Both the position numbers and the translations under genes were made by a program. This document shows positions 1 to 64,000 of a DNA stretch of 64,000 bases, in pieces. How positions within the stretch are numbered: position 1 is the first letter of the stretch; the number at the start of each line of letters is the position of its first letter. This DNA is from Patescibacteria group bacterium (GTDB taxonomy: Bacteria > Patescibacteriota > Patescibacteriia > JACRDY01). The stretch is from NCBI GenBank assembly GCA_041650515.1, contig JBAZLA010000001.1, positions 146,710 to 210,709 on the forward strand, given 5' to 3'. Below the pieces are notes generated by a model. The model was not told where the DNA came from, did no database searches, and saw only the letters and a list, made by a program, of their open reading frames with translations.

Positions 1-1490
1 CTGTATGACCAAGCTCGTGGAGAACCGTATCTTTACTAGAACTATTAACAAAAGAATTTTGATCTAATTCTGCACCAGCAATAGTTTTTTTAATCAACGG
101 CAGTTTGCGACCGATCACTGTCTCCCGGGTAACATTTAGATGAGAGACAATCGCCTCAGTACCTGATTCACCTTCAGTCATAAAATGGGCATCCGGACCA
201 AAAGCAAACGGCTGGTTAGTCAAAACAATCGGCGGCACTTGATATGGTTCTTTGAGCGCTGCCTTATTAGCATCAACTATTTCTTGGGCTAGCGGCCGCA
301 GCTCATTTAATACTTGGCCCAGCTCTTTAGTCTCGGGAGTTTGAAAACCAAGCCGCATCTCCACATCCACTTTATCAGCTTCACCAGCCACCATCGCGCA
401 ACCCTGAGGAATTATAATAATTGGACAACCGGTCTCGGCCAGTTTAATATAACCCGCCTCTAGCTCACTCCACATTTTTTCTAATTGCTTAGGCGAAACG
501 CTATCGGAGTTATAGACCTGCGTCATCTGGCGCAGATAAGCTGGCAAACCAGCATAAGTCTCGGGTACTTTGCCATCAGTTAATAATTCATCTGTCCGAT
601 CAGCTAAAACTTCCAATCGTTTAACCAGCCGCGGCCACTCAGTAGCAAAGACATCTTTATAGGTTTTCTTATTCACCGCATCACTCGCTGGATTAGACTG
701 GAGATCATACATGTATTTAGCGCCAGCGCGTAAACCCAATGTAGTTTCTTCTGATCCGCCCGGCGCATCAGCTAACTCAATCTGTTTGATGTAGGCTTGG
801 TCGATAAATTTACCAACCATACCAGCGGTATCAAGCATCAGTTGGATTTCCGCGCGACCGACACCCATTTTTTCTAAACTCGCCTCGGGTAGTTCTTTAA
901 TCCAACGTCTCATTAAAACTACCGCCGCTAGCTGCCGCTCCGAAGAAGCCAGCACTAAACTCCGCCAAGCCTCAGGGATTGCTTCGCGCAAATTCTCAAA
1001 ATTACTCAGATCCTGAACCCGCAAATTTTCTTCCAATAAACCAGGCGAAGCGAGGGCTTTTCTAAGCTCTTTATTCTCTTCATTGTCCGGAATACCTGCT
1101 AGCCACTTAGCCGCCTGCTGGCCCAAAACTTCGGCCGCCGTGCTAAGCCATCGTTGAGCCACCTCGGCGCGAGCAGCCTCAAAAAGATCCTCAACCTTTA
1201 GAACATCTTTGGGACATTCGGGCCAACCTTGGGTTTCAACGGTTGATTTAAGTTGATCTCTAATTTGCCAACTGAGGTCAATATATTCAGGCAGATCTTG
1301 CAGCCGAACGACATCGGCGCGATCCACATATTTTTGTTCGAGGCCAATGTCGGGAATATCACCTTCAGATAAATCATCAATTCTTCCTTTTCTGATATTT
1401 TTAACATCTAACCGATTAGTCATATCGGGGTTAAAATCTTCGCCAAATCTTGGTCCACCTTCTCGCATATTTTTTGGTTTATTTACCATA
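1..1490 (-). CDS. Zinc metallopeptidase (HEXXH motif; M3/oligoendopeptidase-like), 3'-truncated at window edge
   Basis: Read by eye as the reverse complement of 1-1490. Start is ATGGTAAATAAACC at 1490 (MVNKPKNMREGGPRFGED...). The frame stays open to the window edge and ends in ...DTVLHELGHT, a HEXXH zinc-binding motif. The ORF track does not list it because it has no stop in the window. Confidence 0.5.
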
Positions 1491-1619
1491 TTATTAATAA
1501 AAATTAGTCTTAAATTTATCTTAGGCTATTCGGCCTTTTTTGGCAACCAATCTAAATGATTAAACAAAAAACACCCCGAGGAGTGATTTTATTCAGTACT
1601 ATATTTTTTATCGAGGTCA

Positions 1620-1745
1620 CTCAGGGCAGGCTTGCCACCCTACGGGTGGTCCCCCGTAGGGGGAAACCTGCGACCTCCGCGTCCCAAACGCGGCGCGCTA
1701 GCCCCGCCCAAAGGGCGGTCGCCCTCTGGGCGAAACTGTACGCCA
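1620..1745 (-). repeat. Degenerate tRNA-Pro-like copy with double-hairpin insertion in T-loop
   Basis: The reverse complement shares the tRNA-Pro anticodon arm (GCTAGCGCGCCGCGTTTGGGACGCGGAGGTCGCAGGTT). A 30-nt segment TCCCCCTACGGGGGACCACCCGTAGGGTGG then replaces the T-loop. The 5' part reads GCGTACAGTT[TCGCCCAGAGGGCGACCGCCCTTTGGGCGGG]GCTAGCGCG, with an insertion in the D-loop. Confidence 0.6.
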
Positions 1746-2031
1746 TACCATAGCTAGATACCACTCTACTCAGCTAATAATTTTCTATAATCAGCTTAAC
1801 TAATTTATTACCTACACCGGATTTTAAAAATTTTTCCCTTTGCCAAGCATCCTTTTGACAATAAAAACTCTCATAATAAACTAACTCAAATGGTCTATTC
1901 TGACTAGTCCAACTATTACTCCCCAAATTATGTTCCGCTAATCTTTTTCCCGGTAATTTCTATGTTACGCCAACATAAGATTTACCGTTCTTTAGACTTT
2001 TTAAAATATAAATAAAAAACATATATCTTTA

Positions 2032-2105
2032 TCGGGGTGACAGGGCTCGAACCTGCGACCTCCGCGTCCCAAACGCGGCGCGCTAGCCAACTGCGCTACA
2101 CCCCG
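2032..2105 (-). tRNA. tRNA-Pro (anticodon TGG)
   Basis: The reverse complement CGGGGTGTAGCGCAGTTGGCTAGCGCGCCGCGTTTGGGACGCGGAGGTCGCAGGTTCGAGCCCTGTCACCCCGA folds as a 74-nt cloverleaf. The anticodon loop is TTTGGGA. Confidence 0.85.
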
Positions 2106-2117
2106 GCGATAAAAATT

Positions 2118-2198
2118 GAAGGAACAATTCGTACGCGCTAGCCCCGCCCAAAGGGCGGTCGCCCTCTGGGCGAAACTGCGCTACACCCCGATAAAAAA
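2118..2198 (-). repeat. 5' tRNA-Pro fragment duplicate with 31-nt double-hairpin insertion in D-loop
   Basis: The reverse complement is CGGGGTGTAGCGCAGTT[TCGCCCAGAGGGCGACCGCCCTTTGGGCGGG]GCTAGCGCG followed by unrelated sequence. It is identical to the tRNA-Pro 5' end outside the insert. Confidence 0.6.
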
Positions 2199-2392
2199 AT
2201 AATGTTCAGGCAATAAACGCAGAAAACTCGATCCAGAGTCTCCCCCACGCAAATGCCGAGGGGCAGCCCTTCGCTTCGCTCAGGATGACAGACTGCCGAC
2301 CCGTTCGTCCCGATTGTCATCGGAACTCAGGGCAGGCTCCAGGATTTTCTATAAATTTATTCCTGCTAGTCCGGAGTTTATCCCTTTACAAA

Positions 2393-2464
2393 TGCCGAGG
2401 GGCAGGATTGAACTGCCGACGCAAGGATTTTCAGTCCTTCGCTCTACCACTGAGCTACCTCGGC
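2393..2464 (-). tRNA. tRNA-Phe (anticodon GAA)
   Basis: The reverse complement GCCGAGGTAGCTCAGTGGTAGAGCGAAGGACTGAAAATCCTTGCGTCGGCAGTTCAATCCTGCCCCTCGGCA is a 72-nt cloverleaf. The anticodon loop is CTGAAAA. Confidence 0.85.
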
Positions 2465-2533
2465 AAAAATTCTCGGCATTTGTAAAGGGACTCTACCACT
2501 GAGCTACCTCGGCAAAAATTCTCGGCATTTGTG
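2443..2533. repeat. Tandem direct repeat (~49 bp x2) duplicating the tRNA-Phe 5' end plus upstream flank
   Basis: The sequence ctctaccactgagctacctcggcaaaaattctcggcatttgt occurs twice in tandem. A 3'-end fragment aaatgccgaggggcag occurs at 2253 as well as at 2391. Confidence 0.7.
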
Positions 2534-2626
2534 TAAGGGAAACAATGTAGTTTTTAGTCCAAAATTCATCCTCAACGGATAAAAACTTCAACACTTCAGC
2601 TATCTTAACAACTATCTGGTACAAAG

Positions 2627-2700
2627 TGGGCGTACCTGGGCTCGAACCAGGGACCTCGTCATTATCAGTGACGCGCTCTGACCAGCTGAGCTATACGCCC
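2627..2700 (-). tRNA. tRNA-Ile (anticodon GAT)
   Basis: The reverse complement GGGCGTATAGCTCAGCTGGTCAGAGCGCGTCACTGATAATGACGAGGTCCCTGGTTCGAGCCCAGGTACGCCCA is a 74-nt cloverleaf. The anticodon loop is CTGATAA. Confidence 0.85.
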
Positions 2701-2936
2701 ACTCTACACCAGACCCAAATTGCTTCCATTGATTATACAAACAACACGAATTACAGTCTAATATAATTTATAAAAAAAATCAATACCATTAATTACTTAA
2801 AAACGCTCCATTAAGAAGCGCTTCTAATTTAACAACCAAAAAGTGATAGAAACCGCAGTATCCGAAATAACCACACTTTTTACTCAAGAGTAAAAAGTTC
2901 GACTAATTGGTGCATTTGCTCACCATATCTCCTTAG

Positions 2937-4586
<1,650 letters not shown>

Positions 4587-5157
4587 TTAAATACTGATAA
4601 GTTGTCCGTACACTAACAACACCAGTTGCTAATGTTTACCCCGTAGAGTCTACGGGTTTAACTCTCTCAGTAGAGTTATAAGAGAAAATAAAGTTGAATA
4701 GATAGGTTACTTCGCACTTACGATTTACTATCACTTTTCGATTGTCAATGTTCCTTTTCTCACCTCTTAATTTTTTATCAAATTAAGAGACGAAAAAACA
4801 GTGCGGGCCAAATCAACGACTTCCACTGGGGAATGTCTACTCAGCCATCACTGTTTTTCCGTCTACTTTTCCCCTGTCAGGGGAAAGTTTAGATGAATTG
4901 TAATAATGTTTTTATGGAACTTTTTATGCCTTGCCTCGCCGGTGCCCTAAAAGGGCATAGGCGGGTTATTTTTAAAGCCCTCTCATTATATACCTTTGCT
5001 AGACCCTGTCAAGGGTGAGACAACAAGCCAATAATGCACAAATTATACCCAGTCAATTTATAACCTAAATAGTAAAATAACCATTGTCCAAACCCTTGAC
5101 TAAATTGATTGTCCGTGTTACAGTTACTAATCCATTTCTCACACCAAGGAGGGCACT

Positions 5158-5463
5158 ATGCCCAAAGAACGACCGAGTGTGTTGGCGTTCATCGCCTATC
5201 TGGCGGAACACCAAACGGAATTTCACCTGGGCACCTGGTACCAGGTAGGCAAACCAGGCGTCGATGCGCGCGAAAATGACCTACTCGTGGCCAACTGCCG
5301 CGACAAAGCCGAAGCGGAACACATAGCCGCCGACCGCGACGGATTCGAGGTCAAAGCCATCGTCGTCCTGGCCATGGACGGCTACGATGCGGCCCTGCAG
5401 CTGCATCTCGCGACCATGACCATGACGCTGATCTACATCGGCGTCGCTGACGAAACCGTCTAA
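5158..5463 (+). CDS. Hypothetical protein, GC-rich (~60% GC) island
   Basis: The 101-aa ORF has the ribosome-binding site aaggagggcactATG and a strong intrinsic terminator, aaagccacccccgtggctttttttt, directly downstream. Its composition is far above the ~45% flanks. Confidence 0.5.
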   Translation: MPKERPSVLAFIAYLAEHQTEFHLGTWYQVGKPGVDARENDLLVANCRDKAEAEHIAADRDGFEVKAIVVLAMDGYDAALQLHLATMTMTLIYIGVADETV

Positions 5464-5475
5464 CACCGGTTACTC

Positions 5476-5510
5476 TACCGCTCAAAGCCACCCCCGTGGC
5501 TTTTTTTTAT
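5476..5510 (+). terminator. Rho-independent terminator
   Basis: The stem AAAGCCAC/GTGGCTTT is followed by a T8 run. Confidence 0.6.
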
Positions 5511-5541
5511 TCACTAATTATTATAACAACATAAACCTAAT

Positions 5542-5697
5542 GGGGGTTTGGGGCGAATACGGCGCGAAGCCGAGCTCCGACCTTTTTTGATTACGCCGAG
5601 GAGCGAGGCGGGTAGAACGAGCTGGGGATGAACAACGAATCGCGCCTGATGAGCCCCAAAGCTTTTTTGGTTACTTTTTTGGCTACAAAAAAGTAAC
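5542..5697 (+). repeat. Structured intergenic repeat family, copy 1 (GGGGTTTGGGG...CCCCAAAGC TTTTTT + GTTACTTTTTTGGNTACAAAAAAGTAAC hairpin)
   Basis: It shares a conserved core with the copies at 13634, 23507, 26186, 51869 and 60850. The core is GGGGTTTGGGGCG-AATACGGCGCGAAGCCGAG...GAGCGAGGCGGGTAGAAC...AACAATGAATCGCGCC...GCCCCAAA. Confidence 0.75.
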
Positions 5698-5722
5698 CTA
5701 CCTGCTAATAAAATAATACCTG

Positions 5723-6238
5723 TTATTTTTTTAACCACGCCGCTAGCGCCTGTTGAGCTAACTCCAACCGATTGGCAAAATCTGGCTCCTTAATCTCAAA
5801 ACTAATATCCTTGGAATAATTATCTAAAATCTGTCGATGATCACCCAGATGTTTATCCAGATATTCCAGCGCCCAGTTATATTGTTTACTTTGGTACAAC
5901 TGGCGAAGAAATTTGGGGGATAGCTCAATATTAATCAAAAAATATTCGTAACCGACTTCGACCAACTTGGCCTTTAATTCTGGCCAAACCCGATCAACAC
6001 TCGCATCATAAATAAAACTATCTCCCTTAGCTAAAATCTCTGCCAAGCGTTGGTCACGAATGACCAAATATTTAGCCTGATCAAAAGCGCCGTGGTCTTC
6101 AATCACTTCGGTCCGCATGATGTCATTACTAAAAATCGGCAAATTCAAATTCCAACTCAAATAATGAGCAATCGGCGTTTTGGAACAACCCGGCACGCCG
6201 GTAAATAAAACGATAAACTTTTTTGATAATATACTCAT
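5723..6238 (-). CDS. P-loop NTPase / predicted kinase (Walker A GVPGCSKT)
   Basis: A 171-aa ORF. The N-terminal FTGVPGCSKTPIAHYL matches the P-loop. Confidence 0.5.
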   Translation of the reverse strand: MSILSKKFIVLFTGVPGCSKTPIAHYLSWNLNLPIFSNDIMRTEVIEDHGAFDQAKYLVIRDQRLAEILAKGDSFIYDASVDRVWPELKAKLVEVGYEYFLINIELSPKFLRQLYQSKQYNWALEYLDKHLGDHRQILDNYSKDISFEIKEPDFANRLELAQQALAAWLKK

Positions 6239-6342
6239 TCTAATAAACTTAGAGTTCAGACTGATTTACATAAGTATGCAGTATGCGGGAATTAACGCCC
6301 ACGGACAACGAGATTCAACCCCTGCATACTGCATACTAAATA

Positions 6343-6999
6343 TTATTTCTTCCGATTTTTCCTCCGCCACTCAGTAATTTTTTGGTGGTCGCCCGAAAGT
6401 AAAACCGGTGGTACGCGCCAAGACTGCTTACCCGCTTTAAAAACCTCCGGCCGAGTGTACTGCGGGTACTCGGCAAAATATTCTAATTCTTTGGAAAAAG
6501 TTTCTTCCTTAAGCGATTCTTGTTTACCCAGAACTCCGGGGATTAAGCGCGAAACCGCCTCAACTACCACCATGGCTGGAATCTCGCCGCCAGAGAGAAC
6601 ATAATCGCCAACCGAAATTCGCGCATCAACCAGTTTTTTGATCCGCTCATCAAAACCTTCATACCGGCCGCAAAGCATAACTAATTGATCAAGTTGAGAA
6701 AATTTCTGCGCCATTTTCTGATTAAACCTTTTCCCTGCCGGATCGAACATTATCACCAAACTTTTTTTGCCCTTTTTTATCTTCTCTAAACATTTATAAA
6801 ACGGCTCAACCATCAAAAGCATGCCTGGTCCGCCGCCATATGGTTTATCATCAACGGTGTGATGCCGGTCTTGAGTACAGTCGCGTAAATTGTGGATTTT
6901 AATCTGAATCTTTTTCTTCTGCTGAGCAATTTTAAGAATCGACTCACTAAAGTAGGAGCTAAAAATTTGGGGGAAGATTGTGATAATTTCGAATTGCAT
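6343..6999 (-). CDS. trmD: tRNA (guanine37-N1)-methyltransferase
   Basis: 218 aa with the TrmD motifs DDKPYGGGPGM, RYEGFDERI and SVGDYVLSGGE. Confidence 0.85.
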   Translation of the reverse strand: MQFEIITIFPQIFSSYFSESILKIAQQKKKIQIKIHNLRDCTQDRHHTVDDKPYGGGPGMLLMVEPFYKCLEKIKKGKKSLVIMFDPAGKRFNQKMAQKFSQLDQLVMLCGRYEGFDERIKKLVDARISVGDYVLSGGEIPAMVVVEAVSRLIPGVLGKQESLKEETFSKELEYFAEYPQYTRPEVFKAGKQSWRVPPVLLSGDHQKITEWRRKNRKK

Positions 7000-7154
7000 A
7001 CGCTATAGTACTTAATACATAGTACACAGTACAGAGTAAATTGACCAGCCAGCAACATTTGGCTGATGTACTCTGTACTCAGTACTGTGTACTATTATAA
7101 AACAAAAACCGTCGGTTTGTCACCAACGGTCTTCGTTTTATTCAATGAACAATT

Positions 7155-7481
7155 TTAGATTTTGAGATTATCAATAGAGTCAGTGTCGACGTCAGCACTA
7201 GCGGCGCTAGCAGCGCTAGCCATCGCATGGCGAGAACCTTCTGGTTCGTGGATTTTTAGATTAACTCGCGCATTCAAACGAGCACCCACGATTTTGAGCA
7301 AGGTACGAATTGATCGAGCAGTTTGACCCTGCTTACCGATGACATAACCCATATCGGCTTGATTGACGTGTAAGGTGATTAAAACACCCATCTCGTCAAC
7401 TTTACGTTCGGTTTTGACATCATCAGGATTACCGACGATCGCTTTGACAACATCCTCAACAAACTTCTGATCCTTTTCCAT
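7155..7481 (-). CDS. KH-domain RNA-binding protein (KhpA/YlqC-like)
   Basis: 108 aa containing VIGKQGQTARSIRTLL, a GXXG KH motif. It sits between rpsP and trmD as in the canonical operon. Confidence 0.7.
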   Translation of the reverse strand: MEKDQKFVEDVVKAIVGNPDDVKTERKVDEMGVLITLHVNQADMGYVIGKQGQTARSIRTLLKIVGARLNARVNLKIHEPEGSRHAMASAASAASADVDTDSIDNLKI

Positions 7482-7601
7482 AGGAATTTTAGATTACTTT
7501 ATTGTTAAATTGCAGGACTGCCGACCCTTCTTTGGTCCCAAGCGGGATTAGAGAATACAGCCTGATAGATAATATTATATACAAAACAATCAACTAGTCA
7601 A

Positions 7602-7970
7602 TTAAACTTTTGGCTCGTTCTCAGCGGGCTTTTCCTCGGCCGATTTTTCCTCAGCAGCTGCCGCTGGTTTTTCTTCGGCTCCTTTTGCGGCCTCTTTTTT
7701 CTTCAACCGAAAAGCATGCACCTTGGCCCCAGTAATAACACCTTGGCTAACCAAAAGATTGTGAACCGAAGCTGACGGCTGGGCACCTTTAGATAACCAA
7801 TATTTGATTCTCTCGGTTTCTAAATTAACAATTTTGGGATTAGCCCGACGATTCCAAGTACCCACAAATTCCAAAACATCGCCCAAGGCGTCTTTGGTTT
7901 TTTCAGCTACTGTTAAACGGAAAGTCGGCGCATTCTTGCGGCCAAAACGGGTTAAACGAATCATCAACAT
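7602..7970 (-). CDS. rpsP: 30S ribosomal protein S16 (with KE/A-rich C-terminal tail)
   Basis: The internal start MLMIRLTRFGRKNAPTFRLTV matches the S16 N-terminus. The upstream part of the listed ORF is probably not translated. Confidence 0.8.
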   Translation of the reverse strand: MLMIRLTRFGRKNAPTFRLTVAEKTKDALGDVLEFVGTWNRRANPKIVNLETERIKYWLSKGAQPSASVHNLLVSQGVITGAKVHAFRLKKKEAAKGAEEKPAAAAEEKSAEEKPAENEPKV

Positions 7971-8147
7971 AATTGAAAGGTTAAGGATTAGGGTTAAAGC
8001 AAACCAACGTGTTTGCCCATTGTAGGGACATTGTCCTAATTTTGACAGTAGCCCCAGGATACCAAAATACTTTGTTTTAGTCAAGAATCTTGACGGCTAA
8101 CCATCCAACGGGTAATATTGATAATTCATCAACAAAGGGGGGAACCA

Positions 8148-8837
8148 ATGGGCCAATGTCCATTAACAACTTTAGCTGCTCAGAAGAAGATTGACCTGCC
8201 CGGCGAACGACAGCTGGAGTGGATCTACAACCCAGCGCTAAATGAGGTCTCTTTCCGGCTTGATCGGGCAGGTAAGATCGTTTGGCTGATCAGTCTCCAT
8301 CCACTGCCTGGCGGACGATATGAAGAGACCAGTGTCGACATGCTAGGTAAGTTGATCGGGCGACGATGGCAAATGGCTGATGTCAACCTGGAATACCAGC
8401 TGGTCCAGGCCATCATCGAGGCGAACGCACTACTCGATGACCAATTTCCGCTGGTCCAACCAGGGATCTACCAGGCGGTCAAAGATTGGCTGGGGACGAT
8501 CCTTGAAGTTGGCGGCATGGTCAACTTGGTGCTTTGGCTCAAAAAAGTCGGACCAAAATCTGATGCCGGTCGGCTGTTCATCTACCGGGCCAACAACCAT
8601 CAACCGCCGATTCTAACTGGCCGGATCAACAACGCTGACGGCCTGGCCAGACTGATGGCCAAAACCCGGGCTGACGAACAGCCAAACATCTGCCGCCGGT
8701 TGCTGGAATTAATCCCGGAAGAAATCCGGGAAAACGCCAGCAGTCTCCGGCTGGCTGCGGAGATCGCCAGCAAACGCGAAGACTTCCGCGTCTATATGCT
8801 GACTGTCTTCAATAAACTAATTGACTTGGCCAAATAA
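8148..8837 (+). CDS. Hypothetical protein, GC-rich (~53% GC) island
   Basis: The ORF starts at MGQCPLTT after the ribosome-binding site aaaggggggaacc. Hairpin terminators follow it (accgcctcaccgcggttttttt and tctcccctttttaaggggaga). Confidence 0.5.
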   Translation: MGQCPLTTLAAQKKIDLPGERQLEWIYNPALNEVSFRLDRAGKIVWLISLHPLPGGRYEETSVDMLGKLIGRRWQMADVNLEYQLVQAIIEANALLDDQFPLVQPGIYQAVKDWLGTILEVGGMVNLVLWLKKVGPKSDAGRLFIYRANNHQPPILTGRINNADGLARLMAKTRADEQPNICRRLLELIPEEIRENASSLRLAAEIASKREDFRVYMLTVFNKLIDLAK

Positions 8838-8999
8838 CGCCAAGAAGATTAGTACCAACCGCCTCACCGCGGTTTTTTTAATTCTCCCCTTTTTAAGGGG
8901 AGAATTAAAATGGGGTTCTACCTCTCCTTTCTGAGGGGAGGGCAGGGTGGGGTTCTATCTCCCCCTACTAAGGGGGAGGTGGCCGCAGGCCGGAGGGGG

Positions 9000-11273
9000 T
9001 TACTTGGCGTACTGCTGCCCTTCTTCCAGTTTAATCGACAGCATTTTGGAAACACTATCATCACCCATGGTCACGCCATAAAGCACATCGCCCTTGGCCA
9101 TGGTGGTTCGATTATGAGTCACAATAATAAATTGAGTTTTGTGCGCCAGGGTTTCAACAATATTAGACAATCGTTCTGAATTGGCTTCATCCAGCGCCGC
9201 ATCCACCTCATCAAGAACAACAAAGGGGGAGGGATTGCAAGCAATAATGGCGCAGATCAAAGCAATCGCCGTCATCGCTCGCTCGCCGCCTGACAAAGTG
9301 TTGAGACTAGAAATCCTTTTGCCTGGGGGACAAGCCTTAATCTCCACCCCGCCATATTCTAATTCCTTGCTACCGTCGCCGATTCTAGCTTTTCCGCCTC
9401 CGGCGGACCCGCCGTAGGCGGGCTTGTTGACCACCTTACCACTCTCATCCAGCTCTTCTTCATCATCTTCGATCTCGATCATAATTTTTTCCAAACTCGC
9501 CTTACCGCCACCAAACAACACTTGAAAATATTCACCAAACTTAGCATTAATATTTTGAAAAGTCTCATCAAAACGCTTATGGATCTCTTCATCCAACTCG
9601 CGAATAATCTGTCGCAGACTTTCGATGGCCTGAGTTAAATCTTGATACTGCTCATTTAAAAATTCATAACGAACCTTAATCTCTTCATATTCTCTAATCG
9701 ACTCATCATCTAGACCACCGATTAACTCGAGCTGCCGTTTGAGCTTTTGAATTTTGTCATAAGCCTCAGCCATCCCGCTCTCGCCGATCGCCGGCTGCTG
9801 ACTGCTGGTTGGCAATTCAACATCTCCCATCTCTCGTTTAATCTCCCGTTCCAAATCTTCTTTTCGTGTCTCTAGTTTGGCTAGCTCAATCTTGATATCA
9901 TTAACCTTGATTGACAGATTATTAAGCTCGCTTTGCTGACCAGCAAACTGACGTTGCAGATCAAAAAATTCACCTTTTTTCTCTTGCTGTGTTAGGTTAA
10001 AATCAGCAATCGCCCGTTGGCTAGTCACTAATTCTTTAGCCACCAAACCCAAAGCCTCTTGGGTTATTTTTAGTTCCGCTTCTAATTCTTGATCAATTTT
10101 GATCTCCTCATCGGCTGGTTTCCTCACCTTACCCAACAAATCCTTAAGCCGGCCCTTGACATGATGAATTTGGTCTTTGACCTGGCCTAAGTGAACCAAT
10201 TCTTTAATCTGATCAACGTGGCTGATCAACGCTTCGTGGAGACTAATCAACTCTTCAATATACTGAGCCATCTCTTCAGCACCCAGGGGAATAAAATCCT
10301 GCTGGGCCTGCTCTTTGGCTAATTGAATTTTACTCTGCAAGATGAGCTGCCGTGACTGGAGCTGATTTTTCTTATCCAAAATCTGATTAAACTGCTGCTG
10401 TAATTTTTCAAATGCTTCCTGACCCGAATCTTCCTGCTCTAGTTGATTAAGCTTTTGTTGGATTGATCCCAAATTCTCGTGCTTAGCCAGTCGACCATCT
10501 TCAATAGCTTTAAACTCGCTCTGATATTTTTGCCAGTGTTCATTAATATCAAAATACAACTGACCATAATACTGTTGCTGGATACCGCGCAATTCCGTCT
10601 CAATCTCGCCACGCTGTTCAAGCCGCTTGACCAATCGACCGAGTGAACGATAACGCGGCCCTAATTCCTGCAAAGTCACGTCGGTTGTTTTAAGATTTTC
10701 CTCAGTCCGCAAAAGTTTATTCAGGGTCTGGTCCCGCTTGATTTGGTATTCTTTAACCCCAGCTGCCTCATCAAAAAACTCTTTACGCTCAGACTGGGTA
10801 GCCACCAAAAAATGATCCACCATGCCTTGGCCAATAACACTATAAGTCCGCTGACCAAAATTGGCCTTGGCCAATAGAATCAAAATATCCCCCAAGCGCA
10901 CCCGACTCTTATTCAATAAATATTCGCTTTCGCCGTCACGATAAAGCCGGCGGGTAATTACCAACTCAGAATAATCAATCTGAGCTTGGCCATCCTCATT
11001 ATTTAAATACAAAGAAACTTCGGCCATACCCACCCGGGATTTTTTATCCGAACCAAAAAAGATGACGTCTTCGCTCTTTTTACCCCGCAACGTCTTCATC
11101 GACTGTTCACCTAACACCCAGCGGATAGCGTCAGCAATGTTGGATTTACCGCTGCCATTAGGACCAACTACCGCTGTGATGCCTTTACCTTTACCATTAG
11201 CCGAGGGGAATTCTAAAATCGTCCGATTGGCGAACGACTTAAACCCTTGGATCTCGAGTTTTTGTAAATACAT
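9000..11273 (-). CDS. smc: SMC-family chromosome segregation ATPase, unusually short (757 aa)
   Basis: The N-terminal head carries GPNGSGKSN, the Walker A motif. A coiled-coil middle follows. The C-terminal head carries LSGGERAMTAIALICAI...VLDEVDAALD...QFIIVTHNRTTMAKGDVLYGVTM. Confidence 0.7.
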   Translation of the reverse strand: MYLQKLEIQGFKSFANRTILEFPSANGKGKGITAVVGPNGSGKSNIADAIRWVLGEQSMKTLRGKKSEDVIFFGSDKKSRVGMAEVSLYLNNEDGQAQIDYSELVITRRLYRDGESEYLLNKSRVRLGDILILLAKANFGQRTYSVIGQGMVDHFLVATQSERKEFFDEAAGVKEYQIKRDQTLNKLLRTEENLKTTDVTLQELGPRYRSLGRLVKRLEQRGEIETELRGIQQQYYGQLYFDINEHWQKYQSEFKAIEDGRLAKHENLGSIQQKLNQLEQEDSGQEAFEKLQQQFNQILDKKNQLQSRQLILQSKIQLAKEQAQQDFIPLGAEEMAQYIEELISLHEALISHVDQIKELVHLGQVKDQIHHVKGRLKDLLGKVRKPADEEIKIDQELEAELKITQEALGLVAKELVTSQRAIADFNLTQQEKKGEFFDLQRQFAGQQSELNNLSIKVNDIKIELAKLETRKEDLEREIKREMGDVELPTSSQQPAIGESGMAEAYDKIQKLKRQLELIGGLDDESIREYEEIKVRYEFLNEQYQDLTQAIESLRQIIRELDEEIHKRFDETFQNINAKFGEYFQVLFGGGKASLEKIMIEIEDDEEELDESGKVVNKPAYGGSAGGGKARIGDGSKELEYGGVEIKACPPGKRISSLNTLSGGERAMTAIALICAIIACNPSPFVVLDEVDAALDEANSERLSNIVETLAHKTQFIIVTHNRTTMAKGDVLYGVTMGDDSVSKMLSIKLEEGQQYAK

Positions 11274-11336
11274 AAAAACAAAAAAGTTGCTTCTATTTTA
11301 GAATAAAAACAACTTTGGCGCAAACGTCAGCTTGCC

Positions 11337-12173
11337 CTATGCCGCTTTCTTCGCCTGTCCCGCTGTCGGTTGTTCTTCTTTTGATACTTGCTTAACTACA
11401 GTTTGAGATTTTTCCACTCCCTTAATAAAGATCACCCGGAAAGTATCATGCTCAGCTCTTAATTCCAAACCAACCTGGGCATCAGCGCCCTGAATAGCCC
11501 TTAGATCATAATCAGCCCTAAGAGCAACTAGTTTTTCCTTGATTCCTTCCAGGGCGTGGTTACTGATCAAAAAATATTCGTCAGCGACTTCAGCCACGGT
11601 TTTTAAAAATCGAGAATTGGCCGCGCTATCCGGCTTAATGCGCACTGTCTCATGTTCATAGCTCCGCAAAATATCAAACAGTTCTTCCACCCGATCCTTA
11701 AGTGTTTTTTCCTTCTGACTCTCGGCAGACGCGGCTTCGGCTTTTTTATCTTTGGGTTGGTTCAAAGGTCGATCGGTCTGAATTAAGTCGCGCACTTTGG
11801 CCGACTCAGCCTCGACCATAGCTTGATCCTCAGGTGACAATCGATCTCTTACTCCCTGGCCGATTCGTCGCGCCACTTCGTTTAAATTATGACCAGTCAA
11901 AATATCAACCCGAAAAGTTTCATCATTCACCCCGTCGGCCATCGCTACAAAATCGACCTCGCCGCCGCCTAGTATTATATTTTCCTGTTGGCGAATATCC
12001 AAAACATTCATCCCAACTTGCTCTCGGATCGTTTCAAACTCTGTTTTGCCTTCCTGTTTGGGTTGGTCCGAATCTTTTTCGGGGTCTAGATTTTCCGCCT
12101 GTTCATCCAAAAGAGCTGGCTCTTTTTCTTCCGGTGGAATATATTTTTTATTAATTGGCACAATCTGGGCCAT
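11337..12173 (-). CDS. Hypothetical protein upstream of smc (acidic/charged, no recognised domain)
   Basis: A 278-aa ORF in an operon-like arrangement with smc. Confidence 0.45.
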   Translation of the reverse strand: MAQIVPINKKYIPPEEKEPALLDEQAENLDPEKDSDQPKQEGKTEFETIREQVGMNVLDIRQQENIILGGGEVDFVAMADGVNDETFRVDILTGHNLNEVARRIGQGVRDRLSPEDQAMVEAESAKVRDLIQTDRPLNQPKDKKAEAASAESQKEKTLKDRVEELFDILRSYEHETVRIKPDSAANSRFLKTVAEVADEYFLISNHALEGIKEKLVALRADYDLRAIQGADAQVGLELRAEHDTFRVIFIKGVEKSQTVVKQVSKEEQPTAGQAKKAA

Positions 12174-12255
12174 AGATTTTTCAAATTATTAATCCAAAAA
12201 GATGACTTTATATAATCATCTTAGATTAAAATGGTTTTCCCAGCAAATCATTCAA

Positions 12256-13485
12256 TTAGCCAAAGCTCAACCAGGCCGGTTTAAAAATCAGCAACAACCC
12301 GAGGAGTAAAATGACCGCGCCACCGATCAAATTGGAATATTTAGTGTATTTAGTTCCAATATTAGTCACGTGTAAAGTTACCATGGCAGCAACAAAAATA
12401 ATCAGGTCATCAAACATGAAGAATAAAACGTAGACCAAAATATATAAATACTGCTCCCAGCGGGAAATATTATTAATCGCCAATAGGGAAGTAAAAATAG
12501 CCGGAAAACCAGCCGAGCAAGCTAGTTCAACAATATTAACGGAGAAGGCTAGAAGGGCAATGCCCGCCAGAGCCAAAAGTAAATTCTTCTCCATTATTAC
12601 CCCTTTTATCCGGTCAAAAATTTTACGCCGTTTTTCTGATGAAGTTACTTTACAAACTGGACCGATTTTACGCGTCCGCCAATAATCCCGCAAATTATAA
12701 ATACCAAAAAGAACAGCAAACAGACCGATGCCAAAACGAATATACCAGAGATAGCCCAAAAATAAGAAAGCCTGCAGCCAAGCGGTCATAAATAAAAAGT
12801 AAACCGCACCCGAAGCAATAATAAAAATACCGCCGATCAACCAGCGCCGTCGCTGAGAATCCACTCCCAAAAGTAGGGAAATCAGAAAAACCAGCACCCA
12901 CATGGCACACGGGTTAAACCCGTCTAATAGACCAATCACCACCGCCAAGAGAGGCAAAGAAAAATAGCTTAAATCTTTAGTGCCCACAAAGGGTATTTTG
13001 AGCAAAACTGGCTTATCCAAGCCTTGAGCTGCCGGCACTGCTAACTGGCTGCCATTATCGTGTTGATTCAAGAGATTTTTGGCCGGACACTCGCCAATCT
13101 GACCCGCCTGACATTGACTAATCAAACCCAAAATTTCCTGGCCGGTCGTTGCGTCATCTTGATAACCAATAATGTGTTGATCACCGATCAGGGTAATCGG
13201 CACACCAGCGACAGCGATCGGATGGAGTTTGGCCACCTCAGCTAGTAGCTTGGCATTATCTCGATCATGCCAAACTTCATAATAATGAATAAAAATTCTA
13301 TCACCAAAATCTTTTTTGAGCTGATCCAAAAACTGTTCTTCCGTCGCACAATGAGGACAACCATCACCATAAAAAAAATAGATGTCGACGGGTTTGGGTG
13401 TTTCGGCGGCCTGGCCAGCCCAAACCGGCACTAGCAGACTAATAGCAACAACCAAGAAAAAAATCTTGCTCAATATTCTATTCAT
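12256..13485 (-). CDS. Thioredoxin-fold (CPHC) domain fused to CcdA/DsbD-like transmembrane thiol-disulfide transporter
   Basis: Signal peptide, then YGDGCPHCATEE, followed by a multi-pass membrane domain with the NPCAMW motif. Confidence 0.6.
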   Translation of the reverse strand: MNRILSKIFFLVVAISLLVPVWAGQAAETPKPVDIYFFYGDGCPHCATEEQFLDQLKKDFGDRIFIHYYEVWHDRDNAKLLAEVAKLHPIAVAGVPITLIGDQHIIGYQDDATTGQEILGLISQCQAGQIGECPAKNLLNQHDNGSQLAVPAAQGLDKPVLLKIPFVGTKDLSYFSLPLLAVVIGLLDGFNPCAMWVLVFLISLLLGVDSQRRRWLIGGIFIIASGAVYFLFMTAWLQAFLFLGYLWYIRFGIGLFAVLFGIYNLRDYWRTRKIGPVCKVTSSEKRRKIFDRIKGVIMEKNLLLALAGIALLAFSVNIVELACSAGFPAIFTSLLAINNISRWEQYLYILVYVLFFMFDDLIIFVAAMVTLHVTNIGTKYTKYSNLIGGAVILLLGLLLIFKPAWLSFG

Positions 13486-13633
13486 ATATAAATAATCAAT
13501 TTAAGGTAAAAATATTTTACCACACTCAATCAAGTGTAACAAGCAATTAATCACCGGCGGCTTCTATTCTAAAACTATACTCTTTCCGATTTTTAGTTTT
13601 AATTTTAAAACCATAAAGATATTAATCCAGTAG

Positions 13634-13789
13634 GGGTTTGGGGCGAATATGGCGCGGAGCCGAAGTCCCCATCTGGTCGATACTGACCAGGGGACGAGGC
13701 GATTAAAACTAATTTCAAACTAAACAATGAATCGCGCCTTATAAGCCCCAAAACTTTTTTGGTTACTTTTTTGGTTGCAAAAAAGTAAC
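13634..13789 (+). repeat. Structured intergenic repeat family, copy 2 (with ~70-bp 5' preface from ~13560)
   Basis: It has the same GGGGTTTGGGGCGAATATGGCGCGGAGCCGAAG...CGCGCCTTATAAGCCCCAAAAC TTTTTTGGTTACTTTTTTGGTTGCAAAAAAGTAAC architecture. The internal hairpin GTCCCC...GGGGAC is compensatory relative to copy 5. Confidence 0.75.
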
Positions 13790-13830
13790 ATATTAAGACA
13801 ATTTTAGTAACAATAAAAACATCCCCCGAT

Positions 13831-13968
13831 TTAGCGAGGAAGTCTTTTTTTGAGAATTTTATTCAGAGCCTTGGAGGGGCGGCGCTGGCGATTGATCACT
13901 TTACCTTTTTTAATCTGTTTTTGACGAGCAATTTTAGCGCTATTACCCCATTTAAAATTATTGGGCAT
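13831..13968 (-). CDS. Possible small basic protein (45 aa; MPNNFKWGNSAKIARQKQIKKGKVINRQRRPSKALNKILKKRLPR)
   Basis: A short, highly basic ORF with no clear ribosome-binding site. It was found by manual translation and is below the ORF-track cutoff. Confidence 0.2.
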   Translation of the reverse strand: MPNNFKWGNSAKIARQKQIKKGKVINRQRRPSKALNKILKKRLPR

Positions 13969-14027
13969 ATCAGAAGTTTAGTTACTAAGTAGCTACAGCC
14001 TAGCAGAAAATCCACTAACTGCCAAGA

Positions 14028-14765
14028 CTACCCCATCACCAGGTGTAAAACCCAGACCAGGGCGATGCCGAGAATAAAAATGCCAAAATTAACCAAATTA
14101 TCTCTCAGGCTAATATTATGCTTTACTTCCGGAATCAAATCTGAACAAGCAATATAGATAAAATTACCGGCAGCAAAAGGCAAAAGCCAAGCCATATTAA
14201 TCTGCCATGACAGTAAGTAGACTAATAGACCGCCGGCCACCGCTGTTAGAGCAGAAATAAAATTAAAAAACAGCGCTTTACTCTTTGACCAACCGCCATG
14301 TATTAATACACCAAAATCGCCCAGCTCTTGTGGCACTTCATGCGCCACAATAGCTAACCAGGTAACCAAACCAACCTGAAAATTAAAAAGAAACGCACCA
14401 GCTAAAGCCATGCCATCAATAAAATTATGAACACCGTCAGCCACTAAGATTAGGTAAGTCACGGGGTGCTTATGCTCCGACGGTGTCTTATGGCAATGAT
14501 GCCAATGGATAAACTGTTCCAGAAAAAAGAAAAGTGAAAAGCCCACCAACAGCCAAAAAAAGATCCCACTGTCCACCCCCAGCTCAGCAATCGCTTCTGG
14601 CAGAATATGAAAAAAAACGCTCCCCAATAGAGTACCAGCTGATAGCGCCACTAGCGGCAAAAGGATTTTCTTAAGCATTGATTCCTGAAACCACAAAACC
14701 GTTATGCCAATTAATGAAATTAAACTGACGGCCACCGTGCTGATAACAATCCAAAATAAAATCAT
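14028..14765 (-). CDS. zupT: ZIP-family zinc transporter
   Basis: 245 aa with the ZIP signatures HNFIDGMA and HEVPQELGDF, and multiple transmembrane helices. Confidence 0.8.
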   Translation of the reverse strand: MILFWIVISTVAVSLISLIGITVLWFQESMLKKILLPLVALSAGTLLGSVFFHILPEAIAELGVDSGIFFWLLVGFSLFFFLEQFIHWHHCHKTPSEHKHPVTYLILVADGVHNFIDGMALAGAFLFNFQVGLVTWLAIVAHEVPQELGDFGVLIHGGWSKSKALFFNFISALTAVAGGLLVYLLSWQINMAWLLPFAAGNFIYIACSDLIPEVKHNISLRDNLVNFGIFILGIALVWVLHLVMG

Positions 14766-14776
14766 AAATCAAAAAG

Positions 14777-15151
14777 TTATTTGTTACATTTTGGGCAAAG
14801 ACCCGTTAATAATAATTGGTGGGAGACATCAGTAAAATTTTTAACCTTAGAAAAATCATGATGACACGGTACACATTCAATTTTCTGACAACGCCGGCAA
14901 ATGATATGATGGTGCGGCTGTTTAGCTAGATAGTAGTATTTCTCTTTGGCTGTCGTCTCTTGAAAAATCAAACCGATCTTTTCTAATAAATGCAAAGCGC
15001 GATAAACTGACGCTAAATTAAATCGGCTGCCGAGACTCTGCCAAATTGCCCGGGCCGTCTTGGGCAGGTGATCGTGCGCTAATAAATCCAAAACTGCCAG
15101 ACGGGGTTTAGTTAGTTTAAAACCGGCTCCTTTGATGGTTATTTTGTCCAT
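14777..15151 (-). CDS. zur: Fur-family metal-responsive regulator (Zur-like)
   Basis: 124 aa with a winged-helix N-terminus and the C-terminal CRRCQ...CPKC metal site. It lies directly upstream of zupT. Confidence 0.8.
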   Translation of the reverse strand: MDKITIKGAGFKLTKPRLAVLDLLAHDHLPKTARAIWQSLGSRFNLASVYRALHLLEKIGLIFQETTAKEKYYYLAKQPHHHIICRRCQKIECVPCHHDFSKVKNFTDVSHQLLLTGLCPKCNK

Positions 15152-15290
15152 AGCTTGATTGTATAACTAATAGCCAACAATTGCAAATGGTTTGCAATTA
15201 CTCAAAAGTTTAATTAGCTGCTATAATACCCTTACTAATAAAGACGGCCCAACCTATCGACCAGGTAGGCCAGCCGACTAATCTAAAAAT

Positions 15291-16082
15291 ATGTTAGAAA
15301 ATAAATGCGATTACGCTGGAGACGGCGGCAGCTGCTGCTCGCACTGGCGCTCACCCAAAACCTGGCTAGCCGTTCTAGCTGTCTTAATGCTGGGTACGGT
15401 AGTTATTGTTGCTATTCTCCGAGACCGGATTGTTAACCAGCCCCAATGGCAAATCTCAGTCACTGGCAAAGCCGAGCTCTATTACCAACCCGACACGGCT
15501 AATGTCAACATCGGGGTCCAAGTGGATAAAGCCGCCAAAGCTGACGATGCACTCAAGCAGCTAAACGAAAAAATGGACAAAATTTACCAAGCGCTAACTA
15601 ACCTCGGTATTGCTAAAGAAGACATCCAAACCCAAAACTATTCAGTTTCCCCGCAGTACGACTATTTAGATAATACTACTAGCCTAAGTGGTTACAACGC
15701 CAATCAAACTCTGACTATAAAGATCAAAAATGTTGAAACCAGCTCTGATTTGGTAGCTAAAGTCATCGAAGCCGCTACTGCCGCTGGGGCTAACCAAATC
15801 AACGGCGTCAATTTTGAAACTTCCAAGCTAGAAGAGCTACGCCAAGAGCTACGCCTTAAAGCTAATGCTGATGCCCGCAATAAAGCCGGCGCCATTGCCG
15901 ACTCACTCGATGTTAAACTTGGCGATATTGTTGGCTGGTGGGAAAATTCGTACCCAATAGAAAGTAGCTATTACGGCTACGACAAAGCCATGGGCATAGG
16001 CGGTGGCGGTGGCAGCCCAGTCGTTCCGGTCGGCGAACAAAAACTTCAAACCGAAGTCAGCATCAGCTACAAACTAAAATAG
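15291..16082 (+). CDS. SIMPL/DUF541-family periplasmic protein
   Basis: 263 aa with an N-terminal membrane anchor. The overall pattern is typical of SIMPL domain proteins. Confidence 0.55.
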   Translation: MLENKCDYAGDGGSCCSHWRSPKTWLAVLAVLMLGTVVIVAILRDRIVNQPQWQISVTGKAELYYQPDTANVNIGVQVDKAAKADDALKQLNEKMDKIYQALTNLGIAKEDIQTQNYSVSPQYDYLDNTTSLSGYNANQTLTIKIKNVETSSDLVAKVIEAATAAGANQINGVNFETSKLEELRQELRLKANADARNKAGAIADSLDVKLGDIVGWWENSYPIESSYYGYDKAMGIGGGGGSPVVPVGEQKLQTEVSISYKLK

Positions 16083-16180
16083 AATCGACCTTAAAAACGC
16101 TCTCCGTCACTAATGGCGGGGGGCGTTTTATGTTAAGTGTTATACGTTTCATGCTATAAGTTACATGCTATAATTCAGCT

Positions 16181-18178
16181 ATGAAAATCTGGCAAAATAA
16201 AACTCTTTGGCTCTTCACCTTAGTCGGCCTGGCCGCTTTTGTCCTAAGCACTATTGCCTGGGGTGACAATTTTTTATCCGACGAATATGAGTTTATCTAC
16301 GCCGCGAACCAGATCCATAATTGGCCAAGTTTTGTCCAGGTTATAACAGACAAAATCGGTGGCGACTTTTGGCGACCAATACTTTATCTATCTTTTATTT
16401 TAGATTTTTGGCTCTACGGCCTCAAACCTCTTGGCTACCATCTGACTAACAGTCTGCTACAAACAATCAATAGTCTGCTAGTCAGTTTAACCATCTGGCA
16501 GATAGCCAAACTTTACTGGCCCCGAGCGACTGAACCAAAAAAACTTTTTGTGGCCATAGTCTCGGGTCTGCTCTTTGGCATTTTCCCCAATCATCACGAA
16601 ACGGTCACCTGGCTGGCTGGCCGAACCGACCTACTGGCCACCACCTGGTATCTTCTAGCCTTATTCCTCTGGCTCAAATATTTGCCAACATTTAATCAAC
16701 CAGCTTCAGCTGGCGAAAAATGGTTTCTGTTTCTCGCAACCGTTATTTCTTCAGCGCTAGCTTATCTCACTAAAGAAGTAAGTATTACTCTAATTCTTAT
16801 CCTATTGATCACTGCCATAGTTTATTGGCGCTATTACCGACTAACTAAAATCCAAACGATCAAACTAGCTGCCGATGGGATGGTTTTATCAATCGTCTTC
16901 TTTGTCTACTTAATCATCCGCCGACTATTAGTTGGCTACTGGTTTGGCGGCTACATGATTACTGGCTCATCAGCTTTTTTAAATCTTAATCTAACGACTC
17001 TAAAATATTGGCTTCTGGCTCCAATTAACATTCTATTTTATAGCTTCAACTATAGTTACTTCCGCCACCTCTTGGCCTATCAGCCCAAAACTTTTGATCT
17101 TTATTTAACCTACCTCCCTTGGCTCAAAATAATCATCTTACTGGTTATACTGCTAGTTATCATCGGAACTATTTATTTAGCCAATCGCCGGCGATCTTGG
17201 CGATCGGCAATAATTTTAATCAGCCTGGGGCTAGGTTGGATTTATCTAACTATTGGTCCGGCTTTTGGCATGCTCACTTCGCTGGGTCGCAATTTAGAAT
17301 CAACTCGCTTATTCTATCTACCCTCGATTGGCATTTGTTTCTTATTAGCCCTCTGGCTATCACTTTGGCCTAGGTTCTGGCGCTATTTATTTACTACTGG
17401 TCTGACTATTATTTTGATTGCTTTTTACATTTTTAATTATCAACCATGGTCACTGGCCAGCGCTTCAGCCGAATTGATCCAACAGACTCTCCAAAACCAA
17501 ACTAGCCAATTTCAACCAGCTGATTGGATCTATATTCTCAACGCACCGGACAACCTCTACGGTGCTTATGTCTTCCGCCGCGGCCTGACTCAAATGGCCG
17601 CTCTAACTGCGCCAGCACTCCAAAGCCAACAAGTTATTATGACCGGCCGGGGCGTTAGCGGTACTCATGCCGCCAACTGCCTCCTAAACCAGTCAACTAA
17701 ATTTTGGCTGATGACGCTTGACCCGATTACTGGCCTAGTTCAATCTTTCACCCTCAAAAATACGCCGGCTGATCAATCTCAAAAGTGGCTGACAATCACT
17801 GACCGACAATTTGATTATTCCGATCTAAAAAAATTAAACAATAACACTTATCAAGTGATCGGAGATCTGCCCACGATCTCGCTAGCTAATCTTAACCTCG
17901 ACCCACAAACAATCACCAGTCTTAGATTCAATCTCGTCCCCGTACAGGACTTAGCTAAAAAATCAATTCATCTTTATTGGACAACTACTAGTCAACCAGA
18001 CTATCATGAATTTTTGCGTCATATCTGGCTAATCACCGACATATCGGCTCAGTCGGAATCAGACCAGGTTATTTCTATCCCGGTCTGTCAGTACCCAGCT
18101 TGGGTTTTTGGCGGTCTAATCCAAAATTTAAAAATCACCCTGCCGTTTAGACCGGGTGATACCTTTATCTTAAAGTAA
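16181..18178 (+). CDS. Polytopic membrane protein with C-terminal extracytoplasmic domain (putative GT39/ArnT-PMT-like glycosyltransferase)
   Basis: 665 aa. About 12 hydrophobic segments occupy the first ~450 aa, followed by a soluble domain. Confidence 0.35.
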   Translation: MKIWQNKTLWLFTLVGLAAFVLSTIAWGDNFLSDEYEFIYAANQIHNWPSFVQVITDKIGGDFWRPILYLSFILDFWLYGLKPLGYHLTNSLLQTINSLLVSLTIWQIAKLYWPRATEPKKLFVAIVSGLLFGIFPNHHETVTWLAGRTDLLATTWYLLALFLWLKYLPTFNQPASAGEKWFLFLATVISSALAYLTKEVSITLILILLITAIVYWRYYRLTKIQTIKLAADGMVLSIVFFVYLIIRRLLVGYWFGGYMITGSSAFLNLNLTTLKYWLLAPINILFYSFNYSYFRHLLAYQPKTFDLYLTYLPWLKIIILLVILLVIIGTIYLANRRRSWRSAIILISLGLGWIYLTIGPAFGMLTSLGRNLESTRLFYLPSIGICFLLALWLSLWPRFWRYLFTTGLTIILIAFYIFNYQPWSLASASAELIQQTLQNQTSQFQPADWIYILNAPDNLYGAYVFRRGLTQMAALTAPALQSQQVIMTGRGVSGTHAANCLLNQSTKFWLMTLDPITGLVQSFTLKNTPADQSQKWLTITDRQFDYSDLKKLNNNTYQVIGDLPTISLANLNLDPQTITSLRFNLVPVQDLAKKSIHLYWTTTSQPDYHEFLRHIWLITDISAQSESDQVISIPVCQYPAWVFGGLIQNLKITLPFRPGDTFILK

Positions 18179-18208
18179 ACCTTCTACAATTGATGTGGAA
18201 TAATTATT

Positions 18209-20749
18209 CTATCCTTCTTGACCATTTAAGACGTGTGAATAACGATAATAGAATAACTTAGCTGCCTCTGTACAAACAAAGTAAGCCACAACAACAAATA
18301 ATATCAAAATCAGATGCTGGTTAGTCGGCGCCACAAAACCAAACACCTTCTGACCAAAATGAGTATAAGGAATAATCACTGTTGTCAGTGAAGCAACCCC
18401 GGTTAGCCAGAGGATTAAACTGGCCGGACGATGAGCTTTGAAGAATGGCAAAGCTGTCCGAATAGAAAAAAGTAAAACCAATTCAGTCAAAATACTGCCG
18501 ATAAACCAGTTGGTCTGCAACACCCCCGGAGAGATTCGATAAAAAATTCCAAAAAATAAAAAGTCAAAGGCTGTGCTGACAATCCCCAAAATCATTGCCA
18601 CGGCCAAAATCTGTTTAACCTGATATTTACGTGGCTGAGCAATCTCGTTCTTATCAACATTGTCAGCAGCGATAGCAATCATCGGAAAATCTGACAGGAG
18701 GTTTAGAAGCAAAATCTGCAGCGGTAACATCGGCAAAAAATCAATGAAAAGAGAAGCAATCGCCACCGCATAAAAATTGCCGAAGTTAGAGGTTAAGGTG
18801 GCACGAATGTATTTAGTGGTATTAGCAAAAATACCCCGACCTTCCTTAATCCCATCAATAACTACCTTCAAGCTCCGCTGCAACAATATTATATCAGCGG
18901 CTTCGCGAGCAATATCAGACGCTCCCTGCACGACCAAAGAAACGCTAGCGACTTTAAGCGCCGGCGCGTCGTTGATACCTTCGCCCAAAAAACCAACCTC
19001 ATATTTTTCTTCCAAAATTTGGATAATTTTATACTTCTGTTCTGGCGACACTCGGGCAAAAACCGAATAATTATCAATTGCCTCATGTTGCTTTTTAGGC
19101 GGCAAATCGACGAACTCAGTACCGGTTATAACCGATGTTGCCGCGTCAACTAGTCCCACTTCTTTAGCGACCGCGCCGGCGACTTCTTTACTGTCGCCAG
19201 TCAAAATTTTAATTCGCACTCCCAAATCTTTAGCTTGTTTGACCGCTTGAAAAGTACTCTCCTTAATCGGATCGACAAAACTAATAACACCCAAAAATTC
19301 CATCTCTTCTTCCAGACCAGCCAACTTATCAATCGCAATCTTAGCTGTCTTAATCGACAAATTTTTTCTAGCGACTGCTAACACCCGCCGACCCTGGCTC
19401 CCCTTATCCACCAGCCATTTAGCAATCTCCTTTTGTTTGGCCGCCGAAACATTCTTAGCTAAAGACAAAACAACCTCCGGTGCGCCCCGGACAATAAGCT
19501 CATATTTTTTGTTTTTCTCGACCAGCGAGACATTACGCCGCAATTCCGGATTAAAAGGAATATCACCGATTCTAATCCACTGTTTTAGCTCTGTCTTTTT
19601 AGCTGAGGGCAGTTTATCCCACAAAGCAATATCAAAAGGATCGAGTTTCTTTTTATCCAAAGCCGTCGCCGCTAGATTGGCATATAACAAAGGATCAACA
19701 GCCCCGAGAGCATAAATCTCGTCAACAGCTAAAATATTTTCAGTGATGGTGCCGGTTTTATCAGTACACAGGACTTCGATACCGCCCAAATCTTCAATTG
19801 CCGAAAGCCTTTTGACCACTACCTTTTTTTTGGCTAGATGCAACGCACCGCGTGATAGAGAAAAGGTAGTCACTAGTGGTAAAGCCTCGGGGATGACACT
19901 AACTGCCAGGGCGATAGAAAAAACCAACAGTTCCAAAAAATTAGCACCCTGACCCTTAATCAATATATTGGCGACAAAAACCAAAACTAGCGTAACCAAG
20001 ACCAAGCGCAGAATAAAAGAACTAATTTTGGCGATGCCTTTTTCAAAAGCGCTAAAATGTCTGGTTTCTAAAGTCAAACGACTAATACCGGCCATCACTG
20101 TATTTTTACCCGTCGTTACTACCATTCCAAAACCCTTACCATTAACTACCATTGTTCCGGCAAAACCTAAATTGATTGCTTGATATATCTCTTTAGCCTC
20201 CTGCTCCAAGACTTCACTAATCTTTCTAACCGGCACTGACTCACCGGTTAAAATTGACTCGTCAACTGTCAAATTTTGCACCTCCAAAAAACGAACATCG
20301 GCCAAAATTTTATCTCCAGTCTCTAGAACCAAAATATCACCAGGCACCAGCTCGGTAGAGAGGATCACCAGCTCTTTACCATCCCGTAGTACCTTCGCCT
20401 GAGAAGTGACATAATGCTTGAGCAGTTTTAGAGTTTTTTCCGAACGATATTCCTGGCAAAAGCCCAAAATAGCGTTAATTAATAAAAATAATAAAATCAT
20501 TGAGCTATCCAAAATTTCTCCTAAAGCGAAAGTGAGAACCACCGCTGCCAGAAGTAAATAAATAAAGGGCGACTTAAATTGTCGCAATAGGATGCTCCAC
20601 CAATGGACTTGACGTGAGCCCAGTTCGTTCGGTCCAAACTTAACTAACTGCTCTTTAGCCTGGATCGGAGTTAAGCCACCAGCCAAAGAGGTTTTAAACT
20701 CGCTAACCAAATCAGCCGCCGCCTGGATAGTATAAACGTAAGGATTCAT
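18209..20749 (-). CDS. Cation-translocating P-type ATPase (type II, Ca2+/Mg2+-like)
   Basis: 846 aa with the phosphorylation motif CTDKTGTITEN, TGES, the hinge GEGINDAPALKVA and flanking transmembrane helices. Confidence 0.85.
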   Translation of the reverse strand: MNPYVYTIQAAADLVSEFKTSLAGGLTPIQAKEQLVKFGPNELGSRQVHWWSILLRQFKSPFIYLLLAAVVLTFALGEILDSSMILLFLLINAILGFCQEYRSEKTLKLLKHYVTSQAKVLRDGKELVILSTELVPGDILVLETGDKILADVRFLEVQNLTVDESILTGESVPVRKISEVLEQEAKEIYQAINLGFAGTMVVNGKGFGMVVTTGKNTVMAGISRLTLETRHFSAFEKGIAKISSFILRLVLVTLVLVFVANILIKGQGANFLELLVFSIALAVSVIPEALPLVTTFSLSRGALHLAKKKVVVKRLSAIEDLGGIEVLCTDKTGTITENILAVDEIYALGAVDPLLYANLAATALDKKKLDPFDIALWDKLPSAKKTELKQWIRIGDIPFNPELRRNVSLVEKNKKYELIVRGAPEVVLSLAKNVSAAKQKEIAKWLVDKGSQGRRVLAVARKNLSIKTAKIAIDKLAGLEEEMEFLGVISFVDPIKESTFQAVKQAKDLGVRIKILTGDSKEVAGAVAKEVGLVDAATSVITGTEFVDLPPKKQHEAIDNYSVFARVSPEQKYKIIQILEEKYEVGFLGEGINDAPALKVASVSLVVQGASDIAREAADIILLQRSLKVVIDGIKEGRGIFANTTKYIRATLTSNFGNFYAVAIASLFIDFLPMLPLQILLLNLLSDFPMIAIAADNVDKNEIAQPRKYQVKQILAVAMILGIVSTAFDFLFFGIFYRISPGVLQTNWFIGSILTELVLLFSIRTALPFFKAHRPASLILWLTGVASLTTVIIPYTHFGQKVFGFVAPTNQHLILILFVVVAYFVCTEAAKLFYYRYSHVLNGQEG

Positions 20750-20812
20750 AGATTAAAAAAATAAATAGCTAGATTGCTATTATTTTATCATCTTATTAGA
20801 CAAAACTACAGA

Positions 20813-21652
20813 TCAACTCTTGGCGACCTGTCTTAGCCGGCTAATCAGTACCTTCTCACCTCTGGTTAGTCTGCCAGTCTGGCGCGAAATATTATAATGG
20901 TGATCCGCTAATAAATATAGCCCCTGCCTACCGGCTGGGGTCAAAAATTTTAACAAACGATCCAGTTGGCGCGGACAATTGGCTAAAACCCGCAACAAGG
21001 TGGCGGTTACTGGCCGCGAGAGATTAATATTTTTAGCAACAATTTGCGGATATGACTCCAAAGCCAAATGATTGATAATTGATTCCCAAACGATTCTTTT
21101 TTTTCCTAGATCAGCAACAACAAAAAGATGAATCTTTTTTGCCCCAGCTTTAATCAACATCTGACTAACTTCCTTAGCGATTGATCCAGTAATTAAAATA
21201 TCATCAATGAGAATTATTTCTTTACCCTGAATTTTCTTTTTGTCGGCTGGACCAGCTAAAGCATAAAATTTAATTATGGCTTTTGGCCGCTTGGCCGCCG
21301 AAAGAATTAGGGCGTAATTATCAAAACGTTTTATTTTTTTAAGCCTAATTATCGGCAAGTGTAATTGCTGACTAATATTATTGGCTAAAATTTCTGCTGT
21401 CTGAGGCAGGCTCGGGCTGACTGACGAAGGATAAGCTAAGACAAATTGACGCCGGTCAAACCGACCAATAGTTTTAACAATTAGTTTTGATAATTTTTTA
21501 GAGAAATAATTAGTTTGGGTTAAAAAACCTAATTTCAAAAAAGAGAGCTTTAGTAGAATCTCTTTTTTTCGAGGATTATTAAAAATTTTAGTACCATCCA
21601 ATATACTTTTACAAATTGAGCTTGATTTTTCTTCAATCTTCTTTAATGCCAT
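20813..21652 (-). CDS. ComF-like phosphoribosyltransferase-domain protein
   Basis: A PRTase motif, GKEIILIDDILITGSIAKE, lies in the middle. The N-terminal zinc finger is absent. Confidence 0.55.
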   Translation of the reverse strand: MALKKIEEKSSSICKSILDGTKIFNNPRKKEILLKLSFLKLGFLTQTNYFSKKLSKLIVKTIGRFDRRQFVLAYPSSVSPSLPQTAEILANNISQQLHLPIIRLKKIKRFDNYALILSAAKRPKAIIKFYALAGPADKKKIQGKEIILIDDILITGSIAKEVSQMLIKAGAKKIHLFVVADLGKKRIVWESIINHLALESYPQIVAKNINLSRPVTATLLRVLANCPRQLDRLLKFLTPAGRQGLYLLADHHYNISRQTGRLTRGEKVLISRLRQVAKS

Positions 21653-21744
21653 TGAGGTCGTTGATAAATTATTTCCATCTTATAACTATTTCTTGAAAGA
21701 AGTCAACATCCCGGATGACAAATTTAATCAAGAGAATAAACTCT

Positions 21745-21775
21745 TGACTTAATCAAAAAATCCACTAAGATTGCC
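21745..21775 (+). promoter_or_regulatory. Sigma70-like promoter (TTGACT-16-TAAGAT) for candidate ncRNA
   Basis: The sequence is ttgacttaatcaaaaaatccactaagat. Confidence 0.4.
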
Positions 21776-21782
21776 CCCAGTG

Positions 21783-22128
21783 GCAACTTACCTGGAGGAT
21801 TAAAGTGACAACGTTGATCATTTCTTCGACGTTCCTCTGGGCAGCAGCACGCCTGTTCTGGTTGAGTCTTTACCAACCGAATGAGCAAACGCTGCCCTCT
21901 TGCGCCAACACTTTGACGGGGAGAATGCCCGGCATTGTTTCACTCACCGTTAGTGGCCGTCTGCCGCTGGATACTCCCGGTGGGAGAATGCCCGGCGTCA
22001 CTCACCGCGGGTGAGGTCTTGAATATCCGTTTACCTCAGCCACCAGTAAACGGAGCCTCACTCGCTTTGGAGCTTTGCTCCACCTCGGACAATTTCGCCG
22101 CGTCTCGGCAGATTGTCCTTTTTTTATT
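21783..22128 (+). ncRNA. Candidate structured ncRNA (~345 nt), GC-rich, class unknown
   Basis: There is no credible ORF. GC is about 57% in AT-rich flanks. The motif GGGAGAATGCCCGGC-N-TCACTCACCG is duplicated internally at 21919-21948 and 21978-22010. Hairpins include ccgtttac...gtaaacgg and ggagc...gctcc. It ends with the intrinsic terminator ggacaat...attgtcc plus T7 at 22087-22128. Confidence 0.35.
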
Positions 22129-22206
22129 AACAGATGATACAAACAAATAATATAGATATAATAAAGGTAGCTCATAGACTACCTCTGCATACTATGAAAC
22201 TCAATA

Positions 22207-23349
22207 CTATAGTTGCAGATAACTATAGCCAAACCAAAAGGGCTGACCTTGGTAAAATTTTTCTGACATTTCAAAATTTTCATAAGCCACCCCGGCCGTT
22301 AGTCTCTTACTACCGCAAGGGTTAATAAACCCGCCAAAATAATTCTCTCGGCCGTTAACTCGCACGGCTAAATCATCTTTGTAAGTGCCCGGATATTTCC
22401 GCCAATACTGATAAAATTTTAGTTCATCATAGTAAGGTGCCCCACTACCCAAATCGCTCACCCAGGGGCCGCTCTCATCATTATCGCTAGAAACAGTAAT
22501 ACTGCCATCAGCCGCAATTCGTAAACTGTCTAGACCAAAACTAACATACGGATAAAAACACCAGCTGCCCAACTGCTGACCACCAAATAAGTCTTCAGCG
22601 TTAGCGATACGATCTTTTAGATACAGATTGCGCAACCGACCTAGATTACCATAAGTCGCCGAAATATTAATGTATTTCAAAGACTTTGTTTTTTCTAGAG
22701 GATTGTAGCTACTGATTTTAATTTCGCGCGGTGCTTTCTTATCAATTTCAACGATGAGATAAATTTTAGCTTTGGTGTTATCAAATTCCGACAGACGAAA
22801 GACCACTCGCAACACATCATCTCTAATCTCAGCGGCGCTAGCGAGCCCCGCTGGTTTATTCTGTCCGGGATCGAGAAAATTTAAAACTTCCTGGCTAGCT
22901 TCACCTTTTTGATTAATCAATTGATCAAGATCGGCAACAAACTGGAGATTATCTGGATAAAACTCAATCCGCTCTTGCTCTGAAGCATCATATTTATTGT
23001 CCGCCGACAGTAAAGAGACGCCCAAATAATTAAAAAAATGACTCTGGCCAGTCTGATCGGTCCAACCGATACGCAATAATCCTTGGGCCCAAACACCGCC
23101 CGGTTTATAATCCATCTCAGTGCTGCTAATACCAAAAACGATCCCGTCTCTTAGCCCCCACAGCGGATTATCATTATCACTTAGTGGTTGAATCCATTCA
23201 GATTGGTTAATGGCCGGCTGGTTAGTAATCCGACTAACTGCCCGCTGCACCCAACCCGACTGCTGACCCCGGTGAACCAAACGCTGGCAACCAACAACTA
23301 ATAGCAGAATAATAATGATAAATAGCAGGCAGCAAAAAAATCGTTTCAT
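22207..23349 (-). CDS. Hypothetical lipoprotein (signal peptide + LVVGC lipobox)
   Basis: 380 aa. The N-terminus is MKRFFCCLLFIIIILLLVVGCQ. Confidence 0.5.
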   Translation of the reverse strand: MKRFFCCLLFIIIILLLVVGCQRLVHRGQQSGWVQRAVSRITNQPAINQSEWIQPLSDNDNPLWGLRDGIVFGISSTEMDYKPGGVWAQGLLRIGWTDQTGQSHFFNYLGVSLLSADNKYDASEQERIEFYPDNLQFVADLDQLINQKGEASQEVLNFLDPGQNKPAGLASAAEIRDDVLRVVFRLSEFDNTKAKIYLIVEIDKKAPREIKISSYNPLEKTKSLKYINISATYGNLGRLRNLYLKDRIANAEDLFGGQQLGSWCFYPYVSFGLDSLRIAADGSITVSSDNDESGPWVSDLGSGAPYYDELKFYQYWRKYPGTYKDDLAVRVNGRENYFGGFINPCGSKRLTAGVAYENFEMSEKFYQGQPFWFGYSYLQL

Positions 23350-23506
23350 AAGTTAGCTTTCTTTAATATTGATTATCTGACCCTATTATACCAAGCTAAA
23401 CAAAAATGAACTACCATCGACTCAGCGGCGACGGTTCCGTTCGACTGACTACGCCAGGGTAGTTTTATTATTATTATTTCAAAACGACCAAGATATCAAA
23501 CTGCCC

Positions 23507-23712
23507 GGGGTTTGGGGCAAATACGGCGCGAAGCCGAAGCTCCGACCTTTTCTGATTACGCCAAGGAGCGAGGCGGGTTAGTCCGTAGACAGCTAAACAA
23601 TGAATCGCGCCTTATGAGCCCCAAAACTTTTTTGGTCCGCCTAGACTCGCTAGGCGAGGCTGGTTACTTTTTTGCCCGCCTTGCCGGCGAGGCAGGGTTA
23701 CAAAAAAGTAAC
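23507..23712 (+). repeat. Structured intergenic repeat family, copy 3 (preface from ~23440; extra hairpin inserted in terminal loop)
   Basis: It reads GGGGTTTGGGGCAAATACGGCGCGAAGCCGAAGCTCCGACC...GAGCGAGGCGGGTTAGTCCG...AATGAATCGCGCCTTATGAGCCCCAAAAC TTTTTTGG...GTTACAAAAAAGTAAC. Confidence 0.75.
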
Positions 23713-23956
23713 AACTGCAACAACCGTAGCAGGTAAATACAGCTACGGAATTAATAACCCGGGAGCTATATTAGAAAACGTACTCACCAACTGACGCTAG
23801 TGACTTATCTGGTTAACTAAAAAGCGGTTACTTTTGGACTAATGAAACGTTACAACTAATAGCGCCGGCTCGCTAAAATAATCTATGCTATACTTAAAGA
23901 AATAGTTACCCGATGTAATACCCCAAATAAGGACAAAAAATAATTGCTAAATCTAG

Positions 23957-24523
23957 ATGATGAAGCCAGACGAAGCACAAATTATCATCGCCTGCCAGCA
24001 AGGTGATTTAACCAAATTTGCCCAGCTTTATGATCAATATATCAAAAAAATCTATAACTTCGTCTATTATAAAACCAACCATCCGCAAACAGCCGAAGAT
24101 CTAGTTAGCCAAACTTTTATCAAAGCCTTAGAGAACATTACTAAATTTAAACTCGGCAGTCAGAGCTCTTTTTCGGCCTGGCTTTATCGCATCGCCCAGA
24201 ATACCGTCATTGATTATTATCGAACCAAAAAAGCCGATGCTAATATTAACGACTACTACGACTTAGCCTCAACCGAAGACACTCAGCTCAACGCCATAAC
24301 CAGCGAGCAAAAAGCCAAAGTCCAGACCTACCTACAAAAACTCAACCCCGAACAACGCCAGATTGTTATTATGCGGCTCTGGGACGAGCTCTCTTATCAA
24401 GAAATAGCCAGCCTCACTCAAAAAAGCGAGGCTAGCTGTCGCATGACTTTTTGCCGAGCAATAGGCCAATTAAAAAAAGAATTACTAATTATCATCGCTT
24501 TTATCACGTTATTAATCAAATAA
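23957..24523 (+). CDS. ECF-type RNA polymerase sigma-70 factor
   Basis: 188 aa with sigma region 2 (YRIAQNTVIDYYR) and a region 4 helix-turn-helix (LSYQEIASLTQKSEASCRMTFCRAIGQLKK). Confidence 0.8.
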   Translation: MMKPDEAQIIIACQQGDLTKFAQLYDQYIKKIYNFVYYKTNHPQTAEDLVSQTFIKALENITKFKLGSQSSFSAWLYRIAQNTVIDYYRTKKADANINDYYDLASTEDTQLNAITSEQKAKVQTYLQKLNPEQRQIVIMRLWDELSYQEIASLTQKSEASCRMTFCRAIGQLKKELLIIIAFITLLIK

Positions 24524-24527
24524 AAAT

Positions 24528-26081
24528 ATGAACGACAAAATAAGAATCATCCTTGATGACCTCTACGCCCAAGACTCTAGCCTACGCCAACACGAAGAAA
24601 CACTCATCCAACTAATCAATGATTTTTTAGCTACCAAGCCCGACGTCCAAATTGACGAACAATTTATCCATCAACTGCGACAAACCCTTTTAGCCAAAGC
24701 TCAAGAGCTCGGACACCCACCCAAAAAAGATTTATTGACCATGATTAACCGATACCGAATCAGCAACAAACTGATCTATATCGCCAGCGGCACTTTTGTT
24801 TTGGCGCTGTTAGTTAGCTCCTTAAAATATGGTGGGGAAAACAGTCTGACTCTAGACCAAGCGCTTAATTTTGATAACCAACTAAAAATCGAAAAAGCTG
24901 AGCATCAAGCTTTTGGTTCCCTAGCCACTCAAGCTAACCTAGCGACTACTAATTATACTAGCCAAGAACTAGGCCTGGCTAGCGCGCCAGTTGCTGATGG
25001 TCGCGGTGGTGGCGGCACGGCAACCAAAGTTATAAGTAGCGAAATAATGATCGAGCCAGGGATGATGCCCCCAATAGATAACTGGCAGCCAACTGAATAC
25101 CAATTTATTTATAAGGGCGAACCGATCGATCCCACCGACACTGAGATAACTGTACTTAAACGGATCAAAATCAACAGTAGCGGCAGTAAACTAGCCCAAG
25201 TACTTAACAAAATAACCTTTGGTCTAATCGAGCCAAAAAACTTTACCAATACCAGTGTAGATAACGTCACTATCTCGGAAAACAAAAGTCTAGGCTATAG
25301 TGTTAATTACAATTTCACCGAAGGCGCTGCTTCGATCTCTGAAAATTATCCCAAATGGCAGCGCTGCGGCGGTGGCGACTGCCAGTATCAACCACTAAGC
25401 CCGGATGATATGCTAAGTGACGCGGTTTTGATCAAATTGGCCGATGAGTTTTTAGCTCAATATAAAATCAATATGACTAACTATGGTTCAGCTATAGTTA
25501 GTAAAACCAACCAACGGGATATGCCAGTAGCTAGTGGCGCTCCTAGTGAATACTACTTACCGGAGAATATCACTCTAGTCTACCCGCTAAAAATCGACGG
25601 GCAAATAGTTTATAACGAAAACGGCGATCCCGACGGCCTGCAAGTCAATATTAATCTACGAGAAAAAAAAGTGGCTAGCGTCTGGAATCTAAACACTCAA
25701 AACTACCAAGCTTCCAGCTATCCGGCCCAAGATAGCGCCGAAAGTATTATTCAACTAGCTGAGCAGGGTGGCTGGCGCAACTACCATTATCCCGCTGCTC
25801 CCGAATCAAAAATTGTGACAATCGAGCTTGGCACACCAATCAAAGGTCTGGTCCGAATTTGGAATTACCAGGGCCTGGTTAGCGACGAGCTACTGGTACC
25901 AGCCTACCTTTTCCCGATAACCAAAGTAACTGGTGAAGACTACTACCGGACTAACGTGATTGTGCCGCTGGCTAAAGACCTGCTGATCAATGACGTCTAT
26001 CCGATACCGCTATTAGAAAAAACTAGGTCCAGTATCACTCCACCAGCCGACATTCAAATCGCGCCTCAACCAAACCAATAA
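24528..26081 (+). CDS. Putative anti-sigma factor (single-pass membrane protein with large extracytoplasmic domain)
   Basis: 517 aa. It begins 4 bp after the sigma factor. There is one transmembrane segment around residue 90. Confidence 0.45.
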   Translation: MNDKIRIILDDLYAQDSSLRQHEETLIQLINDFLATKPDVQIDEQFIHQLRQTLLAKAQELGHPPKKDLLTMINRYRISNKLIYIASGTFVLALLVSSLKYGGENSLTLDQALNFDNQLKIEKAEHQAFGSLATQANLATTNYTSQELGLASAPVADGRGGGGTATKVISSEIMIEPGMMPPIDNWQPTEYQFIYKGEPIDPTDTEITVLKRIKINSSGSKLAQVLNKITFGLIEPKNFTNTSVDNVTISENKSLGYSVNYNFTEGAASISENYPKWQRCGGGDCQYQPLSPDDMLSDAVLIKLADEFLAQYKINMTNYGSAIVSKTNQRDMPVASGAPSEYYLPENITLVYPLKIDGQIVYNENGDPDGLQVNINLREKKVASVWNLNTQNYQASSYPAQDSAESIIQLAEQGGWRNYHYPAAPESKIVTIELGTPIKGLVRIWNYQGLVSDELLVPAYLFPITKVTGEDYYRTNVIVPLAKDLLINDVYPIPLLEKTRSSITPPADIQIAPQPNQ

Positions 26082-26185
26082 AATAAACCGCCGCTCCAAT
26101 AATTATCGGAGCGGTTTTGTTTTACTGACTTCGCCAGCCTAGTTCCTTATTCTTATTTCAAAACGATAAAGATATTAAACTAATA

Positions 26186-26343
26186 GGGGTTTGGGGTCGG
26201 CAAGGGGCCGAGCCGAGTCTCCGACCTTTTCTGACTACACCAAGGAGCGAGGCGGGTAGAACCGTAAATAGATAAACAGTACTTTGCCCCTTGCCGACCC
26301 CAAAACTTTTTTATATTACTTTTTTGGTTACAAAAAAGTAATA
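26186..26343 (+). repeat. Structured intergenic repeat family, copy 4 (preface from ~26122)
   Basis: It reads GGGGTTTGGGGTCGGCAAGGGGCCGAGCCGAG...TACTTTGCCCCTTGCCGACCCCAAAAC TTTTTTATATTACTTTTTTGGTTACAAAAAAGTAAT. The closing helix GGGGTCGGCAAGGGGC/GCCCCTTGCCGACCCC is perfectly complementary and differs from copy 1 by compensatory changes. Confidence 0.75.
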
Positions 26344-26473
26344 TACCAACCAAAGTAAATACCCCTAGGACTGCTCCAATCCGATTTTACGTCGGACCTC
26401 GCAATGACGTGAACAAAAATTTGGCGGTTCGGCCTAAAACCTCTATAATTAGGTTATAATCTAGCAATAAAAT

Positions 26474-27088
26474 ATGTACCATCAACAAATCGCTCGTTCG
26501 ATCAGCCGATACCAGGTTAATATTGTTATTAAAATTCTGATCATCTCCGATTTTCTGGTGTGGTCAGCTAACCAGCTGCTCGCTCCTATCTTTGCCATTT
26601 TTGTCACCGACCAAATCGCTGGCGGCACCATCGAAGCAGCCGGTATCGCCTCCGCTCTCTATCTAGTCTTTAAATCACTTTTTGAAATCCCGGTAGGTAT
26701 CTACATTGACCGCACTACCTCAGAAAAAGACGATCTCTGGTGTGCCGTCATTGGCACTACTCTAACGGCCCTGCTCTTTTTTGGCTACTCTTTTATCCAT
26801 ACTGTCAACGGTGTCTATATCATCCAAGCGCTGCTTGGAATCACCTCAGCCATATCTTTCCCCGGCTGGTATTCTATTTTTACCCGACATATTGATAGAG
26901 AAAAAGCCGGTTTTGAATGGAGTGTTTATGATGTTTTCTTAGGCCTAGGTATGGCGGCAGCCGCAGCGCTGAGCGGGTTTTTTGCTGATCGGTTCGGTTT
27001 TAGCTCTCTCTTTATCCTATTAGGAATATTCACCTTACTGGGATCATTTATGTTAATAATGATTAAGAATAAAATTTACACTAAATAG
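26474..27088 (+). CDS. Half-size (6-TM) MFS-transporter-like membrane protein
   Basis: 204 aa, resembling the C-terminal six-helix half of MFS permeases. No partner half is adjacent. Confidence 0.4.
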   Translation: MYHQQIARSISRYQVNIVIKILIISDFLVWSANQLLAPIFAIFVTDQIAGGTIEAAGIASALYLVFKSLFEIPVGIYIDRTTSEKDDLWCAVIGTTLTALLFFGYSFIHTVNGVYIIQALLGITSAISFPGWYSIFTRHIDREKAGFEWSVYDVFLGLGMAAAAALSGFFADRFGFSSLFILLGIFTLLGSFMLIMIKNKIYTK

Positions 27089-27094
27089 AAATCT

Positions 27095-28168
27095 ATGATC
27101 AAATGGTCGCAGCTATCTAGACTCAAAAAAATCGGCGCTGGGCTGGGAGCAATCGTCGGTTTATTCGTTTGCTGTATTATTATTCTGGTCGGCCTGAATA
27201 TTTATTTAACTAAACAACGAGCCGGCGATAGCCTGGCCCAACGCGTTCACTATCCCGGAGCTAGCGGGGTAATCTCTGGTGATGATTTAGGCTTAGAATA
27301 CGCTACCGCCACTGGCCTAGCTAATGATGAGGCATCACCAATAATCGAACTACTGGATAATATTAGTACCAAAGCCACCCTGGAGGAGACGGCGACACCT
27401 AATACCCAGGTCCTAGGTGCACAACCAGCCTATGCCCAAGAAGGCGAATTGACCCAGAAAAAAATTATCCGCGACGGTTCGCTTAGTCTCTTTGTTATTA
27501 GCCCGGAAGATTCAATCCAAAAAATCAGCGACTTAGCGACCAGCGCTGGCGGATTTATTCAAAATTCCCAAATCTATGAAGTCAGTAATGGTAATAAATC
27601 CGGCTATATTGTCATCCGCGTACCAGCCACTAAATTTGGGGAAACTGTTTCCAAAATTAAAGAATTAGCCAAAGAAGTTGAACGTGAAGAAATTGAATCT
27701 AAAGATGTAACCGAAAGGTTTGTCGATCTGGAAGCTCGGCTCCACAATTATCAAGCCGAGGAAGCCCGCTATTTAGAAATTATGAATAAAGCCGTAACTA
27801 TTGATGAAACATTAAAAGTCTCCCGACAACTCAGTGCGGTCCGTGAAAAGATTGAAACTCTCCAAGGCCAGCTGCAATACCTTTCCCGCCAAGTGGAAAT
27901 GTCCACCATCAGCGTCAATCTGACATCTTATGACGATGTTAAAGTCTTTGGTCTGCGCTGGCGGCCGCTTTACCAGATTAAAAAATCCTTCCGCGGGCTG
28001 CTTGATGGTCTAACTGGCTATATCGACGCGATGATCGGCCTACTGATGAGCCTCCCGATTATTATCCTTTGGTTAGCGACCATACTAGTAATCGCGATCC
28101 TGGTCTGGAAAATCTTGCGCTGGGTCTACCGCCGCTTCATCAAGCGCCAGGCGCCACCAGTACAATAA
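27095..28168 (+). CDS. DUF4349-like membrane-anchored protein (N-terminal TM, coiled-coil, C-terminal TM)
   Basis: 357 aa with an architecture typical of DUF4349. Confidence 0.45.
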   Translation: MIKWSQLSRLKKIGAGLGAIVGLFVCCIIILVGLNIYLTKQRAGDSLAQRVHYPGASGVISGDDLGLEYATATGLANDEASPIIELLDNISTKATLEETATPNTQVLGAQPAYAQEGELTQKKIIRDGSLSLFVISPEDSIQKISDLATSAGGFIQNSQIYEVSNGNKSGYIVIRVPATKFGETVSKIKELAKEVEREEIESKDVTERFVDLEARLHNYQAEEARYLEIMNKAVTIDETLKVSRQLSAVREKIETLQGQLQYLSRQVEMSTISVNLTSYDDVKVFGLRWRPLYQIKKSFRGLLDGLTGYIDAMIGLLMSLPIIILWLATILVIAILVWKILRWVYRRFIKRQAPPVQ

Positions 28169-28179
28169 ACAAATTTAGC

Positions 28180-28215
28180 TAAAACCACCTGACACCAACC
28201 AGGTGGTTTTGTTTC
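28180..28215 (+). terminator. Rho-independent terminator
   Basis: The hairpin aaaaccacctgacaccaaccaggtggtttt is followed by gtttcc. Confidence 0.55.
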
Positions 28216-28318
28216 CGAATCAACTACAAATTGTGGATAACCCCCCCCCGTTACGAAACAGCTAAAAAATGTTATAATTATAAAAAGTTTAATATAAATA
28301 TAAATAAACCAAAGTAAT

Positions 28319-30400
28319 ATGAACAAAAAGACTTTGGGCTGGCAGATTAGCGCCTTTATTCTTTCTGGCGTTTTTATCTTTGCCGCCTATCATTTTGCTG
28401 CTGCTGTTTACGCTCCCGGTGACACTTTAGATCCGGAATGTGAGCCAGGTGCTGAAGGTTGCACGGTCACCGCGCCAGCCATCTCAGGCGAGAATGATGA
28501 CATCACCTCATTAACTGGTCTAACAGAACTAAACGTCGGCGACGGCGCTTTTACAATTACTGTAGACGAAGAGAACTATGTGGTGAGTATCGACGAAACA
28601 ACAAACTTCGGGGTAGGCGATGGTGTTCTAGATGTTGATGTAGAGAAAGGCCAAGTCGGTATTAACAGTGAATTAGAAATTACCAGCCCGGGTGGCGAAG
28701 AAGCTGACGATATCAGTCTGTCTTTTCGAATAGAAGGCCTAGGTACCAACATCCCAGAAGAAGCGCCCATTGGTGAAGATGTTGCTGGTTTTATCACCTG
28801 GGATGATGTCGAAAATGGCGGACTAGATGTATGGGGAGTATCAATAGAGGGCCCGGCTTTAAGTTTTGTTGGTCTAATTACTGGTGAAACTGATGGTCCG
28901 GCGATCGGCTTTACGGTAGCTCAAATGAGTGAAGGAGAATTTGCCGCTATTGCTGATGACGCTATTGCTTTTGGATTCAGTAACGGTGACAATGACAAAA
29001 TCCTCAATATCCTGGGTAATGGCAACGTGGGTATCGGCACTGACGAACCTGATAGCCGACTAACTATTGAATATGAAGATAGTTCGGATCTAGCGAATTC
29101 CTTGCTTGATATTACCGTTGGTTCAGACGAAACTCCAATCGCTGGTGAAAATTATGCTGGCGGGTTAAGCGTTAGCATGACCTCCACGACCGGCGCGATG
29201 GTCACCAGTTTTGATTATGAGAGTGCTGGTCTGGTAGCGGATGCTTCAGTAGTCGGGAACTATATCGAGTTAAAAACTAATGAAAATGATGACGCCTCTG
29301 TTGCCTATGTTGGCTACCAAGCCACATTAACCGAACCCGAGGAAACGGAATCACCAGCGTTTTTAAAAGCCGGGTATACCACTTATACAAATAACGGTGA
29401 CTGGGATTATACCCTGGCGGCAGTTAATGGCGACTTAATTCTAGCGCCTTATGCCTACGGTGTCGGTAATGGTTATGATGCCTATCTCCAGGGCGGTGAC
29501 GCCACCGAAGAAGATGGTGGCAGTGTTTATATCTACGGCGGCGCGGCGGCCGGTGAGGGAGATAGCGCTGGCAATGTTATTTTAGCTTACCACGATGATG
29601 CTATTCAGGGTAATGTCGGTATCGGTACCGATAGCCCAATGACTTTACTTCATATCCAGAACGATGCTGCCGGTGATATGCCGCTAGCTTATATTTCATC
29701 AGGGTCCAGCGAGACGCCAATAAGCGATAACTATGTTTCCGGACTATCGGTCGAAATAAATGCTACGGCCACAGACTACGGCATTGACAGCACTTTCACA
29801 AGCCAAGGATTAGAAGCGAACGCAATTGGCCTGGGTTATTTCGCTCAAATTCAAACTAATGCAGCCGATGATGCCACTTCAAAATATATCGGCTACTTCT
29901 CCATGATGATGGATACCGTGGGTAGTCCTGCCGAAACGAAAATCGCCTTTGCCTCAATGCCTCAAGTAGGGAACTGGGACTATACTCTAACAGCTCTCGA
30001 TAGTGATCTAGTGCTGGCGCCCTATGCCTTTCAAACTGTCGGTGGCAATGATGCCTATCTTCAAGGTGGCGATGGGATCGGTGGTGAGGCTACTGATGGT
30101 GGCACCCTCTACCTATATGGCGGTACTGGCTTTGGCGGGGGAGCGAACGGCAATGTCGCTTTGGCCTATGATGGCACTGAGGCAGTCGGTTTGGTTGGTG
30201 TCGGCACGTCTACGCCGCTTACTCAACTCGATGTCGCTGGCGGTATGCGCGCTATTCAGCTAACTTACGACCCTTGTGATGGTGACGGCTACCCTGAAGG
30301 CACTCTATTCTATAACGATGCCAATGATTATTATTGTTTCTGTAACGCGGCCATGGCGGCCAAACAACTCCACTCTCCAGCCACCGCTTGTTTCGAATAA
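28319..30400 (+). CDS. Large secreted/cell-surface protein, acidic G/D/T/A-rich with internal repeats and Cys-rich C-terminus
   Basis: 693 aa. An N-terminal transmembrane or signal segment is present. The modules DWDYTLAAVNGDLILAPYAYGVGNGYDAYLQGGD and NWDYTLTALDSDLVLAPYAFQTVGGNDAYLQGGD are repeated. The C-terminus reads CDGDGYPEGTLFYNDANDYYCFCN. Confidence 0.6.
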   Translation: MNKKTLGWQISAFILSGVFIFAAYHFAAAVYAPGDTLDPECEPGAEGCTVTAPAISGENDDITSLTGLTELNVGDGAFTITVDEENYVVSIDETTNFGVGDGVLDVDVEKGQVGINSELEITSPGGEEADDISLSFRIEGLGTNIPEEAPIGEDVAGFITWDDVENGGLDVWGVSIEGPALSFVGLITGETDGPAIGFTVAQMSEGEFAAIADDAIAFGFSNGDNDKILNILGNGNVGIGTDEPDSRLTIEYEDSSDLANSLLDITVGSDETPIAGENYAGGLSVSMTSTTGAMVTSFDYESAGLVADASVVGNYIELKTNENDDASVAYVGYQATLTEPEETESPAFLKAGYTTYTNNGDWDYTLAAVNGDLILAPYAYGVGNGYDAYLQGGDATEEDGGSVYIYGGAAAGEGDSAGNVILAYHDDAIQGNVGIGTDSPMTLLHIQNDAAGDMPLAYISSGSSETPISDNYVSGLSVEINATATDYGIDSTFTSQGLEANAIGLGYFAQIQTNAADDATSKYIGYFSMMMDTVGSPAETKIAFASMPQVGNWDYTLTALDSDLVLAPYAFQTVGGNDAYLQGGDGIGGEATDGGTLYLYGGTGFGGGANGNVALAYDGTEAVGLVGVGTSTPLTQLDVAGGMRAIQLTYDPCDGDGYPEGTLFYNDANDYYCFCNAAMAAKQLHSPATACFE

Positions 30401-30422
30401 TAAAGAAACATAATATTGAGAT

Positions 30423-31622
30423 ATGCTTAAAAAAATATCCGCTATCTTAGTTATCGGCTTTCTAGTTGCCTACCCCGCGATCAGCTTAGCTTCGACCACC
30501 GATGGCACCATTGACTCCACCTACAAATACGCCTGGGGTGAAAACATCGGCTGGCTTAATTTTGGTAACGAAGGCGGTGATATCCATGTCACCGATAACG
30601 GCCTAACCGGCTATGCTTGGAGTGCCAATTATGGCTGGATTAATCTAGATCCAACTACCAGCGGCGTGGCTAATGATGGCGAGGGTGATCTGAGCGGCTA
30701 TGCCTGGGGCGAAAACCTAGGTTGGATCGATTTTGCTAATGTCAGTATTGATGATGACGGTCAATTCACTGGTACAGCTACTGGCACCATCTCTGGCGTA
30801 GTTACCTTTGATTGCACTAATTGCGATGTCCGGACTGACTGGCGACCAGCCAGCACTCGCAGCGGTGGTGGCACCAGTCGAAAATATCCACCGGCTGATA
30901 CATCAATTACTATTAATAATTACGCTGCGACCACTAGCTCAACGAGCGTCACGCTCAATCTAGCCGCCACCAATGCTACCCAGATGATTATTGCTAACTC
31001 CGCCGACTTTGCTGGCGCTAGCTGGGAGACTTTCGCCACTACCAAAAACTGGACGCTGACTGACGGCGATGGCCAAAAAACTGTTTACACTCAGTTTAAA
31101 AATACCTACGGTCAATCGGGAATCGTTTCTGATTCTATCACCCTAGCTACTCCCAGCCAACCAGGCGGCGGGACAACTCCGCCACCAACCCCACCAGCTA
31201 ATAATAGCGAAGAGGGTGATGATCAACAGATTGAAGAACCTCAAACCTACGCCGCCGGCAGCTTGGTTAAAGCACCAGAATTTGCAACGGTTTACTATAT
31301 CGGCGATGATGCTAAGCGCCATATTTTCCCAGACGAACATGTCTACTTTAGCCACTACTCGGACTTTTCTCAAGTCTTAACTATTCCACTAACCGATCTT
31401 CAACAATATCCCTTGGGTGCCAATATGACTTATAAACCAGGCAGTCTGGTTAAACTAACAACTGATCCCAAAGTCTACCGCGTCGATACGCCTAATATCT
31501 TACGCTGGATTGTTAGCGAAGAGGTCTTCTATGCCCTGGGCTATAATTTTAGCCTGGTTCACGATCTGTCTGACGCTTACTGGCTAGACTACACAGTTGG
31601 ACCAGATATCACTAGCTATTAA
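30423..31622 (+). CDS. Secreted cell-surface protein with WG-repeat modules and Pro-rich linker
   Basis: 399 aa with a signal peptide. Three repeats read YAWGENIGWLNFG, YAWSANYGWINLD and YAWGENLGWIDFA. A PPPTPP linker precedes a C-terminal domain. Confidence 0.6.
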   Translation: MLKKISAILVIGFLVAYPAISLASTTDGTIDSTYKYAWGENIGWLNFGNEGGDIHVTDNGLTGYAWSANYGWINLDPTTSGVANDGEGDLSGYAWGENLGWIDFANVSIDDDGQFTGTATGTISGVVTFDCTNCDVRTDWRPASTRSGGGTSRKYPPADTSITINNYAATTSSTSVTLNLAATNATQMIIANSADFAGASWETFATTKNWTLTDGDGQKTVYTQFKNTYGQSGIVSDSITLATPSQPGGGTTPPPTPPANNSEEGDDQQIEEPQTYAAGSLVKAPEFATVYYIGDDAKRHIFPDEHVYFSHYSDFSQVLTIPLTDLQQYPLGANMTYKPGSLVKLTTDPKVYRVDTPNILRWIVSEEVFYALGYNFSLVHDLSDAYWLDYTVGPDITSY

Positions 31623-31639
31623 CCAAATATAAGTAAATC

Positions 31640-31672
31640 TAAAACAGCCCCGTAAAACGGGGCTGTTTTATT
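31640..31672. terminator. Bidirectional rho-independent terminator
   Basis: The stem aaaacagccccgtaaaacggggctgtttt sits between convergent genes. Confidence 0.6.
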
Positions 31673-31687
31673 ACTTCGTCGAAGGTA

Positions 31688-31888
31688 TTAGACGCGGGTA
31701 ACGTTGACCGCGCGAGGACCCTTTTCAGAATCTTCGACGTCAAATGTCACAGCATCACCTTCATGAAGAGAGTTGAATTCGACACCTTGAAGGCTTGAGG
31801 AGTGAAAAAACACATCCTTGCCATCGCCATCATCGGGGGCGATAAAGCCAAAGCCTTTGTCGGTCAGTCTTTTAATCTTTCCGTTCAT
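31688..31888 (-). CDS. cspA: Cold-shock protein (CspA family)
   Basis: MNGKIKRLTDKGFGFIAPDDGDGKDVFFHSSSL carries the RNP1/RNP2 motifs. The start is placed at the internal Met. Confidence 0.85.
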   Translation of the reverse strand: MNGKIKRLTDKGFGFIAPDDGDGKDVFFHSSSLQGVEFNSLHEGDAVTFDVEDSEKGPRAVNVTRV

Positions 31889-32118
31889 AATGAGAAAATA
31901 GTTGATTAACTGCAAAGTGGGTTGTGCCGCAGAAATTCGACTGCTTTCTACTTATGGCAAACTTTTTGCACCAGCAATATACCATATAACCAAAAACAAG
32001 TCAACCACCAACCAGCAACTGAGAAAAATATGACTAAAATGTTATTAATAATATTGACAAGAATTATCAAATGATATACCATAAAGCATCCACACTAAAC
32101 CAGGTTGGGAGATCCAGA

Positions 32119-32331
32119 ATGCCGAAAAAGTATGACATGTGGAAATTGGACGGGGTTGAACAAGAACGAGCTTGGGAAGGATTGACCCAAGCTGAAATTG
32201 ACAGCTACGCTTTGGGATTAGAGATGAGCCCGGATCGGTGGGCCTTAGTAAAAGCAGCCCTGCCGCGTTGTCCCGCTATTACTGAACTGATTGAATTTAT
32301 TCGACCTAAATCAGCCGAAACGGCCGGATAA
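32119..32331 (+). CDS. Hypothetical small protein (70 aa)
   Basis: The ribosome-binding site ggttgggag lies 7 nt before ATG MPKKYDMWKL. GC is moderately elevated. Confidence 0.35.
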   Translation: MPKKYDMWKLDGVEQERAWEGLTQAEIDSYALGLEMSPDRWALVKAALPRCPAITELIEFIRPKSAETAG

Positions 32332-32456
32332 ATTGTTGGATTAATTTTTAGCAACCCGGCTCCAGACCAACCAAAAAGTCTACATCAAATGTAGACCGAG
32401 CCCACCAGTGGAGTGGGATTTTTTTGTTAAAGCTTAAAATAGATTAACAAAAAACA

Positions 32457-33386
32457 CTATCTTAAAATAAAATTAAACAGATACCCAGTAAACATAATCC
32501 CCAAACCAACGACTCCAGCAAAGAGTAAAATTAGCTTTGTCTTCATTATTTTTTTTAAAATCATAAATTCGGGCAAAGACAAAGCGGTTACCGCCATCAT
32601 AAAGGATAGAGCCGTACCCATCGCCACGCCTTTTTCAGTCAAGACGCTCACCAACGGGATAACCCCAGCCGCGTTGGAATAAAGCGGTATGCCAAATAAA
32701 ACCGCCAAGGGTACCGCGTACCACCTGTTGGCGCCAGCATAGCGAGCCAAAAAGTCAGTTGGCACATATCCATGAATAATCGCTCCTAAGCCAACGCCAA
32801 TAATAATATACGGCCAAACTTTTTTTAAAATACTTAGGGTATAACCCCAGGCATAGGTTAATCGATCCGACCAAGATAATTGATTAACAAAAGCAGCACT
32901 ATTATTTCTGGTTTTGAAGATAAAATCAGCTACTAGATGTTCAATACGAAGTTTACCAATAATAATTCCAGAGGCAATAGCAATAATCAGACCGCTGATA
33001 ATATATAATAAAGCGATCTGCCAACCAAACAAACTGAAAAGTAAAACTAAGGCCACCTCATTGATCATTGGCGAGGCCACCAAAAAAGAAAAAGTAACAC
33101 CTAGGGGAATACCGGCTTCGACAAAACCCAAAAACAACGGCACGGCTGAACAAGAACAAAAGGGGGTAATAATGCCTAAAATCGAGGCTAAAATGTTACC
33201 AATATATTCGTTCCTCTTAACCAAGAACTGTCTAATTCTTTCTGGCGGTAAGAAAGAGCGGACAACTGAGATAACAAAAATAATAACTACCAACAGGACA
33301 AAAATCTTGATCGTATCATAGATAAAAAAATCTATACTGGCTATAAAAGCTGGCTGGCTAACTAAATATTGGAAGTAATCTATCAT
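32457..33386 (-). CDS. Predicted permease (DUF318/UPF0718, YraQ-like)
   Basis: 309 aa with about 8 transmembrane helices. It is followed by a thioredoxin-like CXXC partner, as is usual for this family. Confidence 0.55.
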   Translation of the reverse strand: MIDYFQYLVSQPAFIASIDFFIYDTIKIFVLLVVIIFVISVVRSFLPPERIRQFLVKRNEYIGNILASILGIITPFCSCSAVPLFLGFVEAGIPLGVTFSFLVASPMINEVALVLLFSLFGWQIALLYIISGLIIAIASGIIIGKLRIEHLVADFIFKTRNNSAAFVNQLSWSDRLTYAWGYTLSILKKVWPYIIIGVGLGAIIHGYVPTDFLARYAGANRWYAVPLAVLFGIPLYSNAAGVIPLVSVLTEKGVAMGTALSFMMAVTALSLPEFMILKKIMKTKLILLFAGVVGLGIMFTGYLFNFILR

Positions 33387-33392
33387 TATAAA

Positions 33393-33635
33393 TTAGGTTA
33401 TATTCTCCTGAAGCAACTTTTTAATCTTCTCTTTGCTCGGCAACAGGCCGGCCAATATTGGCCGACCATTAACCGCCAAGACCGGCAGTGACATCACGCC
33501 CATCGCCAAGGCTTTATCAATATCCTTTATATATTCAACCTCAATCGGCCAGCCAAGCTCTTTGGCCGCCTCTTGGGTTACTTTATAAAGCTGATGACAG
33601 GTCGGGCAACCCGATCCTAAAACTTGGATATTCAT
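33393..33635 (-). CDS. Small thioredoxin-fold redox-active protein (CPTC)
   Basis: 80 aa, beginning MNIQVLGSGCPTCHQLY. Confidence 0.6.
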   Translation of the reverse strand: MNIQVLGSGCPTCHQLYKVTQEAAKELGWPIEVEYIKDIDKALAMGVMSLPVLAVNGRPILAGLLPSKEKIKKLLQENIT

Positions 33636-33658
33636 AAAATTACTAACAAAAATATATA

Positions 33659-33853
33659 TTATTTTTCAAAAATAAACAAATCGTCAATTTTGGTTTGCAG
33701 CACTCTAGCTACATCATAAGCCAGCTGCAATGACGGATTATATTTCCCTTGTTCCAAAAAAACAATAGTCTCGCGTCGAACGCCCACTTTTTTAGCTAAA
33801 TCATCCTGGGTTAGATTGTGCCGAGCCCTAAGCTCTTTAATTCGATTTACCAT
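33659..33853 (-). CDS. XRE-family helix-turn-helix transcriptional regulator
   Basis: 64 aa. The helix-turn-helix is [24 protein letters not shown]. Confidence 0.75.
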
Positions 33854-33863
33854 ATCAATTATT

Positions 33864-34310
33864 TTAGACCCGACCGCCGCGGCGACTAAAATGCCAATAA
33901 GCTAGGCTAAAAACTAGCGCCATCCCTATAATTCCCAACTCGCCGATATGTCGCGGGGCTAGCCCCCAAGCTGTAAAATAAGACGTTTCAGATAACCAAG
34001 ACAAAATCAACAACCAATAGATTCCAACATAGAAAGCCCAAGTAGCCGCTTGTCTTTCTAGACCTTTGGAACGTTCATCTTTGAGTGGAAAACCCTGTTT
34101 AACCCTTTGATAAACTTTATACAATGAGACAGCCGCCGTCACCACTATAATAATCGCCAATGGCCCGAGTATCGTCACTCTGGAGTAGTCACCCTTAATT
34201 AGAAAAATAACTCCCAACGCTATCACCATCAGAATTACGGTTATAGTTAAAATAATAATCAAACCTAACCTTGTTTTGTCATTCATATTTTTTAGATTAT
34301 TTTTTACCAC
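33864..34310 (-). CDS. Small membrane protein (2-4 TM), partner of XRE regulator
   Basis: A 148-aa hydrophobic ORF that overlaps the next ORF by 14 bp. Confidence 0.4.
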
Positions 34311-34677
34311 AATTATAAATTTGATACAAAACCACGTTAAGAATTAGCAAAACACAGACCGAGTAAGAAGCAAAATAACCCGGCACTAAGAGCTCCGGGT
34401 GGGTTTTACTTAAGGCGATAGCAACAATACTAACCAAAGCTAATAACAATGAGTAAACAGCAATCGCTACCCGGGCCGCTTGGCCAGCCACCTGGAGATC
34501 GCGCTCGTCAGCTAAAACTTCAGTAACACGCTTTTTAAGCACATAAATCAGGCTAACTGCCGCCACAAAACAGATTATCGGCAAAATATAATCACCACGA
34601 ATAATTGACTGACCAATAATTATAGCCAAAGTCATGGTTAAAGATACTTGGATAATTTTGAATTTCTTCTTAGTCAT
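34297..34677 (-). CDS. Small membrane protein (4 TM)
   Basis: A 126-aa hydrophobic ORF. Confidence 0.4.
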   Translation of the reverse strand: MTKKKFKIIQVSLTMTLAIIIGQSIIRGDYILPIICFVAAVSLIYVLKKRVTEVLADERDLQVAGQAARVAIAVYSLLLALVSIVAIALSKTHPELLVPGYFASYSVCVLLILNVVLYQIYNCGKK

Positions 34678-34815
34678 GATTTTTAAGCTTAAATTGTTAA
34701 GTATTCCTAACTTAATGTTATATTATTCTAACATTACTGTCAAGTGGATAAAAATATCAAAGTTGACAAATAAAGCTACAACCGGCAACCTAGACAATAG
34801 AAAAGGAGGGCTAGA

Positions 34816-35058
34816 ATGACCAAAGATACGGGCCTGCAATGCCGCACCTGCGGCGGCGCTCTCTGGATCCAGATTTCGCCGGAAGACCTGGAATCGCCAG
34901 TGGCCATGGTCCACAACGACAGCTCAGGTGAGCCGTGCCACGGCTCACTCCAGCCGGTAAAGGCCACCTGCCAAAAGTGCAGAGAGACCTTTATCTTGGA
35001 CCGACTGATCCACAATAAAAGAGGTGTCCTTTGCCCTAAATGTCGTCCTACAAAATAG
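34816..35058 (+). CDS. Cys-rich zinc-ribbon protein (3x CxxC), GC-rich island
   Basis: 80 aa with the ribosome-binding site aaaaggagggctagaATG. It contains CRTCGG...C..C...CQKC...CPKC. The terminator cagagccccttacggggctctg is downstream. Confidence 0.5.
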   Translation: MTKDTGLQCRTCGGALWIQISPEDLESPVAMVHNDSSGEPCHGSLQPVKATCQKCRETFILDRLIHNKRGVLCPKCRPTK

Positions 35059-35528
35059 GACCGAGCCATTTAGGGCTTTTTTATTTAAAATAAGCTAAAA
35101 TAACAGAGCCCCTTACGGGGCTCTGTCAGTTCAACGAAGAATCGTTAGAACTTAAGCAGCTTGATCACCGCCAGCAGGGGCGGCGGTTTCCTCACTTGGA
35201 GTCTGAGGAGCAGCGGCTTGATCGCCACCAGCAGGGGCGGCCTGAGTGTTTTCGTCATCAAGATAAATCATTTCTTTGTGGTTATTTATTAGTATAGGTT
35301 TACACTAAACCTTAAAGCTTGTTAAGTATAACAGACTCAACTATTCTGTCAACCCATCAAAGCAAAAAATGTCTAAAATTAAACAAAATTCTAGTCAAAC
35401 AATAGTGATGGCTATTGACCAGATAAGAGAAGATAAGCCCACTACAATAGCTTCCTATTTTTAGCTAGTTGACAGAATATAGTTATGGGTATATATTCAT
35501 AATAGATCTAATAAATAATCTCAAATGT

Positions 35529-35705
35529 ATGCCTAACATGGATGGAACCGGCCCAGCGAGCCAGGGACCCAAAACCGGCGGTCAGCGTGGTAATTGCCCC
35601 GGCGCTGTTCCACGCTCCCGACCTTTTGATGGCCGGGGCGGCGGTCTTGGCCAAGGTCGCGGACGACGCGGTAATGGTCGCGGTCAGAACTTAGGCCAAG
35701 CCTAA
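35529..35705 (+). CDS. DUF5320-like small Gly/Arg-rich protein (MPNMDGTGPASQGPKTGGQRGNCPG...)
   Basis: The N-terminal MxxxDGTGPxxxGPxTGxxxGxC pattern is followed by an RGG-rich tail. The terminator aaacccgcacc...ggtgcgggttt is downstream. Confidence 0.5.
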   Translation: MPNMDGTGPASQGPKTGGQRGNCPGAVPRSRPFDGRGGGLGQGRGRRGNGRGQNLGQA

Positions 35706-35799
35706 AAAAATATAAACCCGCACCTTTTACTCGGTTACCCTAAGGTGCGGGTTTATATCACCAATTTAACAATTAAAGTAATAAATATCAACCAACTAT

Positions 35800-36078
35800 A
35801 TGCCCCGACCAAGAAACTGCCGTCAGATTTTTATCCAACCCAAAACACTATTCTATAAACCTCAAGGTATCCCATTAAGAGACCTGGCAATCGTTGAGCT
35901 TCATCTAGAAGAACTGGAAGCGTTGAGATTAAAAAATTTAGAAAATTTGGAACAAACCGAGGCGGCAGCGCGGATGAATATTTCACAAAGCACCTTTCAA
36001 CGAACCCTCTCTGCTGCTTACAAAAAAATCAGCCTGGCTCTGGTTGAGGGTAAGGCAATCGCTATCCAGAAAGAGTAA
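35800..36078 (+). CDS. DUF134/UPF0251-family putative DNA-binding protein
   Basis: 92 aa. The sequence MPRPRNCRQIFIQPKTLFYKPQGIPLRDLAIVELHLEELEALRLKNLENLEQTEAAARMNISQSTFQRTL matches the family signature MPRPxxCRxI...P....FKP.GIP. Confidence 0.7.
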   Translation: MPRPRNCRQIFIQPKTLFYKPQGIPLRDLAIVELHLEELEALRLKNLENLEQTEAAARMNISQSTFQRTLSAAYKKISLALVEGKAIAIQKE

Positions 36079-36104
36079 AATAATAAATCAATTATTACAA
36101 AAAG

Positions 36105-36551
36105 TTAAAACCACCGTCTGGTTTTGTTTTTATAGTTTAAATATTCTTGGCCAAAAGTTTTGATCATTTTTTCTTCCTCGTAGGGGATAAACATAAAATT
36201 AGTAACCAAGAAAAAAACCACCGGCGTGAGTAACGAAATCAAGTTACCCAAAAAAATAGCTAAACCCAATAAACTAATTACTCCACCCAAATACATCGGA
36301 TTGCGGCTAAAGCGATAAAGATTTTCGATAACTAAACGAGTGGAATCAGCAAAGCTTTCCGGCGTTTGATGTTTTCTAAATAACAACCAAGATCTTATTA
36401 TCAAATAAAAACCGACTATAACTAAAATCAGGCCGATCGAATTGTATGGAAAATTAATTAAATTAGCCGAAGGTATAAAATAAAAAAATAAAACACTAAT
36501 TATCAAACTGAGGTAAAAATAATTGGGCGGGATAGATACAATCTTTTTCAT
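36105..36551 (-). CDS. Isoprenylcysteine carboxyl methyltransferase (ICMT)/phospholipid methyltransferase family membrane protein
   Basis: 148 aa with the RNPMYLG motif and four transmembrane helices. Confidence 0.65.
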   Translation of the reverse strand: MKKIVSIPPNYFYLSLIISVLFFYFIPSANLINFPYNSIGLILVIVGFYLIIRSWLLFRKHQTPESFADSTRLVIENLYRFSRNPMYLGGVISLLGLAIFLGNLISLLTPVVFFLVTNFMFIPYEEEKMIKTFGQEYLNYKNKTRRWF

Positions 36552-36574
36552 ACTCTCAAATCAAATTTAAAAAA

Positions 36575-37408
36575 CTAACACAATAATAAACTCAAAGCCA
36601 TTACCGCCATGCCGGCAATCAAACCATAAATCACCAGATGATGTTCGCCATATTCCTCGGCCGCCGGTAATAATTCATCTAAAGAAATAAAAATCATAAC
36701 GCCGGCAATAGCGGCAAAAACAATTCCTAAAATTGTATTATTTAGGAATGGAGATAAAACAAGATAACCGACTAGAGCTCCTACCGGTTCAGCCAATCCC
36801 GAAAAAAATGAATACAAAAATGCCTGCCGCTTGCTGCCAGTAGCATAGTAAACTGGAATAGAAACAGCCATGCCCTCGGGAATATTATGAATGGCCACCG
36901 CCACAGCAATCATGATACCAAAATGAATATTATTTAAAGCACCAAAAAAAGTGGCTAGACCTTCGGGAAAATTATGGATAGCTAAAGCAACCGCCACTAA
37001 AATACCAAGACGAAACAATTTTTGACATTCTAGATGATGGTGGCGATGCCGACGACAACCACCGTGGCCCATATCATCGAGTTGGTGAAACTCATGGGGG
37101 TTTTCACAATGCGGCAACAATCGGTCTATAAGAGCGGCCAAAGCAATACCACCAAAAAAAGCCGCCACGGCAATCATTAGGCCTAGCTTAGAACCAAAAT
37201 CAGTAATGATTAACTCCCGACCGCTGGGAAATATCTCCACGAAAGAGATGTAAATCATCACTCCGGCCGAAAAACCCAAAGCCAATGATAAAAAACGAGT
37301 GTTAGTTCTTTTGGCAAAAAAAGCCAAAAAACTACCCACCCCGGTAGCTAACCCAGCGAGGAGAGATAAACTCAGAGCAAATAAGACCTCATTAATACCA
37401 AACACCAT
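36575..37408 (-). CDS. ZIP-family metal transporter with His-rich cytoplasmic loop
   Basis: 277 aa with HNFPEGLAT, HNIPEGMAVS and a HGGCRRHRHHHLEC loop. Confidence 0.75.
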   Translation of the reverse strand: MVFGINEVLFALSLSLLAGLATGVGSFLAFFAKRTNTRFLSLALGFSAGVMIYISFVEIFPSGRELIITDFGSKLGLMIAVAAFFGGIALAALIDRLLPHCENPHEFHQLDDMGHGGCRRHRHHHLECQKLFRLGILVAVALAIHNFPEGLATFFGALNNIHFGIMIAVAVAIHNIPEGMAVSIPVYYATGSKRQAFLYSFFSGLAEPVGALVGYLVLSPFLNNTILGIVFAAIAGVMIFISLDELLPAAEEYGEHHLVIYGLIAGMAVMALSLLLC

Positions 37409-37473
37409 AAATAGTTATACGACGATTAATATATTATAACGCGCCTCAAACCACCGGCCGAGCAACAGCCTAA

Positions 37474-38040
37474 TTAAAGCCTAGAACCAATAAACAAAAT
37501 GACAAATATACCCGCGGTATTCAGAACATAAGAAAGGAGATAGAAATTCCTATTAGAAATACCCGACGAAGCAAGTAGCGAGACCCCGATCTCATCGGGC
37601 AAGGGAGAAGCAACTAAAACAGCTCCCAAAATAGGCAAAAAATATTTCTGAACCAATAGCGACATTTTAGATTTTAGATAAACAAATATCCTTTGTTGCG
37701 CTAGCCGCTCGATTTCATCAATAAAAGAATGCCGGATAAACTTAAATAAAATAAGATCCGAGACTAAAGCACCAAGACCGGCGACTAGGCCAGCCAAGAT
37801 AATATTTTGTCCTTTAGCTAAGATCAATAAAATTACGGTGGCCGGCGCGGCGGTAAAACCATAAACATAAAGCATACCAACAATAAAAATACCAACATAC
37901 CCTAGCGAGATCAAAAAATCGTGCCAAGGCTCAAAGTTTCTCTCAATAAACAAAAAATAAGCCAAAAAGACAGTCAATATTAGAGCCAAAAATTTGGGAT
38001 AACGGAGATAAGAGAATAAGTCTTTTATTTTCATAAACAC
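37474..38040 (-). CDS. Hypothetical polytopic membrane protein
   Basis: A 188-aa hydrophobic ORF. Confidence 0.4.
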   Translation of the reverse strand: MFMKIKDLFSYLRYPKFLALILTVFLAYFLFIERNFEPWHDFLISLGYVGIFIVGMLYVYGFTAAPATVILLILAKGQNIILAGLVAGLGALVSDLILFKFIRHSFIDEIERLAQQRIFVYLKSKMSLLVQKYFLPILGAVLVASPLPDEIGVSLLASSGISNRNFYLLSYVLNTAGIFVILFIGSRL

Positions 38041-38117
38041 ATTATATCTTATTATAAAACTAAAAACATCTCCTTGCCATTAGAAGCTGGCTAACCGCCC
38101 AGAAAATCATAAAAAGG

Positions 38118-38915
38118 TTATTCTAATATTTTTTTGATTGCTAATAGAGACTCCCGGGCGGCTTCTTCACCGCTAGCCATTATCTCCGGCCCGGCTTGAT
38201 CAAAAAAATATTTTTTAATGCCCAAAAAATCTTTGCATATTATCTTGGGTTCGATCACAATATCGGCATCAGCAAAAGAATACTCGGCTAACCGACGGGA
38301 CATTAACCTAAAACTAATATTGATATTTTCGAATAGTGATATCTTTTTTTGACTATCTTTGGGCGGATAGTGCTTGGTCAGGTTGACGGCAATAACTAAG
38401 TCGGCGCCCATTTCTCGGGCTAGTCTTGAAGGCAGCGGATCAACGACCCCGCCATCAACTAAAATTTGACCAGCCAGATAAATCGGCGTAAAAATTCCCG
38501 GCACCGCCATACTAGCATAAACCGCCTCAGGGACTTTACCTTGTTTTAAAACAACTCTTTTACCCGACACCAAGTCGGCTGCCACTACGGCTAAAGGAAT
38601 CTTGGTTTCTGAAAAATCATTGTCACCAAGCCACTCATAAAGCAATTTTTTAACCTTTTTTTCGCTGACCACCCCACCTTTAATATTGAGCAAGACTGCC
38701 AGTTTTTCTCGTTTTTTGCCAACGGTTATCTCGGTTAGCTTTTCTAAATCGTGGTGCAGGGCATAATGCGCCGCCACCCAAGCACCAATACTCGTTCCAG
38801 CAATATAATCAATTGGAATATTATTCTCTAACAAAACCTTAAGGACGCCAATATGCGCTAAACCACGAGCGCCACCGCCACCGAAAACCAAACCAACTTT
38901 TTTTCTCTTCTCCAT
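38118..38915 (-). CDS. Patatin-like phospholipase
   Basis: 265 aa with an oxyanion GGGGARG, the nucleophile GTSIG and a DGG motif. Confidence 0.8.
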   Translation of the reverse strand: MEKRKKVGLVFGGGGARGLAHIGVLKVLLENNIPIDYIAGTSIGAWVAAHYALHHDLEKLTEITVGKKREKLAVLLNIKGGVVSEKKVKKLLYEWLGDNDFSETKIPLAVVAADLVSGKRVVLKQGKVPEAVYASMAVPGIFTPIYLAGQILVDGGVVDPLPSRLAREMGADLVIAVNLTKHYPPKDSQKKISLFENINISFRLMSRRLAEYSFADADIVIEPKIICKDFLGIKKYFFDQAGPEIMASGEEAARESLLAIKKILE

Positions 38916-39023
38916 AACCTTAATTTAATAATTCTAGCTCTAGTATAACACAAAACGCCCTTCGGAAAGAAAGAGCGCTTTGTGAGGTCAGTTGATGGAT
39001 ATACTCGGCATTATCAATAACTA

Positions 39024-40130
39024 TTATTCTCTTATCTTCAAAAAATACGAAGCTAAATAACTAGCGACTGGAACAGCGGCCATTAGGGCTATGCTACCAA
39101 CTAACATTCTTACTATCTCAGTTGCCACAATTTCATTACTGACCACCTGCTCAAACCCTAGAAAAGGTGGTTCGTGAACATTAAACAAAATTAATAATGG
39201 AAGTGACGCGCCAGCATAGGCAAAAAACAATGTGTTGGTCATAGAGCTTATATGGTCAACGCCCACCTTCAAACTACTAAAAAATATTTCTCTATTAGAG
39301 AATTTAGGATTAGCTCTTTTAAGCTGTTCAACCACCGAAATCTGACTAATAACTACGTCATCTAAAACACCTAAAACACCGATTAAAATTCCGGCCAACA
39401 GTAGCCCTTCCAGGTTTAAACTATTACCATATAAGTTAATTAAATAAATCGATTCTTCGCCCGCTAAACCAGACAACTTAACAAAAGATGAAAAAAATAC
39501 AGACAACAACCCCGCTAAAGCTAAAGAAAAAAATAAACTAGCGTTAGCTAAATGCGCTTTCCTATTCAAACCTTGAGTTAAATAAATAGCTAAAGCTAAA
39601 ATTAAAAAACCCCCCACAACAGTTATAAAAACCGGGCTGCCGCCGTTTATTATTCTAGGAATAATTATTTTTAGAATAACGACGAAACTGATCAATAGGG
39701 CAATCAGAGAACGAAACCCCTTCCACTTGCCAACGATCAAAACACTAATAGCAAAAACAAGAAATAATAAATAAATTTTATTAGTTCTGTAGTAGTCTAC
39801 TATATATATTTGGCTGTTTCCCTCAAAATCAAAACTTTCCGCTACCAAAACCTTGTCACCTTTTTGATAAATATTATTTTTGACAACTTCAAAATCGTGT
39901 ACCCCTTCAAAAATAAATTCTTTACCCTTGTAGCCATTTTCTAAGCCTCTAATCTTTATATTCTGTTGAGTATATACCCGACCATCTTCAGACTCTTTTT
40001 CAGTCTCTAATAAAATCTCGAGGACCTCGGCTTTGAATATTTTTTCCTCTGGAATATCAGCTCCTTCTTGCGCGAAAAGAAAAGAAGGTATTAATAATAG
40101 AACCAAAAATATAAATATTATTTTTTGCAT
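39024..40130 (-). CDS. YibE/F-like membrane protein
   Basis: 368 aa with a signal peptide and extracellular domain, then a polytopic region with DDVVISQISVVE...NTLFFAYAGASLP. Confidence 0.45.
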   Translation of the reverse strand: MQKIIFIFLVLLLIPSFLFAQEGADIPEEKIFKAEVLEILLETEKESEDGRVYTQQNIKIRGLENGYKGKEFIFEGVHDFEVVKNNIYQKGDKVLVAESFDFEGNSQIYIVDYYRTNKIYLLFLVFAISVLIVGKWKGFRSLIALLISFVVILKIIIPRIINGGSPVFITVVGGFLILALAIYLTQGLNRKAHLANASLFFSLALAGLLSVFFSSFVKLSGLAGEESIYLINLYGNSLNLEGLLLAGILIGVLGVLDDVVISQISVVEQLKRANPKFSNREIFFSSLKVGVDHISSMTNTLFFAYAGASLPLLILFNVHEPPFLGFEQVVSNEIVATEIVRMLVGSIALMAAVPVASYLASYFLKIRE

Positions 40131-40154
40131 ATGAGCGTATTATATCTCAATTCC

Positions 40155-40232
40155 ACTAAAATCAAAAACACCTCCCAAAATAGGAGATGTCTTTTCCTTT
40201 GTCTTCGAACTTATGCCTAGAAACAAAGATCA
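40155..40232 (+). repeat. 75-bp direct repeat, copy A (terminator-like hairpin + T-rich tract)
   Basis: It matches 40790-40865 at about 88% identity. The sequence is aaaaacacctccc...ggagatgtcttttcctttgtcttcgaacttatgcctagaaacaaag. Confidence 0.7.
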
Positions 40233-40252
40233 GCTATGTGACGCGTTCAGAA

Positions 40253-40768
40253 CTATAGATGAAGCTTTGCGCCTTGATATTTCTCTAATAATTTCTTAAT
40301 ATCCTTATTAGATTTTATAATAATTATTTTTTTATTACTATGTTTCTTTAATAACTCTAGTGCTCTAGGTTTTCTTTCCTGAGGATATTCTAACAAAATA
40401 TTTCTAATTAACTTAAGGCTTACTTTTTCTTCACAATTGTTTAACTTATCAATTCTATCTTTTAAAATTCTTCTCTTAAACACTCGCCAGAGACAAACAG
40501 AACGATTGATATCTAAAAATATTATTGCATCGGTTGCTGGAGCTATAATATCAAGGGTGCTTTTATAATTTCCTTCTAAAATCCAACGGTCAGTTTTTAT
40601 CAACTCTAAAACTTTTTTTCGCCATCCACTTTTTTCTGGACTTTTCCATCCTGGTTGCCAATAACATTGGTCTAAACTCACAAAAGGAAAACTCAATATT
40701 TCACCAATCTTTTTTGCAATTGTAGATTTACCAGACCCAGAAGAACCTATAATTAAAATTCTTTTCAT
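40253..40768 (-). CDS. P-loop NTPase (adenylate-kinase/FlaR 'topology modulation'-like)
   Basis: 171 aa with a Walker A motif in ILIIGSSGSGKSTIAKKIG. The gene is bracketed by the 75-bp direct repeats. Confidence 0.55.
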   Translation of the reverse strand: MKRILIIGSSGSGKSTIAKKIGEILSFPFVSLDQCYWQPGWKSPEKSGWRKKVLELIKTDRWILEGNYKSTLDIIAPATDAIIFLDINRSVCLWRVFKRRILKDRIDKLNNCEEKVSLKLIRNILLEYPQERKPRALELLKKHSNKKIIIIKSNKDIKKLLEKYQGAKLHL

Positions 40769-40789
40769 ATAGACGAATTATACCTTATT

Positions 40790-40865
40790 TCTCAAACCAA
40801 AAACACCTCCCTCATCAGAAGGAGATGTCTTTTCCTTTGTCTTCGAGCTTATGCTTAGAGACAAA
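40790..40865 (+). repeat. 75-bp direct repeat, copy B, abutting tRNA-His
   Basis: See copy A. Confidence 0.7.
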
Positions 40866-40938
40866 GGTGACCGACGGGAATCGAACCCGTATAGCTGGTG
40901 CCACAGACCAGTGCACTAACCATTGTGCTACGGTCACC
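40866..40938 (-). tRNA. tRNA-His (anticodon GTG) with encoded G-1
   Basis: The reverse complement is G-GTGACCGTAGCACAATGGTTAGTGCACTGGTCTGTGGCACCAGCTATACGGGTTCGATTCCCGTCGGTCACC. The extra 5' G pairs with the discriminator C, which is the His identity element. The anticodon loop is CTGTGGC. Confidence 0.8.
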
Positions 40939-40984
40939 ATACATTAATTATTAATTACTAATTAATAATTGGTAACTGTTGTAA

Positions 40985-41264
40985 TCGCCCTCAGTAGGAA
41001 TCCCACCCCTACGGGTGGTGGCCCGTTAGGGCCAGAACCTACAAGAGAACAGTTGCTCTACTACTGGTTTCCAATATTCGCCCTCAGTAGGAATCCCACC
41101 CCTACGGGTGGTGGCCCGTTAGGGCCAGAACCTACAAGAGAACAGTTGCTCTACTACTGGTTTCCAATATTCGCCCTCAGTAGGAATCCCACCCCTACGG
41201 GTGGTGGCCCGTTAGGGCCAGAACCTACAAGAGAACAGTTGCTCTACTACTGGTTTCCAATATT
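40985..41264. repeat. Three tandem 93-bp units, each ending (tRNA orientation) in the 17-nt tRNA-Arg 3' terminus and containing a tRNA-3'-half-like segment with 32-nt double-hairpin insertion
   Basis: The units begin at 40985, 41079 and 41172 and are essentially identical. The next copy at 41265 is the genuine tRNA-Arg. The ORF-track 113-aa frame 40969..41310 is a repeat artefact. Confidence 0.8.
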
Positions 41265-41336
41265 CGCCCTCAGTAGGAATCGAACCTACATATCCAGCTT
41301 AGAAGGCTAGTGTTCTATCCATTGAACTATGAGGGC
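41265..41336 (-). tRNA. tRNA-Arg (anticodon TCT)
   Basis: The reverse complement GCCCTCATAGTTCAATGGATAGAACACTAGCCTTCTAAGCTGGATATGTAGGTTCGATTCCTACTGAGGGCG is a 72-nt cloverleaf. Confidence 0.8.
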
Positions 41337-41389
41337 TCAATTCGCACGAGTAAACCCAATTCTATCATATTTTTTTCAAAAATCAACCC

Positions 41390-42448
41390 CTAACTCTTTT
41401 TCCGCTGGCGACCATGAAAAGCCTTATAGACCTCACGCAAATGTTTATCGGTAATATGAGTATAAATTTGGGTTGTGGTGATGGAAGCATGGCCCAATAA
41501 CGACTGCACCGAACGGATATCAGCACCAGAAGTTAATAAATCAGTGGCAAAACTATGACGCAAAGTGTGCGGCGTAATCTTTTTGGTGATGCCGGCCAGC
41601 CGAGCGTACTTTTTGATCAATCGTTGCACTGACCGCGGCGTCAAAAAACTCACCTCCTCTACTCCTCTGGACTCTGGACTCGGGACTCGGGACTTATTTG
41701 CCCGATCATGACTAACAAAAATATAATCCGAACCATCCCGTCGAGTCGCCAAATAGCGTCGTAACCAAAATTTAGCTTGGTTAGAAATAAAAACCACTCG
41801 CGGTTTGTCACCCTTGCCCCGGACGGTAAATTCTTCTTTAGCTAGATTAATCTGATCTTTTTGAAGATGGACTAATTCTGAGACGCGCAGACCAGTCGAA
41901 AACAACATTTCTAATATGGCTTTGTCGCGGAGCGGAATAATATTGGCAATATAATCATTACCATCTTGATCAATCTCAACTTTATTAATCTGTAACGGCG
42001 CAGCTAAAAACCGTTCTAGATCGCTGCCTTCTAAATATTCAATGTGCCGTTCGGACTGCCTCGCTAGCTCAATTTTTTCTGGTGCCAAAGACCTAATATC
42101 GTTTTTGGCTAAATATTTAAGAAAAGAGCGCAAAGCAATCAGATGATAGTTCTGAGTGCTACTCTTGAGATTTTTACCATGATCATCAGTAGCTCGATTG
42201 AGCCAAAGCCGAAACTGACGGATCAGGCTCGAGTCGACATCTTCAATCTTAAAACTTTTGTTTTTACTTTTAGCCCAATTAAAAAACCGCTGTAAATAAA
42301 AATCATAATTACGAATCGTAGCTTGCGCTCGACCACGTTCGATCTCGAGATATTCGAGAAAATTAGTGACTAGGGGATTAGCTGACATAATTAAGAAAGC
42401 AAAAAAGCATACGGCCTCTCCGCCGAATCGGCGGATTGGCCTAAGCAA
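41390..42448 (-). CDS. Tyrosine site-specific recombinase/integrase (XerC/D-like)
   Basis: 352 aa with an N-terminal SAM-like domain. The catalytic C-terminus reads HTLRHSFATDLLTSGADIRSVQSLLGHASITTTQIYTHI (R...HxxR...Y). It is adjacent to tRNA-Arg. Confidence 0.8.
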   Translation of the reverse strand: MLRPIRRFGGEAVCFFAFLIMSANPLVTNFLEYLEIERGRAQATIRNYDFYLQRFFNWAKSKNKSFKIEDVDSSLIRQFRLWLNRATDDHGKNLKSSTQNYHLIALRSFLKYLAKNDIRSLAPEKIELARQSERHIEYLEGSDLERFLAAPLQINKVEIDQDGNDYIANIIPLRDKAILEMLFSTGLRVSELVHLQKDQINLAKEEFTVRGKGDKPRVVFISNQAKFWLRRYLATRRDGSDYIFVSHDRANKSRVPSPESRGVEEVSFLTPRSVQRLIKKYARLAGITKKITPHTLRHSFATDLLTSGADIRSVQSLLGHASITTTQIYTHITDKHLREVYKAFHGRQRKKS

Positions 42449-42601
42449 AAAAACAAATATTGTTTTTTTGTTTTCTTGTTTTCTTGATTTATTGCTTTCT
42501 CATTATATTTTACGACACTAAAAGAATAAAGGCAAATAAAAAAACCGCCCCAGCTCTCCTATAGCTACAAGCGGCGAATTTATTGTCTTTCCCTCCTGGG
42601 T

Positions 42602-43795
42602 TTAGAACTCCAAGCCGTGGATGCCCAGCACAGCCTCGTTGCCATCCAGCATCTCGCGGATCATGGCGTCGAGATGCGGTATCGTCTCCGACGCCAGGTC
42701 CAACACCGTAACCGCCGTCTGGCCATTACCTTGGTTGACCACGGCGCTGATATTGCCGCCGGCCTCGGCAACCTTGCTGGTCAAGAAGGCTAAGACCCCG
42801 GGTTGATCATGATGCAGCGCGGTCAACCGCTGCTTGACGTTTGCCGCTGGTGAGCTACCGGCGGACGGGAAGTTGACGCTGTTTCTGACGACACCCCAGT
42901 GCAACCATTCGTACAAAGTGTCACTGGCCATCTTAGCGCAACGATCTTCCGACTCTTGAGTCGAAGCGCCCAAGTGTGGTGTGCAAATCACACCCGGATG
43001 ACCGACCACGCCGGGTGTGGCAAAGTCGGTAATATAACACAGATTCTGGTCGGCATCCAACATCGCCACAATCGTCTTCTCATCAACCACCCCGGCACGA
43101 GAGAGATTGGCGATAAACGACCCGCCAAACGCCGACAATACCTTGGAACCCAACAGGCCCTTGGTAGCAGCGTTAAGAGGCACATGCACGGTCAAAATCG
43201 CCGCCTTCGCCGCCACTTCCTCGAGCGGAAGTAGCGTCACCCCGGGTACCAGGCGCAAAGCGTTGGCCGTCGTCAGCCCGGGGTCACAGGCGACCACCTG
43301 CATTCCCAAGGCCACGGCTTGGTTGGCCACCGCGATGCCTACCTGACCTAAGCCGACCACGCCGAGTGTTTGACCCCGCAATTCGCGACCGGCAAAGGCC
43401 TTCTTACCTTTTTCAACTTCTTTTTTCATCTCGTCGGCCGTCTTACCGGCCAAACCCGAGACGAATTGCAGCGCGGGTACGACCTTACGCAAGGCCATAC
43501 CGAGGAGAACGAACAACAGCTCGGCCACGCTTTGAGCGTTAGCCCCCGGCGCGTTAAACACCGGGATGCCCCGCTCGGTCGCCGCCGCAACCGGAATGTT
43601 GTCCGTGCCGCTGCCGGCGCGAGCAACGCCCTGTAAACTCGGATATAATCCGATATCCACGGGGGCGCTGCGCACCATAATGCCGACAACCCTTTCCAAC
43701 ACCATTTCCGGACCAGCGGTGACAAAATCACAGTTGCTACCCGACCAATCCGGTCTCCCCAATCCATTCAACAACAGAACTTGGCGCTCTTTCAT
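42602..43795 (-). CDS. D-isomer-specific 2-hydroxyacid dehydrogenase, SerA-like (with C-terminal ACT-like region), GC-rich (~60%)
   Basis: 397 aa with the NAD-binding motif GVVGLGQVGIAVANQAVALGMQVVACDP and a catalytic HLGAST-type region. Composition is far above the flanks. Confidence 0.7.
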   Translation of the reverse strand: MKERQVLLLNGLGRPDWSGSNCDFVTAGPEMVLERVVGIMVRSAPVDIGLYPSLQGVARAGSGTDNIPVAAATERGIPVFNAPGANAQSVAELLFVLLGMALRKVVPALQFVSGLAGKTADEMKKEVEKGKKAFAGRELRGQTLGVVGLGQVGIAVANQAVALGMQVVACDPGLTTANALRLVPGVTLLPLEEVAAKAAILTVHVPLNAATKGLLGSKVLSAFGGSFIANLSRAGVVDEKTIVAMLDADQNLCYITDFATPGVVGHPGVICTPHLGASTQESEDRCAKMASDTLYEWLHWGVVRNSVNFPSAGSSPAANVKQRLTALHHDQPGVLAFLTSKVAEAGGNISAVVNQGNGQTAVTVLDLASETIPHLDAMIREMLDGNEAVLGIHGLEF

Positions 43796-43896
43796 CCTAC
43801 ACCTCTCCTCCTGGTTATTCAGATTTCAATTCCGGAAGCAAGCACTGCTCATATCTTAACTAGTTCTGATCTAAACTGTCAATTGATCACCATGGT

Positions 43897-43925
43897 TGAC
43901 TAAAAATGTCTCTCGTGATATTCTA
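43897..43925 (+). promoter_or_regulatory. Promoter for rpsO (TTGACT-17-TATTCT)
   Basis: The sequence is ttgactaaaaatgtctctcgtgatattct. Confidence 0.4.
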
Positions 43926-44037
43926 CGAATTACTAATTAATTTGGGCGCTAACCTCGGTTTTTGGCCAAAACCTTAGACTGGGATAGCCGCCAGGAGCCC
44001 AGCCTCGCCAGACGCGAGTCTAGGCGGGCAAAACGCT

Positions 44038-44403
44038 ATGTTATCCAAACAAAAAAAGGACAAGATCATTGCCAAATTTAAGACTCACGCTCAGGATACT
44101 GGTTCACCTCAAGTGCAAGTAGCTATTCTGACTGAGGAGGTTAAAGAATTGACCAAACACCTTAAGGAACACCCCCTGGATTATTCTTCACGCCGTGGCC
44201 TAATCCGTAAAGTTAACGAACGTCGCAAGTTGCTCAAGTATCTAGCCCGAGAAGATAATCAAGCCTGGGAAAAACTAGTTAAAGAATTAAAAATAAAAAT
44301 TCCTAAGGTCCGAGAAGAAAAACTACTCGAAGAACTGGAAGAAGAGATCCTACCAGTTGATGAACCAGCTGAGGTTGAAGAAGTTAAAGACGACACTCTC
44401 TAG
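44038..44403 (+). CDS. rpsO: 30S ribosomal protein S15 (with acidic C-terminal extension)
   Basis: The match is TGSPQVQVAILTEEVKELTKHLKEHPLDYSSRRGLIRKVNERRKLLKYL. Confidence 0.85.
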   Translation: MLSKQKKDKIIAKFKTHAQDTGSPQVQVAILTEEVKELTKHLKEHPLDYSSRRGLIRKVNERRKLLKYLAREDNQAWEKLVKELKIKIPKVREEKLLEELEEEILPVDEPAEVEEVKDDTL

Positions 44404-44501
44404 TAACTTTAAAAGCCCGATCCGGGCTTTTATTAATAAAAGCTATTGGCTTCTGCCCTGAGTAAAATCGAAGGGATCGGCCATCAGCTAACTGCTATTT
44501 T

Positions 44502-45002
44502 ATGATCAAACACCCAGAACAGCGCGTCGGCGTCTTCGTCGACAGCCAAAACATGTATCACACTGCCAAAAACCTCTACCGAGCTAAGGTTAACTTTAAA
44601 GAAATACTCAAAACCGCTATTGCTGGCCGCCGTCTAGTTCGAGCAGTGGCCTATGTTATCGAATCCAAAAGCCATGAAGAAGCTGGTTTTTTTGACGCCT
44701 TGGATAAGCAAGGTTTTGAAGTTAAGAGTAAAGAGCTCCAAGTTTTCTTTGGTGGCGCCAAAAAAGGCGATTGGGATATTGGCATGGCCATCGACACCGT
44801 CAAAATGGCTGACAAACTAGATTGCGTCATTCTGGTTACTGGCGACGGTGATTTTATCCCGCTGATCAGATACCTAAAAGAAAACAAAGGCTGTTTGGTT
44901 GAAGTCGTAGCTTTTAGTAAAACTACTTCGACTAAACTAATCGAAGAAGCTGACGATTTTACCGATCTTGGTGCTAACCCTAAAAAGTATTTAATTAAAT
45001 GA
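44502..45002 (+). CDS. NYN-domain (LabA-like PIN) ribonuclease-family protein
   Basis: 166 aa. RVGVFVDSQNMY...DWDIGMAIDTVKMADKLDCVILVTGDGDFIPLI matches the NYN catalytic Asp pattern. Confidence 0.7.
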   Translation: MIKHPEQRVGVFVDSQNMYHTAKNLYRAKVNFKEILKTAIAGRRLVRAVAYVIESKSHEEAGFFDALDKQGFEVKSKELQVFFGGAKKGDWDIGMAIDTVKMADKLDCVILVTGDGDFIPLIRYLKENKGCLVEVVAFSKTTSTKLIEEADDFTDLGANPKKYLIK

Positions 45003-45193
45003 AATTATTGAATAATCATTCAATTATTTCATCCTGAGTCCGCCGTGGCGGACAAAGGATCACTTATCCGTTTTATTAATAATTAATAAATAATTCCGGT
45101 GAGAAGCAAGTTGTTGTTAGTTACGCTGGCTTACTAAAAAACTTTAGTAGTCAGGAAAATAACAAAAACTTCCTCTGGGCCGGAGAAAAATTT

Positions 45194-47527
45194 ATGTCCG
45201 AAATCAAAGAATTTTCTTTGGAAATCGCCGGCAAAGAATTAAAAGTTCAAGTCGGTAAACTAGCCATGCATACCAACGCTAGCTGCACCGTCCAATACGG
45301 CGATACGGTAGTTTTAGCAACTGCCGTCATGTCTCCCACCGCACGGGAAGATATTGATTACTTCCCGTTGATGGTCGATTATGAAGAAAAAATGTATGCC
45401 GCTGGCAAAATCAAAGGTAGCCGGTTTATCAAACGTGAAGGCCGACCAACTGACGAAGCTATTCTTAGCGGCCGAATGATCGATCGTGGCCTGCGACCAC
45501 TCTTTCCTGAGGAGCTAAGAAACGACGTTCAGACTGTTCTGACCGTGCTCTCGAGCGATGGTGAAAACGATCCTGATACCATCGCCATTACCGCTGCCTC
45601 GATTGCTCTGCATATCTCTAACATTCCTTGGAACGGCCCACTAGTCGGTATCCGCGTTGGTCAGATCGAGGGCGAGTGGGTTTTAAATCCCAGCTATGCC
45701 GCTCGAGAAAAATCTACTTGCGACATCGCTTTTTCGGTGACCGCCGATAAGGTAATGATGTTTGAAGCCACCGGTCAAGAAATCGCCGAAGAAACCTTTT
45801 TCGAAGCGGTCCAGTTTGGCCTCAAACATGGTAAAAAAGTGATTAAATTTATCGAAGAAATCCGCCAAGCCGTTGGCAAAGAAAAAGTCCCGCTAACCCA
45901 AATCAAAGAGGAAGCGGCAGTGGCAGAATTCCCTGGCGAAGACACTCCGGCCGAAGCGATCGAAGCGGAGAAAATCTACGAACAAGCCAAAGCGGAAACT
46001 GAACAATTTATTCTCCAAAATTTGGATCAATACTTGTTTGATAAACCCAAGGGCACCAAACGAGAACGCAAAGAAATTTTGGCCGAACTTAAGGCCAAAG
46101 TCGAAGCTTTCTTATTGGAAAAACAAGTTGGCAAAGACAAACGCAAAAAAATCCTCAAAGATTTTGACCTCTTCGTGGAAGCGCAGATCTCCAAGGCGAT
46201 CTTGGCCGCCGACCGGCGCGTCGATGGCCGCAAATTAGATGAGATCAGACCACTAGGCTGTGAGATCGGCCTCTTGCCGCGCACTCACGGCTCCGCCCTG
46301 TTTAATCGCGGTGAGACACAGATTCTCTCCACTGTCACTTTGGGCTCACCCGGCGATGAACAGTTGCTCGACTCAATGGAAGAAAGCGGCAAAAAACGCT
46401 ATATGCATCATTATAACGATGCGCCCTTTAGCTACGGCGAAGCCGGCCCCTTGCGTGGTCCAGGCCGTCGAGCGATTGGCCACGGCGCTTTAGCCGAAAA
46501 AGCTTTATTGCCAGTTCTACCAACTAAAGAAGATTTTCCTTATACTATCCGCGTTGTCTCCGAAGTGATGAGCTCTAACGGCTCATCCTCAATGGGTTCA
46601 ACCTGTGGCTCGTCATTGGCCCTAATGGATGCCGGCGTACCAATCAAAAAACATGTCGCCGGTATTGCGATGGGTCTAGCGACTGATAGCCAAAACAATT
46701 ACAAAGTTATTACCGACCTCCAGGATTTAGAAGATGGTCCTGGTGGTATGGACTTTAAGGTAGCCGGTACCCGTGATGGTATCACGGCTGTCCAGATGGA
46801 CACCAAAACCAATGGACTAACTTTAGAGATGATTGAAAAAGCCTTAGCCCAAGCCAAAAAGGCTCGGCTCCAGATTATCGACCTGATGGAAAAAACCATA
46901 CCAACACCACGACCCGACCTTTCGCCTTATGCGCCGCGAATTGTCTCCTTCCATATCGAACCAGATAAAATTCGCGAGGTGATCGGCCCCGGCGGTAAAG
47001 TGATTAACGAAATAATCGCCGCCACCGGCGTTGATATTGATATCGAAGATGACGGCCTAGTAATGATTACCGGCACCGACCCAGAAAAAACTCAGCAAGC
47101 TGTTGATTGGGTCAAAAATATTGTTCGCGAAGTCCAGGCCGGCGAAATATTTGAAGGCAAAGTCACCCGGCTGATGGACTTTGGTGCTTTTGTTGAAGTG
47201 TTGCCTGGCCAAGAAGGCTTGGTTCACATTTCCGAATTAGCCCAAACCAGAACCGAAAAAGTGACCGACGTCGTTAATATCGGCGATAAGGTTAAAGTAA
47301 TTGTTAAAGAAATTGACGACCAGGGCCGAATCAATCTCTCAATCAAACGACTCGATCCTAATTATAAGGATCAACCTCGGTCGAGCTATGGTGACCGTGG
47401 CGGTAACGATCGCGGCGGCCGCAGCGGCTACCGTGGTAATAACCGCAGTAACAGCCATAGCCACTACCAAAATGATAAACCCAGTCCAACCACTCCAGAC
47501 AAGAAAAAGCACTTCTGGGAAAAATAA
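45194..47527 (+). CDS. pnp: Polynucleotide phosphorylase (with RGG-rich C-terminal tail)
   Basis: 777 aa with two RNase PH domains, a KH domain (IGPGGKVINEI) and an S1 domain. It is downstream of rpsO. Confidence 0.9.
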   Translation: MSEIKEFSLEIAGKELKVQVGKLAMHTNASCTVQYGDTVVLATAVMSPTAREDIDYFPLMVDYEEKMYAAGKIKGSRFIKREGRPTDEAILSGRMIDRGLRPLFPEELRNDVQTVLTVLSSDGENDPDTIAITAASIALHISNIPWNGPLVGIRVGQIEGEWVLNPSYAAREKSTCDIAFSVTADKVMMFEATGQEIAEETFFEAVQFGLKHGKKVIKFIEEIRQAVGKEKVPLTQIKEEAAVAEFPGEDTPAEAIEAEKIYEQAKAETEQFILQNLDQYLFDKPKGTKRERKEILAELKAKVEAFLLEKQVGKDKRKKILKDFDLFVEAQISKAILAADRRVDGRKLDEIRPLGCEIGLLPRTHGSALFNRGETQILSTVTLGSPGDEQLLDSMEESGKKRYMHHYNDAPFSYGEAGPLRGPGRRAIGHGALAEKALLPVLPTKEDFPYTIRVVSEVMSSNGSSSMGSTCGSSLALMDAGVPIKKHVAGIAMGLATDSQNNYKVITDLQDLEDGPGGMDFKVAGTRDGITAVQMDTKTNGLTLEMIEKALAQAKKARLQIIDLMEKTIPTPRPDLSPYAPRIVSFHIEPDKIREVIGPGGKVINEIIAATGVDIDIEDDGLVMITGTDPEKTQQAVDWVKNIVREVQAGEIFEGKVTRLMDFGAFVEVLPGQEGLVHISELAQTRTEKVTDVVNIGDKVKVIVKEIDDQGRINLSIKRLDPNYKDQPRSSYGDRGGNDRGGRSGYRGNNRSNSHSHYQNDKPSPTTPDKKKHFWEK

Positions 47528-47580
47528 TACTAGTACTCAGTACCCAGTCCATAGTAATCTAGTTTCCCACTTCAATCATA

Positions 47581-47615
47581 ACACCCCGGTTATTTCAAAA
47601 ACTGGGGTGTTTGTT
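47581..47615 (+). terminator. Rho-independent terminator of pnp
   Basis: The stem acaccccggttatttcaaaaactggggtgt is followed by ttgtt. Confidence 0.55.
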
Positions 47616-47702
47616 ATCTGTGTACTATGTACTAGGTACTAGGTACTAACATTATAAAAAAAGCCACCCGTAGGTGACTAGCTGCTGTAGGCAAGACTTT
47701 AC

Positions 47703-48113
47703 TCACGCCGCGGGCAGCTTGATCTCGGCTCGGACGATCATCTCCAGGATTTGCCGGCCGATCGCCTGGTCGCCCTCGATGACCACCCTCTGGGCAGCCA
47801 ACGACATCGCAACCTGCCTGGTCGCCACTTCCGCCTCGCGCAACGGCTGCTCACGGCAGAAGCTGAGGAAGGTGGCCACATCCAGCTTAATCATCGCCCA
47901 AGTGGCTTCTCCATCGGTTACCGCCGTGGGCACAACGGCCTGCAACACTCGGGGCATCGACCCGGTCAGGTCAATCTCCCACTGACGATCAGGCCAAAAC
48001 CGCATGGTAATGTAGCTCTGGGGCAACCCGTGATCACCCTGCTGAAGCAATTGCTTCAATTGTTCAAAAGCCATCCCAATCGCCGCATCAGCCCGATCTT
48101 TAGCATGTGACAT
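47703..48113 (-). CDS. SCP2-like lipid-binding domain protein, GC-rich
   Basis: Start is at MSHAKDRAD after the ribosome-binding site ggagga. The C-terminus reads VVIEGDQAIGRQILEMI, an SCP2-type signature. The terminator gccacccgtaggtgac plus T7 lies downstream on the minus strand. Confidence 0.45.
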   Translation of the reverse strand: MSHAKDRADAAIGMAFEQLKQLLQQGDHGLPQSYITMRFWPDRQWEIDLTGSMPRVLQAVVPTAVTDGEATWAMIKLDVATFLSFCREQPLREAEVATRQVAMSLAAQRVVIEGDQAIGRQILEMIVRAEIKLPAA

Positions 48114-48248
48114 TGGTCCTCCTGGTGGTACTACCCTAATGACATACAAAACAACTTTATCCTGCACAGTAACAAACCAACCTAACGAAGTCAAGATAAA
48201 AAAATAAAAAAATCCCCGAAGGGATTGTGCTGCCGGCGATGAGTAAAA

Positions 48249-48626
48249 TCAACCCAACGGCAGAAGCTGAGCCTGGCTCAGCCATTCCAACAGCTGCCGG
48301 CCGGCCTTCTGATTACCCCGAATCTCAATCCAACCGGTTGCGAGCGCCGCCTCAATTTCTCTCGCACTGAGGTGTCCGCGAACCAAGTTGAGAAAACCCC
48401 CAGATGTCATATTGATCACAGTGACATCCGGTGATATCGGGGGAATGGCAAAACGCTGACTTACCGGGATCGCGACACCAGATGTATCGACGTCCCACCA
48501 CAGGGTAACCGAACCAGCCAGCAGATGAAACTCAAACCTTTTTCGAGGCAAAGTAACATTGCCCACTTGTAGCAACTTTCCCAGTGCCCCGAAAACACCA
48601 TTCACCAAGTCACGAAGCTCGGGCAT
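48249..48626 (-). CDS. SCP2-like lipid-binding domain protein (paralog of preceding), GC-rich
   Basis: 125 aa. The C-terminus reads WIEIRGNQKAGRQLLEWLSQ. Confidence 0.45.
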   Translation of the reverse strand: MPELRDLVNGVFGALGKLLQVGNVTLPRKRFEFHLLAGSVTLWWDVDTSGVAIPVSQRFAIPPISPDVTVINMTSGGFLNLVRGHLSAREIEAALATGWIEIRGNQKAGRQLLEWLSQAQLLPLG

Positions 48627-48751
48627 AATAACCTCCTTGTTTTTTGTATCCGAAACTAGTCTATCACTTTACTAGAATATTTAATTACAGTCAATAAAAT
48701 AAAAAAGTAACACTTACCCTATCAAATCACCCATATGCTATAATTAAACCA

Positions 48752-50158
48752 ATGAAAATAAATCTTAATTGGTCTAAATTGTTCCCGCCTGATCTTAGCC
48801 GAACCAAGCTCGGAATTTTTCTAATTCTTCTGATACTAGCTTTAGTTCTCGGTGGGGTTTTATATTGGCAGCACCAAATTAACCAGCAGGATAACTTAAT
48901 CAAACTCGTACCAGCCAACGCCAATCTTTACCTTCACTTTAATTACCAACCAAACCAGCTAACTGCCACCACCCAACTACTCTTTAATAATCTTTTTACT
49001 GACTTAGATGATCACTTTTTAGCCAATTCCCCGGCTAAGCTTTCCGCTAATTTACAAAGCTACTTAAACCGCGAGCTTGGACTAATTGCCACCCCAACTG
49101 GCCACTACCTGCTGATTGCAAAAATAAAAAATGGCCGAGAGCTAAAAGCCCAATATCCAGAATTAACTATTTTTAAAAACCATTATTTAATATTGGGCCA
49201 AGACTCGGCTAATAGTCTAGCCAGCGACCAAAACCAAAGCCTCGGTCAAGCTCAGCCTTGGCCAGAAAAATATTCCGCTGGCTTACTTCAAGCTTACTTT
49301 ACCACCCAATTTATAACCGGTTCTCTAACCGACCAACCAGCCAAAGACCTGCTCAGATACTATTTCGAACAAAACCAACAACAATATTTCCAATTAGCGC
49401 TAGATAACAACCTTAACCTGGAATTAGCAGCCAATGCCAACCTGGGTGAGCTCTCACCACTGTTTTTGACCAACCTCAACCAGAATACTATTTTAAGTCT
49501 AGCTCTACCCAGCCTTAGCACCTCAGTTAGTCAACTGGGTAGCTGGCTACAAAATTTTAACCCCAATTTGGCATCAACGTTGCTCCAAACCGGCCAAAGC
49601 TATCTCCAAGATTACAGAATTGATCTACCATCCTTATTCTCTTTAGCTAATCATCCAGCCCAGATAGTGGTTTTGCCAGATCAAAAGTATATTCTGATTC
49701 TAGAACAGACCACCCTGGATGAGCTGGAGATTCTAGATAACTTACTTAAGCAAGCGACTGCCCGCCGTTTTCCGCTAAGAATAGCCAAAAAACTACCAGA
49801 CGGGACGCCAATCACCGAGCTGGTAGCTGACCCAGCTAAATTTCAACTAATCGCCGAAGACGTAGCTGGCCAAACTATTAAGATAATTAAAGACGGTTCT
49901 GAGATCTGGGAATTGGCCTATTTTAGCAATAACAATCGTTTAATCATCAGCAACTCACTAACCGACCTAAGAGCTCTAGCTAGTCAACAAGCCACTATTA
50001 ACCTTAAAACGCTTTGCCCGCGCCTACCAGCTCATCAATTATTCCTCCAACCAGCTTACTGGTTGCAAAACCAACCAATTTTGTCTAAATATAGCCAAAT
50101 TTTACCTAATTTAACGTTAAATATTCAGGGTCAGATGCTACTCGGCTGCTTCTTCTAA
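48752..50158 (+). CDS. Hypothetical membrane-anchored protein (N-terminal TM, Q/N/L-rich)
   Basis: A 468-aa ORF. Confidence 0.4.
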   Translation: MKINLNWSKLFPPDLSRTKLGIFLILLILALVLGGVLYWQHQINQQDNLIKLVPANANLYLHFNYQPNQLTATTQLLFNNLFTDLDDHFLANSPAKLSANLQSYLNRELGLIATPTGHYLLIAKIKNGRELKAQYPELTIFKNHYLILGQDSANSLASDQNQSLGQAQPWPEKYSAGLLQAYFTTQFITGSLTDQPAKDLLRYYFEQNQQQYFQLALDNNLNLELAANANLGELSPLFLTNLNQNTILSLALPSLSTSVSQLGSWLQNFNPNLASTLLQTGQSYLQDYRIDLPSLFSLANHPAQIVVLPDQKYILILEQTTLDELEILDNLLKQATARRFPLRIAKKLPDGTPITELVADPAKFQLIAEDVAGQTIKIIKDGSEIWELAYFSNNNRLIISNSLTDLRALASQQATINLKTLCPRLPAHQLFLQPAYWLQNQPILSKYSQILPNLTLNIQGQMLLGCFF

Positions 50159-50283
50159 CTAACAGCTGTGGACAAGTTGTTAACTTTCTGATTTTAAATT
50201 GTTATTTTTCTTTGTTAATAAAAAAGTAATCCACAGTTTTTTTAGCTAAATTTAAACAAAAAATATTAAATGTTGACATAGTT

Positions 50284-50312
50284 GATAGGGTGTCAAATTT
50301 ATGATATACTAA
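50284..50312 (+). promoter_or_regulatory. Sigma70-like promoter (TTGATA-17-TATACT)
   Basis: The sequence is ttgatagggtgtcaaatttatgatatact. Confidence 0.4.
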
Positions 50313-50319
50313 TAGTAGA

Positions 50320-50740
50320 TAACTTTTGTTCTTTCTAATCTTTTAGGGAAATGAACCGAATTGAGTTTGTTATTGGATGATTCGACAACAAATCAATCCT
50401 GAGTCCGCCTATGGCAGACGAAGGATCTAGTTGGGTTTATTTCTCTCTCACCCACTCGGTCTTTTTGGAGGCCGCAACCCTCCGCTAAAACAAAAAACAA
50501 AAACGGGCTACACCCTAAACCAGTCACTAGCCCAGACCAGGTGAGTGAGCGACGCGTAACTCAGTTGCAAGTAACGCCCAACGACCTAGAGGTTAAGTTC
50601 TATCCTAGCCCTATAAAAAAGGGCTTAGATAGCGGACCTGTGGGTCCTGTGGGGCGTCTAAAGTGCCTACTATTTATAAAATATCTCATCCAGAGTGGTG
50701 AGGGGGCGCTTCGGCGCCCCCTCTTTTTTTACTTTAAATT
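50320..50740 (+). ncRNA. Candidate ncRNA (~420 nt) bounded by promoter and strong terminator; class unknown
   Basis: No convincing ORF. The listed 81-aa ORF reads through the terminator. A strong terminator, gagggggcgcttcggcgccccctc plus T7, lies at 50700-50737. Internal hairpins are present, including atcctgagtccgcc...ggcagacgaaggat. Confidence 0.3.
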
Positions 50741-50924
50741 AGTACATAGTACTCAGCACCCAGTACACAGAAAAATATTAATCTAATAGCCTAACTAGTT
50801 AATTTACTTCCTAAAGTACTGGGTACTAGGTACTGGGTACTAGTTAATAATTGACAAAACCAATAAATTTGAGATAATGGGACAAACATTATCGAGGAGG
50901 GCTTTTTATTTAGGAATAATTGCT

Positions 50925-51284
50925 ATGGATAAGAAAACATTAGAAACAATCAAACAAGATCTGCTTAATCGCCGCAATCAAATTGCCAAAGAACTAAAAG
51001 AAACTACCGGCGGTGATAATAAAGCTATCGATGCCAACTTCCCTCAGTTTGGTGATAAAGAGGATGAAAACGCCAGCGAAGTGGCCGCTTATAGCGACAA
51101 CCTTTCGATTGAATTTACTCTACAAAAAACCCTAGAAGATATTGATAAAACCCTAGAAAGCATCGACAAGGGCACTTATGGTGTCTGCCGCTATTGCAAA
51201 CAACCCATTGATGAGAAGCGTCTCTTAGCCCGACCCACGTCGTCAGCTTGTGTCGGCTGCAAGAATCGCCTAAGCAAAAGTTAA
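50925..51284 (+). CDS. DksA/TraR-family C4 zinc-finger protein
   Basis: The C-terminus carries the finger CRYCKQPI...CVGCK. Start is at the internal MDKKTLE. Confidence 0.7.
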   Translation: MDKKTLETIKQDLLNRRNQIAKELKETTGGDNKAIDANFPQFGDKEDENASEVAAYSDNLSIEFTLQKTLEDIDKTLESIDKGTYGVCRYCKQPIDEKRLLARPTSSACVGCKNRLSKS

Positions 51285-51285
51285 G

Positions 51286-51735
51286 ATGAACTCTAAGACC
51301 AAATTTTCGCTCTGGGGCTCGACCGCTGGCGGGATATTCATTGCTGACCAACTAATCAAAAACTTTTTATTAAATCACCCCGATTATCAAGGTGATTTTT
51401 GGTTTTTTAAAATCCACTTTTGGCAAAATTCTGGCATTGCTTTCGGCCTACCACTAGCTAACAACTTGGTTATCGTTATCTCCCTTTTGATAATTCTGAC
51501 TCTAACTCTCTGTTGTTTAAGAGAACTTAGAAATAATAATTTTGTGTTAAGTAGCTATATTACCCTAATCAATTATGGCGCTTTCTCCAACTTTATCGAT
51601 CGAATAATTCATAAAGGAGTAATTGATTATATCGACGCCAGTATTGTTCCTTGGCCGGTATTCAATCTGGCGGATATACTGATTGTGGTGGGGGTTTTGG
51701 GGTGGCTAATTTATTTATTAAGAAACAAAAAGTAA
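51286..51735 (+). CDS. lspA: Lipoprotein signal peptidase II
   Basis: 149 aa with the NSGIAFG and FNLADI motifs. Confidence 0.85.
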   Translation: MNSKTKFSLWGSTAGGIFIADQLIKNFLLNHPDYQGDFWFFKIHFWQNSGIAFGLPLANNLVIVISLLIILTLTLCCLRELRNNNFVLSSYITLINYGAFSNFIDRIIHKGVIDYIDASIVPWPVFNLADILIVVGVLGWLIYLLRNKK

Positions 51736-51868
51736 TTTCTATAATCCTGTTTCCCCTCCCCAAGAGGGGATTTTTAGTTTGGGTTAATTTTTATTTTAAG
51801 TGGAGTTAATCTATATCCACATAATATAAGATATAGACAAATCCACCGCCGCTAAACTAATAGAACCG

Positions 51869-52049
51869 GTTGGGGTCTGGGGCGGATGCGGCGCCGAGTC
51901 CCGCCCCGGCCTCTTTGGTCTTTCCTTAGGGGCGGGACGGGTAGAACGAACTAAAGTTCAACAATGAATCGCGCCTCATTATGTCTCTTGGCGCCAAGAG
52001 ACATAATCCCCAGGACTTTTTTGCTACTTTTTTAGTCATAAAAAAGTAG
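51869..52049 (+). repeat. Structured intergenic repeat family, copy 5 (divergent; hairpin GTCCCGCCCC/GGGGCGGGAC)
   Basis: It reads GGTTGGGGTCTGGGGCGGATGCGGCGCCGAG...GGGCGGGACGGGTAGAACG...AACAATGAATCGCGCC...GACTTTTTTGCTACTTTTTTAGTCATAAAAAAGTAG. Confidence 0.7.
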
Positions 52050-52107
52050 AAAGAGTCCGTGACATAAACCACTCGATCCTTCGACTCGCCCTACGGGCTC
52101 GCTCAGG

Positions 52108-53643
52108 ATGACAATCAAAAAAACTATGATAACTACCATCAAAACCTGCGCGGTAATCGGCCTAAACTGCGAACCAGTGGAAGTGGAAGTCGATCTCAAT
52201 CGAGGCCAATCGTTTTTTGGGATCATCGGCCTGCCGGATAAATCAATCCAGGAAGCGACTGACCGCCTGCGTTCGGCGCTAAAAAACTCGGGTATTCCTT
52301 TCCCATCAAACAAAAGATTGATTATTAACTTGGCGCCGGCTGATGTGCGCAAAGAAGGCCCGGCCTACGATCTGCCAATGGCTGTGGGGATTATCCTGAG
52401 CGTCTTAGAATTAAAACCCGATTTAACTAACCATTTATTCATCGGCGAACTGGCACTGGAGGGTAATCTCCGGCCAACCCATGGTATTTTACCAATTGCT
52501 ATTTATGCCAAGGAACGAGGGATAAAAACACTTTGTCTACCCAAAGCTAATATAGCTGAAGCTAGCCTAATTCCCGGTCTGGAGCTTATCCCGCTTGATA
52601 ACTTGAATCAACTAATTGCCCACCTGCGCAATGAAAAAAATATCAAGCCGATCCAATCACCTGGCCTAGTTACTACCGACACGATCAACAACCTAACTTT
52701 AGATTTATCCTTAGTTAAAGGTCAACAACAAGCAAAGCGCGCGCTAGAAATCGCTGCCGCTGGCGGCCACAATATCCTGATGACTGGACCACCAGGCGCC
52801 GGTAAAACATTATTAGCTAAAACTCTGCCCTCGATCCTGCCACCGCTAACTACTGAGGAGATTCTCGAGGTGACCAAAATTTACAGTGTCGCTGGATTAT
52901 TACCAACTGACCAACCAATCATTACCGAGCGACCGTTCCGTTCACCACATCATTCCAGTTCTGGCGCGGCTTTAGTTGGCGGTGGCAAAAATCCCCGACC
53001 TGGCGAAATCTCACTGGCTCACCGCGGAATTTTGTTTCTGGACGAGTTCCCTGAATTTAACCGCCAAGTTATTGAAAACCTCCGCCAACCACTCGAGGAT
53101 GGCGTGGTGACTATTTGCCGCGCCGCCGGTAGCTTGGCTTTTCCGGCACGATTTACTCTAGTCGCCTCACAGAATCCTTGCCCCTGCGGTTTTGCGACTG
53201 ATCCGCACAAACCTTGCATTTGTACTCCCAGCCAAATTAACAACTATCGCCGTAAAATCTCCGGCCCAATCCTTGATCGGATTGACCTTCATCTAGAAGT
53301 ACCGCGCCTAGAGTTTGATAAATTAACCAGTGACAACCCCACGGACGAATCAAGCACTATCCGGTCCGCGGTGAGCCAAGCCCGACAAATCCAACACCGA
53401 CGCTTTGCTGGTTCAAAGATCATCACTAATGCCGAGATGGGCCCTAAAGAAATCAAAAAATTTTGTCAGGTCGATAATGCCGGTTTTGATCTTATCAAAA
53501 ACGCCGTTAACCAACTCCACCTCTCGGCCCGCGCCTATCATCGAATATTAAAAGTTGCCAGAACGATTGCCGATCTAGCAACTGAAGAAAAAATCAAAGT
53601 CGAATATCTAGCCGAAGCGCTACAATACAGAATTAAAAGTTAA
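52108..53643 (+). CDS. comM: YifB/ComM-family Mg-chelatase-like AAA+ ATPase
   Basis: 511 aa with Walker A ILMTGPPGAGKTLLAK, Walker B LFLDEF, a zinc-finger CPCG...C.C and a C-terminal helical domain. Confidence 0.85.
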   Translation: MTIKKTMITTIKTCAVIGLNCEPVEVEVDLNRGQSFFGIIGLPDKSIQEATDRLRSALKNSGIPFPSNKRLIINLAPADVRKEGPAYDLPMAVGIILSVLELKPDLTNHLFIGELALEGNLRPTHGILPIAIYAKERGIKTLCLPKANIAEASLIPGLELIPLDNLNQLIAHLRNEKNIKPIQSPGLVTTDTINNLTLDLSLVKGQQQAKRALEIAAAGGHNILMTGPPGAGKTLLAKTLPSILPPLTTEEILEVTKIYSVAGLLPTDQPIITERPFRSPHHSSSGAALVGGGKNPRPGEISLAHRGILFLDEFPEFNRQVIENLRQPLEDGVVTICRAAGSLAFPARFTLVASQNPCPCGFATDPHKPCICTPSQINNYRRKISGPILDRIDLHLEVPRLEFDKLTSDNPTDESSTIRSAVSQARQIQHRRFAGSKIITNAEMGPKEIKKFCQVDNAGFDLIKNAVNQLHLSARAYHRILKVARTIADLATEEKIKVEYLAEALQYRIKS

Positions 53644-53680
53644 TTACAAATTACGAATTACAAATTATCAATTTAAGACT

Positions 53681-54043
53681 ATGAAGGAAAATATTATCCA
53701 ACAAAAAAGCTACGTCTTTGCCTTGAGGATTATTAAATTATATGGATTCTTAGTTGAAAAACAGAGAGAGTTTGTTCTATCAAAACAAATTTTAAGATGC
53801 GGCACGTCGGTTGAAGCTAATATTGAGGAAGCAATTGGCGGTCAATCTAAAAAAGATTTCATTTTTAAAGTATCTATTGCTTATAAAGAAGCCAGGGAAA
53901 CTCATTATTGGATCAGACTTTTATATGATTCCGGTTTTTTGATTAAAAAACAATTCGGGTCGTTAATAGCAGACTGCGAAGTGTTAACTAAAATCACTGG
54001 TCGAATCCAAAAAACGTCTAAAGCTAAAGATTTTAATTCTTAA
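53681..54043 (+). CDS. Four-helix-bundle protein ('23S rRNA intervening-sequence protein' family, PF05635-like)
   Basis: 120 aa. The pattern SYVFALRIIKLY...LRCGTSVEANIEEA...SKKDFIFKVSIAYKEARETHYWIRLL is typical of the family. It is flanked by inverted CGAATTAC-type repeats. Confidence 0.7.
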   Translation: MKENIIQQKSYVFALRIIKLYGFLVEKQREFVLSKQILRCGTSVEANIEEAIGGQSKKDFIFKVSIAYKEARETHYWIRLLYDSGFLIKKQFGSLIADCEVLTKITGRIQKTSKAKDFNS

Positions 54044-54064
54044 TTCGTAATCTGCAATTCGTAA

Positions 54065-55363
54065 TTATTTAATGTAGCTGAGGGGATTAACGGTTTTACC
54101 ATTAATCCGGACCTCGAAATGCAGATGGGTGCCAGTTGAGTGGCCAGTGGTACCCATCATACCAATTGTTTGACCGCGCGTGACAGTGTCACCTAATTTA
54201 ACAAAAAGCTTGCTCATATGAGCATATAAGGTAGACAAACCACCACCGTGGTCAATTGCCAAAACATTACCATATCCATTATTCCAACCACCCCAACCAT
54301 ATCGGCTAATAGTCCCAGATTCAGCAGCATAAATGGGTGACGAATAATCACCATCAATATCCAAACCGCCATGTTTCCAGCCAAAATATTGAGTAATACG
54401 ACGTCCAGAGGTCGGCCATTGCAACTGAGTCGAGCTAGGAGTAGCTGAGGCTGGAGCCGATCCAACATAACTCCTAACCACCGGCTTGGGCGTTGGCGCA
54501 TAAACCGGTAATTTTTTGCCGCCGGGAATAATTAGCTCTTGGCCAATACTCAATGAGCTATTAACATCAAGGTCATTAGCAATCATAACTTGAGCAACCT
54601 CAATACCATAGAGCTGAGCTATCTTATTAATATTCTCACCGCGAACGACTTTATGTTTAATGCCAGAAACCGGCAGGATCGTCAGTTTATCGCCCGGCCG
54701 AATATAGCTCCTTTCAGTTAGCTTATTCTCCCACAGAACCGTATTGACTGAGATACCAAACTTCTCGGCGATCGAACCAATTGTGTCGCCCTGTTGTACT
54801 GTATAAGTTTCGCTCGCTGCTCTAGCCGGACCAGCCGTCTCGTTACCCGGAGAAATTTCTGGTTTAATCAGCGCCGTGCCGCCTTGAGTGGTGGCGGTAA
54901 TATCCTGAATTTCACCCTGGTTAGAAAATTTAGGTGTATTGGACGTAACCCCAGATTCATAGCCCAAATAACTAGAAATGTTTGAACCGGCCGGAGAATT
55001 ATCAATACTTTCTTCAACCAAGCCTAGTTCCTGGCCGCCGACTAACTGATAAAGAATTGTTTTTTTACCAAACTCCTCGTCGCGAAAACCATGCCAGCGC
55101 GCTTGAAGATTATTAGTAACCACCAAAAGACCCAATATCAAAATAATGCCATGGATAACATACCGATTGGTAATAATATCCCAAAGTTTATTACCTGAAG
55201 GGATATAAATTTTAAGTAATTGCCTCTTAAAAAACAGATAACCCTTATAGATCGGCAAAATCCCGAAGCCAAAAAGAAAACCACCAACAGCCTTTAGTGG
55301 TCTTTTAATCTTTGGCCAAAACCGGCCACCAAGAAAACCTATTCCCGTCTTCATCTTTACCAA
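54065..55363 (-). CDS. M23-family peptidoglycan endopeptidase with two LysM domains
   Basis: 432 aa. The LysM domains begin YTVQQGDTIGSIAEKFGIS and HKVVRGENINKIAQLYGIE. The M23 domain carries HxxxD...HLHFE. Confidence 0.8.
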   Translation of the reverse strand: MVKMKTGIGFLGGRFWPKIKRPLKAVGGFLFGFGILPIYKGYLFFKRQLLKIYIPSGNKLWDIITNRYVIHGIILILGLLVVTNNLQARWHGFRDEEFGKKTILYQLVGGQELGLVEESIDNSPAGSNISSYLGYESGVTSNTPKFSNQGEIQDITATTQGGTALIKPEISPGNETAGPARAASETYTVQQGDTIGSIAEKFGISVNTVLWENKLTERSYIRPGDKLTILPVSGIKHKVVRGENINKIAQLYGIEVAQVMIANDLDVNSSLSIGQELIIPGGKKLPVYAPTPKPVVRSYVGSAPASATPSSTQLQWPTSGRRITQYFGWKHGGLDIDGDYSSPIYAAESGTISRYGWGGWNNGYGNVLAIDHGGGLSTLYAHMSKLFVKLGDTVTRGQTIGMMGTTGHSTGTHLHFEVRINGKTVNPLSYIK

Positions 55364-55678
55364 ACCCTTCAGAACAAGCGCGGCCGATTGAATTCCGATT
55401 TTTTTAAGTATTGGGGAGATATGTTTTCAATTTAATCAGTCTCTAGTCTATCAAGATAGCCCCCCAGGGTCAAGCTAGTCTAGTGCTAGCTTGGCACTAT
55501 CAAAAATGGCAATAACTACCGCCCTTCAATCATGAATTAAGTTATTCACCAGAGCAGACAAAACAGTGGGTATCGAGACGCTCAACTAATAATCAACAAA
55601 TTGACATTTTTGGGCTAAAACTTTAAGATATTAGCTGTTGATTAAAATATATTTTAATTAAGTCTTAAAAATCAAATT

Positions 55679-57709
55679 ATGTCTAGTGGTCTCATCCTCT
55701 TCACGCTAGTCTGTGCTTTCTTGGCCATTGCTTATGGCTTCGTTCTGATCTTCATAATTCTCAAGAAGCCAACTGGCGACGAAAAAATGCAATCAATCGC
55801 CAAAGCGATTCAGGAAGGAGCTAAAGCTTATCTCAACCGGCAGTATCGAACTATCGCGATTATTGCGGCGATTTTATTTATCGCTCTTGGTCTGGCCTTA
55901 AACTGGTTAACCGCTTTAGCCTTTTTGGTCGGGGCAGTTTTCTCAGCTTTGGCTGGCTACATTGGCATGAATGTCTCGGTGCGAGCTAATGTCCGAACAA
56001 CTGAAGCCGCCAAAAGCGGCCTGGCTCCGGCCCTAGCAGTAGCCGTTAAAGGTGGTTCAGTCACTGGTTTGCTAGTAGTTGGCCTGGGGTTACTCGGTGT
56101 CGCTGGTTTTTATTATATTTTAACTCTAATTGGCCAAACACCAGCCGAAGCGACTAAAGTTCTAATCGGCTTGGGTTTTGGTGGCAGCTTAATCTCGGTC
56201 TTTGCCCGGCTCGGTGGCGGCATCTATACCAAAGCCGCTGATGTTGGCGCTGACCTAGTTGGTAAAGTCGAAGCTGGTATCCCCGAAGACGACCCACGCA
56301 ACCCAGCCGTAATCGCTGACAACGTCGGTGATAATGTCGGCGACTGCGCTGGTATGGCTGCCGATTTGTTTGAAACCTATGCCGTGACTTCTGTCGCGGC
56401 CATGCTTTTAGGCTCACTCTTATTCAAAGATTTTGAAGCCGCTATCATCTACCCGCTAGTCTTAGGTGGGGTAGCTATCCTAACCTCTATTGTTGGCAGT
56501 TTCTTCATCAAGCTTGGTCGCAGCCAGAATATCATGGGCGCCCTCTACAAAGGCCTGGCCGCCGCCGGAATATTAGCCGCGATCCTCTTCTACTTTGTTA
56601 CTGACTGGCTGATGAAAGGTAATGGCCAATATGAACCCTGGCAAATTTTTGTCAGCGCTCTGATCGGTTTAGTCATAACCGCCTTAATTGTGGTTATTAC
56701 TGAATATTATACTTCAACCAAATATAAACCGGTTCAAAATATCGCCGCTGCTTCTCAGACTGGCCACGGGACTAATATTATCGCTGGTCTAGCGTTATCA
56801 ATGAGATCAACCGCTTGGCCAGTTCTAGTGATCGCCGCTGGTATTTTTGGCGCTTATTACCTAGCTGGCCTTTACGGCATCGCCATCGCCGTCATGGCTA
56901 TGCTTTCTTTATCCGGCATTATCGTCACCATCGACTCATATGGCCCAATTACTGACAATGCTGGCGGTATTGCCGAGATGGCTAATCTGCCCGAGTCGGT
57001 TCGTCATATCACTGATCCGCTAGATGCGGTTGGCAACACCACCAAAGCGGTAACTAAAGGCTACGCTATTGGTTCGGCTGGTCTAGCCGCGGTGGTGCTT
57101 TTTGCTTCTTACATCCAAGAATTTATTGACCGGGGTAAAGAGCTGGTCTTTTTGCTCTCTGATCCGCTGGTTATCATTGGCTTATTTATTGGCGGACTTT
57201 TACCTTATCTCTTCGGCGCTTTTTCCATGGAAGCAGTGGGTAAAGCGGCTGGCCAAGTAGTAGAAGAAGTGCGCAGCCAATTCAAAAACAACCCTGGGAT
57301 TATGCAAGGAACTAGCAAACCAGACTATGGCCGAACCGTTGATATTGTTACTAAGTCAGCGCTCAAGCAAATGATTATACCCGCTTTATTGCCAGTGCTA
57401 ACGCCGATCCTGGTTGGCCTTATTTTGGGCCCGGTTGCTCTAGGCGGCGTCTTAATTGGGAGTATTGTTACCGGTATCTTTTTAGCAATCTCCATGACCA
57501 CCGGTGGCGGTGCCTGGGATAATGCCAAAAAATATATTGAACAGGGTAACTTTGGCGGCAAGGGCAGTGAAGCCCATAAAGCCGCTGTGACTGGTGACAC
57601 TGTTGGCGACCCTTATAAAGACACGGCTGGTCCGGCTATTAACCCAATGATCAAAATCCTCAATGTTGTTGCCCTACTAATGGTTAGTCTGCTGATTAAG
57701 ATGATGTAA
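55679..57709 (+). CDS. hppA: Membrane-bound H+(Na+)-translocating pyrophosphatase
   Basis: 676 aa. [19 protein letters not shown]...[21 protein letters not shown]...[14 protein letters not shown] carries the H+-PPase signatures. Confidence 0.9.
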
Positions 57710-57902
57710 ACAAAACACCACATCTCAGCCTTTAAGTAAACAAAACACCCCCGCCTAAGCGGGGTGTTTTGTATCTTATTCAGCTATCTCTATAGGCATA
57801 CCCTTGACTTATTCTAAAAAATAATTTAAGATAAAAAATCTTTTCGAAAATATTCCAAGGGGAGCTAGCGCTTCTAACTTTTCCTGCACAGGGGGGAAAT
57901 TT

Positions 57903-58160
57903 ATGATTTTTCTGAAAGTTAAACAGCAGATCGCCACCGAGGGTTTTGAAACCCAAGCGGTGGCGAGGGTCACCGAGCTGCCAGCCAAGCTGGAGCTCGG
58001 ACAAACGGTCCGGGTATGTTACCTGGGCCAAAACCGCAAATGGACTCTGACCGAACAGAAAGTTCGGCTGGACTGGGATGGTCAGTGGCGGCACTTGGGT
58101 GAGCCGATACCCGACCAGGCCGAAGGCGGTCGCCCGGTCGACAAGGCCGACACGTCCTAG
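57903..58160 (+). CDS. Hypothetical small protein, GC-rich island
   Basis: 85 aa with the ribosome-binding site cacaggggggaaatttATG. A T-run terminator follows. Composition is ~58% GC. Confidence 0.4.
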   Translation: MIFLKVKQQIATEGFETQAVARVTELPAKLELGQTVRVCYLGQNRKWTLTEQKVRLDWDGQWRHLGEPIPDQAEGGRPVDKADTS

Positions 58161-58245
58161 CAGCGCGACACCACAACCAAACATTGTGTGTGGATCGATC
58201 GCTGCTTTTTTTTATTATTTTAAAATGTTAAAATAGGGCTAACCT

Positions 58246-59385
58246 ATGATTGGCCACTCCAAAATTTCTTTTGCTTTTGCCACCTCGATCGGCACCGCTA
58301 TCGGTGTCGGCCTTTTTGCCCTGCCATACCTCGCTAGCCAAACTAGCTTTGCCACCTTGCTGGCTTATTTTATTGTTTTAGGTATTCTAATCACCATTAT
58401 TCAACTAATCTACGGCGAGATTATCACTAAGACAGAACAGCGTCACCAACTCTCTGGCTACGCCAAGATCCATCTTGGTCCACACTGGCAGCCTTGGGTT
58501 TTTGTGGTCGAGTTTTTGGGTATCATCGGCGCCCTAACTGCCTATCTAGTGGTGGGCGGAAAATTTCTCTACTTATTATCGTCGCCGCTAATTGGTGGCG
58601 GGGTAACACTCTATGTCTTGATCTATTTTTCATTGGGCACCCTACTAGTCTACTGGGGGATTCAGTCGGTGGCTGGCTCGGAATTAGTTTTGGTTGGCTT
58701 ATTAATTGGGACAATTATTTTTCTCTTTTTGGCTAACTACACTAGGCTGGATTTCCAGCTACTGACCAATATCAGCGCCAAAAATCTTTTTTTACCTTAC
58801 GGCGCGGTACTTTTTGCTCTGTGGAACGGTACGGTGATACCCGAAGTAGCTGAAGTGCTGGACAAAAACCACCGCCAATTAAAAAAAATAATAATCCTTT
58901 CGACTCTATTATCTATCATCCTGTATATTATTTTTGTTATCACAGTTTTTGGTCTTAGCGGCGATCACACGTCAAGCGATGCTCTAACTGGGTTAGCCCA
59001 ATATTTTTCACCAACCCTACTGACTGTTGCCCTGGTTCTTGGCCTACTAGCCACTTTCACCTCTTTTATTTCACTCGCTATGGCGGCTAAGAACTCCCTA
59101 ACGGAAGATTGGCGACTCAAGCCAAGGTTGGCTTGGTTTGGCGTTTGTTTTCTGCCGCTGGCGCTCTATTTTTTGGGCGCCCAAAACTTTTTAACGATTA
59201 TCAGCTTAACCGGTGCAATCATGTTTGGCGCCTATGGCTTCCTGATACTGCTGATTTATCTTAAAATAAAAAACCGGCCAACCGGTGATTACCATCTCAA
59301 CTTGCCTAAAACCCTGGTCTATTTTCTAGGCATCGTTCTGGCCTTAGGCGTTATCGGCGAAATCTTTTATACCCTAACTAGATAA
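58246..59385 (+). CDS. Amino-acid permease (HAAAP/Trp-Tyr permease-like, 11 TM)
   Basis: A 379-aa polytopic ORF beginning MIGHSKISFAFATSIGTAIGVGLFALPY. Confidence 0.5.
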   Translation: MIGHSKISFAFATSIGTAIGVGLFALPYLASQTSFATLLAYFIVLGILITIIQLIYGEIITKTEQRHQLSGYAKIHLGPHWQPWVFVVEFLGIIGALTAYLVVGGKFLYLLSSPLIGGGVTLYVLIYFSLGTLLVYWGIQSVAGSELVLVGLLIGTIIFLFLANYTRLDFQLLTNISAKNLFLPYGAVLFALWNGTVIPEVAEVLDKNHRQLKKIIILSTLLSIILYIIFVITVFGLSGDHTSSDALTGLAQYFSPTLLTVALVLGLLATFTSFISLAMAAKNSLTEDWRLKPRLAWFGVCFLPLALYFLGAQNFLTIISLTGAIMFGAYGFLILLIYLKIKNRPTGDYHLNLPKTLVYFLGIVLALGVIGEIFYTLTR

Positions 59386-59467
59386 AACCAGCCAGGATTG
59401 ATTTCCCCAGTTAATTCTGCTAAACTAGAACGACTTTTATAATTATTTAAACGTTAAATACCACGTT

Positions 59468-60742
59468 ATGATTATTACCAAAAATCAAATTAGCCAGACC
59501 CAGGTTGAGCTAACGATTGAGTTAACCGTTGATGAAATCAAACCGTTCTTAGCCAAAGCAGCTGACAAAATCTCCCAGACAACCAAGATTGCTGGCTTTC
59601 GTCCAGGTAAGGCCCCTTATGACGTTATAAAAAACCAAGTCGGCGAGATGACGATCTACCAAGAAGCAACCGAGGCTATCGTGGCGGCCACATTATTTGA
59701 GGCGTTAGAAAAAGAGCTGCCCGACGCCGAAATCGTTGGCCAGCCACAGATTAATATCGAAAAAATGGCCCCCGATAATCCACTGAGCTACAAAGCACTA
59801 GTCACTTTGGTTCCGGAGATCAAGTTAGGTGATTACCAAAATCTAAAAATCACCAAAAAAGAAATCAAAATTGACGAGGAAAAAATTAAAAAAACATTGG
59901 CCAGCCTAACCAAGATGATGGCTAAAGAAGAAATCAAAACCGGACCGCTAGCTAAAGGGGATAAAGCGGTTGTTTCTTTTCAGGTTTTTGTTGATCGGGT
60001 TTTGATCGAAGGTGGCGCCCATCAAAGCTACCCAATAGTCATTGGCGAAGATACTTTTATTCCCGGCTTTGAAGACCAGCTGGTCGGCCTGAGTAAAGGC
60101 GACAAAAAAGAATTTGAATTAAATTTTCCCGAAAAATACCACCAAAAAAACTTGGCTGGTAAATTAGCCCTCTTTAAAGTGGAGATTGTCGAAACTTATA
60201 GTTACCAGCCAGCTGAACTTACTGACGACTTTGCTAAAACCCTTAATTACCAAAACCTAGACGAACTTAAACAAAATGTTCGAACCAGTATTGAACAAGA
60301 GGCCAAGGTAAAAGAAAACCAACGACAGGAGTTAGAACTTTTGGAGCAATTAATCGCCGTTTCCACTTTTGGCGAGCTACCGCAGACTTTGCTGGATAAG
60401 GAAGCCCACAAAATGGTTCACGAGCTAGAACACGGCATCGCTCAGCAAGGCTTAAAGTTTGAAGACTATTTGGCTCACCTCAAAAAAACCGAAGCTGATT
60501 TAGAAAAAGAATTTTTACCAGAGGCCGCCAAAAGAATCAAAACCAGCCTAATCTTGCGCCAGATTGCTAAAGAACAAAAGATTGTTGTCTCTAAAGAAGA
60601 CCTTGACCAGGAGATCACTAAAATCAGCCAAAACTACCAAGATAATCCTGAAGCATTGGAGCAAATTAAAACAGCTGGCTATCGTCACTATCTAAGCAAC
60701 GCCATGACCAATCAGAGAGTAATGGATTTTCTAAAAAAATAA
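59468..60742 (+). CDS. tig: Trigger factor
   Basis: 424 aa with the ribosome-binding motif GFRPGKAP, an FKBP-like PPIase region and a C-terminal domain. Confidence 0.85.
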   Translation: MIITKNQISQTQVELTIELTVDEIKPFLAKAADKISQTTKIAGFRPGKAPYDVIKNQVGEMTIYQEATEAIVAATLFEALEKELPDAEIVGQPQINIEKMAPDNPLSYKALVTLVPEIKLGDYQNLKITKKEIKIDEEKIKKTLASLTKMMAKEEIKTGPLAKGDKAVVSFQVFVDRVLIEGGAHQSYPIVIGEDTFIPGFEDQLVGLSKGDKKEFELNFPEKYHQKNLAGKLALFKVEIVETYSYQPAELTDDFAKTLNYQNLDELKQNVRTSIEQEAKVKENQRQELELLEQLIAVSTFGELPQTLLDKEAHKMVHELEHGIAQQGLKFEDYLAHLKKTEADLEKEFLPEAAKRIKTSLILRQIAKEQKIVVSKEDLDQEITKISQNYQDNPEALEQIKTAGYRHYLSNAMTNQRVMDFLKK

Positions 60743-60849
60743 ACCGACAACCGATCGCTCCGCTAATCAGCGGAGCGATTTTGTTTTACTAAGCCACGCA
60801 TGCCTATCCTACTATCTTTGTTTCAAAACAACGAAGGTGCAGAACCAGC

Positions 60850-61004
60850 GGGGTTTGGGGGCGGCACGGGGCGGAGCCGAAGCTTCGACCTCTTCTGATT
60901 ACACCGAGGAGCGAGGCGGATTAATCCGTAAGTAGATAAACAATACTTTGCCCCTTGCCGCCCCCAAAACTTTTTTGCATTACTTTTTTGGTTACAAAAA
61001 AGTA
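60850..61004 (+). repeat. Structured intergenic repeat family, copy 6 (preface from ~60784)
   Basis: It reads GGGGTTTGGGGGCGGCACGGGGCGGAGCCGAAG...GAGCGAGGCGG...TTTGCCCCTTGCCGCCCCCAAAAC TTTTTTGCATTACTTTTTTGGTTACAAAAAAGTAG. Confidence 0.75.
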
Positions 61005-61169
61005 GATAATTACGTAGATGAGACAGAGCTCCCTTCGACTCGCTTCGCTCGCTCAGGGCGGGCCTTCGCGGAGTTTACCCTGAGTGAAACGAAGGGCTCA
61101 GAATAACAACAATAAGGTGGGCCTGCCCCTACTGTTTTAAAACCCCAAATTTTGTTAAAATAACGGCAT

Positions 61170-61673
61170 ATGTCTATCGCCATCATGTCTGATAGCCACG
61201 ACAATCTACCTAATATCAATGAAGCGCTTAAAATTATCAACCAAGCACAAATCCAAACCATTATCCATTGCGGTGATGTCTGTTCAGCCGAAGTAACCCG
61301 ATATATTAGCAAACATTTCACTGGCCAGATCCACCTAATTGCTGGTAATGTTGCTGGTGACCACGCCAAGAAAATTAAGCGCTATCGGTTAAAAAACGTC
61401 ACCTTCTATAATCAAACTGGCACTATAAAAATAGCTAACAAGACGATCGGATTTGCCCACCAGCCAGCTGAAGCTAAACAACTAGCGGCCACCGGCGGTT
61501 ATGATCTAGTCTTCTATGGCCATACCCACCGACCCTGGGAAGAAACCATTGGCCAAACACGTCTAGTCAACCCCGGCACCTTAGCTGGCCTTTTTGCTAG
61601 ACCAACCTTTGCCATTTATAACCCAACAACCAACCAACTTGAACTTAAAATTCTTTACACCAATAATTGTTAA
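61170..61673 (+). CDS. YfcE/MJ0936-family metallophosphoesterase
   Basis: 167 aa with the SDSHDN, GDVCS and GHTHRPW motifs. Confidence 0.7.
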   Translation: MSIAIMSDSHDNLPNINEALKIINQAQIQTIIHCGDVCSAEVTRYISKHFTGQIHLIAGNVAGDHAKKIKRYRLKNVTFYNQTGTIKIANKTIGFAHQPAEAKQLAATGGYDLVFYGHTHRPWEETIGQTRLVNPGTLAGLFARPTFAIYNPTTNQLELKILYTNNC

Positions 61674-61704
61674 TTCGTAATTCTTAACTCGTAATTATTG
61701 AACT

Positions 61705-62121
61705 ATGTTTCAACTCATCATCATCGGCAAACTGATTTTAGCTGGTCTACTAGGTGCCATCATCGGCTGGGAGAGAAAATTTCTAGCTGGCCGCCAAGCT
61801 GGCATTAAAACCTGCACCCTAGTGGCTATGGGTTCAGCGCTTTTTACTCTGCTATCAATTGACGGTTTCGCCGGCGCCTTGACGGATCCCAGCCGCGTGG
61901 CGGCCCAGATTGTAGTGGGTATTGGTTTTTTGGGCGCCGGCACCATTATGGTTTACCAGGGCCATATCGAGGGTCTGACTACTGCTGCTGGTCTCTGGTT
62001 TATTGCCGCTATTGGCATGGCGGTAGCAGTTGATTGGTACTTAGTGGCGGTGGTGACAACTATTGTGGTTTTCACTTTTCTCTACGTTTATAATCGTTTA
62101 TCAATCAAAAAACAATCATGA
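61705..62121 (+). CDS. MgtC/SapB-family membrane protein
   Basis: 138 aa with the IGWERK motif. Confidence 0.7.
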   Translation: MFQLIIIGKLILAGLLGAIIGWERKFLAGRQAGIKTCTLVAMGSALFTLLSIDGFAGALTDPSRVAAQIVVGIGFLGAGTIMVYQGHIEGLTTAAGLWFIAAIGMAVAVDWYLVAVVTTIVVFTFLYVYNRLSIKKQS

Positions 62122-62891
62122 GGTGCTTTGTCTCTCGACTAATCATTTCGGCCGGCCAGGAGCTGCTACGCCAGTTTTATCTTTTTAACCGTGACCAGGT
62201 CAGATATAAATCTAAACACCAGATCGTTACTCGAGCTGATATTATTGCCGAAAAAATTATCATCTCAGCAATTAATAAAAAATACCCCACTCACCAAATA
62301 CTTTCTGAAGAAGCCGGTTTGTCTAAGCAGACTTCTGAATACCTCTGGATTATCGATCCGCTGGATGGCACCACTAATTTTGCTCTAAAGAACCCGCTTT
62401 TCGGCATCAGCATCGCCCTGGCTAAAAAAGGCCAGATTATTTTTGGCGCGATCTATATCCCGTTTATTAATAAATTAGTATTAGCCGAGCTCGGTCAGGG
62501 TGCTACCATCAACGGTAAAAAAATCCACGTTTCTAAAAAGAAAAATTTGAACGGCGCCTTTCTGACTTATTGCCACGGCTCCAAACTAAACGACGTCAAA
62601 CGGGCGATTGCGGTTTATAAAGGTTTAAAGATTAAATACTCTGACGTCCGTCAAATGGGTTCTTCAGTGGTGGAGATGGCTTGGGTGGCCGCTGGCTATA
62701 CTGACGGCCATTTTGTCCCCGGCGCTAATCTCTGGGACGTAGCGGCTGGTTCATTAATCATCCGCGAGGCTGGGGGCCGAGTAACTGATTTACAGAACCA
62801 TCCCTGGGATCTAAAATCAAAAGATCTGATTGCTTCCAACGGCCAAGTTCATAATCAATTACTTAAAGAAATTAGAAAATATGATCTATAG
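62118..62891 (+). CDS. Inositol monophosphatase-family protein (SuhB-like)
   Basis: 257 aa with WIIDPLDGTTNF. The ATGA overlap with the upstream gene suggests translational coupling. Confidence 0.75.
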   Translation: MRCFVSRLIISAGQELLRQFYLFNRDQVRYKSKHQIVTRADIIAEKIIISAINKKYPTHQILSEEAGLSKQTSEYLWIIDPLDGTTNFALKNPLFGISIALAKKGQIIFGAIYIPFINKLVLAELGQGATINGKKIHVSKKKNLNGAFLTYCHGSKLNDVKRAIAVYKGLKIKYSDVRQMGSSVVEMAWVAAGYTDGHFVPGANLWDVAAGSLIIREAGGRVTDLQNHPWDLKSKDLIASNGQVHNQLLKEIRKYDL

Positions 62892-62993
62892 CTACTACTA
62901 CGAATTTACAAATTTCTACGAATATACTAATACTACGAATTAATTGCTTTATTCGTATATTAGTAATGATTCGTAAATTCGTAGTTAATAAAT

Positions 62994-63221
62994 ATGATTT
63001 ACCGTATCAAAATCAAAGTTGTCACCAAGGCCAGCCGCGACCAGATTATCCACGAACCGGACGGCAGTTGGAAAGTCCGGGTAACAGTAGCGCCGACTCA
63101 AGGCAAAGCTAATGACCGGGTGATTGAGCTTATGGCTGACGAGTTTAAAACTGCCAAAAGCAACATCCAAATAATTCATGGACTCAGGAATAAAGAAAAA
63201 ATAGTTGAGATAATAATGTAA
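62994..63221 (+). CDS. DUF167/YggU-family small protein
   Basis: 75 aa, matching the ...KANDRVIELMADEFK...IQIIHG pattern. Confidence 0.5.
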   Translation: MIYRIKIKVVTKASRDQIIHEPDGSWKVRVTVAPTQGKANDRVIELMADEFKTAKSNIQIIHGLRNKEKIVEIIM

Positions 63222-63235
63222 CTGTATTACCTGCG

Positions 63236-63772
63236 GTGGTTGGGTATCTAAAATGTATTTACCCACGACTGGGCATTACACCTTCCTACAATAGAAACCA
63301 TATGAGTGAAAAATTCTGGGAAAATTTAACTGAAAACCAAGACGAAGCCCAATTTGTCTGGAGGATGGTTCGTCAAGCAATTGAGCGCGTTGGTCGGCAA
63401 GATATTTTACAAAATCCAGCTGTCCTGGACTTAGGTGGTGGCGCTGGGGAATTTGCTAAATACCTAAATGCTCAAGGTCTCCAATGCGTAAGTTTGGATG
63501 TCCAAGACTGGGGGACCAATCCTGAATCACAACCGATAAGGGGCGACGCCTATAAAACACCCTTTGCTGATGGCAGCTTCGACATAGTTCATGGTTATGG
63601 AATATTTGATAATGCCATGTACCACCACAATTTTGCAAAATTACTGCCAGAAATCGCCCGCATCTTAAAAACCAGGGGCATCCTATCAATATTTGGTGCC
63701 AACTCTCCACCAATGGAAGAACTGAGAAAACATTTCAAGTCATTAGAACATTCTCTGTGGGAGAAAAAATAG
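63236..63772 (+). CDS. Class I SAM-dependent methyltransferase
   Basis: VLDLGGGAGEF is motif I. The start is uncertain and could instead be at 63302. Confidence 0.55.
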   Translation: MVGYLKCIYPRLGITPSYNRNHMSEKFWENLTENQDEAQFVWRMVRQAIERVGRQDILQNPAVLDLGGGAGEFAKYLNAQGLQCVSLDVQDWGTNPESQPIRGDAYKTPFADGSFDIVHGYGIFDNAMYHHNFAKLLPEIARILKTRGILSIFGANSPPMEELRKHFKSLEHSLWEKK

Positions 63773-63796
63773 TAAAATAATACTTTAATTTTATTA

Positions 63797-63832
63797 CCTC
63801 ACAGAATTATTAAAAGTCCGTTTGGTTAGCCA
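63797..63832. terminator. Bidirectional terminator hairpin
   Basis: The stem aaagtccgtttggttagccaagcggactttt lies between convergent genes. Confidence 0.5.
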
Positions 63833-63850
63833 AGCGGACTTTTAATAATT

Positions 63851-64000
63851 CTGATCTGCGACGTAGCCACGTGAGTATAAATCTGTGTTGTTTTAATACT
63901 ATTGTGTCCCAACAATTCCTGAACATAACGAATGTCTGTGCCGTTCTCCAGAAGGTGAGTGGCAAAACTATGGCGTAGAGAATGAAACCCGGCCCGCTTA
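63851..64000 (-). CDS. Tyrosine recombinase/integrase, C-terminal end (5' part beyond window)
   Basis: The reverse-complement translation reads ...[44 protein letters not shown]... Confidence 0.6.

Follow-up and report, generated by a model that had tools for sequence, protein, structure and literature searches.

The candidate element lies in a 554-nt spacer (21653..22206) flanked by two minus-strand genes, within the window (the whole 64,000-nt stretch of DNA that was analyzed, to which all coordinates refer), itself part of a 472,517-bp contig of a Patescibacteria group bacterium MAG. The genes around the spacer are:

18209..20749, minus strand: gene for an MgtA-type P-type ATPase (Mg2+), next after the PRTase gene
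20813..21652, minus strand: phosphoribosyltransferase (PRTase)/ComF-like gene, left neighbour of the spacer
22207..23349, minus strand: gene for a 380-aa protein without a Pfam domain, right neighbour of the spacer

The 380-aa gene, which is the next neighbour in the plus-strand direction, is convergent with the element, so no plus-strand gene lies directly downstream. The nearest homologues of its protein are found in archaeal gene contexts, which suggests entry of foreign DNA into this neighbourhood.

The body of the element (21778..22118) has a GC content of 55.7%, compared to 32% and 25% in the two flanks and 43.7% in the whole window, close to the ~57% GC body in AT-rich surroundings described in a preceding model-made reading of the letters (hereafter the sequence-only reading). 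Length combined with high GC content is an established criterion for picking out intergenic regions enriched in structured ncRNAs (PMC8723152, PMC6429828). The signals that delimit the predicted transcription unit, together with a further signal on the opposite strand at its left end, are:

21744..21771, plus strand: sigma-70-like promoter, TTGACT-16-TAAGAT, predicted start at ~21777-21779
21778..22125, plus strand: predicted transcript of ~348 nt, from the promoter-like site to the T7 run
22087..22118 with T7 at 22119..22125, plus strand: intrinsic terminator, GGACAAUUU..AGAUUGUCC + T7, a 13-bp interrupted stem of -16.1 kcal/mol
21783..21755 (hairpin 21783..21762), minus strand: terminator-like hairpin, CCACUGGGG-GCAA-UCUUAGUGG, followed by U6 and overlapping the plus-strand -10 box

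The promoter claimed in the sequence-only reading is present at the expected place, 6-8 nt upstream of the GC-rich island, yet it is weak, matching at only 9/12 positions. Promoter-like sites are frequent in the AT-rich spacer (6 in this 1 kb vs 2.1 expected), and both hexamers of the plus-strand promoter recur in a divergent site on the minus strand (21706..21677), ahead of the PRTase gene. The terminator, also claimed earlier together with its T7 run, fared better: folding of the sequence that precedes each of the 242 runs of T>=6 in the window gave the most stable structure here. Read on the minus strand, the hairpin at 22087..22118 lacks a following U-run and therefore terminates in the plus direction only. 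Upstream of it the closest plus-strand ORF end is 3.9 kb off, and a useful terminator at this position thus needs a plus-strand start inside the spacer. The hairpin at the left end points the other way, with a folding energy of -10.2 kcal/mol on the minus strand vs -3.9 kcal/mol on the plus strand and three G-U pairs; it ranks 16th among the 242 T-runs, is intergenic and lies 447 nt downstream of the 380-aa ORF.

The 348-nt plus-strand RNA is predicted to fold with an MFE of -142.5 kcal/mol (z = -6.1 vs dinucleotide shuffles), with pair probabilities above 0.9 for most helices, bearing out the clean hairpins that had been picked out from the letters. From 5' to 3' the fold consists of a small hairpin, a closing helix, domains 1-3, a short hairpin and the terminator, with the following elements:

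21795..21798 with 22083..22086, plus strand: closing helix GAGG/CCUC, 4 bp, pair probability 0.96
21800..21916, plus strand: domain 1, with an 8-bp outer helix (21800-07/21909-16), helix probabilities 0.71-1.00
21810-21833 and 21839-21897, plus strand: a hairpin and a long irregular hairpin, both inside the outer helix of domain 1
21834-38 and 21898-21908, plus strand: unpaired linkers of domain 1, CCUCU and UCUUGCGCCAA
21919..22006, plus strand: domain 2, a long hairpin formed between copy 1 (AUGCC.GGCAUU) and copy 2 (AAUGCC.GGCGU) of an internal repeat
22007..22065, plus strand: domain 3, an 11-bp helix GCGGGUGAGGU/GCCUCACUCGC, probability 0.99
22026-34/22046-54, plus strand: inner hairpin of domain 3, a perfect 9 bp with an 11-nt loop CUCAGCCACCA (22035-45)
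22068..22082, plus strand: small hairpin UGGAGC-UUU-GCUCCA, probability 0.96

Comparison with the genome background places this stability in perspective: 348-nt windows drawn from it have a mean z of -1.9 (sd 2.0), and 4/96 of them lie below the element, which thus stands at about the 4th percentile. The fold is therefore notable against its genome but not unique.

The minus strand of the element also folds well (z = -4.2), and G-U counts and the energies of mirrored structures are near-symmetric between the strands. The plus strand is favoured because of its promoter-like site, its strong one-way terminator and its better z (-6.1 vs -4.2); the assignment is not decisive, and transcription of the 380-aa gene on the minus strand may extend across the element. 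If the minus strand were the functional one, the sequence would represent the 3' UTR of the 380-aa gene or, alternatively, a 5' leader or riboswitch-like sensor of the PRTase-MgtA genes, with the left-end hairpin (21783..21762) and its U6 acting as terminator or expression platform. That hairpin, with its much better energy on the minus strand, its intergenic position and its rank among the T-runs, is what such an arrangement would predict, as is the nature of the downstream genes, since phosphoribosyltransferase and MgtA-type genes are commonly under leader-RNA control. The PRTase-MgtA genes do follow the U6 hairpin on the minus strand, but they have a promoter-like site of their own (21706..21677) located downstream of the hairpin, and the stretch upstream of the element on that strand (22126-22206) contains no minus-strand promoter-like site. 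T-box and M-box readings were rejected, as neither these nor any other riboswitch gave an Rfam match at E<=10 on either strand. Synteny points the same way: six loci with MgtA-like homologues from Patescibacteria (55-65% identity) were inspected, and the gene order of the window is shared in none (0/6), while in the first three of them the spacers upstream of the MgtA homologue are AT-rich and contain no Rfam family and, by nhmmer, no sequence resembling the element. A minus-strand function would also leave the strong plus-strand terminator without a purpose and would have to accept the weaker of the two z values. We consider it unlikely, though worth keeping in view.

The internal tandem motif of the sequence-only reading is a genuine duplication, of which the placement of the second copy (given as 21978) and the three-nucleotide spacer have to be corrected. 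An exact-repeat search delimits two units:

21919..21949, plus strand: repeat unit 1, GGGAGAATGCCCGGC + ATTGTT + TCACTCACCG
21982..22007, plus strand: repeat unit 2, GGGAGAATGCCCGGC + G + TCACTCACCG

The 15-nt block GGGAGAATGCCCGGC thus starts at 21919 and 21982 and the 10-nt block TCACTCACCG at 21940 and 21998, which puts 6 nt between the blocks in unit 1 and 1 nt in unit 2. An exact 15-nt repeat was reached in 0/2000 shuffles, and similarity between the units ends sharply outside the 15-nt and 10-nt blocks; these two facts together argue for selection on the motif over a recent block duplication. The reading frame of TCACTCACCG differs between units 1 and 2, which argues for a motif acting at the level of the nucleic acid and not for a protein repeat. 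Because the 15-nt motif holds a quasi-palindrome, AAUGCC-C-GGCAUU, its two direct copies can pair mutually, and it is this pairing that forms the stem of domain 2.

Taken by itself, the repeat could also be seen as a degenerate CRISPR-like mini-array of two repeats, in which a 32-nt spacer separates a 31-nt repeat from a second one truncated to 26 nt. The 63-nt period, the palindromic core of the repeat and the degeneracy of the last repeat conform to such a layout. A CRISPR array proper, for which at least three near-identical repeats are expected, was rejected: there are two copies only, and copy 2 has lost the 3' stem arm through a 5-nt internal deletion. The sequence upstream is GC-rich and structured, not an AT-rich leader, and genome, metagenome and viral contigs contain no array of this repeat, each hit having a single match. 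The mini-array is accordingly the least credible of the explanations weighed here and can hardly be entertained.

The statement that the unit contains no ORF proved too strong, since a 69-codon frame with a GTG start and a 71-codon frame with a TTG start are both present; no coding support was found for them. The longer frame (ORF71) overlaps the frame that deserves most attention:

21805..22014, plus strand: ORF69, 69 codons, with a GTG start 6 nt past GGAGG (21794-98)

This arrangement raises the possibility that the transcript serves as message for a small peptide, for example a hok-like type I toxin, or else comes from a frameshifted and decaying gene. In the former case the ribosome-binding site would be locked by 5'-3' pairing and a short antisense RNA would end at the minus-strand terminator. 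Several observations fit. The GGAGG and GTG are suitably spaced to open the frame, and the GAGG of the closing helix falls within this GGAGG and is paired with the 3' CCUC (probability 0.96), the GTG being paired too. The N-terminal 22 residues of ORF69 are weakly to moderately hydrophobic, the 15-nt repeats are 63 nt or exactly 21 codons apart and hence in frame (GRMPG occurs twice), and a minus-strand terminator does lie over the 5' end of the element. As for a decaying gene, deletion of the spacer G at 21997 would fuse ORF69 with ORF71, in which case all three TCACTC motifs would be read as SLT, SLT and SLA.

Against this stand the results of the protein searches. In a phmmer search of ORF69 against 1.84 billion representative proteins no genuine homologue was found, the three matches obtained being spurious (short repeats in giant proteins, with 8/24 residues identical), and a Pfam search with six small ORFs gave no match at E<=10. 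The ORF translations do not occur among the 15 billion proteins of a collection that does include the products of both flanking genes, as supplied by four sources (NCBI, JGI, ENA, Logan), and the pipelines behind all four left ORF69 uncalled; the spacer is likewise without a called gene in the gene tables of both records that carry it. The hydropathy of the N-terminal segment peaks at 1.2-1.3, which is below the usual value for a transmembrane helix. Frame contrast is 0.14 for ORF69 and 0.13 for the overlapping ORF71, and the two cannot both code; codon log-odds and frame contrast are in any case non-discriminating here, since other small GC-rich ORFs of the window that look genuine obtain similar values. 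The fused frame would have to cross the terminator hairpin and T7, and no minus-strand promoter from which an antisense RNA could start was found within 21790..21900. The likeness to hok-type mRNAs is consequently one of general layout, comprising a folded RNA of ~350-400 nt, 5'-3' pairing that hides GGAGG, a small ORF and an opposite-strand terminator at the 5' end. The element differs in its closing helix of just 4 bp and in its uncalled ORF, which is weakly hydrophobic and shows no homology to toxin families, and the search for an antisense promoter was negative. A peptide-coding transcript, in either form, is in our judgment improbable.

If the RNA is non-coding, the next question is whether it belongs to a known family. 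The element has no Rfam 15 match in a scan of the whole window at gathering thresholds, and relaxing the threshold to E<=10 for both strands, with a 901-nt segment as well as with the 366-nt element alone, yielded terminator-like noise only. At E<=5 no housekeeping RNA was matched anywhere in the window, in which ARAGORN likewise detects no tmRNA. The Infernal/Rfam comparison advocated in the sequence-only reading, with RNase P, tmRNA, SRP and 6S models included, has therefore been carried through without a match at E<=10, and its view that the unit belongs to no recognised family stands. SRP RNA is rejected on this ground; tmRNA is rejected on this ground and also because the element has no tRNA-like 5' or 3' end and ARAGORN was negative; and 6S RNA is rejected because the 348-nt fold is multi-branched and without a match to RF00013 or any other Rfam family.

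RNase P RNA required closer attention, as CPR RNase P RNAs are diverged, with 10/35 missed at standard Rfam thresholds (Lui et al., PMC8172020). Given these low-scoring examples (PMC8172020), the RNase P hallmarks were also checked by eye, in addition to the RF00010 and RF00011 covariance models, which gave no match at E<=10 on the 366 nt of either strand. The plus strand contains CCCGG three times and CCGGG, the partner needed by CCCGGC blocks, not once; without CCGGG the P4 helix (CR-I GGAAAGUCCGGG with CR-V ACAGAAxCCGGCUUA) cannot form. The sole CR-I-like string, GAGGAUUAAAGU at 21795, begins ~17 nt into the predicted transcript, too early for P1-P3 to precede it, and the CR-V-like string, AGAAUGCCCGGCAUU at 21922, is present twice and sits at mid-molecule, with ~190 nt of sequence still to follow. 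The two ends of the molecule pair only through the 4-bp GAGG/CCUC helix, and the order P1-P2-P3-CR-I characteristic of RNase P RNA is not observed.

A highly diverged housekeeping RNA (RNase P RNA, tmRNA, 6S or SRP RNA) would account for the length, the stand-alone layout and the GC-richness, all of which suit rnpB or ssrA, and the short CR-I-like and CR-V-like strings could be taken as its remains. In particular, the element resembles RNase P RNA (rnpB; RF00010/RF00011) in its ~350 nt, stand-alone promoter and terminator, GC-richness and multi-domain fold, and departs from it in having no P4, misplaced CR-I and CR-V and a P1-like end pairing of only 4 bp. With family models silent, P4 impossible, a doubled CR-V-like string, no tRNA-like ends and a fold unlike the 6S hairpin, a diverged housekeeping RNA is very improbable. 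The sequence-only reading had looked in vain for the hallmarks of RNase P and tmRNA, and Rfam, ARAGORN and inspection of the sequence all agree with it on this point; its option of a highly divergent version of either RNA is not upheld.

Relatives of the element were sought by several routes. The sole other copy, in Logan SRR8542065, is 100% identical. Synteny with the PRTase gene led only to the locus itself and to one 33%-identical match. Homologues of the 380-aa protein (40-62% identity) lie in archaeal loci, among genes for archaeal flagellin, tRNA-intron endonuclease, PolB and FEN1, where the element is absent and nhmmer finds no similarity to it. A search for the exact repeat-pair pattern returned 5 matches in genome contigs, 20 in metagenome contigs and 0 in viral contigs, all of them due to chance or coding sequence, and by nhmmer none resembles the element outside the pattern itself; the three most like the motif are all within long ORFs. 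Plasmids and phages searched with blastn (distant mode) gave no match, and when domains 2+3 were turned into a covariance model and run against the window and 12 loci, only the element itself was recovered. The collections searched contain no close relative of the source genome, and the large ones were searched by exact pattern only, so that failure to find homologues there does not amount to established absence.

Such results are also what one would obtain with a non-functional GC-rich remnant, decayed or horizontally acquired, that folds well by virtue of its composition and internal duplication. Conservation was detected nowhere among the collections searched, the adjacent 380-aa gene has homologues in archaeal contexts, and the genome background is itself strongly structured, with 4/96 control windows folding better than the element. 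Against a remnant, nhmmer detects no similarity to the archaeal loci, nor does any frame have a protein or Pfam match. Moreover, the GC island exactly matches the interval from the promoter-like site to the strongest terminator in the window, a coincidence unexpected of a random remnant, and identity between the repeats is restricted to sharp motif blocks. On this evidence a remnant appears rather unlikely.

The most likely reading, to which we would give about even chances, is that the element is an independently transcribed orphan structured sRNA encoded on the plus strand. What was found is a strong terminator, a weak promoter match and no coding support, and other sRNA-like units with promoter and terminator are present in the same 64-kb window. 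Counted against the sRNA are the identity of the only other copy, the 9/12 promoter, a z at about the 4th percentile, the minus-strand terminator at the left end and the GGAGG-GTG of ORF69. The self-contained structured non-coding unit proposed in the sequence-only reading is thus retained as the best-supported description, with the qualifications that its promoter is weak, that ORF69 remains and that the choice of strand is not decisive.

The window also includes a 4-copy family of GC-rich sRNA-like sequences with compensatory base changes, and another RNA candidate is located at 50310..50730. The organism appears to encode stand-alone GC-rich RNAs.

For the orphan sRNA the following mode of action can be envisaged. 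The plus-strand unit would yield a stable, highly structured non-coding RNA of ~345 nt, which would be made and act in trans, most probably as a structured scaffold or in protein recognition, centred on the helix formed by the duplicated motif. The pseudo-symmetric duplex of domain 2 could serve in recognition or processing, for example by a dimeric dsRNA-binding protein or by RNase III. In addition, the C/U-rich single-stranded segments (CCUCU at 21834-38, the linker at 21898-21908 and the loop at 22035-45) would be free to pair with Shine-Dalgarno-like sequences. A bolder proposal, in which the element would be the first representative of a new class of ~350-nt structured ncRNA restricted to a barely sampled Patescibacteria lineage, with the pseudo-symmetric helix of the duplicated GGGAGAAUGCCCGGC motif as its core and possibly a protein-binding or catalytic housekeeping role in a reduced genome that, going by this window, has an unusual wealth of GC-rich RNA genes, is a speculation that we put forward with little confidence.

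Among known systems, the closest parallels are the GC-IGR/DIMPL candidates (PMC6429828, PMC8632094, PMC11109978, PMC8723152), in which a long GC-enriched spacer (here 554 nt) likewise combines with a stable multi-helix fold and no coding signal. Those candidates become motifs through covariation among homologues, whereas the element is a single-sequence candidate. 6S and other protein-sequestering sRNAs share its stand-alone layout and, in the repeated motif, a possible protein site; 6S RNA, however, is ~180 nt and a single long hairpin with a central bubble, and the repeats of the element pair mutually and are not displayed in loops. The element therefore falls outside the known families and, if real, is a new sRNA with a single member.

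If real, it would be a large structured RNA of a CPR/Patescibacteria genome, a group whose ncRNA repertoire is almost unexplored. Genomes of the CPR/Patescibacteria are very small, and a 350-nt RNA retained in one of them would probably be important. The wider pattern is possibly more useful than the element itself: with several GC-rich sRNA-like units per 64 kb, this MAG is well suited to a systematic survey of ncRNAs.

In the window, identical hexamers (TTGACT/TAAGAT) occur in two divergent promoter-like sites within 21677..21771, one facing the phosphoribosyltransferase/ComF-like (PRTase) gene and the other the GC-rich candidate structured RNA, and an inverted repeat of 13 nt, at 21722-34/21741-53, overlaps with the -35 box of the plus-strand site. 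These sites and the other features considered here are as follows.

Promoter-like sites, RNA-like elements and small genes in the window
21706..21677, minus strand: promoter-like site for the PRTase gene, TTGACT/TAAGAT
21744..21771, plus strand: promoter-like site for the candidate structured RNA, TTGACT/TAAGAT
~50310..50730, plus strand: second stand-alone sRNA-like unit in the window, ~410 nt
5543..5670, 13633..13760, 23507..23645 and 51870..52022, all plus strand: four-copy GC-rich family
8880..9000, plus strand: three tandem hairpins of the CTCCCC..GGGGAG type, directly 3' of a gene end
1610..1745, minus strand: tRNA-like sequence of very high GC content that seems to contain insertions, beside the tRNA-Pro/Phe/Ile cluster
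2937..4590, minus strand: 16S rRNA gene, 1654 nt against a 1533-position model
Within 34816..36077, plus strand: four-cysteine, zinc-ribbon-like protein, 80 aa
Within 34816..36077, plus strand: Gly/Arg-rich protein, 55 aa
~35801..36077, plus strand: probable third small ORF, 3' of those two genes

The other gene adjoining the candidate RNA (22207..23349, minus strand) encodes a 380-aa protein without a Pfam domain. The homologues nearest to it, at 40-62% identity, are encoded on contigs whose genes are archaeal in content; one of these homologues is annotated Bathyarchaeota, and this archaeal context suggests transfer of the gene between domains.

The second sRNA-like unit has a promoter (TTGATA-17-TATACT, with TG upstream) that agrees at 10 of 12 positions and a terminator formed by GAGGGGGCGCTTCGGCGCCCCCTC followed by T7; neither Rfam nor ARAGORN gives a match to it. 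Within the unit, at 50539..50548, lies AGGTGAGTGA, a sequence complementary to TCACTCACC, the motif repeated in the candidate structured RNA. Members of the four-copy family, GC-rich and ~125-160 nt long, share the pattern GGGGTYTGGGGC...ACGGCGCG...AACAATGAATCGCGCCT...CCCCA..ACTTTTTTG and are likewise without an Rfam match. Of the 32 pairs in the consensus fold, 7 have compensatory changes, and the family has the appearance of a structured sRNA present in several copies or of a repeat element. The three tandem hairpins are separated by TGGGGTTCTA, and the 348-nt segment that overlaps them (8601..8948) has the lowest fold z-score in the window (-8.8, against dinucleotide shuffles).

The length of the 16S rRNA gene exceeds that of the model, and the gene therefore carries insertions; within the window it is followed by tRNA-Ile, -Phe and -Pro genes and not by a 23S gene. 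The tRNA-like sequence beside them, called by neither ARAGORN nor Rfam, may be a tRNA gene with an intron or insertion, such as have been described in Patescibacteria (PMC13011429). A match to the Rfam cspA thermoregulator at 31640..31993 (minus strand; 49.3 bits, E = 1.5e-9) falls below the gathering score of 78.

The 1.4-kb stretch at 34816..36077 (plus strand) has no long ORF and contains small GC-rich genes. Judged by eye, the Gly/Arg-rich protein resembles DUF5320 and the third ORF may resemble DUF134, a guess based on a DUF5320-DUF134 gene pair present in L037, a locus outside the window. These small genes mean that GC-rich islands of this genome can be coding.

Follow-up and report, generated by a model that had tools for sequence, protein, structure and literature searches.

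tRNA-Arg Relics in Tandem on a Probably Vertically Inherited xer-tRNA Scaffold of a Patescibacteria Genome

Anatomy and Gene Order of the Locus

A tyrosine recombinase gene that lies beside tRNA genes and reiterated tRNA 3' ends raises the question of whether the surrounding DNA is a mobile island or a part of the inherited chromosome. In a preliminary description of such a locus, situated at 40.1-43.8 kb of a 64,000-nucleotide stretch of Patescibacteria DNA (the window), the segment was read as a mobile island at an integration hotspot. All of the features listed there are present at the coordinates given, but the reading holds only in part. We consider it probable that the segment represents a chromosomal scaffold, inherited vertically, around which three places have changed independently, and not an island. 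The features of the locus are as follows.

39024..40130, minus strand: gene for a YibE/F-family membrane protein (Pfam PF07907, E 7e-66; GC 0.34)
40131..40252, minus strand: intergenic module, copy A (alignment with copy B and relative L003; terminator at 40194-40164)
40253..40768, minus strand: P-loop NTPase gene, 171 aa, GC 0.29, GC3 0.20 (NCBIfam NF005994)
40769..40864, minus strand: intergenic module, copy B, with palindrome, terminator (40822-40806) and -10 box (L003 alignment)
40865..40938, minus strand: tRNA-His(GTG) (ARAGORN; Rfam tRNA, 68.1 bits)
40939..40985, minus strand: original AT-rich Arg-His spacer, with ATTAATT x4 and a promoter-like site (tandem-repeat and promoter scans)
40986..41264, minus strand: three identical 93-bp units, 41172-41264, 41079-41171 and 40986-41078 (TRF and sequence)
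41003..41034, minus strand: double-hairpin insert in the T-loop of unit 3, with identical copies at 41096-41127 and 41189-41220
41265..41336, minus strand: tRNA-Arg(TCT), first gene of the operon (tRNA search and Rfam tRNA)
41390..42391, minus strand: xer, a lone Xer-type tyrosine recombinase of 332 aa (Pfam PF00589 and PF02899)
42392..42545, minus strand: 5' region of xer, which marks the xer-side border of a variable slot (repeat, homology and promoter scans)
42602..43795, minus strand: gene for a SerA-like D-2-hydroxyacid dehydrogenase with an ACT-like C terminus, 397 aa (Pfam PF02826 and PF00389)

The gene order pnp-NYN-rpsO-[variable slot]-xer-tRNA-Arg(TCT)-tRNA-His is common to relatives L001, L003 and L005, and the same order was found by blastn in L007 and L018. 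The scaffold is made up of xer, as a housekeeping gene, and behind it a tRNA-Arg(UCU)-tRNA-His operon with a predicted promoter of its own and a conserved trailer and terminator. A promoter-like site, TTGATT-16-TAGAAT, lies ahead of tRNA-Arg(TCT) at 41386-41359, and a terminator scan found no terminator between this gene and tRNA-His. Comparison with related genomes, which had been suggested as a check on the island, shows that the repeats, the slot content and the spacer vary, whereas the scaffold of xer, tRNA-Arg and tRNA-His is conserved. This synteny extends to relatives without the repeats, which argues against a mobile island of 40.1-43.8 kb. The Arg-His spacer is 36 nt long in L001, 78 nt in L003, 255 nt in L005 and 326 nt in the window. 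The DNA downstream of tRNA-His varies among the relatives as well, and in L001 a large serine recombinase element adjoins this gene. Because slot, spacer and the region downstream of tRNA-His all vary, and because of the L001 element, the neighbourhood is a real hotspot of change, as had been claimed; the repeated units are not, however, a stack of footprints made by an integrase.

The Recombinase

The recombinase had been taken for the XerC/D-like integrase of the island. Its open reading frame spans 41390-42448, and homologues support the ATG at 42391 as the start. The product scores 227.2 against NCBIfam XerA_Arch, above the cut-off of 220. The proposed database search for this protein gave 8000 matches; thousands of Xer proteins across Patescibacteria are 60-72% identical to it, and the best matches, apart from the protein itself, lie in this range and come from many classes of the phylum. 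None of the catalytic residues (R, K, H-x-x-R, H and Y) varies, and tRNA-Arg(TCT) lies less than 600 nt from xer in at least nine relatives. This identity, the full catalytic set and the shared position speak against an island integrase and point to a housekeeping Xer that is conserved throughout the phylum.

The protein resembles XerA, XerS and XerH in being a single Xer-type tyrosine recombinase with the full catalytic set, but it differs from them by lineage-specific insertions, one of which comes from a tandem repeat with a 7-bp period (CTCGGGA x4.3, in frame, 41665-41694). Single-Xer systems often have a dif site beside xer (XerS/difSL, XerH/difH). Unlike in those single-recombinase systems (XerA, XerS, XerH), no dif site was identified here. 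The 5' region of the gene contains a hairpin at 42398-42424, TTGTTTTC x5.1 at 42460-42500 and a predicted promoter, TTGCCT-17-TAAAAT, at 42535-42507, which is conserved in L003 (89% over 37 nt).

The 93-bp Units

TRF detects a tandem repeat at 40985-41281 with a period of 93 and 3.2 copies, 100% matches and no indels, the copy number being that of the assembly and not verifiable from it alone. The units, which had been described correctly as three identical copies carrying the 3'-terminal 17 nt of tRNA-Arg (GATTCCTACTGAGGGCG), stand ahead of tRNA-Arg on the plus strand; read in the direction of the gene, they come after it and before tRNA-His. Each unit also contains GTAGGTTC, equivalent to the 5' strand of the T-stem and the start of the T-loop. 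Read in the tRNA sense, a unit consists of a 36-nt spacer, GTAGGTTC, a 32-nt GC-rich double hairpin and then GATTCCTAC-TGAGGGCG. The unit is a relic of the 3' part of tRNA-Arg, comprising a T arm split in its loop by the double hairpin and the 3' strand of the acceptor. The insert reads TGGCCCTAACGGGCCA followed by CCACCCGTAGGGGTGG in the tRNA sense, and the second of its hairpins is found again at 1635-1649, in the T-loop of a tRNA-Pro relic. No match to the units was found in Rfam even at E<=10.

The three copies are 100% identical across their 76 non-tRNA nucleotides too, and therefore represent one recently amplified unit rather than three integration footprints. The flank past the last copy is homologous to the L003 sequence directly after tRNA-Arg, with 82% identity at 40958-41008. 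At the same place each relative has zero or one copy of the relic: single relics occur in L007/L089, L005, L088 and L023, and the relic is absent from the close relatives L001 and L003. The relic of L007/L089, GTAGGTTC[54 nt]GATTCCTAC-CGAGGGTACCA, has the T-stem that the clade shares, whereas the tRNA-Arg of L007/L089 itself has a different one.

Origin of the Array

The starting state would have been a single relic of the tRNA-Arg 3' part, with T arm, double hairpin in the loop and acceptor 3' strand, downstream of the functional gene. Relic and tRNA share 17 nt, and a further 8 nt, as direct repeats. Replication slippage or unequal recombination between these repeats may have expanded the 93-bp interval into three identical copies, and in other lineages the same process may have removed the relic. 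Co-transcription of the array with both tRNAs is most likely, and the array would need no function of its own. Counting against this explanation, the 76-nt unit body does not reproduce the ancestral spacer. Slippage alone also leaves the origin of the first relic unexplained, and a separate event is required for the T-loop insert. The acceptor strand of the relic fits the functional tRNA of the window and not the older L005 type, which calls for gene conversion or else a local origin.

An array of functional small RNAs, in which each unit is cut from the Arg-His precursor as a tRNA-like minihelix in the manner of RttR from the E. coli tyrT repeats, is unlikely, but has several observations in its favour. 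The minimum free energy fold of the unit has a 7-bp acceptor-like stem on the T-stem and two loop hairpins, and it is more stable than that of shuffled sequences (-41.1 kcal/mol, z -3.3). No terminator interrupts the stretch from tRNA-Arg to tRNA-His, and in E. coli the repeats are the source of an annotated sRNA. Paceibacteria have, after tRNA genes, a three-way-junction motif of the same topology with strong covariation and conserved G-U pairs. However, model R1 gives no match in the window, and the L007 homologue, judged by eye, does not keep the acceptor-like stem. Identical copies yield no covariation signal, and the relic is missing from L001 and L003.

The possibility that assembly produced the triplication, with one, two or another number of copies in the true genome, is given still less weight. 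Assemblies often miscount perfect repeats whose period is below the read length, and the copies here are identical throughout. Nevertheless, the junctions at both ends of the array require at least one relic in addition to the tRNA's own 3' end, and homologous single relics are found in independent assemblies. An artefact would touch the copy number only, not the existence of the relic.

A model in which repeated rounds of site-specific integration and excision at a tRNA-Arg attB, carried out by the adjacent tyrosine recombinase within a mobile island, left the 17-mers behind as att sites is improbable, and for the triplication it is largely refuted. The duplicated block does run from the T-loop to the discriminator base, the region that tRNA-targeting integrases reportedly tend to duplicate. 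Similar duplicates of 13-19 nt of the tRNA 3' end lie 95-190 nt downstream of many Patescibacteria tRNAs, and the element beside tRNA-His in L001 is a real one that bears a recombinase. Against the model, the non-tRNA bases of the units do not differ at all, there is no element body between the copies, and a 93-bp circle is implausibly small for an integrating molecule. The recombinase is a conserved Xer, lies 5' of the tRNA and keeps its gene neighbourhood in relatives without the repeats, and none of the viral contigs searched carries the 25-mer of the tRNA-Arg T arm and 3' end.

The ends of tRNA genes are prone to duplication in these bacteria. In 0.94 Mb of Patescibacteria loci, three of the ten tandem arrays with a period of at least 30 overlap a tRNA end, and 59 same-strand partial tRNA copies occur within +-450 nt of tRNA genes, compared with one in a reversed-flank control. 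Also common in Patescibacteria loci are partial copies with hairpin inserts in the D- or T-loop, nested tRNA genes and, 3' of tRNA genes, a covarying motif; none of these patterns matched an Rfam family. A short GC-rich palindrome also lies in frame inside a protein gene, SMC, at 9393-9422. The locus points to hairpin-interrupted tRNA pieces that are kept beside tRNA genes in Patescibacteria, a habit that is apparently undescribed.

Comparison with Known Systems

A precedent is the tyrT-tyrV array of E. coli (rtT; RttR, tpr), which by our own check has 3.1 copies of 178 bp at 95% identity and overlaps 19 nt of the tyrV 3' end. Both are tandem arrays of about three copies directly 3' of a tRNA gene, with units that end in the 3'-terminal bases of the tRNA. 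The array described here differs in its 93-bp period, its perfectly identical copies, its position between two different tRNA genes, and the additional T-stem 5' strand and GC-rich double hairpin inside the T-loop. The attL/attR duplications of tRNA-targeting tyrosine integrases likewise flank inserted DNA with a T-loop-to-discriminator block, but here there is neither an element body nor an element-encoded integrase; the inserted DNA is 76 nt, repeated identically, next to a probable housekeeping Xer.

Small GC-rich palindromic insertion elements include the GC clusters of yeast mitochondria and the Rickettsia palindromic elements. The inserts resemble these as short GC-rich palindromes of an AT-richer genome in tolerant sites of RNA-gene relics, but are only about 30 nt long and each form a pair of near-duplicate hairpins; any mobility is putative.

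Disrupted tRNA genes and scattered fragments in Archaea have been attributed to insertion events at the tRNA locus in the Caldiarchaeum model (PMC3293823). There, as here, a tRNA fragment adjoins a complete gene of the same isoacceptor, but the present case is bacterial, has small D-/T-loop hairpin inserts instead of BHB introns, and shows no 1.8-kb recombinase element between fragment and gene. Interruption of tRNA genes is unusually frequent in Patescibacteria. Group I introns at anticodon position 35/36 are reported to be enriched in tRNA genes of this phylum (PMC13011429), and L088 has a nested insertion at 35/36. In contrast to those introns, the inserts considered here are 25-130 nt long, have no group I core and no match in Rfam, and lie in the D-/T-loops of partial copies or contain a whole tRNA.

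The tRNA-His Trailer and the NTPase Gene

The P-loop NTPase gene is indeed bracketed by two direct repeats, described previously as about 75 bp long. They are 85% identical between 40182-40241 and 40820-40879 and 90% identical between 40156-40176 and 40791-40811, and a 26-mer of the repeat occurs exactly twice in the window, with zero expected. Copy B begins directly at the 3' end of tRNA-His and is 95% identical over 43 nt to the L003 sequence after that end; it appears to be the ancestral trailer of the tRNA operon. Copy A contains a 14-4-14 imperfect palindrome, CTTTGTTTCTAGGC ATAA GTTCGAAGACAAAG, and an intrinsic terminator made of a hairpin and a T-run; a TATAAT box stands 8 nt ahead of the ATG of the gene that follows. 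In the stretch just ahead of its palindrome, 11 of 21 positions agree with the 3' end of tRNA-His. The first gene past copy A encodes the YibE/F-family protein.

The NTPase is probably an accessory protein of the adenylate-kinase-like or "DNA topology modulation protein" type; it scores 170.8 bits against NF005994, below the cut-off of 215, and a PDB search found no relative. The gene is sporadically distributed: its best homologues, 54-59% identical, come from unrelated taxa and unrelated gene contexts. The gene would have been inserted into the tRNA-His trailer with duplication of the whole terminator/promoter module of about 96 nt, so that the NTPase gene and the next gene each keep an upstream terminator and -10 box.

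There is little probability that the gene is a site-specific recombination cassette, in which the palindrome of each module, read as 12-8-12, serves as a dif-like or attC-like core site for the neighbouring Xer and the 638-bp interval is an IMEX or dif-module-like insert. The palindrome has the architecture of a core site and is conserved in L003 including its loop, one accessory gene is bracketed by two direct copies, and the habit of single-Xer systems to have dif beside xer would fit. Yet only two copies exist in the window, the GC skew stays uniformly negative over the 64 kb and shows nothing like a terminus inflection around 40.8 kb, and the NTPase homologues examined are without such flanking modules. 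The duplication spans the whole intergenic region with its terminator and -10 box, which homologous or illegitimate duplication explains equally well. Separately, a reading of the 75-bp repeats as att sites of a demonstrated element is not supported; both reproduce the trailer of tRNA-His, and L003 conserves this trailer.

The SerA-like Gene and the rpsO-xer Slot

The SerA-like gene has a GC content of 0.588 and a GC3 of 0.69, compared with a window average GC of 0.437 and a GC3 of 0.36-0.49 for most genes, in agreement with the foreign composition noted earlier. The top PDB matches of its product are all D-3-phosphoglycerate dehydrogenases. The database search intended to identify a donor did return distant matches, the few source-named ones being Pseudomonadota/Gammaproteobacteria MAGs (e.g. 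Methylococcales), but the best are only 42-48% identical, and the donor is unsampled. Composition and variable surroundings suggest that the gene is foreign and was acquired horizontally, taking the slot between rpsO and the xer promoter. It is the sole gene of this slot, whose content differs in every relative examined; the product of the gene in the same slot of L005 is 36% identical to the SerA-like protein. The slot genes of the relatives are GC-enriched as well, in L005 (0.53-0.58, compared with 0.39-0.43 in the flanks) and in L003.

Organization of the Xer-tRNA Locus

The window comes from a metagenome-assembled Patescibacteria genome. A preliminary description had presented the region 40140–43800 as a tRNA integration hotspot with an integrase, stacked tRNA-end footprints, and a foreign SerA-like gene, all of which lie on the minus strand.

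Features of the locus (coordinates, strand, feature)
past the SerA-like gene, plus, divergent rpsO, NYN-domain gene, and pnp
42602–43795, minus, GC-rich SerA-like gene, upstream of the tRNA operon
41390–42391, minus, tyrosine recombinase gene (xer), upstream of the tRNA operon
41386–41359, minus, promoter-like site ahead of tRNA-Arg
41265–41336, minus, tRNA-Arg(TCT)
40986–41264, minus, three identical 93-bp units, 3' of tRNA-Arg
between the units and tRNA-His, minus, AT-rich spacer of 47 nt
40865–40938, minus, tRNA-His(GTG)
between tRNA-His and the NTPase gene, minus, 96-nt intergenic module (copy B)
40253–40768, minus, P-loop NTPase gene (171 aa)
past the NTPase gene, minus, second module copy (copy A), then a YibE/F membrane protein gene

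The features had been described and located correctly, except for their orientation: in the direction of tRNA-Arg, the units come after the gene. The observation is therefore confirmed, but its interpretation as an island with an integrase is mostly wrong. The best explanation is that the Xer-tRNA scaffold is conserved and that three local changes occurred in it independently: a tRNA relic would have been amplified, a gene would have been inserted and the trailer duplicated along with it, and a foreign dehydrogenase would have been placed in a variable slot between rpsO and xer.

The Recombinase Resembles the Chromosomal Xer

The recombinase matches PF00589 (E 1e-41) and has the tyrosine recombinase fold. 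Residues Arg-168, Lys-192, His-274, Arg-277, His-300, and Tyr-309, which supply the R-K-H-R-H/W-Y catalytic set, are invariant in an alignment of seven Xer proteins. A database search gave 8000 matches, and the best of these other than itself are 60–72% identical and come from many Patescibacteria lineages; Kuenenbacteria, Buchananbacteria, Magasanikbacteria, and Kerfeldbacteria are among the matches. The score against the single-Xer model NF040815 (XerA_Arch) is 227.2, above the cut-off of 220, and the scores against the XerD and XerC equivalogs (246 and 231.6) fall below their cut-offs (329.6 and 335). An integron integrase with attC cassettes was rejected, as the TIGR02249 score of 122.6 is below the cut-off of 265 and the window contains only two palindromic modules, neither with attC features.

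L001, L003, and L005, three loci from related Patescibacteria genomes with Xer proteins that are 70–72% identical, share with the window the gene order pnp-NYN-rpsO-(variable genes)-xer-tRNA-Arg(TCT)-tRNA-His. Nucleotide homology covers exactly the scaffold genes, and there is none between rpsO and the xer promoter. In a set of 80 species-representative genomes, tRNA-Arg(TCT) lies within 600 nt past xer in the closest group. Judged by its sequence, the recombinase is most simply the Xer of the cell and not an island integrase. The claim of a mobile island with its own integrase fails on this conservation across Patescibacteria and on the synteny in relatives that have no repeats, and the proposed database search for a donor of the integrase led back to Patescibacteria Xer.

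The xer genes of three relatives contain a 7- or 8-bp tandem repeat tract in the same protein loop, with a different repeat sequence in each, and each of their 5' untranslated regions holds a further short tandem repeat (gene and 5' region: 41665–41694 and 42460–42500 in the window; 8667–8707 and 7932–7994 in L003; 8667–8696 and 7968–8003 in L005). Because a change of one unit in the internal tract would cause a frameshift, phase variation of Xer is conceivable.

The 93-bp Units Are an Amplified tRNA-Arg Relic

Tandem Repeats Finder reports 3.2 copies of the 93-bp unit with 100% matches and no indels. In the tRNA sense the unit reads AATATTGGAAACCAGTAGTAGAGCAACTGTTCTCTT-GTAGGTTC-[TGGCCCTAACGGGCCA CCACCCGTAGGGGTGG]-GATTCCTAC-TGAGGGCG. 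It holds both strands of the tRNA-Arg T-stem, with two GC-rich hairpins, 32 nt together, interrupting the T-loop between C56 and G57, and it keeps the acceptor 3' strand and the discriminator base. The units had been read as stacked footprints of successive integrations. However, they share 76 identical bases that are not tRNA sequence, which independent integrations would not leave three times over, and the 17-mers of the tRNA-Arg 3' end enclose only these 76-nt intervals. The array is a single unit that has recently been amplified. A 25-mer from the T-arm and 3' end of tRNA-Arg, a candidate phage attP, was absent from the viral contigs scanned.

The flank past the last copy, ATTACAACAG...TTATTAATTAG, corresponds by homology to what comes directly after tRNA-Arg in L003; the array thus separates the functional gene from its original trailer. 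L001 and L003 have no relic (spacers of 36 and 78 nt), and a single relic is present at the same locus in L005, L007/L089, L088, and L023. The T-stem of the L007 relic, GTAGG/CCTAC, is typical of the clade, but the functional tRNA-Arg there has another T-stem, so this relic either predates the working gene or came from elsewhere.

Slippage or unequal exchange, which can both delete and amplify, typically acts on direct repeats such as these, 17–25 nt long and 93 nt apart. Such an event could have amplified the relic unit. This mechanism is plausible because several tandem arrays in these loci overlap tRNA ends and because the same kind of structure occurs at tyrT/tyrV of E. coli. Three of the 10 tandem arrays with a period of at least 30 in 0.94 Mb of Patescibacteria loci overlap a tRNA end: 93 x 3.2 at the window's tRNA-Arg, 49 x 2.0 at its tRNA-Phe, and 35 x 2.3 at tRNA-Arg of L023. 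The E. coli array, which we checked directly, has 3.1 copies of 178 bp at 95% identity, reaches 19 nt into tyrV, and is annotated with rttR and tpr. Like the tyrT type, the array in the window starts within the tRNA 3' end, and its units end in the tRNA 3'-terminal sequence.

Rfam 15 contains no family for the 93-nt unit or the 75-nt module, and only tRNAs pass the gathering thresholds in the window. At E ≤ 10, the segment 40100–41400 gave only chance-level matches, and tRNA-trailing inserts in five relatives matched no family. A minihelix RNA is not claimed, since the acceptor-like stem of the unit is not kept in the L007 homologue. The repeats also create a 113-aa open reading frame (40969–41310, plus strand) with a period of 31 aa, on the strand opposite the tRNA operon. 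This reading frame, which parallels the tpr frame within the E. coli tyrT repeats, is probably spurious.

A Duplicated tRNA-His Trailer Brackets the NTPase Gene

Both modules around the NTPase gene combine an imperfect palindrome (14-4-14) with an intrinsic terminator, and in each a TATAAT box lies 8 nt ahead of the next ATG. Copy B (40769–40864) starts at the last base of tRNA-His and over 43 nt shares 95% identity with the sequence that follows tRNA-His in L003, where Xer is only 71% identical. Copy B is thus the conserved trailer of the operon, and copy A (40131–40252) is a diverged duplicate of it.

The NTPase gene has a GC content of 0.29 and a GC3 of 0.20, compared with roughly 0.36–0.49 for GC3 in most genes of the window. 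It aligns over its full length to NF005994, "DNA topology modulation protein" (FlaR-like kinase), with a score of 170.8, below the cut-off of 215. The nearest homologues (54–59% identical) are scattered over unrelated phyla in unrelated contexts, and neither tRNA-His nor the module was found in the gene contexts of the two nearest. The NTPase gene is accessory; when it entered the trailer, the whole module was duplicated.

Integration at tRNA-His would have left a tRNA end in the duplicated block. The 21 nt ahead of copy A agree with the tRNA-His 3' end at 11 positions, which weakly suggests that the block may once have held such an end, and no second copy of the tRNA-His 3' end occurs in the window with up to 3 mismatches. 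The palindrome could also be read as an Xer core site or dif site. This reading carries low weight, since the GC skew is monotonic across the 64 kb and shows no terminus-like inflection near the palindrome.

Insertions at tRNA-His are seen in relatives. In L003 (9404–9608) and L005 (9610–9718), a terminator comes after tRNA-His, then a GC-rich structured insert of 100–190 nt, and then a second copy of the last 15 nt of the tRNA. The conserved trailer module of L003 comes only after this second 3'-end copy, as expected if the insert entered the T-loop. L001 carries a true integrative element at tRNA-His: the last codons of a large serine recombinase gene (9340–10980, minus strand; Resolvase, Recombinase, and zinc-ribbon domains) overlap the tRNA 3' end, and a low-GC block of small genes follows the recombinase gene.

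A Foreign Dehydrogenase Gene Occupies a Variable Slot

The SerA-like gene is the sole gene in the rpsO-xer slot of the window. Its GC content is 0.588 and its GC3 is 0.69, the highest among the long open reading frames in the window, which bears out the foreign composition noted before. Its best database relatives are only 42–48% identical, and the few that are named are Pseudomonadota/Gammaproteobacteria metagenome-assembled genomes, e.g. Methylococcales. The protein contains the catalytic and NAD domains of 2-hydroxyacid dehydrogenases (PF02826 and PF00389), and its closest characterized relative is phosphoglycerate dehydrogenase. The top 28 PDB matches are all D-3-phosphoglycerate dehydrogenases (E down to 3e-35), and the match to E. 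coli SerA reaches the ACT region. Scores against TIGR01327 (190) and NF008759 (155.4) are below the cut-offs of 454 and 404, and the substrate is therefore not established by an equivalog match.

Slot contents in relatives
L005: a 36%-identical SerA-like gene, an OPT transporter, and a class-V aminotransferase (GC 0.53–0.58 versus 0.39–0.43 in the flanks)
L003: an MFS transporter and a cation-efflux gene
L001: three small genes, function not assigned

The contents differ in each relative, so GC-richer genes have repeatedly landed in the slot, at whose borders neither repeats nor att-like sequences were found. A chimeric assembly is an unlikely source of the SerA-like gene, because the rpsO and xer context resumes within ~250 nt on both sides. 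Patescibacteria are usually described as lacking amino acid synthesis. The foreign SerA-like gene, together with the SerA-like/aminotransferase pair of the relative, suggests piecemeal gain of serine-pathway enzymes. Elsewhere in the window, open reading frames at 5158–5463, 8118–8837, and 47703–48626 have a GC content of 0.53–0.59 against a background of 0.44 and may be further acquired genes.

A genomic island would combine tRNA 3'-end repeats around a foreign gene block, a phage-type integrase that is missing in relatives without the island, and unusual composition with presence or absence among relatives. Only the last was found here. The tRNA-end repeats enclose no gene block, the SerA-like gene is located 5' of xer and not between such repeats, and the recombinase is not specific to the window. 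Comparison of relatives, as had been proposed, did reveal variable contents, but these are separate small insertions and not one island. The island-like appearance arises because the chromosome's own Xer adjoins a duplication-prone tRNA operon. Island callers should thus be applied with caution to candidate-phyla genomes, where a recombinase, tRNA genes, and repeated tRNA ends can mimic an island. In the form first described, the locus is a variation on known themes, and it is valuable because it reveals a pattern of tRNA relics and hairpins.

Hairpin-interrupted tRNA Pieces and Nested tRNA Genes

Within 450 nt of tRNA genes, 59 exact same-strand matches of at least 10 nt to the tRNA were found, compared with 1 in a reversed-flank control. 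The 5' pieces lie upstream and the 3' pieces downstream, the latter usually running from the T-loop to the discriminator base and including CCA where it is gene-encoded. Three more cases are present in the window near the 16S gene.

Partial tRNA copies near the 16S gene (coordinates, strand, feature)
1620–1745, minus, nearly full tRNA-Pro-like relic with D-loop and T-loop inserts, terminator after it
within 2106–2200, minus, tRNA-Pro 5' piece (nt 1–27) upstream of the gene, with a 30-nt D-loop double hairpin
2248–2545, minus, tRNA-Phe duplication, 49 bp x 2.0 (leader and first 23 nt)

The relic at 1620–1745 shares 39 identical nt with the functional tRNA-Pro (2032–2105), and its acceptor stem is not preserved. 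It carries two GC-rich double hairpins, one in the T-loop and one of 30 nt in the D-loop, the latter being the same insert as in the upstream tRNA-Pro 5' piece. Its predicted fold has -86.4 kcal/mol (z -6.6). The second hairpin of its T-loop insert, CCACCCGTAGGGTGG, is the hairpin in the Arg unit. At tRNA-Phe, the downstream 3' piece has a 25-nt T-loop insert, and the leader is perfectly complementary over 20 nt to the tRNA 3' end and trailer. L087 (1866–1918) and L090 (1499–1551) carry an Arg(TCT)-type T arm, a 30-nt hairpin insert, and an acceptor strand 3' of tRNA-Arg(GCG), so the pieces are not always copies of their neighbor.

Complete tRNA genes with complementary flanking arms were also found inside a loop of another tRNA-Arg(TCT) copy (L088, 8495–8670; L023, 7450–7790; L005, 9139–9350). 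In L088, the inner tRNA-Arg splits the anticodon of a second tRNA-Arg exactly between nucleotides 35 and 36; the outer tRNA is otherwise intact, with nothing lost, and folding predicts one cloverleaf nested in another (-81.7 kcal/mol, z -5.1). The inner tRNA-Arg of L023 is in the D-loop, and the nesting in L005 is related.

In Paceibacteria-type loci, the DNA between the tRNA and its duplicated 3' end holds a conserved core, GCCGGA...GAGGCGGGGTCGCG...GTGAC. A covariance model of this candidate structured motif, R1, finds 18 copies in relatives (L034, 11658–11746; L049, 11456–11540; L039, 9940–10022; L072, 12406–12488, minus strand; 14 further), and all but three of these lie downstream of a tRNA gene at a distance of no more than 50 nt. 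R1 occurs in both orientations, directly 3' of tRNA-Gly, -Arg, -Pro, and -Lys genes, and is modeled as a three-way junction with a closing stem built on the duplicated tRNA T-loop/3' end. Pairing is observed in 92.9% of cells versus 72.5% in shuffles and compensatory changes in 16 of 26 pairs, some conserved pairs being G-U; the model-fitted alignment inflates these figures somewhat. The model has no match in the window or its closest relatives, so the 93-nt unit is not a member by sequence. Rfam has no family for R1 or for other elements of the wider pattern.

In many Patescibacteria loci, tRNA genes are flanked by their own hairpin-interrupted pieces, some tRNA genes lie within others, and a covarying motif trails tRNA genes. 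No description of hairpin-interrupted tRNA relics, nested tRNA genes, or the trailing motif was found in the literature searches or Rfam. The nearest reports concern group I introns in tRNA anticodon loops of Patescibacteria (PMC13011429) and models of archaeal tRNA disruption (PMC3293823). The first relics could have arisen by insertion of a tRNA cassette, as footprints of small integrative elements, or by local duplication followed by hairpin insertion, each of which is possible. A broader reading, which we consider rather improbable as a whole, is that a so far undescribed insertional system rebuilds Patescibacteria tRNA genes again and again, with functional leader-tRNA-trailer blocks in or beside older relics, the 93-bp array being an amplified member that is perhaps processed into tRNA-like RNAs. 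The covarying three-way junction of Paceibacteria, which closes on a tRNA 3'-end copy, is counted in with this reading. Should the pattern hold, it would bear on the upkeep or replacement of essential single-copy tRNA genes in tiny genomes and on the origin of disrupted tRNA genes, and it deserves a systematic survey.

Inserts Outside tRNA Genes

An SMC-like gene (9000–11273, minus strand) contains a 30-nt double hairpin at 9393–9422, TCCGCCTCCGGCGGA|CCCGCCGTAGGCGGG, built like the inserts in the tRNA loops. Translated in frame as PAYGGSAGGG, it falls in a hypervariable loop ahead of the PPGK...LSGGE motif and is missing from the closest homologue (67% identical). Genome-wide, adjacent GC-rich hairpins number 88 versus 32 in shuffles, a count that allows G-U pairs and is too noisy to be relied on. 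The 16S rRNA match (2937–4590, minus strand) spans 1654 nt against a model of 1533 positions, which suggests about 120 nt of insertions.

Follow-up and report, generated by a model that had tools for sequence, protein, structure and literature searches.

Tandem tRNA-Arg fragments in a Patescibacteria genome carry copies of a putative double-hairpin insertion element

Results

Organisation of the tRNA-Arg locus

We analysed a stretch of 64,000 nucleotides from a Patescibacteria genome, referred to here as the window, in which a functional tRNA-Arg(TCT) gene is directly followed on the minus strand by three perfect 93-bp units (40986-41264). Tandem Repeats Finder places the array at 40985-41281, with a period of 93, 3.2 copies and 100% matches; the unit boundaries proper are those listed below, and position 40985 lies one base outside them.

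42388-41390, minus strand: housekeeping XerC/D-type recombinase, with conserved synteny to tRNA-Arg and tRNA-His
41386-41359, minus strand: promoter-like site upstream of tRNA-Arg (TTGATT-16-TAGAAT, TG-extended)
41336-41265, minus strand: functional tRNA-Arg(TCT), T-loop without insert (GGTTCGATTCC); ARAGORN, Rfam RF00005 at 72.5 bits
41264-41172, minus strand: repeat unit 1, 93 bp, with a 35-nt stretch (probable decayed tRNA body), tRNA-Arg pieces and a double hairpin
41264-41230, minus strand: the 35-nt stretch, or 'spacer', of unit 1 (further copies at 41137-41171 and 41044-41078)
41220-41189, minus strand: double hairpin of unit 1, between T-loop C56 and G57
41171-41079, minus strand: repeat unit 2, identical to unit 1
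41127-41096, minus strand: double hairpin of unit 2
41078-40986, minus strand: repeat unit 3, identical to the others and running at its 3' end into the ancestral tRNA-Arg trailer
41034-41003, minus strand: double hairpin of unit 3
40985-40939, minus strand: AT-rich ancestral Arg-His spacer, sharing CAATTATTAATTAGTA with relative L005 and containing a weak promoter-like site for tRNA-His
40938-40865, minus strand: tRNA-His(GTG), the conserved downstream neighbour; ARAGORN, Rfam
40822-40806, minus strand: terminator-like hairpin and T-run after tRNA-His

Read on the minus strand, each unit comprises a 35-nt stretch, TGTAGGTTC, a 32-nt double hairpin (TGGCCC-TAAC-GGGCCA abutting CCACCC-GTAG-GGGTGG) and GATTCCTACTGAGGGCG. 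The two flanking pieces correspond to nucleotides 47-55 and 56-72 of tRNA-Arg and are both 100% identical to the intact gene, which, together with the Tandem Repeats Finder result, confirms the initial annotation of tandem units made of a tRNA-Arg 3' part with a double hairpin in its T-loop. Nucleotides 1-13 of the tRNA are missing from the units, which have no proper acceptor 5' strand, and neither ARAGORN nor Rfam, even at E<=1, matched a tRNA model in them, detecting only the intact Arg and His genes. In the 35-nt stretch, TAGAGCAACTG..TTCT is similar to tRNA-Arg(TCT) over the D-stem, the anticodon stem and the TCT anticodon, and a local alignment of the stretch to the tRNA-Arg of contig L151 gave p ~0.0005 before correction for nine comparisons. 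These likenesses are suggestive only; judged by them, the stretch is probably a decayed tRNA body.

Unit 3 is followed by the trailer (ATTACAA...) and an AT-rich spacer, as in relatives L007 and L005, from both of which the array is absent: it is lineage-specific. The Arg-His spacer of relatives measures 36, 78, 134, 255 or 233-326 bp and is unconserved. An independent assembly (L001) contains the array with two units and a third (L002) breaks inside it, the array flanks being 100% identical among the assemblies. As the same array with identical flanks was recovered independently, we consider it real; its copy number, two or three, is uncertain, since the assembler k of 141 exceeds the 93-bp unit. 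That short unit, the disagreement between two and three units within otherwise identical flanks, and the contig ending in the repeat would also suit an artefact of short-read de Bruijn assembly. Such an origin is extremely improbable, however, since all three assemblies need at least one copy bearing the double hairpin downstream of the intact gene, and an intact tRNA with a downstream 3' fragment containing the element recurs in unrelated contigs.

The 3' ends of tRNA genes are classic integration sites, and tRNA-Arg has a tyrosine recombinase gene 54 bp upstream, so that the repeated 3' pieces might be read as att-site scars of an integrative element targeting this tRNA. We give this reading almost no credence. 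The recombinase is a syntenic Xer orthologue on the 5' side of the tRNA, not an element integrase: orthologues are 60-72% identical across Patescibacteria, and the Xer-Arg-His synteny, conserved with or without fragments, led us to reject the integrase interpretation. Furthermore, the repeats are only 93 bp apart, with nothing island-like and no cargo between them, and fragments of tRNA-Pro and tRNA-Phe are found that have no recombinase in their vicinity.

A family of double hairpins

The hairpin pair is not confined to the Arg array. A generalised motif gave six matches at four sites in the window, against none in 100 shuffles, and the following further features were located.

1664-1635, minus strand: T-loop member of the family, preceded by GGTT, in a pseudo-tRNA-Pro
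1733-1704, minus strand: family member in the D-loop (after AGTT) of the same pseudo-tRNA-Pro
2022-1777, minus strand: GIY-YIG nuclease gene relic between tRNA-Pro and pseudo-tRNA-Pro (PF01541, E=2.7e-15)
2173-2144, minus strand: the D-loop member of 1704-1733 again, in a tRNA-Pro 5' fragment (nucleotides 1-27, 2134-2190)
9393-9422, plus strand: canonical member (TCCGCC-TCC-GGCGGA abutting CCCGCC-GTA-GGCGGG), in frame in an SMC-like gene

Pseudo-copies of tRNA-Pro with hairpins of this style had been noted initially, and are present; their assignment to the D-loop and T-loop respectively was wrong, as 1620-1745 has both (1704-1733 in the D-loop, 1635-1664 in the T-loop) and 2134-2190 has the D-loop copy (2144-2173). 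This last copy falls within a 45-bp direct repeat (1694-1738 = 2134-2178), between whose two copies lie tRNA-Pro and the GIY-YIG relic, a frame of 82 codons with an in-frame TAG at codon 21. The member at 1635-1664 is identical at 29 of 30 positions to a copy in a tRNA-Cys fragment on an unrelated contig (L187), and the second hairpin of the Arg insert is common to family members in L171, L187 and the window (1635-1649). A supposed recurrence at ~47668 proved to be something else: a single imperfect hairpin with a T-run, on the minus strand after ORF 47703-48194, which is the intrinsic terminator of that ORF. The copy at 9393-9422, absent from the initial annotation, encodes PAYGGSAGGG; in an SMC alignment its site is a hypervariable linker, so insertion is not provable there.

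A metagenome scan with a structure-blind motif, in which complementarity was not encoded, returned matches on at least 120 contigs. Full complementarity was found in 100 of the 126 matches listed and, for hosts below 58% GC, perfect complementarity in 104 of the 107 listed; among listed matches from low-GC hosts, all six unconstrained base pairs showed compensated stem changes. The consensus is TCCGCC-nnA-GGCGGA abutting CC(A/C)GCC-Tnn-GGC(T/G)GG. Because the search pattern required TT upstream and only C or G at set stem positions, the target preference and the breadth of the family are in part products of the search. Stems are conserved and loops variable, with 65 distinct 30-mers among 100 copies listed. 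The Arg copy, at 32 nt with 4-nt loops, is an atypical, slightly divergent member of this 30-nt family, and its exact hairpin had no match in viral contigs. Some family copies are intergenic, and some lie on a viral contig. In a genome-collection scan with the Xer protein, no canonical double hairpin was found near Xer in 80 labelled Patescibacteria loci, and the element is therefore patchy. Our literature search returned no account of it, which is absence of evidence only; the double hairpin is probably a copy of a small, apparently undescribed Patescibacteria insertion element.

Insertion into protein genes

Most copies reside in protein genes: 69 of the 102 listed are in frame inside ORFs of at least 150 codons, in hosts that include PolA, GyrA, GyrB, RecG, ArgRS and DnaJ. 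Both orientations occur; among the in-ORF copies listed, 35 are in frame F0 and 13 in R0. The 30 nt are translated, mainly in one frame, into ten mostly small, flexible residues (S-A-x-G-G-P-A-x-G-W). Presence and absence can be compared directly in RecG, where P0246 differs at the site from an 82%-identical orthologue (P0251) solely by ten residues, HGKL-[PARGGSALGG]-K; the same site is also filled in P0265, P0286 and P0311, and a second site in P0255. Comparison of filled and empty paralogous tRNA sites gives equally exact boundaries, namely GGTT^CGATTCC in L170 and AGTT^GGCTAG and GGTTC^GATTCC in the window.

Target-site duplications, whose presence around the insert had been raised as a check, were looked for and not found: flanks were identical in at most 2 of 100 copies listed (k=2-5), and the filled and empty tRNA sites are exact. 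Independent sites in the window and relatives all follow GTT, TTT, GCT or GTTC, and 75% of the metagenome copies listed have T at position -3, which the pattern left free while it required the TT. Orientation relative to GC skew is weakly biased among the copies listed (43:29, p=0.12). A Pfam scan found no transposase and no Y1/HUH gene among 40 of the 57 window ORFs.

These data bear on two earlier proposals. That of a loop-targeting mobile element is supported in that the element is dispersed and conserved, shows presence/absence polymorphism, has precise boundaries and, in tRNA copies, is always in loops; it fails on tRNA-loop specificity, with about two thirds of the 102 copies listed in frame in protein genes. 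Under the other proposal, the units would be functional RNAs released from the tRNA-Arg/His precursor, whether tRNA-like minihelices, decoys or processing signals, and the double hairpin would form a structural part of the T-loop. In its favour, the array has a promoter-like site on one side and tRNA-His on the other, and no terminator intervenes; the predicted unit fold of -41.1 kcal/mol (z=-3.3) keeps the T-stem and forms a G.U-rich acceptor-like helix; and the stems covary. Nevertheless, enzyme recognition of a hairpin in DNA would make stems covary just as much, and a processed tRNA-like decoy sits poorly with units that match no Rfam or tRNA model and have no proper acceptor 5' strand, with an unconserved spacer, with the absence of the array in L005 and L007, and with an element translated in frame in housekeeping proteins and present in mRNAs in both orientations. 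We thus regard an RNA-level function as very unlikely.

Partial tRNA copies and GIY-YIG nucleases

The element was found in tRNA-like sequences of metagenomes, a search that the initial annotation had suggested, with 11 copies detected by BLAST and four by eye. All are in D, anticodon or T loops, and they occur only in redundant partial copies beside an intact gene, never in a working gene. Deleting the element in silico restored a tRNA in one of the 102 copies listed, which has an intact twin alongside; intron-like interruption of otherwise complete tRNA genes was rejected on this count. Almost all of the tRNA fragments encountered contain a hairpin insert. Independent neutral hits would be expected to give a less regular pattern, and this hints that fragment and insert may be linked mechanistically.

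GIY-YIG genes adjoin tRNA fragments bearing the double hairpin in the window, L092, L108, L210 and L121, with neighbouring ORFs matching the catalytic domain PF01541 at E=2.7e-15, 1.2e-9 and 1e-11. These chromosomal nucleases are catalytic-domain-only proteins of ~80 aa, sometimes decayed, with only sub-threshold matches to a group I intron endonuclease and PHROG homing endonucleases. There is no GIY-YIG gene at the tRNA-Arg array.

Such neighbours raise the alternative that the hairpin pair is a repair patch, templated from other copies and placed in double-strand breaks made by GIY-YIG nucleases in tRNA genes (and elsewhere), rather than moved by a dedicated enzyme; insert and partial duplication would then arise in one event, with the insert destroying the target GTTCGAWT in the spent copy. 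Fragment and insert indeed co-occur in the window, L003, L007, L009, L170, L140, L151 and L187, GIY-YIG ORFs lie within tens of bases of 5' fragments bearing the double hairpin, and L187 and the window share GGTT, element and CAA at 97% over 37 nt. A precedent exists in the GIY-YIG enzyme SegB of T-even phage tRNA clusters, which cuts tRNA genes at RAWTSGAAC (= GTTCSAWTY), a T-loop motif, and, through recombination, brings about tandem amplification of segments containing tRNAs (PMC13096335). Most copies, however, are in protein genes that have neither a tRNA nor a GIY-YIG gene in their vicinity, the Arg array has no nuclease gene, the nucleases lack a DNA-binding domain, and the intact tRNAs beside fragments keep the putative target, all of which makes the patch a rather unlikely explanation. 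SegB itself resembles our loci in that a GIY-YIG gene sits among tRNA genes, but this phage protein has a DNA-binding domain, and what it amplifies, under selection, is entire functional tRNAs; our loci have catalytic-domain-only nucleases of the chromosome and, at Arg, an amplified dead fragment without a nuclease gene.

Discussion

Our preferred reading, which we hold to be likely, superimposes two things: a selfish mini-insertion element, and decayed, tandemly amplified tRNA-Arg relics in which it lies. What the data show directly is the family with its conserved structure, polymorphism of insertion, exact boundaries, placement in loops, confinement to redundant copies, and an array peculiar to this lineage. 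The element would be a 30-nt GC-rich, non-autonomous twin hairpin dispersed in Patescibacteria (CPR) genomes, inserting precisely, with no target duplication, immediately 3' of TT (GTT^ or TTT^; GTTC^ at Arg), and would persist where tolerated, that is, in protein genes, intergenic DNA and the loops of tRNA copies no longer needed. The Arg pieces would derive from a second tRNA-Arg copy that has lost its 5' part and its function and lies at the ancestral 3' end of the gene; they would not represent a novel type of tRNA. This relic, once flanked by direct repeats of 17-58 bp, would have expanded by unequal recombination or slippage to two or three perfect 93-bp units. No terminator separates the tRNA-Arg promoter-like site from the array, which is probably transcribed as trailer or spacer of the tRNA-Arg/tRNA-His precursor and then discarded. 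By analogy with IS200/IS605 or REP/RAYT systems, we infer that the element may be mobilised in trans by a hairpin-recognising enzyme acting on single strands; the partial tRNA duplications may have been seeded by tRNA-gene breaks from the small GIY-YIG nucleases found beside other fragments.

An extended scheme would merge insert, partial tRNA copies and nucleases into one undescribed CPR system of tRNA-gene turnover. In it, a cassette driven by the nuclease would enter a tRNA gene and supply or restore an intact replacement; a twin hairpin placed at the loop target (T-loop GTTCGAWT, D-loop or anticodon loop) would keep the spent copy from being cut again, and the thousands of in-frame protein copies would be spill-over from that insertion activity. 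We think it unlikely that all these parts belong together.

The proposed selfish element can be set beside several known systems. REP/BIME-RAYT and IS200/IS605 repeats are short, GC-rich, non-autonomous hairpins with compensated stems that lie 3' of a short specific sequence and make no target duplication, and our element is likewise a short palindrome with compensated stems and no target duplication. REPs, though, are extragenic with a conserved 5' GTAG, whereas the element is mostly intragenic, begins with T and has no GTAG; IS200/IS605 ends are longer and have guide sequences; and, in the present case, no Y1/HUH gene was found among the 40 of 57 window ORFs scanned and the orientation bias is weak. 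Unlike a MITE, the element consists of two independent hairpins, with neither terminal inverted repeats nor target duplication. Archaeal non-canonical tRNA introns and split tRNAs place extra sequence at T- or D-loop positions or encode halves separately. Here, by contrast, the 16S of the host is bacterial, the insert forms a pair of hairpins, each closed on itself, with no bulge-helix-bulge across the junctions (by inspection), the 5' exon is absent from the units, an intact gene stands alongside, and the insert is also found in protein genes. In fungal mitochondria, two adjacent GC-rich hairpins scattered through a small, AT-rich genome are considered mobile from their presence and absence; these elements are mitochondrial and have no known sequence relation to ours, and to our knowledge they have not been reported to sit, 30 nt long and in frame, within many essential proteins, or to occupy tRNA relics beside intact genes. 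Such double-hairpin elements, or GC clusters, of Allomyces and yeasts are mentioned in PMC7218506.

A further parallel is provided by the Rickettsia palindromic elements (RPEs), selfish palindromic repeats of a reduced-genome bacterium that are inserted in frame in unrelated housekeeping genes, are translated, and also occur in non-coding DNA (PMC10969869). The element is similarly a dispersed palindromic repeat, in frame in protein genes with the ORF preserved. RPE descriptions nonetheless set it apart: RPEs measure ~100-150 bp, form ten sequence families and are restricted to Rickettsia, whereas the element is 30-32 nt long, consists of two abutting 6-bp hairpins, belongs to Patescibacteria and also enters tRNA-gene loops.

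The tiny genomes of CPR/Patescibacteria are usually held to contain little mobile DNA. A 30-nt element has nonetheless apparently spread into the most essential of their genes (polymerase, gyrase, helicases, an aminoacyl-tRNA synthetase, a chaperone) and into their tRNA loci, offering a replicated experiment of nature on which sites in proteins accept a ten-residue insert, and a marker for recent insertion events within lineages. Its occurrence, together with GIY-YIG genes, next to broken-up tRNAs suggests that single-copy tRNA genes undergo active turnover in organisms that can ill afford their loss. It also explains tRNA 'pseudogenes', contig breaks at tRNA loci in CPR assemblies and spurious ORFs, such as that at 40969-41310.

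The tRNA-Arg array

The array comprises 3.2 copies of a 93-bp unit, 100% identical, at 40985–41281 (Tandem Repeats Finder). We consider it likely that each unit is a dead tRNA-Arg relic that has been amplified and has no function of its own, and that the insert it carries is a mini-insertion element, selfish and non-autonomous. The parts of the locus, with the unit read in tRNA orientation, are:

41265–41336, minus strand: intact tRNA-Arg(TCT), adjoining the array of 93-bp units
Unit part 1: 35-nt stretch
Unit part 2: TGTAGGTTC, tRNA-Arg nt 47–55
Unit part 3: double hairpin, TGGCCC-TAAC-GGGCCA followed by CCACCC-GTAG-GGGTGG
Unit part 4: GATTCCTACTGAGGGCG, tRNA-Arg nt 56–72

Both tRNA pieces match the intact gene exactly, in agreement with the core description in the initial annotation. 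An assembly artefact is unlikely. A second, independently made assembly of this organism has two units to the window's three, with otherwise identical flanks, and a third has a contig break inside the repeat; the copy number itself is unreliable, as the assembler's k-mer exceeds the unit in length. A function of the units as RNA is also unlikely; they have no Rfam match even at E ≤ 1. With a predicted promoter-like site 5' of tRNA-Arg, a terminator 3' of tRNA-His and no terminator between the two genes, the array is probably transcribed as a trailer or spacer. Antisense to the array and tRNA-Arg runs a 113-codon ORF (40969–41310, plus strand), which exists because the GC-rich repeats lack stops and might be mistaken for a gene in annotation.

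The source of the window is a metagenome-assembled genome of Patescibacteria (CPR); its 16S gene, at 2937–4590, is bacterial. The recombinase gene beside tRNA-Arg is the housekeeping Xer, 60–72% identical across the phylum, and an origin of the units as att scars is unlikely. Four relatives keep the gene order Xer, tRNA-Arg(TCT), tRNA-His(GTG), with Arg-His spacers of 36 bp (L005), 78 bp (L007), 134 bp (L009) and 255 bp (L003), compared with 233–326 bp in the population to which the window belongs; this marks the array as an addition specific to its lineage rather than a conserved feature. The 3' end of the last unit runs into ATTACAA and an AT-rich spacer common to L007 and L005, whereas the intact gene is followed by the unit's 35-nt stretch, so the element-bearing copy holds the ancestral 3' position. 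Against tRNA-Arg(TCT), this stretch aligns in the D-stem, anticodon stem and TCT anticodon (TAGAGCAACTG--TTCT; p ~0.0005 before correction, nine comparisons), which is only suggestive of derivation from the tRNA-Arg body. The units are probably decayed copies of tRNA-Arg truncated at the 5' end, not bare 3' halves; sharing a 17–58 bp direct repeat with the gene, such a relic could have given 2–3 identical units by unequal recombination or slippage.

A dispersed double-hairpin family

A generalised form of the motif matches four window sites, compared with none in 100 shuffles. Outside the array, double hairpins lie at:

1620–1745: pseudo-tRNA-Pro, two double hairpins, D-loop and T-loop
2134–2190: tRNA-Pro 5' fragment, D-loop double hairpin
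9393–9422: copy in frame within an SMC-like gene, overlooked by the initial annotation

The hairpins reported earlier in the tRNA-Pro pseudo-copies are thus present, but their assignment to the D-loop and T-loop respectively was wrong, as the first copy carries both and the second only the D-loop one. The supposed further module at ~47668 is a single imperfect hairpin with a T-run, the ordinary terminator of a minus-strand ORF. The second hairpin of the Arg unit recurs in members L171 and L187 and at window 1635–1649; the Arg copy thus belongs to the family, differing in its 4-nt loops and its variant first stem. In the relative L003, a 5' tRNA-Arg fragment carries TCCGGC-GAA-GCCGGA and TCCTGC-TTC-GCAGGA in the D-loop, and a 3' fragment carries TCCGGC-GTA-GCCGGA and CCCGGC-TTT-GCCGGG after GGTT of the T-loop.

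Metagenomes were scanned with an IUPAC pattern generalised from the hairpin form, which cannot encode complementarity; as it derives from the window it biases both flanks and stems, and all counts are a sample. Matches lie on at least 120 contigs. Among the matches listed, both stems are perfectly complementary in 100 of 126; for matches that have 3-nt loops and come from hosts below 58% GC the figure is 104 of 107. Compensated two-sided changes occur at all six pattern-free base pairs, and 100 copies comprise 65 distinct 30-mers, with the consensus TCCGCC-nnA-GGCGGA followed by CC(A/C)GCC-Tnn-GGC(T/G)GG. Except for rRNA and a few genes, the element-bearing contigs are unrelated to the window in DNA; one host is a Magasanikbacteria relative, host taxonomy being named for two lineages only. 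The distribution is patchy: 80 labelled Patescibacteria Xer loci showed no copy. A canonical copy also lies in a gene's leader (4942–4973) on the predicted viral contig L091 (IMGVR_UViG_3300037067_011496), from the same sample as L005, a possible vehicle for host-to-host spread.

Insertion into tRNA loops

tRNA-derived sequence holds at least 11 copies by BLAST and 4 by eye, all with the insertion point in a loop, as initially proposed: AGTT^GG in the D-loop, GGTT^CGA in the T-loop, and TTTT^ on the antisense strand in the anticodon loops of tRNA-Leu(TAA) and tRNA-Ser(TGA). The TT at −2/−1 is imposed by the search pattern; among the matches listed, the unforced −3 position carries T in 75%, T is rare at +1, and A occupies +2 in 71%. 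Sites found independently in the window and L003 all follow GTT, TTT, GCT or GTTC. Target-site duplications, raised in the initial annotation as possible bounds of the insert, are absent from the flanks of the matches listed.

The recurring architecture is an intact tRNA with an adjacent partial copy of itself, the element being confined to the partial copy. 3' fragments lie downstream of the intact tRNA in L170, L151, L140, L187 and the window's Arg locus, and 5' fragments upstream in L092, L108, L210, L003, L007 and the window's Pro locus. In L170, intact tRNA-Pro is flanked by parts of a second, identical copy: nt 1–24 on one side, and nt 34–53 plus element plus nt 54–71 on the other. The L003 fragments, with the acceptor type GCGCCCG still functional in L005 and L009, look like a displaced ancestral tRNA gene, the intact gene being of type GCCCTCA. 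Deleting the element in silico regained a detectable tRNA in 1 of 102 of the matches listed, beside an intact twin.

L118 (2330–2820) has three tandem tRNA-Leu(TAA) copies: one intact, a second that is complete but has its anticodon loop interrupted by the element between nt 34 and 35, where group I introns lie in tRNA-Leu(UAA), and a partial third with it at the same place. A 3' fragment after tRNA-His has GC-rich hairpins in the T-loop after GGTT in L009 (4510–4600), L003 (4660–4720) and L007 (4480–4610); that of L009 is a longer nested hairpin of ~54 nt, TCCGCTCA[GCCGC-CAAAA-GCGGC]TGAGCGGA with GCTCG-CGGAGA-CGAGC.

Insertion into protein genes

Among the matches listed, 69 of 102 copies lie inside open frames of at least 150 codons, with a strong frame bias: 35 read S-A-x-G-G-P-A-x-G-W and, on the opposite strand, 13 read P-A-x-G-G-S-A-x-G-G. 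The bias and the intact ORFs suggest that the element is translated into protein. Hosts among these matches are core proteins, with DNA polymerase I (twice), GyrA, GyrB, RecG and a UvrD-type helicase among them. Arginyl-tRNA synthetase (L131) carries two copies and a DnaJ-like protein (L156) three, the latter in the Gly/Phe-rich region (residues ~64–130); such clustering points to local hot spots or to segments that tolerate being hit repeatedly. In RecG the insert interrupts a conserved helicase motif, HGKL-[PARGGSALGG]-K...VSTSVIEVGV, and an 82%-identical orthologue is exactly ten residues shorter, a presence/absence polymorphism of a precise insert; the site is also occupied in more distant orthologues, and a different one in the protein P0255.

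Possible origins and relationships

Four features would fit mobilisation in trans by a hairpin-recognising, single-strand-acting enzyme, as for IS200/IS605 and REP/RAYT: the element inserts precisely 3' of TT, leaves no duplication, has two different hairpins that are conserved while their loops vary, and occupies loops of tRNA genes, which can be extruded as single-stranded cloverleaves. Counting against this are the weak orientation bias and the lack of a gene for such an enzyme in the window (40 of 57 ORFs scanned). The main rival, that the insert was copied into nuclease-made breaks and arose together with the partial tRNA duplication, would explain its presence in nearly every tRNA fragment; we regard it as rather improbable.

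In L092, L108, L210 and L121, 5' fragments that carry the element have a small GIY-YIG nuclease gene (~80 aa, PF01541) tens of bases away at most. Between tRNA-Pro and pseudo-tRNA-Pro the window has a GIY-YIG relic that contains an in-frame stop, and a 45-bp direct repeat (D-loop region and element) brackets it together with tRNA-Pro. SegB, a homing endonuclease of the GIY-YIG type, cleaves tRNA genes internally at RAWTSGAAC, leading to recombination-dependent tandem amplification of tRNA-containing segments (PMC13096335); read on the other strand, this site is GTTCSAWTY, the T-loop sequence. A SegB-like origin of the partial duplications and the array is plausible but stays at the level of inference: the CPR proteins have the catalytic domain only, score sub-threshold for homing-endonuclease families, and have no gene at the tRNA-Arg array.

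In function, the mini-insertion element most resembles the Rickettsia palindromic elements, which are selfish palindromes lying in frame within housekeeping genes of a genome that has undergone reduction (PMC10969869), although it is five times shorter. Lacking terminal inverted repeats and target duplication, it is not a MITE; mostly intragenic and without GTAG, it is not a REP. Its host is bacterial, and it belongs to none of these families. A literature search by peptide, DNA motif and topic found no description of it.

Other repeats and features

A tRNA-Phe 3' fragment (2253–2300, minus strand) has a different 25-nt T-loop insert, CTGTCATCCTGAGCGAAGCGAAGGG, which can fold into a hairpin containing tandem G.A mismatches; L003 has a similar motif, GTCATCCCGAGCGGAGAGAGGGATCT, in its Arg-His spacer (4393–4420), and the two may belong to a second small repeat family. 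Intact tRNA-Phe (2380–2540, minus strand) is flanked by 19-bp leader/trailer complementarity (TCCCTTTACAAATGCCGAG / CTCGGCATTTGTAAAGGGA), kept in 19 of 20 pairs, two of them G.U, in the outer partial copy; a 49-bp tandem duplication (2442–2540) comprises the leader and tRNA-Phe nt 1–24. The L170 tRNA-Pro (1250–1375) has a similar 13-bp flanking inverted repeat. Such complementarity may serve as a stem in precursor processing, or mark the termini of a mobile tRNA cassette.

Six plus-strand copies of a ~150–170-nt element (~5540–5700, 13630–13792, 23505–23665, 26185–26345, 51870–52040 and 60850–61009) lie mostly 5' of plus-strand genes (ECF sigma factor, MFS, metallophosphoesterase). Their layout is GGGGTTTGGGGCGAATACGGCGCG...CCAAGGAGCGAGGCGGGTAGAAC...CGCGCCTTAT.AGCCCC, a T-run and an AT hairpin, with a long outer helix that co-varies among copies (GGGGCGAATACGGCGCG/CGCGCC..GCCCC versus GGGGTCGGCAAGGGGC/GCCCCTTGCCGACCCC); the element has no Rfam match at E ≤ 1 and has the look of an undescribed family of structured RNAs or leaders.

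The 16S gene (minus strand), followed by tRNA-Ile, Phe and Pro, measures 1654 nt against a 1533-position model, giving ~120 nt of extra sequence, which is common in CPR; no 23S gene lies within the window. A '23S rRNA-intervening sequence protein' family gene (53681–54043, plus strand; PF05635, E=2.3e-26) precedes short AT-rich repeats of the TAATT type (54034–54072), with similar ones at 61664–61702 and, near the tRNA-His spacer, 40945–40983. GTACTnnGTACT-type heptamer repeats form short intergenic or intragenic runs at 7068–7094, 47622–47648 and 50816–50842, and as GGACTC at 41669–41695.

Follow-up and report, generated by a model that had tools for sequence, protein, structure and literature searches.

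A predicted lineage-specific structured non-coding RNA encoded upstream of dksA in Parcubacteria-type CPR bacteria

The RNA gene described here lies in a recurrent gene order that reads rpsO, a NYN-domain gene, pnp, a gene for a 445–496 aa protein without Pfam domains, the RNA, a dksA-like gene, lspA, a comM-like gene and 23S_rRNA_IVP. It lies within a 0.77–0.93 kb gap between the 445–496 aa protein and the dksA-like gene, and the PNPase gene is located two genes upstream. In the window, which is the whole 64,000-nt stretch of Patescibacteria group bacterium DNA that was analysed, the gene on the upstream side (48752–50158) encodes a 468-aa protein with an N-terminal membrane helix that has no Pfam domain and no match in a word-indexed protein search. 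A no-Pfam gene of 445–496 aa is found at the same position in relatives, so the 468-aa protein looks like a fast-evolving lineage-specific protein. The DksA/TraR zinc-finger protein encoded downstream, by the dksA/ylyA-like gene, is 100% identical to a Patescibacteria MAG protein and shares at most 66% identity with its relatives. Two minus-strand ORFs without a Pfam match (47703–48194 and 48249–48626, within 47650–48650) are located between pnp and the 468-aa protein, beside a heptamer array, and have a GC content of 55–64% compared with about 43% in the surrounding DNA. Loci L089 and L090 have nothing at this position, and the ORF pair is probably an acquired island.

The transcription unit in the gap upstream of dksA is delimited by a near-consensus promoter and a strong terminator that bound about 415 nt.

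50282–50310, plus strand: sigma-70-type promoter, −35 element TTGATA (50282–50287), 17-nt spacer, −10 element TATACT (50305–50310)
50700–50730, plus strand: intrinsic terminator, 10-bp G+C-rich stem and UUCG loop, then U7

Both signals had been recorded in a preliminary description of the locus as a TTGATA-17-TATACT promoter and a very strong terminator with a T7 run, and both are present. The promoter has an extended −10 element (TG at 50302–50303), which would place the transcription start of the window RNA at about 50316–50318, and the terminator reads GAGGGGGCGC-TTCG-GCGCCCCCTC (50700–50723) followed by T7 (50724–50730). A comparative alignment of the gaps, one of the checks proposed with the preliminary description, shows that the promoter, the internal blocks and the terminator are all kept in the syntenic loci of other genomes, with TTGACA..TGnTATAAT as the family-wide promoter form. 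The same description held that about 420 nt contain no plausible ORF, and this agrees with 50 homologous units in which no ORF is conserved on either strand and the longest ORF per unit has a median length of 47 aa. The sole sizeable ORF in the window unit (81 aa, 50541–50786) crosses the terminator, as had been stated. The plus strand of the window unit folds with z = −6.6 relative to shuffled sequences, and together with its own promoter and terminator and its conservation in relatives this supports the earlier proposal of a discrete non-coding transcription unit. Of 50 loci, 42 have a promoter-like site in the spacer that separates the RNA terminator from dksA, compared with 13% of shuffled spacers; the site is located a median of 124 nt before dksA, and the window site (50851–50878) matches at 11 of 12 positions (TTGACA-16-GATAAT). 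The position of this site argues that the RNA is an independent transcription unit, and a dksA gene with its own promoter argues that the RNA is not the dksA leader.

The window also contains GTACTNN inverted-repeat arrays with a 7-nt period at 7022–7092, 47533–47646 and 50742–50840, and GTACTNNGTAC has 14 exact matches compared with 0.1 expected. The third array follows the RNA terminator and precedes the dksA promoter. In close relatives this position is likewise occupied by an array but with other heptamers, GGACTCN in L001 and CACAGAT in L007. Two of the window arrays (7013–7094 and 50747–50842) drew spurious microRNA-like Rfam matches.

Candidate protein-binding signals are found upstream of the promoter and in the 5′ leader.

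50167–50175, plus strand: DnaA-box-like site, TGTGGACAA, one mismatch to the reverse complement of TTATCCACA
50227–50235, minus strand: second DnaA-box-like site in inverted orientation, TAATCCACA; L001 and L007 have TTATCCCCA at the same place
50328–50338, plus strand: boxA-like element in the 5′ leader, GTTCTTTCTAA, two mismatches to the family consensus

DnaA boxes with at most one mismatch to TTATCCACA were counted between −330 and −40 from the RNA start in 50 loci. They occur upstream of the promoter in 49 of these loci, at a density of 8.0 per kb compared with 0.29 per kb elsewhere, and most are perfect TGTGGATAA boxes with two or three copies in most loci. A replication origin at these boxes was considered and rejected for the window, where GC skew is negative across all 64 kb; the co-orientation of the genes on either side of the boxes in the window, L089 and L090 also opposes an origin. 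A palindrome (GCTAATATTAGC-like; TAGCTAAATTTAAAC in the window, within 50160–50260) is located about 35 nt upstream of the −35 element in many of the loci from L011 to L088, resembles the AGCUAAA/UUUGGCU arms of hairpin P1 (below) and is likely an operator for some factor. In one subclade (L034, L042, L050, L053, L065 and L076), a tRNA-Cys gene is found on the same strand immediately before the DnaA boxes and the RNA gene.

The boxA-like element has a family consensus of GWWCWTTDAAA at +10 to +25. An exact match is present in 9 of 50 leaders and a match with at most one mismatch in 25 of 50, which represents enrichments of about 95-fold and 18-fold, respectively, relative to the remainder of the loci. 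The published consensus GYTCTTTAANA is gamma-proteobacterial (PMC5725501). The 16S leader of the window genome has a consensus promoter and a boxB-like hairpin followed by a boxA, GAACATTGACA. This 16S rRNA gene is on the minus strand within 2937–5010; its length of 1654 nt compared with the 1533-nt model indicates that it carries insertions, and it is followed by tRNA-Ile, tRNA-Phe and tRNA-Pro without a 23S gene, so the rRNA genes are unlinked.

The distribution of the RNA was determined by scanning a genome collection with the DksA-like protein as the query, which returned 80 loci in records named Falkow-, Uhr-, Buchanan- and Magasanikbacteria and Parcubacteria group. Most of these loci have the TTGACA..TGnTATAAT promoter and a unit of shared blocks 250–450 nt upstream of dksA; the median unit length in the family is 358 nt. 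An nhmmer search with a single sequence recovered the nearest relative only and a four-sequence profile gave weak matches only, and the family loci were gathered by anchor-based extraction and covariance models in place of nhmmer. The covariance model was restricted to the central domain enclosed by helix P2 (below) and searched against 82 sources, consisting of the window and the related loci, with a cutoff of E < 0.01. It matches 61 of the 82 sources, in each case on the dksA (plus) strand and upstream of dksA, and the window holds one copy. A model built without the window genome and its three closest relatives still recovers 50439–50552 with 37.2 bits and E = 4e-6. The unit is thus not confined to the genome in which it was noticed and is kept in about 60 species. 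A search of viral contigs with the pattern AAAACAAAAAYAAAA..GGTRRRRR gave chance-level loci only, with model scores of at most 26.7 bits, and a literature search for a CPR non-coding RNA of this kind found nothing relevant.

Alignment and covariation establish a conserved predicted fold for the family that consists of hairpin P1, a long-range helix P2 around hairpin P3, an A-rich junction strand and hairpin P4, and then hairpin P5.

50345–50446, plus strand: P1 hairpin, AGGGAAAU... pairing with ...AUUUCUCU; compensatory changes in 4 of 4 basal pairs and in 12 of the 14 pairs above
50447–50462, plus strand: 5′ strand of P2, CUCACCCACUCGGUCU, from alignment and covariation
50467–50483, plus strand: P3 hairpin, GGAGG-CCGCAAC-CCUCC; loop GCAAC (50474–50478) in the predicted kissing interaction
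50487–50503, plus strand: A-rich single-stranded tract, AAAACAAAAAACAAAAA, almost invariant and predicted to be unpaired with a probability of 0.97 in the window
50505–50533, plus strand: P4 hairpin, GGGCUA...UAGCCC, conserved in position and variable in sequence, from folding and alignment
50534–50549, plus strand: 3′ strand of P2, AGACCAGGUGAGUGAG; the conserved GGU pairs with ACU (A-U, C-G, U.G)
50554–50577, plus strand: P5 hairpin; loop GUUGC (50564–50568) predicted to pair with the P3 loop
50578–50699, plus strand: 3′ domain with hairpins at 50600–50632 and 50634–50647, then a G-poor, AU-rich stretch before the terminator

The long-range helix P2 has 16 bp, and P5 follows directly after it. 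P1 and P2 were drawn on a plain MAFFT alignment of 42 sequences, and the control was to slide the pairing partners by 1–3 columns. In this alignment 86.9% of the P1 and P2 cells are paired compared with 45–58% in the slid controls, and compensatory changes are found in 30 of 34 pairs. The observed values were reached in 0 of 500 shuffles, a procedure that leaves the phylogenetic signal in. For P2, 89.4% of cells are paired in 60 model-aligned sequences compared with 45–57% when slid, and the helix is predicted independently by RNAalifold. The P2 C-G pair is invariant (60 of 60) and the adjacent U.G pair is present in 50 of 60 sequences; a U.G pair would be a C.A mismatch on the opposite strand, which supports transcription of the plus strand. 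The apical part of P1 (~50365–50426, about 60 nt) is an insertion that is seen only in the window genome and is absent from all relatives. The 3′ domain has a conserved architecture and a poorly alignable sequence. RNAalifold gave no consensus structure for it on the MAFFT alignment, and the domain is therefore described qualitatively only.

The loops of P3 and P5 are predicted to pair with each other in a kissing interaction that is maintained across the family. The two loops are complementary in almost every sequence, though their sequences differ between lineages. Examples are GCUGGC/GUCAGC, GUUCAC/GUGAAC, ACCGAC/GUCGGU, GCCGAU/AUCGGC, CCUGGAG/CUUCAGG, CUUGAAG/CUUCAAG and AUUCC/GGAAU, and inspection of the alignments by eye gave about 20 distinct compensatory variants. 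The interaction was tested with loops defined by their flanking stems alone and a run defined as at least 5 complementary nt. Such runs are present in 71% of P3/P5 loop pairs from the same sequence compared with 16% of pairs combined from sequences that differ in their P3 loops, a difference that was reached in 0 of 5000 permutations, which leave the phylogenetic signal in. For tertiary contacts, duplex energies without constraints and complementarity tests over whole regions gave similar values for self and cross pairs and had no power, leaving the loop-restricted test as the informative one. A kiss between P3 and P5 would place P2 alongside a P5–kiss–P3 stack, and we infer a compact fold with this geometry.

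The tract between P3 and P4 is almost invariant in its family form, AAAACAAAAAYAAAA, and reads as AAN triplets, (AAN)5–6. The segment AAC-AAA-AAY-AAA comprises at least 4 consecutive A-R-N triplets, and the mean predicted unpaired probability of the tract in the family is 0.85 compared with 0.37 for whole RNAs. It is counted 56 times on the plus (gene) strand and 9 times on the minus strand in 482 kb, and the GC-rich genome L025 keeps it in a slightly shortened form, ACAAAAACAAAA. A sister subfamily of the Magasanikbacteria type keeps the boxA, the P2 core with its A-U, C-G and U.G pairs and the 3′ terminator module. The central A-rich tract is absent from this subfamily, and the tract may therefore not be a universal functional site. 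The variant RNA was seen at the same locus, about 100–530 nt upstream of dksA, in L031, L043, L058, L067, L071, L072, L079 and L082. Its boxA (TGCTCTTTTCACAA), P2 core (CCGACUUC / GCGGUUGG) and 3′ terminator module are those of the main type, and in place of the central AAAACAAAAAC tract it has an A-rich stretch 5′ of P2.

Rfam 15 at gathering thresholds identified a 16S rRNA and five tRNAs only in the 64-kb window, and in 20 related loci it gave no match to the unit and no tmRNA, RNase P, SRP or 6S RNA. When the threshold was relaxed to E ≤ 10, the search of 50100–50950 returned terminator look-alikes and hairpin noise only, with no tmRNA, RNase P, SRP or 6S RNA, and the result for L013 was the same; a CrcZ match at this level covered the terminator only. 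For SRP RNA, which has a conserved domain IV (helix 8) motif, no model matched the window unit or L013 at E ≤ 10. Among 30 window proteins searched with Pfam, none was identified as SmpB, RnpA, Hfq, Crc, DnaA or a Nus factor. A T-box remnant was considered because the gene order in Bacillus runs ileS, ylyA, lspA, and was rejected for having no T-box model match and no specifier or T-box sequence. Elsewhere in the window, a sub-threshold cspA thermoregulator match (31640–31993, minus strand; 49 bits compared with a gathering score of 78) probably reflects a gene for a cold-shock protein and its 5′ UTR. The stretches 34677–36105, 31622–32457 and 4590–5723 are free of ORFs of 110 aa or more; at least the last of them contains a smaller GC-rich ORF, which has a ribosome-binding site and a terminator, plus the 16S promoter and leader. 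One of the other two may be the "first" promoter-to-terminator unit that is implied by the title of the preliminary description, which called the present one the second.

Three known classes of stable RNA were weighed as identities for the transcript. A divergent or permuted tmRNA, which the preliminary description had left as an option, has a similar size, and in tmRNAs an A-rich stretch precedes the tag reading frame. The description also pointed to a likeness between GGAUGAUUCGAC and the tmRNA 5′ element; the string is present (GGATGATTCGACAAC, 50375–50389), but it sits inside the P1-tip insertion that no relative has. A second internal segment mentioned there, GCAAGTAACGCCCAACGAC, is likewise present (50567–50585), and GCAAGTAACGCCC makes up the 3′ side of hairpin P5. 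Permuted forms are within the scope of ARAGORN, which found no tmRNA in either the window or the 37 related loci searched, and the standard, alpha, beta and cyano tmRNA covariance models had no match at E ≤ 10 in the window unit or L013. The RNA has no T-arm, CCA end or acceptor pairing that would make up a tRNA-like domain, its 3′ end is the terminator hairpin and its 5′ end is the boxA leader, and no tag ORF is conserved after the A-rich tract or elsewhere. The earlier judgment that a standard tmRNA is not supported is upheld by these results, which also make a divergent or permuted form barely credible. A highly divergent RNase P RNA fits in size (350–420 nt), and no RNase P RNA is detected elsewhere in the 64-kb window. 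However, the window is only part of a 287-kb contig. The P4 pseudoknot of RNase P RNA is formed by two conserved strands, CR-I GGAAAGUCC and CR-V ACAGAA..GGCUUA, and inspection of the family alignments found no such conserved blocks. The Infernal check suggested for RNase P returned no RNaseP_bact_a or RNaseP_bact_b match at E ≤ 10 in the window unit or L013, and the sole long-range loop–loop pairing is hypervariable in sequence. The diverged RNase P RNAs of CPR bacteria do fall below Rfam thresholds, but Lui et al. (2021) recovered RF00010-like forms with low scores and conserved features in all 35 complete CPR genomes (PMC8172020). The window RNA shows neither RF00010 recovery nor the conserved RNase P features, and this identity is highly improbable. 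An RNA polymerase-binding regulator of the 6S/Ms1 type, or an rRNA-operon-derived RNA acting on or in the ribosome, would account for the stable RNA-type expression signals (strong promoter and boxA), for the adjoining DksA-family gene and for the location within a block of RNA and ribosome metabolism genes (S15, NYN, PNPase). The adjacency to DksA is part of a long conserved gene block and so carries little weight. No 6S or rRNA model matches, and the covariation-supported fold is branched with a median length of 358 nt, unlike the ~180-nt rod with a large central bubble of 6S RNA, making this explanation quite improbable.

Two regulatory explanations draw on the position and the exposed tract of the RNA. 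A cis-acting leader or riboswitch that governs dksA-like/lspA by terminator read-through is consistent with the co-directional dksA-lspA genes that directly follow the RNA in every locus, with the aptamer-like compact fold with its kissing loop, and with several subfamilies in which the terminator 3′ strand has, as judged by eye, two alternative pairing partners upstream that are copies of one sequence. We consider a leader unlikely in view of the strong terminator and the promoter-like site that follows it before dksA, the boxA and strong promoter that the RNA has of its own, a length of 358 nt that is much longer than typical riboswitches, and the lack of a match to any known riboswitch model. 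A regulatory RNA that acts by base pairing between its A-rich tract and U-rich targets agrees with the predicted exposure of the conserved tract and with an intrinsic terminator and U tail like those of many bacterial regulatory RNAs. This function is unlikely as well: A/U pairing would be weak and lack specificity in AT-rich genomes, such an elaborate tertiary fold is not typical of regulatory RNAs that pair through a seed, and no recurrent complementary site TTTTRTTTTTGTTTT is found in the window or in 482 kb of loci, where the 9 reverse-strand matches are scattered.

The comparative evidence establishes a conserved RNA family that has no Rfam 15 match and is predicted to be structured, non-coding and independently transcribed. 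The best explanation, with a probability of roughly 0.6, is that the locus is the gene for an undescribed, lineage-specific, stable structured RNA of Parcubacteria-type CPR bacteria that would act as a scaffold in trans. DnaA bound at the upstream boxes would modulate the RNA promoter, and the boxA in the nascent leader would recruit NusB/NusE as in rRNA operons. Nus recruitment could protect the untranslated transcript from Rho and assist its folding. The folded RNA would then act in trans by exposing its A-rich strand for a partner to bind, most likely a protein with affinity for A-rich single-stranded RNA such as S1, a KH domain protein or one that resembles the distal face of Hfq. The exposure and conservation of the strand suggest that it is the partner-binding site. 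More speculatively, the partner may be DnaA itself. The RNA would then be a DnaA-controlled regulator that feeds back on chromosome replication as a decoy for the replication initiator: DnaA at the conserved upstream boxes would drive RNA synthesis, and the rigid (AAN)5–6 strand would imitate the DnaA-trio DNA that is single-stranded in an unwound origin and would bind or titrate DnaA. This decoy function is a long shot; if true, it would represent RNA control of a replication initiator in organisms with minimal regulatory repertoires. An allied and equally speculative view would make the family the RNA core of a ribonucleoprotein that is specific to CPR bacteria and produced by rRNA-type (Nus/boxA) transcription.

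The CPR/Patescibacteria, with their tiny genomes and almost no cultured members, account for a large part of bacterial diversity. A 0.36-kb RNA that is found at one locus across several candidate phyla and has a covariation-supported tertiary fold is unlikely to be dispensable in such genomes, and it would join the short list of large structured bacterial RNAs as a new class. Its gene pairs rRNA-type boxA signals with a cluster of DnaA boxes that is among the most consistent away from an origin, which provides testable links to Nus-factor biology and to replication control. The covariance-model seed is ready for the annotation of CPR genomes, in which the locus is now a blank intergenic region.

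The RNA shares some features with known systems and differs from each in others. It resembles tmRNA in its length and in having an A-rich single strand, and a GAUUCGAC-like string is present in the window genome only. The likeness to this string sits in the non-conserved insertion, and the family RNA differs from tmRNA in having no tRNA-like domain, tag ORF or model match. Bacterial RNase P RNA has a similar length, a long-range helix and a loop–loop contact, whereas the family RNA lacks the P4, CR-I and CR-V nucleotides and has no match even far below threshold, which distinguishes it from RNase P RNA including the diverged CPR forms (PMC8172020). Like the boxA-dependent transcripts exemplified by rRNA leaders and the boxA upstream of CRISPR arrays, it has a strong promoter and a boxA-like element about 10–25 nt into an untranslated transcript. 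It differs from rRNA and crRNA precursors in being a self-contained structured RNA of 0.36 kb with an intrinsic terminator at its end, and its Nus binding is a prediction. The distal face of one Hfq hexamer is filled by 15–18 nt of ARN-type triplets, and the family RNA shares an exposed 15–18 nt AAN run and a terminator U tail with CrcZ/CrcY and the (ARN)n class II sRNAs; it differs from them in having a single tract set in a rigid fold. OLE, the raiA motif, ROOL and GOLLD are lineage-restricted RNAs of several hundred nt with their own promoters and terminators, extensive covariation and tertiary contacts, and a function that cannot be read from homology, and the window family resembles them in each of these respects. 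None of their Rfam models matches it, and it is set apart from them by the P2-enclosed junction, the P3–P5 kiss, the A-rich tract, its CPR host range and a promoter context that combines DnaA boxes with boxA.
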